From the NCBI GenBank assembly GCA_044376545.1, contig JBILKT010000001.1:1-31958 (forward strand): DNA of 31,958 bases, in the 5' to 3' direction. Source of the DNA: Alphaproteobacteria bacterium (GTDB lineage Bacteria; Pseudomonadota; Alphaproteobacteria; JAJTHO01; CANGXP01). Of the stretch, positions 1 through 31,958 are shown one piece after another. The notes under the pieces were generated by a model, which saw only the letters and a list, made by a program, of their open reading frames with translations, was not told the DNA's origin and made no database searches. Both the position numbers and the translations under genes were made by a program. Positions within the stretch are counted from its first letter, which is position 1. Each line of letters opens with the position of its first letter.

Positions 1-1
1 T

Positions 2-1675
2 TTGGAAAAAGAGCGCGGCATTACCATTCTTGCGAAGTGTACCTCCGTATTATGGAACGATACCCGCATTAATATTATTGACACCCCCGGTCACGCCGAT
101 TTCGGCGGTGAGGTTGAGCGTATCCTCAGTATGGTAGACGGCGTGGTGCTGCTGGTGGATGCGGCAGAAGGACCCCTCCCGCAAACAAAATTCGTTGTAG
201 GGAAAGCATTACAGTTAGGCTTAAAGCCAATTGTGGTGGTGAATAAAATTGATCGCCCCGATGCGCGGATTGAAGAAGTACACGAAGAAGTGTTTGATTT
301 GTTCATTGCGATGGAAGCGTCTGACGAACAGCTTGATTTCCCGACGTTGTATGCCTCAGGTCGTGAAGGGTGGGCACTGAAAGACCTCAATGACGAGAAA
401 AAAGATCTTACCCCGCTGTTTGAGCTGATTGTCAACCATGTTCCTGAACCAAAAGGCGATAAAACCCAACCTGCGGCAATGCTTGCAACGCTTCTAGAGA
501 TTGATCCGTATTTAGGTCGTGTTCTTACGGGCAAAATTATCTCTGGTACGATCAAGCAAAACATGCCTGTTAAGGTATTGGATTTGAACAGTAATTTTAT
601 TGAGCAAGGGCGTATCAGCAAAGTCCTGACCTTCCACGGGTTGCAACGCATTCCTGCAGAAGAAGCCTATGCAGGGGATATTGTGGCGGTAGCAGGCTTA
701 AGCAAAGCAACCGTTGCCTATACCATTTGTGCGCCTGAAGTGGAAACCGCACTCAAAGCCATTCCCATTGACCCCCCTACTCTCGCCATGACGTTCTCGG
801 TGAACAATTCACCGCTTGCAGGAACAGAAGGCGACAAAGTTACATCACGACAAATTGCAGCCCGCTTGCTCGCAGAAGCCGAAGCAAACGTGGCGATTGA
901 AGTGCGCGAAACAGAAGACAAGGACGCACTGGAAGTTGCAGGACGCGGTGAATTACAGCTCGGCGTTCTTATCGAGACCATGCGTCGTGAGGGCTTTGAA
1001 TTATCCATCAGTCGCCCCCGTGTGCTGTTCCAAACCGATGAAAACGGTCAAAAACTTGAGCCATTTGAAGAAGTTATTGTGGATGTTGATGAAGTCTACA
1101 GTGGCGCGGTGATGGAATTTTTGTCCCTCCGCAAAGCAGAGCTACAAGACATGCGCAGCAGTGGCGCAGGCAAAAGCCGCCTTGCGTTCATTATGCCGTC
1201 ACGGGGGCTCATTGGTCTGCATAGCGAATTCCTTACCATTACGCGCGGTACAGGTCTTATGAACCGCTTGTTCCATAGCTATATGCCCTATAAAGGGAAC
1301 TTGGCAGGACGGCGCAACGGTGTGCTGATTTCAACGGATGCAGGGGAAGCGCAAGCTTACTCTCTGTTTAACATTGAAGAGCGCGGTATTTTGTTCATTC
1401 CGCCACTCGCCAAAGTGTATCAAGGGATGATTATTGGCGAACACAGCCGTGATAACGATCTTGAAGTAAACCCGCTGAAAGCAAAGCAGCTGACCAACAT
1501 TCGCGCCTCGGGCAAAGATGAGGCGATTCGCCTCACGCCCCCGAAAATCCTCACCCTTGAGCAAGCGATTGCGTATATCGAAGAAGACGAACTTGTGGAA
1601 GTGACCCCTGCTTGCATTCGCCTGCGTAAGCGTCACCTTGATCCCAACCAACGGAAACGGGCAACAAAAGGCTAG
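2..1675 (+). CDS. typA: Translational GTPase TypA/BipA, 5' end cut off by the window edge
   Basis: EKERGITILAK, NIIDTPGHADFGGEVER (G3), NKID (G4), GRGELQL and the C-terminal KAKQLTNIRA...EELVEVTP are typical of TypA/BipA. Confidence 0.97.
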   Translation: MEKERGITILAKCTSVLWNDTRINIIDTPGHADFGGEVERILSMVDGVVLLVDAAEGPLPQTKFVVGKALQLGLKPIVVVNKIDRPDARIEEVHEEVFDLFIAMEASDEQLDFPTLYASGREGWALKDLNDEKKDLTPLFELIVNHVPEPKGDKTQPAAMLATLLEIDPYLGRVLTGKIISGTIKQNMPVKVLDLNSNFIEQGRISKVLTFHGLQRIPAEEAYAGDIVAVAGLSKATVAYTICAPEVETALKAIPIDPPTLAMTFSVNNSPLAGTEGDKVTSRQIAARLLAEAEANVAIEVRETEDKDALEVAGRGELQLGVLIETMRREGFELSISRPRVLFQTDENGQKLEPFEEVIVDVDEVYSGAVMEFLSLRKAELQDMRSSGAGKSRLAFIMPSRGLIGLHSEFLTITRGTGLMNRLFHSYMPYKGNLAGRRNGVLISTDAGEAQAYSLFNIEERGILFIPPLAKVYQGMIIGEHSRDNDLEVNPLKAKQLTNIRASGKDEAIRLTPPKILTLEQAIAYIEEDELVEVTPACIRLRKRHLDPNQRKRATKG

Positions 1676-1704
1676 GGATTTTTTGGCAGGCTGAAAAAAT
1701 ACCC

Positions 1705-1840
1705 TGCCCCTATTTTAAAATACGCCTATTTCGCGTTTAAATCGCCACCAGATGGCCTTTGAGAATTTTTAGCTACCATGGTAGCCGAAAATTTTTAGAG
1801 GTGGTCTTGCGCGCATCCTACGGCGTTTTTTATAGAGGCA
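1705..1840. repeat. Long imperfect palindrome (about 136 bp) downstream of typA
   Basis: Central perfect 14-bp palindrome gctaccatggtagc (1772-1785); flanking arms pair imperfectly; outer arms tgcccctattttaaaatacgcc (1705-1726) and ggcgttttttatagaggca (1822-1840). Confidence 0.6.
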
Positions 1841-1843
1841 ACA

Positions 1844-1969
1844 TAGTCGTTTCAATTTATAATTACCCATAGCCGAAAACCACCGCAGCGGCGCGAAGTG
1901 TACCTCTTTGTACATGAAAGACGCTAAGGGAAGTTTGCAGGCAGGGGTGATTTTAAAGTGGAATGACTA
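1844..1969. mobile_element. TA-flanked MITE-like palindromic element A (126 bp) with GTAC core
   Basis: Terminal inverted repeats atagtcgtttcaatttataattaccc (from 1843) and gggtgattttaaagtggaatgactat (to 1970) match at 21/26. Both ends are TA. Hairpin tgtac-ctcttt-gtaca (1899-1914) is exactly at the centre. Confidence 0.75.
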
Positions 1970-2269
1970 TAACTGTGGCGATTGTAGCAGCGGTTTTACC
2001 TGAAGCTGCAACTTCTTCACAACACCGCTGGACTCTGCGCTGTCGAAGTCAAATTCGCGCTGCAAATTCCACCAAATAGCGGCCCCATCTCCGAAAAATG
2101 TACCTAATCGTACAGCCATTTCCACGGAAAGCCCCCGCTTTTGCTGCAATAACTCACTTACGGCAGAACGCGGGACACCAAGACCCCGTGCCAAATCTGC
2201 TTGTGATAAGCCGTATTCTTCCATAAAATCAGCCACAATCACTGCGGGATGCAAAGGTTTTTTTGACAT
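1967..2269 (-). CDS. higA: HigA-family antitoxin (XRE HTH)
   Basis: LHP...LSQADLARGLGVPRSAVSELL...S.EMA.RLG.FFG...WWNLQ pattern; directly downstream of a HigB toxin; SD AGGAG overlaps the toxin stop. Confidence 0.9.
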   Translation of the reverse strand: MSKKPLHPAVIVADFMEEYGLSQADLARGLGVPRSAVSELLQQKRGLSVEMAVRLGTFFGDGAAIWWNLQREFDFDSAESSGVVKKLQLQVKPLLQSPQL

Positions 2270-2278
2270 AGTGTTCTC

Positions 2279-2560
2279 CTAATGATAGTCTACAACGGAT
2301 ACATCAATCGCCTGTCCGTCTTGCCATATAAAACAGATACGCCATTGTTTATTAATGCGAATACTCCAATAGTCTTTCCTATCGCCTGATAGCTTTTCGA
2401 GATTATTACTCGGGGGGATACGCAAAGAACTTAGTGAATTTGCTGCATGTAAGCGGCGTAGTTTGATAAAAGCACGTTGCGCCACATCATCAGGAAAACG
2501 GCGATGTCGTCCCTGCTCAAACAACGCTTCTGTCATGCTATCCGCAAAACTCTTGATCAT
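2279..2560 (-). CDS. higB: HigB-family (RelE/ParE superfamily) toxin
   Basis: MIKSF start, PPSNNLEKLSGDR, SIRINKQWRICF, terminal VDYH; toxin-first gene order. Confidence 0.92.
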   Translation of the reverse strand: MIKSFADSMTEALFEQGRHRRFPDDVAQRAFIKLRRLHAANSLSSLRIPPSNNLEKLSGDRKDYWSIRINKQWRICFIWQDGQAIDVSVVDYH

Positions 2561-2565
2561 AATGT

Positions 2566-2594
2566 ATTGTACTGTAGAACATTACAGCAATCAA
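2566..2594 (-). promoter_or_regulatory. Sigma70-type promoter of higBA-1 with a palindromic operator candidate
   Basis: Minus strand TTGATT-N17-TACAAT, ending 5 nt before the higB ATG; the spacer holds the inverted repeat ctgta-N6-tacag. Confidence 0.7.
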
Positions 2595-3226
2595 TAAGAT
2601 TCTTGATCTTGTGATTTTTTAACCCGTATCAAGAACTGAATCGCGACGAAATCAGGAAAATATCGCCCTATCTTCCACCAATGCCTTTTCTTTGTGTGTA
2701 CACCATCCAACACTAATCCTGACGAAGTCATCAGCGCGATAGCCGATCTGCGTGTAAAAAATCGCAAATGTGTTTTGTCAAGAATCCCTACCTCTTCGTA
2801 TTCAAAACAGCCTTTTATCAGCCCTCGCACCACCGTGTAGTGCTGAATATTGGGGATACTGGCAATAATCACGCCCCCTTCCGCTAACAGCGGCGTTAGC
2901 TTTCGCAATGCCCCCCACGGGTCAACCAAATGCTCCAGCACATCCATGCAAAGAATCACATCAATACTCTGTGGCTCGAGCGGCAAGGCAAATGTTTCAA
3001 TGTTATCTTGCCAAACAACATCCACCGTCTGTTTTGCTATTTCAGCCGCTAGGGGGGAGATCTCAATACCTGCCGCCCAACTGCATAAATTTTGTTGCTT
3101 CAAATAGCTAATTGTTGCGCCCGTACCACAGCCAATCTCCAGCACACGCGAGGCTTTTTGCGGCATAAGTGGCGCAACTTCTTTACGGGTATGCGAGTAA
3201 TATGCTTGAGATACGTTTTTTTCCAT
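2591..3226 (-). CDS. Class I SAM-dependent methyltransferase (Methyltransf_23-like)
   Basis: Motif I VLEIGCGTG; DVILCMDVLEHLVDP; THLRFFT, as seen in glycan-cluster methyltransferases. Confidence 0.85.
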   Translation of the reverse strand: MEKNVSQAYYSHTRKEVAPLMPQKASRVLEIGCGTGATISYLKQQNLCSWAAGIEISPLAAEIAKQTVDVVWQDNIETFALPLEPQSIDVILCMDVLEHLVDPWGALRKLTPLLAEGGVIIASIPNIQHYTVVRGLIKGCFEYEEVGILDKTHLRFFTRRSAIALMTSSGLVLDGVHTKKRHWWKIGRYFPDFVAIQFLIRVKKSQDQESY

Positions 3227-3237
3227 AAAATTTCATT

Positions 3238-4203
3238 CTAGATTTTTTGTAAAAAAGGAGGAAAAGGTGTTGTAATACCTACTATGGCTGGTTGTGCACG
3301 CAGCGCAGCTAGTGCGCCTGCGAATCGTCCATGATACAATACGGCCTGTTTTTTATTGCCTAACAACCGATAAAGCCCTGCTTTTACACGGTAATAGTTG
3401 AGATAATACCATGGCAAGACGGTTGCAATCTGCTGGCTATATTTTTGCGCCATATAAAACCGTGCCCACTCAAAATACCAATGCTTGCGCCAATCTTGCT
3501 CAGGATTATACCCCGAACCACTTGAACCGCCGCCAATGTGCGTTACCTGTGCTGCAGGAACGAACAGCGGCGGCGAGCCTGCAATAACCGCCCGCAAACA
3601 AATATCAGTTTCCTCATAAAACAGGAAAATTTTCTCATCAAACCAGCCAATTTTCTCAATTGCTGCCATGTTAAAAAACATGGCGCAGCCACACACCCAG
3701 CCTACGGGAGTGGTGACTTCAGGCTGTTTATTTGGATATAACTTATGTTTACTCTTAAATAACAGAGGTTTAAACAACCTGTGACCACGCTCAAAGAGGG
3801 CTGGTTTTGCTGCCAGCATGGGTTGACCGTTGCTATCCACAGAAAGTGGTGCAAAAATAGGCGTTTGGGGGTTCCCTGCCGCTTCTGCAAGCAGTGTAGG
3901 GATGGTTTGCGCTTCCAAAAACACATCGGGATTCAATAAAAACGCATAGCGTGTTTTTGTGTGCCTAAAACCTTCGTTTGCAGCCCTGCCGTATCCAAGG
4001 TTTTCAGGGCTCGCGATGCACTGCACAGCGGGAAATTCTGCACGTATTAACGCAACAGTGGTGTCTTTACTCGCGTTGTCGATAACAACAATAGGGCATT
4101 CTTTTGGAATAGCACGGAGACATTGTGCAATAACGGCAGCGCTGTTATACGTTACAATGATACAAGTGACGTCTGCTAGTGTTGGCGGTATAAAATTTTC
4201 CAT
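3238..4203 (-). CDS. Family 2 glycosyltransferase (WbbL/rhamnosyltransferase-like)
   Basis: IIVTYNS, VIDNASKD, NLGYGRAANEG, LLNPD, GCAMFF, FDEKIFLFYEETDIC, THIGGGS motifs. Confidence 0.88.
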   Translation of the reverse strand: MENFIPPTLADVTCIIVTYNSAAVIAQCLRAIPKECPIVVIDNASKDTTVALIRAEFPAVQCIASPENLGYGRAANEGFRHTKTRYAFLLNPDVFLEAQTIPTLLAEAAGNPQTPIFAPLSVDSNGQPMLAAKPALFERGHRLFKPLLFKSKHKLYPNKQPEVTTPVGWVCGCAMFFNMAAIEKIGWFDEKIFLFYEETDICLRAVIAGSPPLFVPAAQVTHIGGGSSGSGYNPEQDWRKHWYFEWARFYMAQKYSQQIATVLPWYYLNYYRVKAGLYRLLGNKKQAVLYHGRFAGALAALRAQPAIVGITTPFPPFLQKI

Positions 4204-4229
4204 TGGAATAGCTTATAGTGAGATAAAGG

Positions 4230-5306
4230 ATGCAACAATCTTTTTTTATCATCGGTCTGATGAGCGGCACCTCCGCAGATGGTATTGATGCTGCCTTGCT
4301 GCGCACCGATGGCGTTGATTTTGTGGAACGTTTAGGGGGTGTTACAATCCCCTACCCTGCTGATTTTTCGGCAAAGCTCTTGCAAGCGGCACACACACAT
4401 ATCGCTGATGCGGTGTTAGTAAAAGAACTGACCAAACGCCATGCAGACGCGGTGACAAGCCTGCTAGAAAAAACAGGCTATACGGCGCAAGATATTGATT
4501 ATATTGGCTTTCATGGGCACACGATTGAGCACGCGCCTTTCGAACGCCGCACGGTGCAAATAGGCGATGCGGGGTTGTTAGCACGTCTCACAGGGATTGA
4601 TGTTGTCTATGATTTCCGCAGCAATGATGTGTTAGCGGGCGGGCAAGGCGCGCCACTTGTACCGCTGTATCATCAGGCACTCGCAAGAAACTGGCAGAAA
4701 CCCGTGGTTTTTGTGAATATTGGTGGCGTTGCGAATGTGACGTATAGCGATGATGATGTGTTGCTGGCATTTGACACAGGCACGGGCAATGCGTTGCTGA
4801 ATGATTGGATGCAGCAAAAAACAGGACAGGCTTTTGATAATAAAGGCGAAACGGCAAGACGTGGGCAGGTTAATACGGAAATCCCCCGCTCTCTACTACA
4901 GCATCCTTTTTTTATGAGCAAGCCCCCAAAATCGTTAGATAGAAACGCTTTTAGCCTTGAGGGTGTGAAAAATCTCTCTCTTGAAGATGGCGCGGCGACA
5001 CTCACGCACTTTACCGCGCAATCTATTGCCCTATCGAAACAATTTTTCCCCAAAGAACCTGTGCAATGGGTTGTTGTCGGCGGCGGCAGGCATAATGATT
5101 TTTTACTCGAAACGCTGCAACAGGCGGTTGCTGCCCCTGTGGTGACGGGCGAAAACGTGGGGTTACAGAGTGATTTTGTGGAAGCGGAAGCCTTTGCCTA
5201 CCTTGCCGCCCGCAGTGTACAGGGCTTGCCGTTAAGTCTGCCCAGCACAACGGGCGTTCCTACTCCCTTAACGGGTGGAAGCCTTGTGCGTATCAATAAT
5301 CTGTAA
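4230..5306 (+). CDS. anmK: Anhydro-N-acetylmuramic acid kinase
   Basis: IGLMSGTSADGIDAAL, GFHGHT, DFRSND...GGQGAPLVP, NIGGVAN, FDTGTGN, EAFAYLA, LPSTTG. Confidence 0.95.
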   Translation: MQQSFFIIGLMSGTSADGIDAALLRTDGVDFVERLGGVTIPYPADFSAKLLQAAHTHIADAVLVKELTKRHADAVTSLLEKTGYTAQDIDYIGFHGHTIEHAPFERRTVQIGDAGLLARLTGIDVVYDFRSNDVLAGGQGAPLVPLYHQALARNWQKPVVFVNIGGVANVTYSDDDVLLAFDTGTGNALLNDWMQQKTGQAFDNKGETARRGQVNTEIPRSLLQHPFFMSKPPKSLDRNAFSLEGVKNLSLEDGAATLTHFTAQSIALSKQFFPKEPVQWVVVGGGRHNDFLLETLQQAVAAPVVTGENVGLQSDFVEAEAFAYLAARSVQGLPLSLPSTTGVPTPLTGGSLVRINNL

Positions 5307-6365
5307 AAGCGTATCGCCAAATCGTTTTGATTCCGTAATATTTCCGAGTGTGTCAGGCATTTCTGTTAAACCTAAGTCTGCAATGCTTGATTTTCCCTCG
5401 TTTCCAAGGATTTTTGGTGCGGTGAACCAATACCACCTGTCGATTAAATTATCTTGATGAAGGCTGCTGATAACCGCCGCACCCCCTTCGACTAATAGCC
5501 TTGTAATACCTAATTTCGCTAGCTCTTCGAGCATAGCACGCAACGGTAATTGATTTTTTTCAGTAAGGTGTAAGGCAATCGGCAAAACGTTTTTTTTCAG
5601 GAATGATTCAGGCGGATGGGTGTTCGCCTTTACCACACAATAGGTGGGCTGCGTGCCATCAAAAACATTGTAGGTTTCGGGAATTTTCAACGTTTTATCC
5701 AGCACCACCCGTATGGGCGAGAATTTTTCTAAGCCTTGCAATCGACAATTTAGGCGCGGATTATCCGCCAAAACTGTATTTGTGCCTACCAAAATCGCGT
5801 CATACTCAGCACGGAGTTTATGCCCAAAAGCGCGTGCCTCAGGGCTGGTTATCCACTGACTCGCGCCATTCTTAAGCGCAATTTTGCCATCAAGGGAACT
5901 TGCGACTTTTACCGCCACTAACGGCATCCCTGTTTTTATTTTCTTGAAAAATCCTACATTTAGCGCAAGAGCCTCTTTTTCTAACACCCCTTCTGTAACC
6001 ACAATCCCTGCTTGTTTGAGCATCGCAATGCCGCGCCCCGCAACGCGGGCATCTACATCGTGCACTGCCACCACCACCCGTGCAACGCCCGCTTTTATCA
6101 AGGCTTCTGCACAGGGCGGTGTTTTTCCATAATGGGCGCACGGCTCTAACGTCACATAGGCGGTTGCACCAGAAGCCTTATCTCCCGCCTGTTTCAGGGC
6201 TTCTGTTTCGGCGTGCGGTCGCCCTGATGGCTGCGTCCATCCGCGCCCTATAATTTTACCCTCTTTAACAATAACGCAGCCAACAGCAGGATTGGGAAAG
6301 GTGTTGCCAAGCCCCCGTTTTGCAAGGTTCAGCGCATGCTGCATAAACGCGGTATCCTCAATCAT
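5268..6365 (-). CDS. ribD: Bifunctional riboflavin deaminase/reductase RibD
   Basis: NPAVGCVIV, HAE and TLEPCAHYGKTPPC zinc motifs; reductase half with SLDGK, ILVGTNTVLADNP, LLVEGG. Confidence 0.96.
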   Translation of the reverse strand: MIEDTAFMQHALNLAKRGLGNTFPNPAVGCVIVKEGKIIGRGWTQPSGRPHAETEALKQAGDKASGATAYVTLEPCAHYGKTPPCAEALIKAGVARVVVAVHDVDARVAGRGIAMLKQAGIVVTEGVLEKEALALNVGFFKKIKTGMPLVAVKVASSLDGKIALKNGASQWITSPEARAFGHKLRAEYDAILVGTNTVLADNPRLNCRLQGLEKFSPIRVVLDKTLKIPETYNVFDGTQPTYCVVKANTHPPESFLKKNVLPIALHLTEKNQLPLRAMLEELAKLGITRLLVEGGAAVISSLHQDNLIDRWYWFTAPKILGNEGKSSIADLGLTEMPDTLGNITESKRFGDTLLQIIDTHKASTR

Positions 6366-6375
6366 TTTTTGGCAC

Positions 6376-6828
6376 TCATTTTTGATCTAATGTTCCCAAG
6401 AAATTCTCAAAGTCCTGCGCTTCGCGGAAATTACGATAGACTGACGCAAAGCGCACAAATCCAACCTTATCAAGGGGGGCGAGCGTTTCCATAATAATCT
6501 CGCCGATTTTTTGCGATTGTATGTCGCTATCGCCTAAGCTTTCCAACTGGCGTACGATACCATTGGTGATTTTTTCAATGCGTTCGCTGTCAAACGGCCG
6601 CTTTCTCAGCGCAATTGCCAAGGAGCGCTTGATTTTCTCACGATTAAATGGCTCCCGCTTGCCATTAGTTTTTAGCACAAATAATTCGCGCAACTCGATG
6701 CGCTCAAACGTTGTAAACCGCCCCCCACATTCCGAGCAAAACCGCCTGCGCCGAATGCTCGTCCCATCATCCGACGGGCGCGAGTCTTTCACTTGTGTTT
6801 CGAGGAACGCGCAAAAAGGGCATTTCAT
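6376..6828 (-). CDS. nrdR: Transcriptional repressor NrdR
   Basis: MKCPFC...VKDSR...[17 protein letters not shown] zinc ribbon plus ATP-cone; ends FASVYRNF. Confidence 0.97.
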
Positions 6829-6918
6829 TGGTAATTCGCACCATGAATTTTATTTTAAGTTATATTTTTATAAAAATAATACAGCCTTACAACAACGTCA
6901 AGCGTAAACGTGAGGGGT

Positions 6919-8020
6919 TCAACTGCCCACTTTTGCCGCTAATGACGCTTCTAAGAACATATTAATGTCACCGTCGAGCACGGCTTGGGTGTTACTGGTT
7001 TCGACTGCTGTCCGTAAGTCTTTTATCATTTGATAGGGATGCAGAACGTAAGATCGAATTTGATGTCCCCAACCGATATCAGTTTTCTTATCTTGTAACA
7101 TTTGTAGTTTTGCTTCACGCTGTTGCAATTCCATTTCATAGAGCCGTGCTTTTAGCATTCTATAGGCTTCTGCACGGTTGCGGTGTTGTGATCTGTCACT
7201 TTGGCATTGCACCACCGTATTTGTTGGGATGTGGGTAATGCGAATGGCGCTATCGGTTTTGTTGACATGCTGTCCGCCTGCCCCTGACGCCCGATAGGTA
7301 TCTACCCGCAAATCTTTTTCTTCGATGGTAATATCGATATTATCATCCACAACAGGATAAACCCACACAGAGCAAAAACTGGTATGACGTTTTGCGTTGC
7401 TATCAAAGGGAGAAATGCGCACCAAGCGATGCACACCGCTTTCTGCTTTAAGCCAGCCGTAAGCATTCAGTCCATTAATTTTCAGTGTTGCCGATTTAAT
7501 GCCCGCGCCATCACCATCGCTTTGCTCAAGAAATTCCAAGCCATAGCCTGTGCGCTCCGCCCAGCGCATATACATGCGGAGTACCATTTCTGCCCAATCT
7601 TGGGACTCTGTGCCCCCTGCTCCCGCATTCACCGCCAAATAGCAATCATTTTTATCGGCTTCGCCTGAGAGCAAGGCTTCAAGCTCGCGTCGTGCCAATG
7701 TTTTTTGCAAAGCAAATAGTGCTGCTTCTGCCTCCGCAATCATCGCAGTGTCTTGTTCTGCTTCGGCCATTTCTAAGAGGTCAATCGCCTCTTGCCGTGT
7801 GGTTTCTGCTTCTTTGTGGGCGTTGATGGCTTTTTCAAGTGCCGTGCGTTCTTGCAGTATTTTGTGTGCAACGGCAGGATCATCCCACAAGCTGGGGTTT
7901 TCGGCTTGTTCATTCAGCGCTGTCAAACGGAGGAGAGATTTCTCCCAGTCAAAGACTCCTCCGCAATAAGCTCAGAGAATAATTTATTTTTTCAACAGTT
8001 TGTAAAATTTCTGCACGCAT
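6919..8020 (-). CDS. prfB: Peptide chain release factor 2, joined by a programmed +1 frameshift (about 366 aa)
   Basis: ATG at 8020 with upstream AGGAG gives [23 protein letters not shown] then TGA. The +1 frame ([15 protein letters not shown]...) continues into the ORF-track 6919..7926 frame with [11 protein letters not shown] and GGQ motifs. Confidence 0.96.
7948..7962 (-). promoter_or_regulatory. RF2 programmed frameshift cassette
   Basis: Minus strand GGAGGAG-T-CTT-TGA-C: internal SD-like sequence followed by the canonical CUU-UGA-C shift site at codon 23. Confidence 0.95.
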
Positions 8021-8032
8021 TAATTCTTACTC

Positions 8033-10537
8033 CTAATATATACCGTTTAGCACCCCTGCATCCTTCGGCGCAACGGATTCATCACTACCCATGGGGATGC
8101 TATCGTTTGCAGGCGATTCTTTATCAAAATTTTCTTCCGCAACAGGTTGATCGCCCGTTATTTCTTTTTGTGGTTCTTGGAGTTTTTGTTTTTTGAAGGC
8201 TTCAAAAATCACATCTTTGTCGCCATAACCAGCAGGACGACCTGTTTTATGACTGACCCGCATGAGGCGAATATCGGGCGGCACACGGAAGGGCGATGGT
8301 GGATTATCTTTCAGCGCAAGTTCCATGAAATCACGGAATACGGGTGCGGCATTGCTCCCCCCCGTTACTTTTTTGCCCAAACTACGGGGATTATCAAAGC
8401 CCATATACAGCCCGACGACTAAATCTGGCGAAAAGCCCACAAACCAGACGTCTTTGTTGTCATTTGTTGTCCCTGTTTTGCCTGCCAAAGGCGCATCGGG
8501 CAAAGATTTGCCAATGACAGATCCTGTGCCTGCCCGTACCACGCCTTGCAGCATGGAAATCATCTGATACGCGCTGCCTGCATCAGTAATTTGCGGTCTA
8601 TTGTCAGGAATCTCCGGAATTTTCTGGTTGTCCCACCCAAGCGAATTACATTGGGGGCACTCTCTTGTATCGTGTTTGTAAATGTTTTTGCCTGTTCTGT
8701 CCTGAATGCGATCAATCAGCGTGGGAGTTACTTTTTTACCGCCGTTTACAAACACCGCATACGCGCTTGTCATTTGCAATAAATTAACTTCCAGCGCCCC
8801 CAGCACAGCGGAATAGCGCGCAGGCATGTTTTCCATAATGCCAAAGCGGCGTACCACATCTTGGATGGGTTTCATGCCAATGGCTTGGGCAATGCGCACG
8901 GTCATGGAATTACGCGATTTTTCTAATCCCACGCGCATTGTGGTGGGACCATAAAATTCATCTTTATAGTTTGAAGGACGCCAGATGCCTAACCCCGGCC
9001 CTAGGTAAATGCTGATGGGGGCGTCTAAAATAATGGTGTTTGGTTGATAGCCATTCTCTAGACCTGCAAGATAAATAAACGGCTTGAAGGTAGACCCTGG
9101 TTGGCGTTTTGCTTGTGTTGCGCGATTAAATTCACTGCCTTCGTAGTTAAAGCCCCCTACCATGGCGAGAACGCGCCCTGTATGGGGATCAAGCGCAATA
9201 AGCCCCCCGCTGATGAGTGGCATTTGTTGTAGATCATACAACGGTTTTGTCACGTCTTTATCTTGGCGCAGGGTAACAAATATCACATCCCCGCGCTTTA
9301 AAAAGCCTGAAAGGGTTTTGTTTTTTGTCCATGTCACGCTTTTGGCATCAAAAAAGCCTTCTTGCCCCTCTTGTGTGAGCAAGGTCGCACTGTTCGCCTC
9401 TGCTTTCATGATAACAGCAAGATTCCAGCCCAAATTTTTGTTAGGATTGGGGGTGGCGGCCAGTGCGGCAAGAGCATGAGGATCACTCGGATCAATCGTG
9501 TTTAATGCCCCGCGCCAGCCCCGTTTTTGGTCATATTCCAATAACCCCTTCCGAAATACTGTTTCGCCAATTTTCTGTAAAAAAGGAACAAGTGTCGTGC
9601 GCACAGAATAGCCGCCGCTATACAACTCTTTTTCACCATATTTTTGTCCTAACCAACGGCGTACTTCTTCAGCAAAATACTCTGCGGTGACATATTCGGT
9701 TGCATCGCGTTGTACAGTCCTTAGGGGTGTTGTTTGCGCCTGCTGCATCTGCTCGAACGTGATGAATTTTTGCCCATACATCTCACGCAACACCCAATTA
9801 CGGCGTTCCATCGCCTCTTTATAGGCACGTTTAGGATTATAATTGTTAGGGGCTTTCGGCAACGCTGCTAAATAGGCCGCTTCTGCGGGAAGCAACTCAT
9901 CAAGCGATTTATTGAAATAGTTGAGGGCTGCCGCTGCAACGCCATAAGATCCTTCACCTAAATAAATTTCATTAAGGTATAGCTCTAAAATTTGCTGTTT
10001 TGTAAAAACGCTTTCAATGCGGAACGCCAAAATGGCTTCTTTAATTTTTCGCTCAAGAGATACTTCGTTGGTCAACAAAAAGTTTTTTGCAACCTGTTGT
10101 GTGATGGTTGAGGCGCCTTGCGGCCGGCGATTACCGCCTTCTAATTTCTTAATCAGATTGCCAAATCCTGCACGGGCAATACTGAGAAAGTTCACACCGC
10201 CATGCTTATAAAATTGTTGGTCTTCGGCTGCTAAAAATGCGTGAATAACAAGCGGGGGGATGGCGTCAATCGGTACAAAAACACGTTTTTCTTGGGCGTA
10301 TTCTGCTAAAATCCGGCCATCTCCTGCGTGAAGGCGGGTAACAACAGGCGGCGTATAATTACGCAACTGTTTGTGATCTGGCAAATCACGTCCATATTTA
10401 TAAAAACCAAACAAGATAACAATAAGAACACAACAAACACCTACAAGTCCTGAATAGGCAAAAAAACGGAACAGCTTGCCCAAAAAGCTTTTGGACTGTT
10501 TTCCTACCTGCTCTGAAGAGGTGAGTATTTTTGCCAT
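8033..10537 (-). CDS. mrcA: Penicillin-binding protein 1A (transglycosylase/transpeptidase)
   Basis: N-terminal TM helix; GT51 motifs EDQQFYKHGG and GASTITQQVAKN; transpeptidase STFK, SRN, KTGT. Confidence 0.95.
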   Translation of the reverse strand: MAKILTSSEQVGKQSKSFLGKLFRFFAYSGLVGVCCVLIVILFGFYKYGRDLPDHKQLRNYTPPVVTRLHAGDGRILAEYAQEKRVFVPIDAIPPLVIHAFLAAEDQQFYKHGGVNFLSIARAGFGNLIKKLEGGNRRPQGASTITQQVAKNFLLTNEVSLERKIKEAILAFRIESVFTKQQILELYLNEIYLGEGSYGVAAAALNYFNKSLDELLPAEAAYLAALPKAPNNYNPKRAYKEAMERRNWVLREMYGQKFITFEQMQQAQTTPLRTVQRDATEYVTAEYFAEEVRRWLGQKYGEKELYSGGYSVRTTLVPFLQKIGETVFRKGLLEYDQKRGWRGALNTIDPSDPHALAALAATPNPNKNLGWNLAVIMKAEANSATLLTQEGQEGFFDAKSVTWTKNKTLSGFLKRGDVIFVTLRQDKDVTKPLYDLQQMPLISGGLIALDPHTGRVLAMVGGFNYEGSEFNRATQAKRQPGSTFKPFIYLAGLENGYQPNTIILDAPISIYLGPGLGIWRPSNYKDEFYGPTTMRVGLEKSRNSMTVRIAQAIGMKPIQDVVRRFGIMENMPARYSAVLGALEVNLLQMTSAYAVFVNGGKKVTPTLIDRIQDRTGKNIYKHDTRECPQCNSLGWDNQKIPEIPDNRPQITDAGSAYQMISMLQGVVRAGTGSVIGKSLPDAPLAGKTGTTNDNKDVWFVGFSPDLVVGLYMGFDNPRSLGKKVTGGSNAAPVFRDFMELALKDNPPSPFRVPPDIRLMRVSHKTGRPAGYGDKDVIFEAFKKQKLQEPQKEITGDQPVAEENFDKESPANDSIPMGSDESVAPKDAGVLNGIY

Positions 10538-11755
10538 TTATCGAAGCGCGTTAGTGTTGAAAAAGCTGTTAGTGGCAGCAACAATCCCTGCAACAATGCG
10601 TGCACGATATTGTGATTGCCGTAGTTGATACTCCTCACGCGGGTTAGAAATATAGCCCATTTCTAACAACACAGCGGGCGTATCGGGTGCTTTTAACACC
10701 ATAAACCCTGCAAAGCGATGGGTTTTTTCACGCACTACCACACGCTGCGAGAGTTCGCGCACCAATGCCGTTGCAAAACGAGCAGACATGTTCATGGTTT
10801 CACGTTGCACCAAATCAATAAGTATACTGCTCACTTCTTTATTTTCGCCGTAAAGATTCACACCACTTATTAAGTCAGCTTTGTTTTCTTTGGCCGCCAA
10901 AAGCCCTGCTTCTTTATCAGACGCCTTTTCTGATAGCGTATAGACAGACAAACCATCCGCCATTTGACTGGGCGCAGAATCAGCATGCAAGGAAATGAAC
11001 AGGGCCGCATTTTTTTGATGGGCAAAATGGGTGCGTTCCCGCAAGGGAATAAACACATCTGTTGCACGCGTCATGTAGACTTCATAGCGCCCTGTACGGA
11101 GCAGTGCCTCGCGGAGTTCTAGCCCCACGCGCAACGTGATATCTTTTTCAAACGTGCCTGATTTTCCAATGGCACCCGGATCTTTTCCACCATGACCAGG
11201 GTCAATGACCACCACCATTTTTTTTGACTTTGTACGGGATAATGGTGCGACCTTATCAGCGCTACTAAGCAATTTTTTTTGTGATTTTGGAATTACATCA
11301 ATAACATATCGCGCCTTTTGCGTGTCATTTTTGGGTAAATAAAACTGTTTGCTTATGAGCGGGTCTTCTTTGGTTTGTAAAACGACCCTATATCCCGATC
11401 CCGATCCCGATCCTGCATCATTATCGCGTTGTTGGACGCTGCGAACAATTCCTGATTTTCTCGGTAAATCAATGGATTGCCCGCGCCAAGTGCCATTATC
11501 AACATCAATAATAAGGCGGAATGGGTTTTGTGCTGTGGAAATTCTACATGAGGGTGTGCCGGATAGCTCGACAACAATGCGGGTTTTATCAGGATGCTCG
11601 CCCACACGCACAGCATAAATATCAACGGGTTGGACAGGCGGTTGGGCAGCAGCGATGAGGCTTATGCTGCATAAAAAAATACTAAAAAATACTATAAGGA
11701 AACGCATTATAAAGTTATCACAATTTTTTTCAGGAAATCTTAAAGGTTTCTTCAT
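10538..11755 (-). CDS. amiC: N-acetylmuramoyl-L-alanine amidase (AMIN + Amidase_3); start may instead be ATG 11707
   Basis: Signal peptide MRFLIVFF..., AMIN-like HPDKTRIVVEL, catalytic IDPGHGGKDPG, FISLHAD, LLEMGY; stop abuts the PBP1A ATG. Confidence 0.9.
   Translation of the reverse strand: MKKPLRFPEKNCDNFIMRFLIVFFSIFLCSISLIAAAQPPVQPVDIYAVRVGEHPDKTRIVVELSGTPSCRISTAQNPFRLIIDVDNGTWRGQSIDLPRKSGIVRSVQQRDNDAGSGSGSGYRVVLQTKEDPLISKQFYLPKNDTQKARYVIDVIPKSQKKLLSSADKVAPLSRTKSKKMVVVIDPGHGGKDPGAIGKSGTFEKDITLRVGLELREALLRTGRYEVYMTRATDVFIPLRERTHFAHQKNAALFISLHADSAPSQMADGLSVYTLSEKASDKEAGLLAAKENKADLISGVNLYGENKEVSSILIDLVQRETMNMSARFATALVRELSQRVVVREKTHRFAGFMVLKAPDTPAVLLEMGYISNPREEYQLRQSQYRARIVAGIVAATNSFFNTNALR
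11392..11413. repeat. In-frame hexanucleotide microsatellite (atcccg)x3.7 in amiC
   Basis: atcccgatcccgatcccgatcc encodes GSGSGSG on the minus strand. Confidence 0.85.
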
Positions 11756-12063
11756 TTTTTTACAGCATTAGCTTGTTTGATGCGGCAAGAATAATTTTGT
11801 TGTTGTGAGTGCGCAACGAATTCGCTACCATAACTTCATGATTACCACAAGTAATCAACAATAAAGAAGCAACACAATTGTAATGACCTATACTTTGTCC
11901 CTTTTCCCTGTCAGAAAATCCAGCGTAACGATGGCATGTCCCACGTTTTTCGCGCTGGAACTGCGGCGCATTGGTGCTTTGTTTTCTATCTTTTCTAAAA
12001 ACATATCGCGCACCGCAGGGTTGATTACCCGCCTGTGTCGTGACCTAACGGAGTCCTCCCCCC

Positions 12064-14475
12064 ATGACCACAACAATGTTGATCGATGCAACCCATGCTG
12101 AAGAAACCCGCGTAGCTATTATCGAAGGCAATACGCTCACTGAACTTGACTATGAAATAGCCGCCAAGCAAAATATTAAAGGGAACGTTTACCTTGCGAA
12201 AGTAACGCGTGTAGAGCCGTCACTGCAGGCTGCCTTTGTAGAGTATGGCAATAACAAGCAAGGTTTTCTGCCGTTCTCAGAAATCCATCCTGATTATTTT
12301 CGGATTCCTATCGCAGATAGAGAAGCGCTTATTGCGCAAGAAGCTGATTTTCAAGCCGAATCACAGGATGATGAAAATACTGAGTCACGGGAGGCTGTTG
12401 ATAATCAACCTGAAGAACCTCTGTTGGATGTGGAGGGAAATCCTGTTATCCCTGAAGGAATAGCGGAAGAAAAATCAGCGCCTGTTTCCATTAATGAAGA
12501 AGAAGGGGATTTTCGACCCCGTCGCTTTAACCCGAAGCGTCATTATAAAATTCAAGAAGTTATCAAAAAACACCAAATTATGTTGGTGCAGGTGACAAAA
12601 GAAGAGCGGGGCAATAAGGGCGCTGCGCTTACAACATATCTCTCTCTTGCAGGCCGCTATTGTGTGCTGATGCCAAATTCTTTGCGTGCGGGGGGTATTT
12701 CTCGCAAAATCAGCGATGGCAAAGACAGAAAGCGCATTAAAGAAATTCTGGAAGATTTAGAAATTCCTCAAGGTATTTCTATTATTGTTCGCACTGCAGG
12801 GTCGGAGCGTAATAAAACAGAAATTAAGCGAGATTATGAATACCTCTCGCGCTTGTGGGATCAAATTCGCCAAGATACGCTAGAAGCGAATGCCCCTGCG
12901 TTGATTTATGAAGAGGGCAACCTTATTAAACGGGCTTTGCGTGACATGTACCAAAGCGAAACAGGGGATATTTGGGTTGAAGGGGAAACAGGCTACAAAA
13001 CCGCCAAAAATTTCATGAAAATGTTGATGCCAACCCATGTAAAACGGGTACAGCAGTATAAAGATCCTATCGTGCCGTTGTTCCAACGCCATCATGTAGA
13101 AGAGCAAATTGACAGTATTTTGAAGCCCGTTGCCATATTACCCTCGGGGGGATATTTGGTTATTAACCAAACAGAAGCGTTGGTTTCTATTGATGTGAAC
13201 TCAGGGCGTGCAATTCGCGAGCGTAACATTGAAGAAACAGCGTTGCGTACCAACTTAGAGGCGGCCGATGAACTTGCGCGACAACTGCGCCTGCGTGACC
13301 TTGCAGGATTGGTGGTAGTTGACTTTATCGATATGGAAGACAGGCGCAACAATCATGTTGTGGAAAAGGCGTTGCGCGATGCGTTAAGACACGACAGAGC
13401 GCGTCTGCAAGTGGGACGGATTAGTAACTTTGGTTTGCTGGAAATGTCTCGGCAACGGTTGCGTCCTTCTGTAACAGAATTAAATAGTGAAACGTGTTCT
13501 CATTGCGCAGGTGCGGGGCGTGTGCGCTCGTCGGCAGGTCAAGCATTGCAAATTATTCGTGCAATTGAAGTGGAAGGCATGCAAAATCGTACGGCGGTGC
13601 TGAAAGTGCATACCCACACAGGTATTGCGTTTTACATGTTAAATACAATGCGCGAAGCCCTACAAGATATTGAACAACGTTATCATTTTCATGTTGTCTT
13701 TGCTGAAGATCATAGTCTTGGGGCGCAAGAATATCGTCTAGAGACAGTGGAAACGCTGACAGAAGAGCAACGCGCTGAATATAATACCCCCAGCCACGAA
13801 GCCTATTGGGCAGAACGTGCCAAGATATTGGCAGAAAAAGAAGAGCAAGCCAAACGGCAGAACAAAGCAGGCGGACGCAATGAGCGTCGGCGTGGGCGCG
13901 ATCGCTTTAATCGCGACCGAGATAGGACGCAACCACAAGCAGATACAGAACAAGGCGAAAATAGAGAACATCTTGATATTGCTGCGGACGGGTCTGGAGA
14001 AAATGTGCGTGAACGAAGTGAACGGGGTGGTCGTGGTCGTCGTGGCAGACGGGGTGGTCGTCGTCGCGAAGGAGAGTATGGCGAGAACCGCTTTACTGAC
14101 AACACAACAACAGAGGAATTTTCAACAGAAGACGCAGGCGCGTATCCCCTCACAGTAGAACAACCCCATCTTGATTTGCCTATCACTGTAGAAAGCAACG
14201 TGCCAGTGGCAGAAGTGGAAGCAGAGAAACCCCGTCGTGGACGTGGCAGAGCAAAAGCAAAGTCTGTGACACAACCTGAGGCAACATCTGAAATTGCCGC
14301 CGTATCGTCTGTCCGCCAAGAAAAACCTGTAGTCTCCCCCCCTATTGAGATTATCGCTGCGCCAAAGCAACGTTCTGCAGAAGAAAAATCGGACAAGAAG
14401 CCAGAAAATGTTGCGTTGATTACGGATTCGCCAGAAAAACCTAAAAAAGGCTGGTGGTCAAAGTTTGTGATTTAA
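12064..14475 (+). CDS. rne: Ribonuclease E
   Basis: LIDATHAEETRVA, S1 domain VEPSLQAAFVEYG, IDVNSGR, Zn-link CSHC; disordered Arg-rich/acidic C-terminal region ending in KKGWWSKF. Confidence 0.97.
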   Translation: MTTTMLIDATHAEETRVAIIEGNTLTELDYEIAAKQNIKGNVYLAKVTRVEPSLQAAFVEYGNNKQGFLPFSEIHPDYFRIPIADREALIAQEADFQAESQDDENTESREAVDNQPEEPLLDVEGNPVIPEGIAEEKSAPVSINEEEGDFRPRRFNPKRHYKIQEVIKKHQIMLVQVTKEERGNKGAALTTYLSLAGRYCVLMPNSLRAGGISRKISDGKDRKRIKEILEDLEIPQGISIIVRTAGSERNKTEIKRDYEYLSRLWDQIRQDTLEANAPALIYEEGNLIKRALRDMYQSETGDIWVEGETGYKTAKNFMKMLMPTHVKRVQQYKDPIVPLFQRHHVEEQIDSILKPVAILPSGGYLVINQTEALVSIDVNSGRAIRERNIEETALRTNLEAADELARQLRLRDLAGLVVVDFIDMEDRRNNHVVEKALRDALRHDRARLQVGRISNFGLLEMSRQRLRPSVTELNSETCSHCAGAGRVRSSAGQALQIIRAIEVEGMQNRTAVLKVHTHTGIAFYMLNTMREALQDIEQRYHFHVVFAEDHSLGAQEYRLETVETLTEEQRAEYNTPSHEAYWAERAKILAEKEEQAKRQNKAGGRNERRRGRDRFNRDRDRTQPQADTEQGENREHLDIAADGSGENVRERSERGGRGRRGRRGGRRREGEYGENRFTDNTTTEEFSTEDAGAYPLTVEQPHLDLPITVESNVPVAEVEAEKPRRGRGRAKAKSVTQPEATSEIAAVSSVRQEKPVVSPPIEIIAAPKQRSAEEKSDKKPENVALITDSPEKPKKGWWSKFVI

Positions 14476-14504
14476 CAAAGGAAGTGTGAATATTTGAACA
14501 ACGC

Positions 14505-15368
14505 CTACACAGACAACACAGGTTTCCTCGCCACTACACAGCGTGGATTCCCTGCGAGATCGTGTTTACACACGATCACCTGTAAACCCGCTTCGGCCAC
14601 GAATGCCTCAACAGCGGCTTGTTGTGTATAGCCAATCTCTAAAAACACAGAGCCTTGTGGCTGCAAAACAGTTGCCAGTAACGGGATAAGCTGTCGATAG
14701 GCGTCCAATCCATCTGCGCCCCCATCTAGGGCTACTACAGGATCAAATTCTCTCACCTCTGGTGCGAGTGTGGCGATTTCTGCTGTGGCAATATAGGGCG
14801 GATTGCTCAAAATCACATCAAACACCCCATCAACAGGCGCAGTCCAACTGCCTTGTAAAAACGTTGTCCGTGCTGTCATGCCCAACGCCTCAGCGTTATG
14901 GTGCGCTATTTTTAGTGCCTCAGATGAAATATCCACCCCCACACCTGTGCTCTCTGGATATTCCTGTAACGCTGCCAGTAACAAACAGCCACTACCCGTG
15001 CCGATATCTAAAAACCGTAACGGCACATCATGATTGGGGTAATATTCCAGCACCGCATCGATCACGGTTTCACTATCAGGGCGCGGATCCAGCGTTGCTG
15101 TCGACACCCGAAACGGCAAGCTCCAAAACTCTTTTTCGCCGACAATTTTTGACAATGGCTCACGTTTGCAACGCCGCTCGACATAATGCTCAATATCGAT
15201 GCCTTGGCGAAAAGAAAGATGGTCGGGGGCGTCTACATATAAGGTTACAGGCGGCAACCCTAGCGCGTAGGCAACCAGCACCCGGGCTTCATAGTCTTCA
15301 TTTTCGATACCCACCTGCCACAGGCGTTTCGCTACGCGACTGACAATGTCTTGTACGTTATGCATCAT
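14505..15368 (-). CDS. prmC: Release factor glutamine methyltransferase
   Basis: RRCKREPLSKIVGEKEFWSL, TLDPRPDSET, LDIGTGSGC, SNPPY, DGGADGL. Confidence 0.96.
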   Translation of the reverse strand: MMHNVQDIVSRVAKRLWQVGIENEDYEARVLVAYALGLPPVTLYVDAPDHLSFRQGIDIEHYVERRCKREPLSKIVGEKEFWSLPFRVSTATLDPRPDSETVIDAVLEYYPNHDVPLRFLDIGTGSGCLLLAALQEYPESTGVGVDISSEALKIAHHNAEALGMTARTTFLQGSWTAPVDGVFDVILSNPPYIATAEIATLAPEVREFDPVVALDGGADGLDAYRQLIPLLATVLQPQGSVFLEIGYTQQAAVEAFVAEAGLQVIVCKHDLAGNPRCVVARKPVLSV

Positions 15369-15376
15369 CCACCATA

Positions 15377-15445
15377 GGTTTTCGGTTTTGGGTTTTCGGT
15401 TTTAAGAATGCCCTTTTCAAAACCGAAAAGCGAAAACCTGAAACC
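15377..15445. repeat. Hairpin made of inverted heptamer tandem repeats between prfA and prmC
   Basis: ggttttc-ggttttg-ggttttc-ggtttta (15377-15404), a 13-nt loop, then caaaacc-gaaaagc-gaaaacc-tgaaacc (15418-15445). Confidence 0.8.
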
Positions 15446-15458
15446 AAAAATGGCAAGA

Positions 15459-16538
15459 CTACTCATCGACATTAGACAACTTAGCCGCCTGATCCTCGGC
15501 AATCAGTGCCTCAATTAATTCGTCTACTTCTCCTTCTAACACCCGATCTAGTTTATAGAGTGTAAGATTAATACGGTGGTCCGTGACGCGTCCTTGCGGA
15601 TAGTTATAGGTGCGGATGCGTTCCGAGCGATCGCCCGTGCCCACTTGCCCACGTCTGTCTGCGGAGCGTGCGGCATCAATCGCCGCCAATTTTTGATCAT
15701 ATAAACGTGCGCGTAATACCCGTAACGCTTTAGCTTTGTTCTTATGTTGCGATTTTTCATCTTGTTGTTGTACCACAAGCCCTGTGGGAATGTGGGTAAT
15801 CCGCACCGCACTATCGGTGGTGTTGACTGATTGCCCGCCGGGGCCTCCTGAGCGAAACACATCAATGCGTAAATCTTTTTCCAAGATTTCAATATCCACT
15901 TCTTCTGCCTCTGGCAACACGGCAACTGTTGCTGTGGAGGTATGAATACGCCCGTTTGCTTCTGTATCAGGCACGCGCTGCACACGGTGTACGCCTGATT
16001 CAAATTTAAGTTTGGCAAATACACTTTTGCCGTTAATTTGTGCGCTCGCGTCTTTTAGCCCGCCGATGCCTGTATCGCCATAGTTCAGAATTTCAAACTT
16101 CCAGCCCTGCCGTTCGGCGTAGCGTTGATACATGCGGAATAAATTTGCGGCGAATAACGCGGCTTCATCACCGCCTGCCCCTGCGCGAAATTCGATAATC
16201 GCGTTTCTATCGTCTGCTTCATCTTTGGGGAGGAGCATCACCCGAATGGCATGATCTTGCAGCGGAATTTGTTCTTTTAGCGCGTAAATTTCTTCCTCCG
16301 CCATGGCATGCATCTCTGCATCCAGCGCGGGATCCGCCAGCATGGCTTCCGCCTCCGCCAAAGCCTGCACCGCTTTTTGGTTTTCTTCAATTTTTTCAGC
16401 GATTTCTGTTAAATCGGCATATTCTTTGGAGAGTTTGACAAACTCGGGCGACGCCGCAGAAATCTCCCCGTCTGATAACAGGCGTTTGAGTTCTTCATAA
16501 CGTTCCAGCACTTTTTCTAATTTTCGTTGCCACGACAT
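15459..16538 (-). CDS. prfA: Peptide chain release factor 1
   Basis: [25 protein letters not shown] (PxT), [24 protein letters not shown]; SD GAGGGG upstream. Confidence 0.97.
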
Positions 16539-16596
16539 GGCGTTTGTCCCCTCATACTTAAAGAGGAGTTATAGCGCAGATGTGTTAAATAGCAAC

Positions 16597-16911
16597 CTAT
16601 TCGAACAAGATGTCCCGTCCCGTTCCCCTCTTCAAAACAGGCGGAATCATCTGTGTGAGATCATCATTTGCGGGATTAGCTGTTTTCTCCAAGCCTTTTG
16701 GGGAGACTGTTTGAGGCTGTTTCTGCAAATACATAATCGCATTGTCTAGCATATCTTGATGGAGCGTATCCATGTTATCCAGCGCTTCAAGGTTCACTTG
16801 AACAACATCATTTTCGTGTTGCATAAATTTCCGATAGCCTCTGTTGGGCTGTCCAGAAAGACGGGCAATCTGGTAAGCATGGTGATTAATATGGTGAAGA
16901 GCTTGGTGCAT
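16597..16911 (-). CDS. Hypothetical protein (104 aa)
   Basis: ATG-initiated ORF filling the hisS-prfA gap on the same strand; no recognised family and no clear SD. Confidence 0.5.
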   Translation of the reverse strand: MHQALHHINHHAYQIARLSGQPNRGYRKFMQHENDVVQVNLEALDNMDTLHQDMLDNAIMYLQKQPQTVSPKGLEKTANPANDDLTQMIPPVLKRGTGRDILFE

Positions 16912-16935
16912 AGCGGGGGGGCAGACCTATTTTTT

Positions 16936-17084
16936 TAGGTTCTGTTGAGATTTTAAGTATTTTGAGGTGAAAATGACGAAATTTCGAGAACCGCAACGCA
17001 AGTGTACTTCTTCGTACATGCGGAGCGGAAGCGCAGAAATACGTCATTTGCAAACCAAAAGACGACAAATATCAACAGAATCTA
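16936..17084. mobile_element. TA-flanked MITE-like palindromic element B (149 bp) with GTAC core
   Basis: TIRs taggttctgttgagattt and aaatatcaacagaatcta (16/18). Arms pair imperfectly along the whole length (e.g. aaatgacg/cgtcattt). Centred hairpin tgtac-ttcttc-gtaca at 17003-17018. Confidence 0.8.
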
Positions 17085-17111
17085 GTCTGCCGCAAATGTA
17101 TTAACAAACGC

Positions 17112-18359
17112 TTAAAGGGATAAACCTTTTTTTATTTCCTCTATGGCGATTTTTTGCTGCACGCCGCTATCCAAATTTTTCACCGTCAGGCTACGCGTTG
17201 CCAGCTCTTCTTCCCCCACGAGCACTGCATAGAGGGCATTAATTTTATTGGATTTTTTGAATTTTTTCGCCACGTTACCGCTGGTGATCAGCTCTGCCAT
17301 GATGCCTTGCCCGCGTAAATTCTGCACCACTGTGAACGCATAACTCTCTTGCGCGTCCGCCATGGCAATGACTGCAACAGGACGCGGCAGAGGATGTAGC
17401 GGCGGCAAGAGCAACGCAAGGCGCTCAATCCCCGCTGCCCAGCCAATGCCTGCCGTGGGTTTCCCGCCCATCATTTCAATGAGTCCGTCATAGCGCCCGC
17501 CAGCCAGCACGGTTGCCTGTGCGCCCAACCCATCGGAAATAATTTCAAACGCGGTGTGCGAATAATAATCTAATCCCCGCACCAACCGCGGATTCACCAC
17601 AACGGGAATCTCCAACAACGCTAAATAGTCCTGCACTGCTGCAAAATAGGCGGTTGCCTCATCGCTCATGCTGTCTTTTAAAGACGGCGCACCCGTTATA
17701 ATCTCTTGATCGCCTGCATCCTTTGAATCTAAAATCCGCAACGGATTACGCACCAAGCGCTCTTGGCTATCGGCCGACAAACTGGTTTTATAGCGTTCTA
17801 AATAGGCAACGAGTGCCGTGCGATACGCCGTGCGGCTCGCCTCATCCCCGAGTGAGTTGATTTCCAAGCGCAAATTGCCCTGCAACTGCAATTCTCTCAA
17901 AAAATGCCACCCCAACGCAAGGGTTTCTGCATCGGCAAGCGGGGTGCTCACCCCTAAAAATTCCACGCCCACTTGATGAAACTGCCGCTGTCTGCCCTTT
18001 TGCGGGCGTTCATAGCGGAACATCGCGCCCGTATACCAATATTTGAGCGGCAAAAAATCATAGAGTTTATTGCTGATGACCGACCGCGCAACCCCCGCCG
18101 TCCCTTCAGGACGCAAGGTGAGCGACTCACCACCCCTGTCGCTAAACGAATACATTTCTTTCGACACAACATCGGATGTCTCGCCCAAGGTGCGCGCAAA
18201 CACCTCTGTAAATTCAAACAGCGGCGTGGCAATTTCTTGATAGCCATAATTTTCCGCCACTGTTTGCAATGTCTGCACAACATGCCGCTGCACCCGCGCT
18301 GCGTCGGGCAGAAGATCGTGTGTGCCGCGCACGGGCTGAAGCAATTTTGTATCTGTCAT
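17112..18359 (-). CDS. hisS: Histidine--tRNA ligase
   Basis: QPVRGTHDLLP, LRPEGTAG, FRYERPQKGRQRQFHQ, LVRGLDYY, GGRYDGL, GWAAGIERL. Confidence 0.97.
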   Translation of the reverse strand: MTDTKLLQPVRGTHDLLPDAARVQRHVVQTLQTVAENYGYQEIATPLFEFTEVFARTLGETSDVVSKEMYSFSDRGGESLTLRPEGTAGVARSVISNKLYDFLPLKYWYTGAMFRYERPQKGRQRQFHQVGVEFLGVSTPLADAETLALGWHFLRELQLQGNLRLEINSLGDEASRTAYRTALVAYLERYKTSLSADSQERLVRNPLRILDSKDAGDQEIITGAPSLKDSMSDEATAYFAAVQDYLALLEIPVVVNPRLVRGLDYYSHTAFEIISDGLGAQATVLAGGRYDGLIEMMGGKPTAGIGWAAGIERLALLLPPLHPLPRPVAVIAMADAQESYAFTVVQNLRGQGIMAELITSGNVAKKFKKSNKINALYAVLVGEEELATRSLTVKNLDSGVQQKIAIEEIKKGLSL

Positions 18360-18381
18360 GTGTATATAAATAAAATTGTTG

Positions 18382-18403
18382 ACTAATATATATATATATT
18401 AGT
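18382..18403. repeat. Perfect 22-bp palindrome containing (AT)7
   Basis: actaatatatatatatattagt equals its own reverse complement; it lies between the divergent hisS and the orphan ORF. Confidence 0.9.
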
Positions 18404-18438
18404 GTGAATGCATCCATTTTGTATAGTAGAGAAATCGA

Positions 18439-18744
18439 ATGTTGAATAACACACGCAAAGTCAGTTTTGATCAACTCACCGAAGCAGGACAGCGTTATAT
18501 TTACCAAAAACCAGCATCTTCAGTAACTCCATCGCAACTGCTGATCCAAGCAGATACATTAAAGTTTTTATCTCTGCTAGTATTCAAACAATATTTTGGC
18601 TACTATCGGAATAATGAATGGCCTGTCTTTTGTGACGAGTTAGTTTTTGAAGAATTATTAAGTGAAATCGACAAACGTAATATCCATCACAATATTGCGA
18701 AAGCGATTATTTCTTATGTCAACGATTTGAGTTCAGAAATCTAA
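18439..18744 (+). CDS. Hypothetical protein (101 aa), AT-rich
   Basis: Clean ATG-TAA ORF in an otherwise unexplained gap; about 35% GC by hand count versus about 50% in sampled hisS lines. Confidence 0.6.
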   Translation: MLNNTRKVSFDQLTEAGQRYIYQKPASSVTPSQLLIQADTLKFLSLLVFKQYFGYYRNNEWPVFCDELVFEELLSEIDKRNIHHNIAKAIISYVNDLSSEI

Positions 18745-18756
18745 ACAGATTTAACC

Positions 18757-18789
18757 TAAAAAGAAGAGAGGCCTAAAAACCTCTCTTCT
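18757..18789 (-). terminator. Probable intrinsic terminator for the ispG-lipoprotein transcript
   Basis: 10-bp stem agaagagagg (18762-18771) / cctctcttct (18780-18789) preceded by an A-run, which is a U-tract after the stem on the minus strand. Confidence 0.7.
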
Positions 18790-18801
18790 CCCCTTCCCCC
18801 C

Positions 18802-18925
18802 CAGGGCGATTGCATTAGAAAAAATAACTCATTGAAAAATAATGGTTTTTCAGAATTTCAACATTAAAGCCTATCGCGTAACTTATTGTTTTTAAAGGAA
18901 TAAAATTCCTAATGCGATTGCCCTG
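18802..18925. mobile_element. 124-bp MITE with CAGGG ends (ISAs1-like), copy 1
   Basis: TIR cagggcgattgcattag / ctaatgcgattgccctg (15/17); perfect 10-bp flanking direct repeat ccttcccccc (18792-18801, 18926-18935); 121/124 identical to copy 2. Confidence 0.92.
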
Positions 18926-18934
18926 CCTTCCCCC

Positions 18935-19621
18935 CTACTTCTTCTGCTCAGCCGCCTTATCCCCATTCCCCTGCAACTGCAGTTGTAAATCTTTCGCCGC
19001 ATCTTTTAGGGAATCTGCGGCCTCACCAGCTTTTTTCGCGGCTTCTGTCGCTGTGTCACCCACAGTGCTTTTAATCGCCCCAAAAGTTGTTTGCTCAGTT
19101 GGCTGCGTTGTTGCCGTATTGGCATTAATCACCGCATTAGATTGTTGCAGCGCAAATTCTTCCGTTTGCGCTTGAATTTTCGCGCTGTTTTGGATGAATT
19201 TTTTGCCTGTATCGGTGCTCAGGAATTGGCTGATTTGCGTCAATTCTTGCGCGCTAAACGTTTGCTGCAACAGATTTTTTTGGTTTTCCGCCACGGCAGG
19301 ATAGGTGGCTTTAAACGCCTCTAGAAGTTTCGTTGATTGTTCTTTGTTCACAGAACCACCACTCAAGGTTTGCGACTCAAACAGCGGTGTTACGCGCTCT
19401 ACCACACGGTTAAAGGTGCCTTGGGTGTCTAGTGCCGCAGTGATGGTTGTCACCGCATCATTGGCAACACTGTTGGCTGCTTGTTGTTGCGGCACAGGTG
19501 TTTGCTCTGTCGTCACGCTCGAAACTGTTGTGGTATCGGCGGTTTTTGGCTTATCGCAAGCCGCGATAAGGGTAAGCATTGCAAGAGCCGAAGCCTGCAG
19601 GGTTTTAGTAAATATAGCCAT
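18935..19621 (-). CDS. Lipoprotein with a DUF2059-like domain (ATG 19621 preferred over GTG 19630)
   Basis: Signal peptide with lipobox IAAC; FSAQELTQISQFLSTDTGKK resembles the DUF2059 motif; GGAG 8 nt before the ATG; Ala/Lys-rich helical tail. Confidence 0.7.
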   Translation of the reverse strand: MAIFTKTLQASALAMLTLIAACDKPKTADTTTVSSVTTEQTPVPQQQAANSVANDAVTTITAALDTQGTFNRVVERVTPLFESQTLSGGSVNKEQSTKLLEAFKATYPAVAENQKNLLQQTFSAQELTQISQFLSTDTGKKFIQNSAKIQAQTEEFALQQSNAVINANTATTQPTEQTTFGAIKSTVGDTATEAAKKAGEAADSLKDAAKDLQLQLQGNGDKAAEQKK

Positions 19622-19642
19622 AAGAGTCACTCCAAAAAATAG

Positions 19643-20755
19643 TTATGCGGCGTTGGTCACTGCCGCTTCAATTTGTGCTGCCCTCTTTTCAATAAGGTCA
19701 ACCAGATGGTCAACAATGTTTGTATCTTTAATGCGGTGGTCTTGCAAGCCATTTACATACATTTGATGGGTATGATTGCCGCCGCCTGCCAGCCCAATAT
19801 CCGTCATTAACGCTTCCCCTGGGCCATTCACCACACAGCCAATCACCGAAACAGTAATCGGCGTTTTGATATGCGCCACGCGTTTTTCCAGTTCTTCCAC
19901 CGTCTTAATCACCTGAAATTGTTGACGCGCACAAGAGGGGCAAGAAATCACTGTCACGCCTCTGCGCCGCAAATCAAGGCTTTTCAGAATTTCCCAGCCT
20001 ACCTTAATTTCTTCTACGGGATCAGCCGAGAGTGATACACGAATGGTGTCGCCAATGCCGTCCCACAACAGCGTGCCTAACCCTAAAGACGATTTGACCG
20101 TGCCTGTTGTAAGCCCCCCTGCCTCGGTAATGCCCAAATGCAGCGGATAGTCACAGTGTTTCGCGAGTTCCCGATACGCCGCGACCGCCAAGAAAATATT
20201 GGAGGCTTTCACGCTGATTTTAAAATTGAAAAAATCATTATCTTCCAGAATTTTTGCGTGTTCCAGCGCACTTTCCACCATTGCCTCAGGGCATGGCTCT
20301 TTATATTTTTCCAGCAAATGCTTTTCAAGGCTACCCGCATTCACGCCAATGCGCATGGAACAGCCATAATCTTTTGCCGCCCGAATAACCTCCCGCACCC
20401 GCTCTTCAGACCCAATATTTCCGGGGTTGATGCGCAAACACGCCGCGCCATTTTTGGCGGCTTCAATCCCCCGTTGATAATGAAAATGAATATCTGCCAC
20501 AATCGGCACGGATACAGCAGGAATGATATATTTTAACGCTGCACTTGATGCTTCATCAGGCACGGAAACCCGCACAATATCTGCCCCTGCCTCTTCCAAG
20601 GCTTTAATTTGCGCGATGGTGCCTTGAATGTCCGTTGTCAACGTATTGGTCATCGATTGCACCGCAATGGGCGCGTCTCCGCCCACTAACACGTTGCCGA
20701 CCGTAATCTGCCGACTTTTGCGGCGCGTAATTTTATAAGAGGGATGATCGTGCAT
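19643..20755 (-). CDS. ispG: 4-hydroxy-3-methylbut-2-en-1-yl diphosphate synthase (370 aa from ATG 20755)
   Basis: [52 protein letters not shown] and GCVVNGPGE Fe-S cysteines. Confidence 0.97.
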
Positions 20756-20883
20756 AGGCGTTATTTCCGAGACAGGCCCCTTACCTGTTGCACAGAAAGG
20801 CTGTACAACGTAGCGTAATCGCCACAAAGGACGTACCGCTCGCAAAGAATTTTTGAGAGACCTTCAATGCGAGCGGTATCCGA

Positions 20884-21582
20884 TTAATTACGCTGATTGC
20901 CAAAGAAACGGAGGAGTTGCAGGAACAACATAATGAAGTTTGCAAACAAACTGAGTGCACCATAAAGCGCAATTTTGTTTTGCATCTCGCCTGCAGGAAC
21001 TTGGTAGTAGACATCACGCAGACGCTGAGTATCATAAGCAATCATGCCAATGAGGGCGATGGTGAAGATTGCACTCAGCGCAAAGCCAAACACACTACTG
21101 CCAACAAAAATATTGATAATGCTTCCTAGCATCACACCAATCATCCCAATCGCAAGCAAACTACCGAGGCTAGAAAGATCTTTTTTGGTGGTGTAGCCAT
21201 ACAGGCTCATGCCGCCAAATACGGCAGCGGTTTGGAAGAAAGCGCGGGCAATGCTTTGCGTGTCATACGGTGCGATAGCAATCGCGGTGAACACGCCTAA
21301 ACAGGCGGCATACCCCCAAAACAGCCCTTGCATGGCGGTGACAGACAAACGATTCATCCCAAATCCTGCAACAAGACTGATGCCCATCGCCCCAAAACCA
21401 AAAAGCATGACGTTTGGTGCAAGGCGCGCAAACATGGCTTCATTGGTGAGAACGACGTAGGCAATGACGCCAGACAGCGCGAGGGCGCCAGCAACATAAT
21501 TGTAAATACGCAGCATATAGCTACGCAAGCCTTGATCAATAGTCGCGGCTTGCGCACGATTCATGTAATTAGGTTGTACCAT
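20884..21582 (-). CDS. Bax inhibitor-1/YccA family membrane protein
   Basis: IDQGLRSYMLRIY, seven hydrophobic segments, YGYTTKKDLS, AYDTQRL, GALSLF..FI.LFL.LL.FFG. Confidence 0.93.
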   Translation of the reverse strand: MVQPNYMNRAQAATIDQGLRSYMLRIYNYVAGALALSGVIAYVVLTNEAMFARLAPNVMLFGFGAMGISLVAGFGMNRLSVTAMQGLFWGYAACLGVFTAIAIAPYDTQSIARAFFQTAAVFGGMSLYGYTTKKDLSSLGSLLAIGMIGVMLGSIINIFVGSSVFGFALSAIFTIALIGMIAYDTQRLRDVYYQVPAGEMQNKIALYGALSLFANFIMLFLQLLRFFGNQRN

Positions 21583-21641
21583 TGTATCCTCTATATAATT
21601 TTACAACACACTCGGCGTGTGTTTTGATTTTTAGTACTTGT

Positions 21642-21669
21642 ACTATACTAAATTAAGAATTTTTTGCAA
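21642..21669 (-). promoter_or_regulatory. Candidate sigma70 promoter of the yccA-like gene
   Basis: Minus strand TTGCAA-N16-TATAGT about 60 nt upstream of ATG 21582. Confidence 0.45.
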
Positions 21670-21736
21670 GTTTTTCAAGAGAGCCACAACAATTTCCCCC
21701 AAAAATAATTACAAGCCATTGATTTAAATCTCAAAA

Positions 21737-22510
21737 CTATTTTTTGCTAAACAGAATAGTCCGCAATGATTCTCCTTTTGTATAACGCTGTTTAATATCC
21801 TTGAAGTAGGCGAGGTTTTTCGCTTTCTCTTCTGCTGTAAGTTTCTTTGTAAGGAGTATTGTTGCTTTATCTTCTTGATTATTAAGCATATACGCAAGGG
21901 CAAGATTGCCAATTTGTTGGGGGGTTGCCCTCTCTTGCGATACAATCTTTTCCAACACAAGAATGGCGTTTTTGTAATCACCCGTCATCAGTAATGAAAA
22001 GCTCTGATTATTGAGAATCGTTAAGTCATTCGGGGATTTTTCTAAGGCAAGTTTATAGTGCTGCTGCGCGGCTTTGTAAGCGCCGAGCATATCATATACC
22101 ACGCCTAATGCAGAAAAATTACTACCCGTTGGGCTAACGCGCACAATGCGTTCTAGGTAAGGGCGGGCGGCAGTTGCATCCCCGTCTAACATATAAGCAC
22201 GGCCAATCCCGCGCAACGCATTGAGATTGTTTTCGTCTTGTTTCAAGACTGCCTTATAAATTTTTATGGCTTCTACGGTGTTATTTTGTAGAATATAGCA
22301 GGCAGCGAGTTTATTTTTGATGTCTATATTGAAGGGATCGCCTATCAGCGCCTTTTGATATAATTCTATTGCTTTCGGGATGTTACGATTTTTGAGTGCA
22401 ACATCGGCAAGAGTCCCATTTGCTGTGCCCCCTGATTTTTGGGTGGCAGGCGTTTCGCATCCACTCAGCATGATAAAAACAGCCACGCAAACAAGTATTA
22501 TTTTGTTCAT
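21737..22510 (-). CDS. TPR-repeat lipoprotein (TadD/CpaO-like), 257 aa from ATG 22510
   Basis: MNKIILVCVAVFIMLSGC lipobox; tandem TPR helices; LGVVYDMLG...A...Y..AL, ILNNQSFSLLM.GD, NLALAY. Confidence 0.75.
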   Translation of the reverse strand: MNKIILVCVAVFIMLSGCETPATQKSGGTANGTLADVALKNRNIPKAIELYQKALIGDPFNIDIKNKLAACYILQNNTVEAIKIYKAVLKQDENNLNALRGIGRAYMLDGDATAARPYLERIVRVSPTGSNFSALGVVYDMLGAYKAAQQHYKLALEKSPNDLTILNNQSFSLLMTGDYKNAILVLEKIVSQERATPQQIGNLALAYMLNNQEDKATILLTKKLTAEEKAKNLAYFKDIKQRYTKGESLRTILFSKK

Positions 22511-22591
22511 AAAACACCCTTTCAAGAAATATTTCTTGCAAACAAACCGATTGCTGATGAAAAAGCAATCTTTATTGATTATGTTTCTCAT

Positions 22592-23125
22592 ATGACGCTT
22601 CTCAAAATATACACAGCGCCCGATCCTGTTTTAAAAAAAGTTGCAGCCCCTGTTGCAACCATAACAGACGAAACACGGCAAATTTTATCCGATATGCTGG
22701 AGACGATGTATGCGGCTCCTGGTATTGGCCTCGCTGCGCCACAGGTGGGGATGAGTCAACGGCTTATTGTGTTGGATGTGTCGCGTGATAAGGAAAATCC
22801 GCAACCCTATAAGATGGTCAACCCCGAAATTATCGCTGTCTCTGAGGAAGATTCTCGTTATGAGGAAGGCTGTTTGTCCCTGCCCCAGCATTATGCAGAT
22901 GTAGTACGCCCTGCACGGGTCACACTAAAATATTTAGATGAAAATGGCTCGCCCCACACGCTGGAGGCGGACGGTCTCCTTGCAACCTGCATACAACATG
23001 AAATGGATCATCTAGAAGGCATTTTGTTTGTGGATCATATTTCTGCGCTTAAGCGCACTATGATTCTGCGCAAACTTCTTAAAACTAAGAAAGAGCAGCA
23101 AGAAAACGCTGCGCACAAACTGTAA
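22592..23125 (+). CDS. def: Peptide deformylase (177 aa from ATG 22592)
   Basis: PDPVLKK, GIGLAAPQVG, EGCLS, QHEMDHLEG. Confidence 0.97.
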   Translation: MTLLKIYTAPDPVLKKVAAPVATITDETRQILSDMLETMYAAPGIGLAAPQVGMSQRLIVLDVSRDKENPQPYKMVNPEIIAVSEEDSRYEEGCLSLPQHYADVVRPARVTLKYLDENGSPHTLEADGLLATCIQHEMDHLEGILFVDHISALKRTMILRKLLKTKKEQQENAAHKL

Positions 23126-24042
23126 TGCGTCTCGTCTTTATGGGAACACCTGCTTTTGCCGTTGCGGCGGTGGCAGCTTTGCATCAAAGCCAAGAGATTG
23201 CGGCAGTTTACACACAACCCCCCAAACCAGCAGGACGCGGACAAAAAGAAAAGCCCTCGGCTGTGCATATGTGGGCATTAGAACATCATATCCCTGTATA
23301 TACGCCAAAAACCTTAAAAACACTGGAGGCACAACAAGAATTTGCAGCACTTCAAGCAGATATTGCTGTTGTTGCTGCTTACGGACTCATTTTACCCCCC
23401 CCCATTTTAACCGCCCCTCAGTGGGGTTGTTTGAATATTCATGCCTCGCTGTTGCCACGCTGGCGTGGTGCGGCCCCTATTCATCGCGCGATTGAGGCAG
23501 GCGATACACAAACGGGCATTACCATCATGCAAATGGATGCGGGGCTGGATACGGGCGATATGTTGCTCACAAAGACAGTTCCCCTAGCCAACACCATGAC
23601 AACAGCAACATTGCACGATATTCTTGCCGCATTGGGAGCTGACGCGATATGTGAAGCATTACAAAACCTCCGCTTCTTAACACCCACGTCTCAGCCTTCT
23701 CAAGGCGTGACATATGCGGCAAAAATCACCAAGGCAGAAGCTGCAATTGATTGGCATGAAGAGGCATGTGTAATTGAACGCAAAATACGGGCATTTTATC
23801 CACATCCTGCCGCATGGTTTTCCCATAATGGTGAGACGTTTAAAGTGCTTGCGGCGACGGTTGAAGCAGGACATGGGCAAAACGCGTCGGGTACATTGCT
23901 TGATGAGGGATTATTGGTTGCTTGTGGTGCTAATACCGCATTGCGCATTACAAAAATCCAACGCCAAGGAAAATCTGCGCTTTCTGCGGGGGATTTTTTA
24001 CGCGGGTATCCTCTAAAAAAAGGCGATTCCCTTGCGCTTTAA
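23125..24042 (+). CDS. fmt: Methionyl-tRNA formyltransferase
   Basis: MRLVFMGTPAFA, TQPPKPAGRG, VVAAYGLIL, NIHASLLPRWRGAAPI, GLDTGD; TAATG overlap with def. Confidence 0.97.
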   Translation: MRLVFMGTPAFAVAAVAALHQSQEIAAVYTQPPKPAGRGQKEKPSAVHMWALEHHIPVYTPKTLKTLEAQQEFAALQADIAVVAAYGLILPPPILTAPQWGCLNIHASLLPRWRGAAPIHRAIEAGDTQTGITIMQMDAGLDTGDMLLTKTVPLANTMTTATLHDILAALGADAICEALQNLRFLTPTSQPSQGVTYAAKITKAEAAIDWHEEACVIERKIRAFYPHPAAWFSHNGETFKVLAATVEAGHGQNASGTLLDEGLLVACGANTALRITKIQRQGKSALSAGDFLRGYPLKKGDSLAL

Positions 24043-24781
24043 AATTATACTTGAATATGACGGTCGTCCTTTTCGGGGTTGGCAGCGGCAGGAAAGCCGC
24101 ATTGCTTCCGTCCAACAAACAGTTGAAGACGCACTTTTTGCTTTTTGTGGAGAGGAAATCACCTTGGTTGCGGCAGGACGCACCGATGCAGGGGTACATG
24201 CCCTTGGACAGGTTTGTCATTTCGATATACAGAAGCCTACAACAGCCTACACCGTTCGTCGTGCCCTTAATTATCACCTGCGAGGGAAAGCCGTAAAAGT
24301 GCTGTTTGCTGAAGAAGTGCCACAAGACTTTAGCGCCCGTTTTTCTGCCATGGCGCGTGAGTATGAATATCGGATTCTTAATCGTATTGTCCCACCTGTT
24401 ATGGATGAAGGGCGCGTTTGGCATGTCCACCACGCGTTAAATATTGACGCGATGCGCGAAGCAGCAAACCATCTTTTAGGCTATCATGATTTTACTACGT
24501 TTCGGGATAGTGAATGCCAAGCCAAACACGCCTTAAGAACCTTGGACGTGCTCGATATTTCCACAACGGAGGAATATGTATTTTTTAAAGTCGTTGCGAA
24601 GTCATTCTTGCATCATCAAGTACGCAACATGGTTGGAACGTTGGTGCTCGTGGGACGGGACAAGTGGCCAATAGCACGCGTTAAAACAGCCCTAGAAGCA
24701 CAAGACAGACGCGCAGGAGGCACGCGAGCGCCTGCTGAAGGACTGTACTTTAAAAAGGTTTATTATGCTTCTTACGATTGA
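24032..24781 (+). CDS. truA: tRNA pseudouridine(38-40) synthase, TTG start overlapping fmt
   Basis: EYDG..F.GWQRQ, AGRTDAGVHALGQV, FSARFSA, HDFTTFR, SFLHHQVRNMVG. Confidence 0.96.
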   Translation: MRFKIILEYDGRPFRGWQRQESRIASVQQTVEDALFAFCGEEITLVAAGRTDAGVHALGQVCHFDIQKPTTAYTVRRALNYHLRGKAVKVLFAEEVPQDFSARFSAMAREYEYRILNRIVPPVMDEGRVWHVHHALNIDAMREAANHLLGYHDFTTFRDSECQAKHALRTLDVLDISTTEEYVFFKVVAKSFLHHQVRNMVGTLVLVGRDKWPIARVKTALEAQDRRAGGTRAPAEGLYFKKVYYASYD

Positions 24782-24823
24782 GAACACCCAAAAAAGTCCT
24801 GCTGACAGTCCTGCTGATTATAC

Positions 24824-24851
24824 TTGACAGAAATATATAAATCATTAGGTT
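24824..24851 (+). promoter_or_regulatory. Candidate sigma70 promoter of the rpmH operon
   Basis: TTGACA-N16-TAGGTT followed by a GC-rich cgccac, about 100 nt upstream of rpmH. Confidence 0.55.
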
Positions 24852-24952
24852 CGCCACTTATCCTCTGTTTTTCCCCATCCATCAAATCATTACTTAAGCT
24901 GTAGACGGGGTAAGAGAAAAAATTTTGAGATTAGAGATTTTGGAGTTCTGTC

Positions 24953-25087
24953 GTGAAACGTACATACCAACCCAGCGTCCTCGTTCGTAAAAGACGGCAT
25001 GGTTTTCGCTCTCGCATGGCAACAGCGGCAGGGCGTATTATTTTGGCGCGTCGTCGCGCTAAAGGTCGCAAGCGTTTGAGTGCTTAG
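24953..25087 (+). CDS. rpmH: 50S ribosomal protein L34 (44 aa; not in the ORF track)
   Basis: Manual translation from GTG: [44 protein letters not shown]; SD ggag at 24942. Confidence 0.98.
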
Positions 25088-25093
25088 GGCATT

Positions 25094-25501
25094 GTGCGCA
25101 TTGTTAACGCTGGCAACACGTTTGTTACCCTCACAAAACGCGCCCATTTCCTGAAAATTCAGGCAAGTGAGTATAAGTTTATAACACCCCGCATGATTCT
25201 TCTTGCGTTGCCCTTGGCTGCGTTCGACATTCCCTTGACACCAAATCAGTTTTACATCGGGTTCACTGTGACCAAAACTATCGGCGGTGCTGTAGAGCGC
25301 AACAGCGTCAAGCGTCGTCTACGCCAGATTCTCCCTGAAGCCTTATCTTTGCATGGCAATCCCCTAGCGGCGTATGCTATTATCGCGCGAAAAGCGGCAC
25401 TAAAAGCCGAATTTACAGATCTTAAAATAGATCTTGAGCGGGGGATTCAATACCTATGTCGAAAGCATTCTTTCTTGCCCTCATCCGCCTCTATAAAATA
25501 G
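25094..25501 (+). CDS. rnpA: Ribonuclease P protein component
   Basis: GFTVTKTIGGAVERNSVKRRLR (RNR-type motif); position after rpmH. Confidence 0.9.
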   Translation: MRIVNAGNTFVTLTKRAHFLKIQASEYKFITPRMILLALPLAAFDIPLTPNQFYIGFTVTKTIGGAVERNSVKRRLRQILPEALSLHGNPLAAYAIIARKAALKAEFTDLKIDLERGIQYLCRKHSFLPSSASIK

Positions 25502-25671
25502 TGCTATCGCCGTTTGTGGGCTATCATTGTCGGTATCTCCCCACCTGTTCCGATTACATGAAAGAAGCAATCCTCAAGCACGGCACGTTAAAAGGCATTT
25601 ACCTTGGCACAAGGCGGTTGCTACGCTGTCATCCTTTTGCAAAAAGGGATATGCACGATCCCTTGCCATAA
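25456..25671 (+). CDS. yidD: Membrane protein insertion efficiency factor YidD
   Basis: Y....SP..G..CRYLPTCSDY, HG..KG, RLLRCHPF. Confidence 0.95.
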   Translation: MSKAFFLALIRLYKIVLSPFVGYHCRYLPTCSDYMKEAILKHGTLKGIYLGTRRLLRCHPFAKRDMHDPLP

Positions 25672-25705
25672 TGTAAGGGGATGTAAGGGGGCCCGTAATT
25701 AAGGG

Positions 25706-25829
25706 CAGGGCGATTGCATTAGAAAAAATAACTCATTGAAAAATAATGGTTTTTCAGAATTTTAACATTAAAGCCTATCGCGTAACATATTGTTTTTAAA
25801 AGAATAAAATTCCTAATGCGATTGCCCTG
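25706..25829. mobile_element. 124-bp MITE with CAGGG ends (ISAs1-like), copy 2
   Basis: Same TIRs as copy 1; a different perfect 10-bp flanking direct repeat taattaaggg (25696-25705, 25830-25839). Confidence 0.93.
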
Positions 25830-25895
25830 TAATTAAGGGTTGCGTTTGTGTGGTACGTTGTTAAAACAAGCAGAAAATAAGAGAGCCCTGCCGTA

Positions 25896-27602
25896 ATGAC
25901 TGATCAAAAAAACTTCTTACTCGCTATTGTCATCTCAACCGCTATTATCATGGGCTATCAGTTTTTCTATGAAAAGCCACGGTTGGAGGCCTTGCGTCTG
26001 CAAACAGAACGACAAGAAGCCTTGAAAAAAGAGGCTCTCCCTATTGCTGCAAAGCCAGTGCTTTCTAAAAAGATGACCCGCGAACAGGCAATCACCGAAA
26101 GCCCGCGTATTGCCATTAAAACACCAGCCTTAACAGGAACAGTTTCTCTAAAAGGTGCCCGCTTTGATGATATCCACCTAGAAAATTACCGCACTGAGGT
26201 GGACCCAAAAAGCTCTGCTGTTGCCCTGCTTTCTCCTAGCAACACAGAACATGGCTATTTTGCGGAACTCGGCTGGCTATCGCCTAATGCCCAAACCATT
26301 GCGCCGACCAGTGATACGGTTTGGCAAACATCTAATACCAGCTTAACGCCGCAAACGCCGCTCACCCTATCATGGGATAACGGGGCAGGCGTTCGTTTTG
26401 AAATAACCTACGCTATTGATGACCAATACATGATTACGGCGACAACCCGCGCCATCAATACCACAAAACAGGCGATTGATCTGCATCCGTTTGGGCTTAT
26501 TCAACGGCTTGGTTCGCCCGTAAAAGAAAATACAGGCATCCACGCAGGATCAATCGGCACTTTTGATAAAGTCTTAGAAGAAACGGATTATAAAAAGCTG
26601 GAAGAAAAAGGGATTCTAGAAAACACGGCAACGCAAGGCTGGGTGGGGATTAGTGATAAGTATTGGTTGACCGCGCTCATCCCACAAGAGGGCGTAAACA
26701 CACAGTTCCGGCAACAAGCCCTGCCGCGTGAAGAAGGAATAGTGTATCAAACTGATTTTATTGCGCAAAAGAAAACGGTGCAACCCAATGAAACCATTAC
26801 GTTCACAACGCGTTTTTATGCAGGTGCAAAGCAAGTCGAACTGCTAGATAGTTATAGCGAAAAACTTGGCATTCCGCTGTTTGATCGCGCGGTGAATTTT
26901 GGCTTGCTGTATATTATCACGAAGCCCCTGTTTTATGCCTTGCATTATCTTTATGCTTTTACAGGTAACTTTGGTTGGGCGATTGTGATTCTCACCGTGT
27001 TGGTGCGCCTCGTGCTGCTTGGGCCTTTAGCGCATAAGTCTTATAAATCCATGAATGCGCTTAAAGAACTGCAGCCGCATATGGAAAAGCTCAAAGAAAA
27101 ACACGGCGATGACAAAATGAAGCTGCATCAAGAAATTGCAGCGATGTATAAGCGTGAAAAAGTGAACCCCGTGGCGGGTTGCTTGCCCATTCTCATCCAA
27201 ATCCCTGTGTTTATTGCTCTTTATCGTGTGTTGATGATTTCTCTTGAAATGCGCCATGCCCCGTTCTTTGGCTGGGTGCGTGATTTATCCGCTCCCGATA
27301 CGGCAAATATTTTCACCGCCTTTGGCTACCTCAATATCCCCATGTTACCGTCTTTCTTGCATGTGGGCGTGTGGCCGTTGTTGATGGGCATTACCATGTT
27401 CCTCAGTCAAAGAATGAATCCCAAACCCACTGATAAAACACAAGAAATTATGTTTAATCTGATGCCGATTATCTTTACGTTTGTTACGGCAACATTACCT
27501 GCAGGACTTGCAGTTTACTGGACATTTAGCAACATCGCCTCCATCGCCCAACAGGCACTGACGAAAAAGAGTGTTGCGAAACAAAAAGCCGCTAAAGCGT
27601 AA
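25896..27602 (+). CDS. yidC: Membrane protein insertase YidC
   Basis: MTDQKNFLLAI, periplasmic domain with DKYWLTALIP, GNFGWAIVILTV, LYKREKVNP-like segment, GCLPILIQIPVF, LAVYWTFSN. Confidence 0.97.
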   Translation: MTDQKNFLLAIVISTAIIMGYQFFYEKPRLEALRLQTERQEALKKEALPIAAKPVLSKKMTREQAITESPRIAIKTPALTGTVSLKGARFDDIHLENYRTEVDPKSSAVALLSPSNTEHGYFAELGWLSPNAQTIAPTSDTVWQTSNTSLTPQTPLTLSWDNGAGVRFEITYAIDDQYMITATTRAINTTKQAIDLHPFGLIQRLGSPVKENTGIHAGSIGTFDKVLEETDYKKLEEKGILENTATQGWVGISDKYWLTALIPQEGVNTQFRQQALPREEGIVYQTDFIAQKKTVQPNETITFTTRFYAGAKQVELLDSYSEKLGIPLFDRAVNFGLLYIITKPLFYALHYLYAFTGNFGWAIVILTVLVRLVLLGPLAHKSYKSMNALKELQPHMEKLKEKHGDDKMKLHQEIAAMYKREKVNPVAGCLPILIQIPVFIALYRVLMISLEMRHAPFFGWVRDLSAPDTANIFTAFGYLNIPMLPSFLHVGVWPLLMGITMFLSQRMNPKPTDKTQEIMFNLMPIIFTFVTATLPAGLAVYWTFSNIASIAQQALTKKSVAKQKAAKA

Positions 27603-28225
27603 TGTCATCCCCACACACCGCTAACGTAGAAAAGTTCTTTCACAGCCCTTGTGTGTTTGTTGCGGGCGCAATGACGAAGGATAGGGTGCCGCCGCCTAGC
27701 GCAATTCCTGAATTTGCTTTTGCAGGGCGCTCTAATGTGGGGAAATCAAGCCTGCTTAATGCGCTCGTCGGGCAGAAAAATTTGGTGCGCACCAGCAAAA
27801 CCCCTGGGCGAACCCAACAAATTAACTTCTTTGCGCTCGGCACACGCCTGCATCTTGTCGATTTACCAGGGTATGGCTATGCCGCTGTGGGTAAACAAAA
27901 AGTACGGTTATGGACAGAACTCATGCAGGACTATCTCCAGCATCGCAGTTCCTTGCGTCGCATTTTTGTGCTCATTGATAGTCGTCATGGCATTAAAGAC
28001 AATGACCACGAATTCATGGATTTTCTTGATGCCTGCGCCGTAACCTATCAGTTGGTGCTCACTAAAACCGATAAACTTTCCGCATCTGCCTTAACCGCGA
28101 TGCTTGAAACCGTTGCAACAGACGCGTTACAACACCCCGCAGCATTACCCGATATTCTTGCTACCAGCGCTGATAAAAAAGACGGGATCAAATCTTTACG
28201 TCAAACAATTTACGGATTGCTGTAG
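27602..28225 (+). CDS. engB: Ribosome biogenesis GTPase YihA/EngB
   Basis: FAGRSNVGKSS (G1), SKTPGRTQ, DLPGYG (G3), TKTD (G4); TAATG overlap with yidC. Confidence 0.95.
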   Translation: MSSPHTANVEKFFHSPCVFVAGAMTKDRVPPPSAIPEFAFAGRSNVGKSSLLNALVGQKNLVRTSKTPGRTQQINFFALGTRLHLVDLPGYGYAAVGKQKVRLWTELMQDYLQHRSSLRRIFVLIDSRHGIKDNDHEFMDFLDACAVTYQLVLTKTDKLSASALTAMLETVATDALQHPAALPDILATSADKKDGIKSLRQTIYGLL

Positions 28226-28319
28226 GGCACCCCTAAAAAACCCTTTTATCGGGATGAGTGGCTAATACCAATCCGCTTAAGTTTCTAATACCAATCATCT
28301 TTGAAACCCAAAGGAAAAA

Positions 28320-28397
28320 TGGACCCCAGCCTTCGCTGGGGATTCGACTGAAGTAGGCAACCACCCCGAGCGAATCCCCAGCGAAGGCAGGGGGCCA
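28320..28397. repeat. Inverted REP doublet (REPIN-like) between convergent engB and glyA
   Basis: tggaccccagccttcgctggggattcg (28320-28346) and cgaatccccagcgaaggcagggggcca (28371-28397) are inverted copies (25/27); each is itself a hairpin; spacer 24 nt. Confidence 0.85.
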
Positions 28398-28426
28398 GAA
28401 AATCCTGCTTTTGATGATTATGGCCA

Positions 28427-29731
28427 TTAACTATAAATCGGAAACTTCTTGCAGAGCTCTTTCACTTTAGCGTTCACCGCAGCTTCAACAGCGGCATTGC
28501 CAGCTTCACCATTCGCGCTTAAGCCTTCCAGCACGTCAACAATCAGGTTGCCAATGAGGCGGAATTCTGTAACGCCAAAGCCCCGCGTTGTTCCAGCAGG
28601 CGTGCCAAGGCGAATGCCTGAGGTAATCGCTGGTTTTTCAGGGTCAAACGGAATTGCGTTTTTATTACAGGTGATGCCTGCACGTTCTAAACTATCCGCG
28701 CCTGTTTTTCCTGTTACCTTTTTCGGGCGGAGGTCAACCAGCACGAGGTGGCTATCTGTGCCGCCTGAGTAAATCGCCAAACCACGCTCCACCAGCACGC
28801 TGCCTAATGCTTGTGCGTTCGCAACAACAGCTTTTGCATACTCTTTGAAGGAGGGGTGCAATGCTTCGCCAAACGCAACAGCCTTGCCTGCAATCACGTG
28901 CATCAAAGGTCCGCCCTGCAATCCAGGGAAAACGGCTGAGTTGATTTTTTTGCCTAACTCTTCATCGTTCGACAAAATCATCCCGCCACGAGGCCCGCGC
29001 AAGGTTTTGTGCGTCGTGGTTGTTACAACATGCGCGTGGGGCAATGGGCTGGGGTAGACACCGCCTGCAACAAGACCCGCAAAATGCGCCATATCCACCA
29101 TGAAAAACGCGCCGACTTTATCCGCAATGGCACGGAATCGCGCGAAATCAATCACGCGGGAATAGGCAGATCCGCCTGCGATAATCAGCTTAGGGTTATG
29201 CTCAACCGCCAATTTTTCAACAGCATCATAGTCAATCAGCCCAGTATCTTCGCGCACACCATATTGCACTGCGTTAAACCATTTGCCTGATTGGCTGGGG
29301 GCAGCCCCATGCGTTAAATGCCCCCCTGCCGCCAAAGACATCCCCAAAATGGTATCGTTTGGCTTAATAAGCGTGAGGAAAACGGCTTGGTTGGCTTGTG
29401 CGCCTGAATGGGGTTGCACGTTCGCAAAGGCACAATTAAAGAGCTTTTTCGCACGCTCAATCGCGAGTTCTTCAGCAATATCAACATACTCACAGCCACC
29501 ATAGTAGCGTTTGTGCGGATAGCCTTCTGCGTATTTGTTGGTGAGCACAGAGCCTTGCGCCTCAATAACCGCTTTAGAAACAATGTTTTCTGAGGCAATC
29601 AGCTCAATTTGCTCTTGCTGGCGTTGCAATTCAAGCGTGATGGAATTCAGCACGGCAGGGTCGCGCTGCGCCAGGGTGCCGTGGAAAAAATCAGGGGTGT
29701 TTTGAGAAATATTCGCAGCAACAACAGACAT
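28427..29731 (-). CDS. glyA: Serine hydroxymethyltransferase
   Basis: [51 protein letters not shown] (PLP lysine), SGIRLGTPA. Confidence 0.98.
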
Positions 29732-29735
29732 TTAG

Positions 29736-30170
29736 TTAGTATCCTCTCAATTTTTCAAGACGACGTTCGTGGCGTTCGCCCCCTGCAAAAGCGGTATTGA
29801 GAAACACCTCTACACAATCTTTTGCGGTTTCTTCGCCTATTAATCTTGCGCCCATCACTAGCACATTTGCATCATTATGCAAGCGTGACAATTGTGCGGA
29901 GAGATGGTCATGGCACAGAGCCGCCCGAATGTGCACAAAGCGATTCGCGGCAATGCTCATGCCAATGCCAGATCCACAAAGGAGAATACCTTGTGTTGCC
30001 TCAACGGGAATTTTTTCGGATAAGGCTGCGGCAATATCGGGATAATCCACCAATTCTGCAGAATATGCGCCCACATCCACCACCGCATAGCCCGACGCCA
30101 TCAGGTGTGCTTTGAGGATTTCTTTTAAGGAGAAGGCGGCGTGGTCTGCGCCAATGAGGAGTGTTTTCAT
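29736..30170 (-). CDS. rpiB: Ribose-5-phosphate isomerase B (144 aa from ATG 30170)
   Basis: IGADHA, DYPD, GILLCGSGIGMSIAANR, HNDANVL, FAGG.RH.RRL. Confidence 0.96.
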   Translation of the reverse strand: MKTLLIGADHAAFSLKEILKAHLMASGYAVVDVGAYSAELVDYPDIAAALSEKIPVEATQGILLCGSGIGMSIAANRFVHIRAALCHDHLSAQLSRLHNDANVLVMGARLIGEETAKDCVEVFLNTAFAGGERHERRLEKLRGY

Positions 30171-30475
30171 TATGCTACTGTATACCCAAACGGGTGCACT
30201 TCTGCAACAATATCCGTACCGTTTTGCTGTTGAATACGCTCTAAATCGTAATGATTTTGCAAATTTAACCAAAAAGCAGGATCAATACTAAAAAAGCGTC
30301 CCAAGCGCAACGCCGTTTCTGCCGTAATGGCGCGTTTGCCGCGCACAATTTCACTAATACGCATTGCGGGCACATGCAACGCCTTCGCCAAAGCATATTG
30401 GCTTAATCCCATGGGTTTCATAAATTCTTCTTCTAAAACGTTACCGGGGGTAACTGGCAAGAAATCTGGAGTCAT
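30170..30475 (-). CDS. higA: HigA-family antitoxin (XRE HTH), second module
   Basis: TPGNVLEEEFMKPMGLSQYALAKAL.VP..RISEIV.GKRAITAETALRLG.FF...P.FWLNLQ; SD GAGGA after the toxin stop. Confidence 0.93.
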   Translation of the reverse strand: MTPDFLPVTPGNVLEEEFMKPMGLSQYALAKALHVPAMRISEIVRGKRAITAETALRLGRFFSIDPAFWLNLQNHYDLERIQQQNGTDIVAEVHPFGYTVA

Positions 30476-30489
30476 TATTTTTTATCCTC

Positions 30490-30771
30490 TCAATGATAAT
30501 CAACAATCTCAACGTTTTCCGCATGCCCTTCTGCAAATTGGAAGCACAGACGATATTGTTGATTAATACGAATACTGTATTGTCCTAAACGGTCTCCTTT
30601 TAAGGCTTCCAAGCGATTCCCTGGTGGATGCAGCAGGCTTTCAATCGTCACAATCGCATTCAATGCCGCAAGTTTTGTGCGTGCCGATGTTTGAATATGC
30701 AACGGTAGCTTTGCCGATCGGAATCCCTTGAAAATCTTTTCTGTTTCTTTGCAGCGGAAACTTTTTATCAT
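30490..30771 (-). CDS. higB: HigB-family toxin, second module
   Basis: MIKSF, PPGNRLEALKGDR, SIRINQQYRLCF, VDYH; about 42/93 identical to the first HigB by manual alignment. Confidence 0.93.
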   Translation of the reverse strand: MIKSFRCKETEKIFKGFRSAKLPLHIQTSARTKLAALNAIVTIESLLHPPGNRLEALKGDRLGQYSIRINQQYRLCFQFAEGHAENVEIVDYH

Positions 30772-30777
30772 GAGGTG

Positions 30778-30806
30778 ATGTTATCGTTAAACAATAATAT
30801 TGTCAA
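30778..30806 (-). promoter_or_regulatory. Sigma70-type promoter of higBA-2 with a palindromic operator candidate
   Basis: Minus strand TTGACA-N17-TAACAT, ending 6 nt before the higB ATG; palindrome acaata-a-tattgt (30791-30803) overlaps the spacer and -35. Confidence 0.75.
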
Positions 30807-30835
30807 GCAATATTACAAACAGCAATATTACAAAC
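30806..30835. repeat. Perfect 15-bp tandem duplication
   Basis: agcaatattacaaac twice (30806-30820, 30821-30835). Confidence 0.9.
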
Positions 30836-30840
30836 GTGGG

Positions 30841-30869
30841 TTGACGAACGATTTTCTCGCCGCTAACGT
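30841..30869 (+). promoter_or_regulatory. Candidate sigma70 promoter of livH
   Basis: TTGACG-N17-TAACGT about 30 nt upstream of ATG 30900. Confidence 0.6.
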
Positions 30870-30899
30870 CACAAAAATTTAACGTGAATCAAAGTACGC

Positions 30900-31802
30900 A
30901 TGGATTATTTCCTCCAACAACTCATCAACGGCATCACGTTAGGCGCGATTTACGGGCTTATCGCGCTAGGCTACACGATGGTGTATGGGATTGTCGGCAT
31001 GATTAATTTTGCCCATGGCGAGATTTACATGATCGCTGCGTTTATTGGCTTTCTCTCGTTTTTGTTGCTGGCAAGTCTTGGCGTGACATCGGTTATTGTA
31101 ACCCTCATACTCGTTTTGGTTATCAGTATGGTTTTTACCAGTGTGTATGGCTTTGCGGTGGAACGCGTGGCGTATCGTCCCTTACGCAATGCCCCGAAAC
31201 TCGCCCCGCTGATTTCCGCGATTGGGATGTCGATTTTCCTGCAAAATTATGTGCAACTGACGCAAGGGGCGCGGGTGAAGTCGCTCCCGCCTGTGTTCAC
31301 AGAAAATTTTCATCTCACCGATTCCTTGACAATTAGCACAGTACAACTACTGATTATAGGCACTACCGCCTTGTTATTGCTCGGTTTCAGCTACTTGATT
31401 AATAAAACCCCGCTGGGACGGGCGCAACGCGCCTGTGAACAAGACCGAAAAATGGCGGCGTTAGTCGGCGTTGATGTGGATATAACCATTTCACTCACCT
31501 TTGTATTGGGGGCAGCTTTGGCGGCGGTGGCAGGCGTGATGGTGATTCTTTATTATGGTGTGCTGGATTTTTACATGGGGTTCTTAGCTGGCATGAAAGC
31601 GTTTGTGGCGGCGGTTTTGGGCGGCATTGGCTCGTTATCGGGGGCAATGCTGGGCGGCTTGCTCATTGGACTGATTGAATCGTTTTGGGCAGCCTACATG
31701 GGCGGTGACTATAAGAATGTCGCCGTGTTTGCCGTCCTCATGCTGGTGTTGGTGGTGCGCCCGAATGGACTGTTGGGGCGCAAACAGGTGGAGAAGGTGT
31801 AG
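30900..31802 (+). CDS. livH: Branched-chain amino acid ABC transporter permease LivH
   Basis: QQLINGITLGAIYGLIALGYTMVYGI.GMINFAHGE, VAYRPLR, LISAIGMS, KAFVAAVLGGIGS, RPNGLLG. Confidence 0.96.
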   Translation: MDYFLQQLINGITLGAIYGLIALGYTMVYGIVGMINFAHGEIYMIAAFIGFLSFLLLASLGVTSVIVTLILVLVISMVFTSVYGFAVERVAYRPLRNAPKLAPLISAIGMSIFLQNYVQLTQGARVKSLPPVFTENFHLTDSLTISTVQLLIIGTTALLLLGFSYLINKTPLGRAQRACEQDRKMAALVGVDVDITISLTFVLGAALAAVAGVMVILYYGVLDFYMGFLAGMKAFVAAVLGGIGSLSGAMLGGLLIGLIESFWAAYMGGDYKNVAVFAVLMLVLVVRPNGLLGRKQVEKV

Positions 31803-31803
31803 T

Positions 31804-31958
31804 ATGAACAAAAACTTCCTTACTTTCTTACTTCCTGTATTCCTTACTTTCCTACTTTCCTTACCCCTCCTTGGTTTTTTTGCCCAAGAAAACAGCAAGG
31901 ATATTTTGCTGGTACAACGCTGGGACTGGGTTTTATACGCAACAGTCTCGGTTTTCTT
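31804..31958 (+). CDS. livM: Probable LivM permease N-terminus, cut off by the window edge
   Basis: ATG 1 nt after the livH stop; open hydrophobic frame MNKNFLTFLLPVFLTFLLSLPLLGFF...RWDWVLYATVSVF; the name rests mainly on gene order. Confidence 0.6.
   Translation, partial: MNKNFLTFLLPVFLTFLLSLPLLGFFAQENSKDILLVQRWDWVLYATVSVF

Follow-up and report, generated by a model that had tools for sequence, protein, structure and literature searches.

Two palindromic elements with one apical core appear to be diverged members of a mobile repeat superfamily of Alphaproteobacteria

Two palindromes with the same centre

How do two palindromic elements with different ends come to carry the same sequence exactly at their centres? 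The question is raised by a 31,958 bp stretch of alphaproteobacterial DNA (the window). Element A is a TA-to-TA palindromic repeat of 126 bp (positions 1844–1969, + strand) with A-type ends and a shortened, degenerate centre. Element B (16936–17084, + strand, 149 bp) is a canonical member, with a TA at 16936–16937, a body of 145 bp containing the inverted repeat I1, and a second TA at 17083–17084. Their 21-nt cores (1896–1916 and 17000–17020) consist of an 8-nt left half, a 6-nt pyrimidine loop and a 7-nt right half and, as an earlier note on this DNA had stated, do not differ outside the loop. The note was also correct that the loop centres (1906.5 in A and 17010.5 in B) are the midpoints of these elements of unequal length. 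Within the cores lie the apical hairpins (1898–1915 in A and 17002–17019 in B, both + strand), with an identical 6-bp stem, GTGTAC/GTACAT, that has a closing G-T pair, and with 6-nt loops at 1904–1909 and 17008–17013. In the window, each element is antisense to its own upstream gene. A second copy of A was found on contig C36 (95% identity) and copies of B on C81, C144 and C225 (85–91%), while the sister species (G001) has at least 25 A-type copies.

That two unrelated palindromes share a 15-nt motif by chance or convergence has nothing in its favour beyond being possible a priori, and the probability is negligible. The pattern TGTAC-N6-GTACA has three matches in the window (at 1899, 2099 and 17003) against 0.01 expected, a count reached in none of 100 shuffles, and the genome-wide search that the earlier note had proposed gave ten matches, of which eight lie within elements; A and B are, moreover, linked by the covariance model described below. 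The third match in the window (2099–2114) is located inside an ORF, has dissimilar flanks and is without a covariance-model match; on the scale of the whole genome, chance could account for it.

One superfamily of non-coding repeats

The covariance model R1, from which A-type rows were left out during building, scores B with 117.9 bits and matches A at 1847–1965 on the + strand (43.3 bits, E~5e-7). Using nhmmer and R1, 15 canonical copies (88–119 bits) were identified in the metagenome-assembled genome (MAG) that contains the window (G000), plus A-type and remoter, diverged copies. In G034 and at several MAG loci, A-type ends are joined to a full canonical centre. The conserved central module of B (16961–17060, + strand), for which nhmmer matches to the span, alignment A1 and covariation are the evidence, is a series of short helices divided by conserved asymmetric internal loops, and is common to all subfamilies irrespective of their ends. 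The elements are 119–150 bp in size, flanked by TA and palindromic over their full length, and their ends consist of TAG followed by variable bases. Inverted terminal repeats are present as an outer helix (columns 5–28 with 124–145) that is paired in 72–87% of cells. The core is 80–90% identical across genomes from different families and orders.

Judged by their sequences, A and B appear to be diverged subfamilies of one non-coding mobile repeat superfamily, and because this superfamily would be old, their shared core would reflect common ancestry. The ends, which the earlier note had called unrelated, do differ, but they are not unrelated, as both begin with TAG, the elements have further blocks in common beyond the 21-nt core, and one model finds both. 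Likewise, the proposal that different MITE families share a signal gives way to a single superfamily, A being recovered (E=5e-7) without any A-type rows. The core itself occurs beyond this genome. The all-pyrimidine loop is found in only 9 of 103 aligned elements, eight of them from this genome; it is genus-specific and not a family feature. Across the family, the apical loop is 5 or 6 nt long, which breaks any reading frame, so that the element is taken as non-coding, and a coding or peptide reading of the core was ruled out on the same grounds.

Searches of the literature, made with names and with sequence strings and with Halling and Bricker 1994, Osteras 1995, Chen and Shapiro 2003 and Ogata 2002 outside their scope, did not find the family described. 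No Rfam match overlapped the element at the gathering threshold, nor at E up to 10 around B, nor at E up to 1 at eight loci of other genomes. Weak BASRCI27 matches in Brucella loci fall outside the elements. To us, the repeat looks like a new family within a familiar class, that of palindromic MITE-like repeats; the term undescribed system, which had been suggested, is too strong.

Distribution

Occurrence across the Alphaproteobacteria is patchy. Among the families sampled, 11 of 151 were positive, and a pattern scan gave true elements at 95 of 117 loci among the matches listed, nearly all of these in Alphaproteobacteria. The hosts include Brucella/Ochrobactrum, Mesorhizobium, Phyllobacterium, Sphingobium and many MAGs, several matches being from MAGs labelled Rickettsiales, and no Caulobacter record is among the 117 matches listed. 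Copy numbers can be high, with dozens of copies each in the sister species G001 and in G042 and G043, at least 44 matches in B. anthropi and at least 40 in one Mesorhizobium. Near-full-length copies with 76–88% identity are carried by replicons of Sphingobium, Shinella and Phyllobacterium. Predicted long ORFs contain only 8 of the 95 copies, and the element is essentially intergenic.

Structural constraint on the centre

The fold is a single rod, and strong compensatory covariation extends along the whole of it, including the apical stem, around the conserved asymmetric internal loops. Cells are paired in 81.7% of cases (66% in shuffles, 32–42% when partners are slid), covariation scores 0.405 as against 0.150, and double changes occur in 42 of 50 pairs, figures whose significance is overstated by the shuffle controls, as the alignment rows are mutually related and the 91 outside rows were picked with a pattern that leaves little of the apical stem free to vary. 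Among matches chosen without use of the apical motif, pairing in the apical stem reaches 98.8%, and four of its six positions show compensatory changes. The cap has a stem of 5–6 bp (most often GTGTAC/GTACAT), a loop of 5–6 nt and a near-universal closing G-T (G-U) pair; variants within one genome are GTTGAC/GTCAAT, GCGTAC/GTACGT and GTGTAT/ATACAT. The top strand is the more stable in 93 of 103 copies with RNA parameters, which give it an advantage of about 7.6 kcal/mol, and in 102 of 103 with DNA parameters. There are 431 G-T but 162 A-C pairs, an excess that rests on perhaps ten independent events. These data show that what is constrained in the centre is its folding as a single strand. The constraint on the apical motif that had been proposed is thus borne out, both by compensatory pairing and by the conservation of the core between families and orders. 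The opposite case, two members of one family with a core shared by simple descent, holds in part: there is one family, but the core does covary.

A different explanation is that a dimeric protein, such as CcrM, a nucleoid protein or a CRP/NtcA-like regulator on TGTA-N8-TACA, binds the core in double-stranded form, and that unrelated repeats have recruited this site. The palindromic half-site layout would suit such a protein, as would the GANTC that 25 Rhizobiales copies carry at one column of the left arm. Yet GANTC is present in just 38 of 103 elements, these 25 included, the spacing is either 5 or 6 nt, and the half-sites change together to other sequences within one genome, which suits a stem and not a fixed recognition sequence. 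Since homology between the elements extends from end to end, they did not acquire the motif by separate recruitment, and we consider this explanation extremely unlikely.

Orientation and gene context

An additional property of the repeat is its orientation. The flanking GC skew is negative at 69 of 90, 14 of 21 and 14 of 20 loci, and for about 74% of 131 copies the better-folding strand coincides with the C-rich (lagging) strand, a bias that holds whichever strand has more coding sequence. With respect to genes, copies in co-directional settings are 16 sense and 18 antisense, and the coding-strand balance is 50 vs 40. Because orientation follows the replication strand and not gene direction, the data favour a constraint on single-stranded DNA over a role in mRNA, assuming a G-rich leading strand in all these genomes. 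Right ends mostly point toward the 3' ends of genes, and an outward promoter or sigma-54 reading of the conserved right-arm block, which had been based on sequence only, was dropped for this reason.

The main competitor on the RNA side is that the rod is a structured RNA, either a cis-acting mRNA element (a stabiliser, a target of RNase III/E, or terminator-like) or a small RNA that a mobile repeat carries, with the centre kept by selection on the transcript. Correia and ERIC repeats are precedents for a cis-acting role in mRNA. Strong compensatory covariation around conserved internal loops is what such an RNA would be expected to show, and the excess of G-U over A-C on one strand, the closing G-U, the better folding of the top strand with RNA parameters and the enrichment between convergent genes (29 copies, vs 12 between divergent genes) all point the same way. 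Against this, orientation is neutral to the neighbouring genes, and the bias that does exist tracks the replication strand; A and B are both antisense to the upstream gene, a terminator-type U tract is not conserved, and Rfam gave no match even at E up to 10. A rod-shaped transcript, as considered in the earlier note, receives no support from orientation, and a structured RNA seems to us rather unlikely.

Mobility and the search for a partner

The elements are mobile, since orthologous sites occur both with and without them. B is missing from the orthologous site in G001, where the stretch corresponding to 16936–17086 is absent, and clear presence/absence polymorphism relative to the sister species was found at six sites. 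Usually, a single TA at the empty site corresponds to one TA on each side of the element. Duplication of a TA fits well for B in the window, L184 and L208 and loosely for L199, while two of the six empty sites (L167 and L178) are not explained by a simple TA duplication. In two of the comparisons, the TA on the left side is missing.

No consistent transposase partner emerged. An autonomous partner whose ends match was not found; G000 has no gene-carrying long form, and the IS630-like copy of G001 is degraded and lacks matching ends. IS630-type DDE_3 genes are present in 5 of 11 positive sampled genomes and in 39 of 140 negatives, so that the co-occurrence that the earlier note had asked about is not significant; G033, G043 (at least 44 copies of the repeat), G046 and G191 are all without DDE_3 genes. 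IS630 (DDE_3) as a universal partner is therefore unsupported by the counts. IS5/IS427-type PF13586 is absent from G033 and G043. Separately, C140 ends in a left-arm orphan, which is a copy broken by an unassembled insertion; this insertion is also seen where C83 begins, and nothing in relatives matches it.

The repeat could also be REPIN- or PATE-like, with an HUH tyrosine transposase (RAYT, or TnpA of IS200/IS605) recognising the hairpin and moving the element in the form of single-stranded DNA, in which case what looks like a TA duplication would be a cleavage-site motif shared by the target and one end of the element. The constraint is indeed on structure and not on sequence, one strand folds better, orientation is linked to replication, and the two empty sites that lack the left TA are what insertion without duplication predicts. 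However, the better-folding strand is on the leading-strand template, opposite to the established preference of IS608-type (IS200/IS605) elements. Moreover, a search of five host genomes (G000, G001, G033, G034 and G043) with Y1_Tnp (PF01797) gave no match and hence no RAYT gene, while control genomes were matched. Neither GTAG nor CGTC is present as a tag at the ends of the element, and CGTC repeats are reported missing from Brucellaceae (PMC3733652), where the element is present. We consider movement of this kind very unlikely.

Proposed explanation

We favour, as the probable explanation, an ancient superfamily of non-autonomous mobile repeats that has spread horizontally in Alphaproteobacteria, in which the cap is inherited, the fold is kept as single-stranded DNA or a cruciform, and a DDE transposase acts in trans. 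Variable terminal inverted repeats starting with TAG would lead into a rod of short helices, varying yet complementary, and finally to the apical cap; the 21-nt core of A and B would be this cap, derived from a common ancestor. Mobilisation in trans would be by a TA-targeting DDE transposase (IS630/Tc1-like, or IS5/IS427-like at YTAR) that recognises the variable ends. The centre may be kept since the element must fold back as single-stranded DNA or a cruciform, in transposition or at the replication fork, and the orientation bias could result from fork-coupled insertion or from the loss of copies with a stable hairpin on the lagging-strand template. A transposase-bound MITE usually has conserved ends and a variable centre, the reverse of this repeat, which counts against the proposal.

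A second version, which we regard as doubtful, is a structure-specified single-stranded DNA element rather than an ordinary transposase-bound MITE. Its asymmetric rod would be recognised by a putative enzyme or by the fork machinery, and entry or survival would depend on fork polarity, such that the better-folding strand ends up in the lagging strand; the ends would be free to vary, as only pairing matters.

If the favoured superfamily is real, one repeat family accounts for many 130-bp palindromes that lack annotation in Brucella/Ochrobactrum, Mesorhizobium, Phyllobacterium, Sphingobium and in small-genome freshwater and 'Rickettsiales' MAGs. It would be a test case for long-term foldability of palindromic MITEs, with RNA-like covariation and replication-led orientation, and a case both for the spread of a repeat across orders by horizontal transfer and for an influence of hairpin strength on the lagging-strand template on insertion survival. 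In practice, the covariance model could flag insertion polymorphisms among close strains and could be used to mask the repeats in screens for sRNAs and riboswitches, which might otherwise mistake their covariation for a true signal.

Comparison with known repeats

The repeat is reminiscent of the Correia/NEMIS elements of Neisseria and the ERIC elements of Enterobacteria, which are 100–155 bp long, have TA ends and a TA target duplication and are mostly intergenic (PMC2229807). It resembles both in size, TA ends, terminal inverted repeats, a whole-length hairpin, many diverged subfamilies and the lack of a known dedicated transposase, and differs from them in host class. In Correia elements, the ends are conserved and the centre, with its IHF site, is optional. 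The present repeat is conserved in the centre and variable at the ends. We know of no replication-strand orientation bias in Correia or ERIC elements.

Rickettsia palindromic elements (RPE) are palindromes of the 95–150 bp class, some with TA ends (PMC2229807). Like them, our element is an alphaproteobacterial palindromic repeat of comparable size. RPEs are known for in-frame insertions in genes and for conserved peptides. Compared by description, the present repeat is unlike them in its variable loop length and its essentially intergenic location. The CGTC REPs, with units of 20–40 nt and a reported absence from Brucellaceae (PMC3733652), are ruled out by size and by the distribution in that family.

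Bru-RS is a two-hairpin repeat of 103–106 bp, with >35 copies and about 222 HMM hits in B. melitensis (PMC2267715). Identity with it was rejected: in that genome (G046) our element has only 15 matches, of about 135 bp, and the high-copy 104-bp Bru-RS repeat is a separate sequence (257 candidates) that is nested in one copy of our element. As in Bru-RS, CIR and RIME (about 100–110 bp), we are dealing with dispersed intergenic palindromes in the same bacteria. CIR (Caulobacter/Brucella), which is associated with CcrM, is said to be TA-ended and to have two arms with a linker and GANTC in one arm; Rhizobiales copies of our repeat have GANTC in the left arm only, and they form one rod instead of two arms and a linker. 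Identity with RIME of Rhizobium is unlikely, as in PLSDB no Sinorhizobium replicon and only one Rhizobium replicon has the element.

In other respects, the repeat resembles integron attC sites and the ends of IS200/IS605 elements, where covariation of the helices goes together with conserved unpaired bases that set strand identity, where one strand is functional, and where orientation to replication matters. It differs from these in being dispersed, TA-flanked and provided with terminal inverted repeats, with no integrase, cassette array or TnpA. The likeness may be one in the way of working, and not of membership.

A palindromic family with assorted ends and centres

The two palindromic repeats of the window, A (1844-1969, 126 bp) and B (16936-17084, 149 bp), carry 21-nt cores that are identical outside a 6-nt loop, and in both elements the centre of this loop is the midpoint of the TA-to-TA unit. 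The earlier note was right on both points. The window contains three instances of the motif TGTAC-N6-GTACA, where 0.01 would be expected, and the genome-wide search that had been proposed returned ten matches in the whole source MAG (1.70 Mb, 228 contigs, of which the window is C126), eight of them in repeats with similar flanks. The third match in the window (2099-2114), within a minus-strand ORF (1967-2269), lacks the family flanks and gives no match there to our family covariance model, R1; judged genome-wide, it is compatible with a chance origin. The pyrimidine composition of the loop is a feature local to the source genus. Two unrelated repeats were also seen in the window: a palindromic one directly upstream of A (1705-1838, centre near 1778; four MAG copies, and five or more in the sister species G001), and a 124-bp one present twice (18802-18925 and 25706-25829, 98% identity).

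BLAST and nhmmer searches with the middle of B recovered copies in which the central 85–100 nt are conserved while the outer 20–30 nt are subfamily-specific, and in which the apical stem may also be GTGTAT/ATACAT, GTTGAC/GTCAAT or GCGTAC/GTACGT. R1, trained on 103 elements of which none was A-type, detected 15 canonical copies in the source MAG at 88–119 bits; it scored A at 43 bits (E ~5e-7) and a copy of A on contig C36 at 53 bits. Since A-type ends are also paired with a complete canonical centre, in a genome from a different family (G034) and at several named MAG loci, A is a family member with a shortened centre. In G001, B-type ends surround a different centre: at loci L140 (2040-2260) and L141 (420-640) the apical domain is swapped for another module of ~75–100 nt, with junctions at the same conserved internal-loop blocks in both. 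Ends and centres are thus assorted. Nor are the ends of A and B wholly unrelated, as had been claimed, because nearly all ends in the family open with TAG, after which come a block that is purine-rich or contains C, and TGT. Overall, we favour an account in which A and B are probably subfamilies of one mobile, palindromic, MITE-like superfamily that share their core by ancestry.

Covariation and strand asymmetry

The family alignment is predicted to fold into a single rod with compensatory changes in 24 of 28 pairs (RNAalifold). For pairing statistics a 50-pair structure was derived from the alignment; 81.7% of its cells were paired versus 66.2% in shuffles and 32–42% with slid partners, figures in which the shuffle controls are not probabilities, as the rows are related. 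The covariation score was 0.405 versus 0.150, double changes affected 42 of the 50 pairs, and at one inner pair each of the four Watson-Crick combinations occurs (in 57, 20, 12 and 11 sequences), three exceptions apart. As the 91 outside rows had been chosen by a pattern in which most of the apical stem is fixed, pairing was re-counted on 71 distinct R1-found matches from seven genomes. Here the apical stem was 98.8% paired, with exchanges of U-A to C-G, G-C to U-A, U-A to G-C and C-G to U-A, and in 13 rows A-U or G-C takes the place of the closing G-U. The helices are separated by conserved unpaired blocks that differ in length between the two sides, so that the arms are not mere copies of each other. 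The proposal of an apical motif under selection across different MITE families stands as to constraint and covariation; the separate families give way to shared ancestry in one superfamily, a new-looking palindromic MITE.

The drawn strand, which is the plus strand for A and for B, holds 431 G-T versus 162 A-C pairs and folds to the lower energy in 93 (RNA parameters) or 102 (DNA parameters) of 103 elements. With respect to neighbouring ORFs, neither a sense nor an antisense orientation is preferred: co-directional settings split 16 vs 18, another 29 settings are convergent and 12 divergent, and the coding-strand balance of the flanks was 50 vs 40. With respect to GC skew a preference exists: flanks that are C-rich on the element top strand were counted at 69 of the 90 loci found by pattern (p=4e-7). 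After a split by coding bias the skew was seen at 39 of 50 loci in one class and 30 of 40 in the other; the source MAG showed it for 14 of 21 copies, and three other genomes for 14 of 20 R1-found copies. This bias indicates that the better-folding strand tends to be the lagging strand, i.e. the leading-strand template. All ten copies that lie past 1.4 Mb on the complete chromosome of B. pseudogrignonensis are plus-strand copies, which fits a replichore effect provided that the record begins near the origin. Within the account of a single superfamily, a role of the fold as single-stranded DNA at the fork is a tentative, somewhat doubtful extension.

Mobility, distribution and mobilising enzyme

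The element is mobile. The stretch 16936-17086, which contains B, is missing from the orthologous site downstream of hisS in G001, where the flanks of the empty site make up a terminator-like hairpin whose loop region holds the target TA. When 40 G001 elements were set against the source MAG, three clean and several near-clean empty sites were found. At L184 and L208 the empty site has a single TA and the element one TA on each side. The L184 target is an unoccupied TA in the window (8032-8035), just upstream of the start of a minus-strand ORF (8033-10537), and its G001 orthologue holds a 171-bp family member with TA on both sides. L199 fits TA duplication loosely, and L167 (A-type) and L178 have no left-side TA. 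The elements are thus usually TA-flanked, and TA duplication is likely for at least part of the subfamilies.

In G001, a MAG from freshwater labelled 'Alphaproteobacteria bacterium', 22 matches are B-type and A-type copies number at least 25. Scanning 185,579 species genomes for the exact pattern gave at least 117 loci; among the matches listed, 95 of 117 are true elements as judged from their flanks. The listed hosts include Brucella/Ochrobactrum, Pseudochrobactrum, Mesorhizobium, Phyllobacterium, Aliihoeflea, Pelagibacterium, Allorhizobium, Sphingobium, Hyphococcus, Micavibrio, Azospirillum-labelled MAGs, many 'Rickettsiales' or unclassified alphaproteobacterial MAGs, and a few MAGs labelled Gammaproteobacteria or Bdellovibrionales. 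With one genome per family, R1 was positive in 11 of 151 genomes (E <= 1e-6), including the unpublished G095, which enters this tally alone. Matches per genome reached at least 44 in B. anthropi, at least 40 in a Mesorhizobium and 15 in a B. melitensis-like genome (G046). In PLSDB, 27 replicons carry the element, on every one of them without annotation (Sphingobium, Shinella, Phyllobacterium, Agrobacterium vitis/Allorhizobium, Novosphingobium, Rhizobium). Near-full-length copies from Hyphomicrobiales and Sphingomonadales are 76–88% identical, which together with the patchy distribution points to probable horizontal spread between orders.

Given the TA flanks and YTAR-like contexts, the mobilising enzyme would by default be a DDE transposase that targets TA and works in trans. 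The suggested co-occurrence with one transposase family did not emerge. DDE_3 genes of the IS630 type are present in the source MAG (broken), G001 (multi-copy, at contig ends), G004, G034, G117 and G203, and absent from G033, G043, G046 and G191; in the class sample they occur in 5 of 11 element-positive versus 39 of 140 element-negative genomes. IS5/IS427-type PF13586 is likewise inconsistent across hosts, and a Y1 HUH transposase was not found in five hosts searched. The source MAG contains no long gene-carrying form; one family copy there (C140:3223-3355 and C83:1-65) is split by a multi-copy insertion that is itself unassembled; this insertion begins an ORF at the contig end and has no match in three relatives.

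Comparison with known repeats

No Rfam family matches the elements. Identity with Bru-RS is excluded, as a Bru-RS-like repeat of 104–106 bp is a separate sequence, inserted precisely within the apical loop of a single family member (L130, C1:1837063-1837256 in G046). The 257 candidates for this two-hairpin repeat in that genome agree with the 222 Bru-RS matches reported (PMC2267715). In B. anthropi, hairpins of ~60 nt are nested exactly in the same loop (L132, L133), making the cap an insertion hot spot.

CIR is described as having two arms joined by a linker and a conserved GANTC, whereas our family folds as one rod. Of 103 copies, 38 contain GANTC; in 25 of these, which belong to Rhizobiales subfamilies, it lies at a single left-arm position. 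On this comparison by description, identity with CIR is conceivable. A different repeat of the source MAG, of ~105 bp with two hairpins and TATACC...GGTATA ends, resembles the published CIR description in its two-arm shape; it has >130 BLAST matches in the 1.7 Mb, outside the window (e.g. C124:1900-2009, C151:2744-2856, C118:3866-3969). RIME is an unlikely identity, as the element is nearly absent from Rhizobium and Sinorhizobium replicons in PLSDB. CGTC-REPs are much shorter than the family elements and are reported missing from Brucellaceae (PMC3733652). The best functional analogues are Correia and ERIC, with the pattern of conservation inverted: our family keeps its centre and leaves its ends free.
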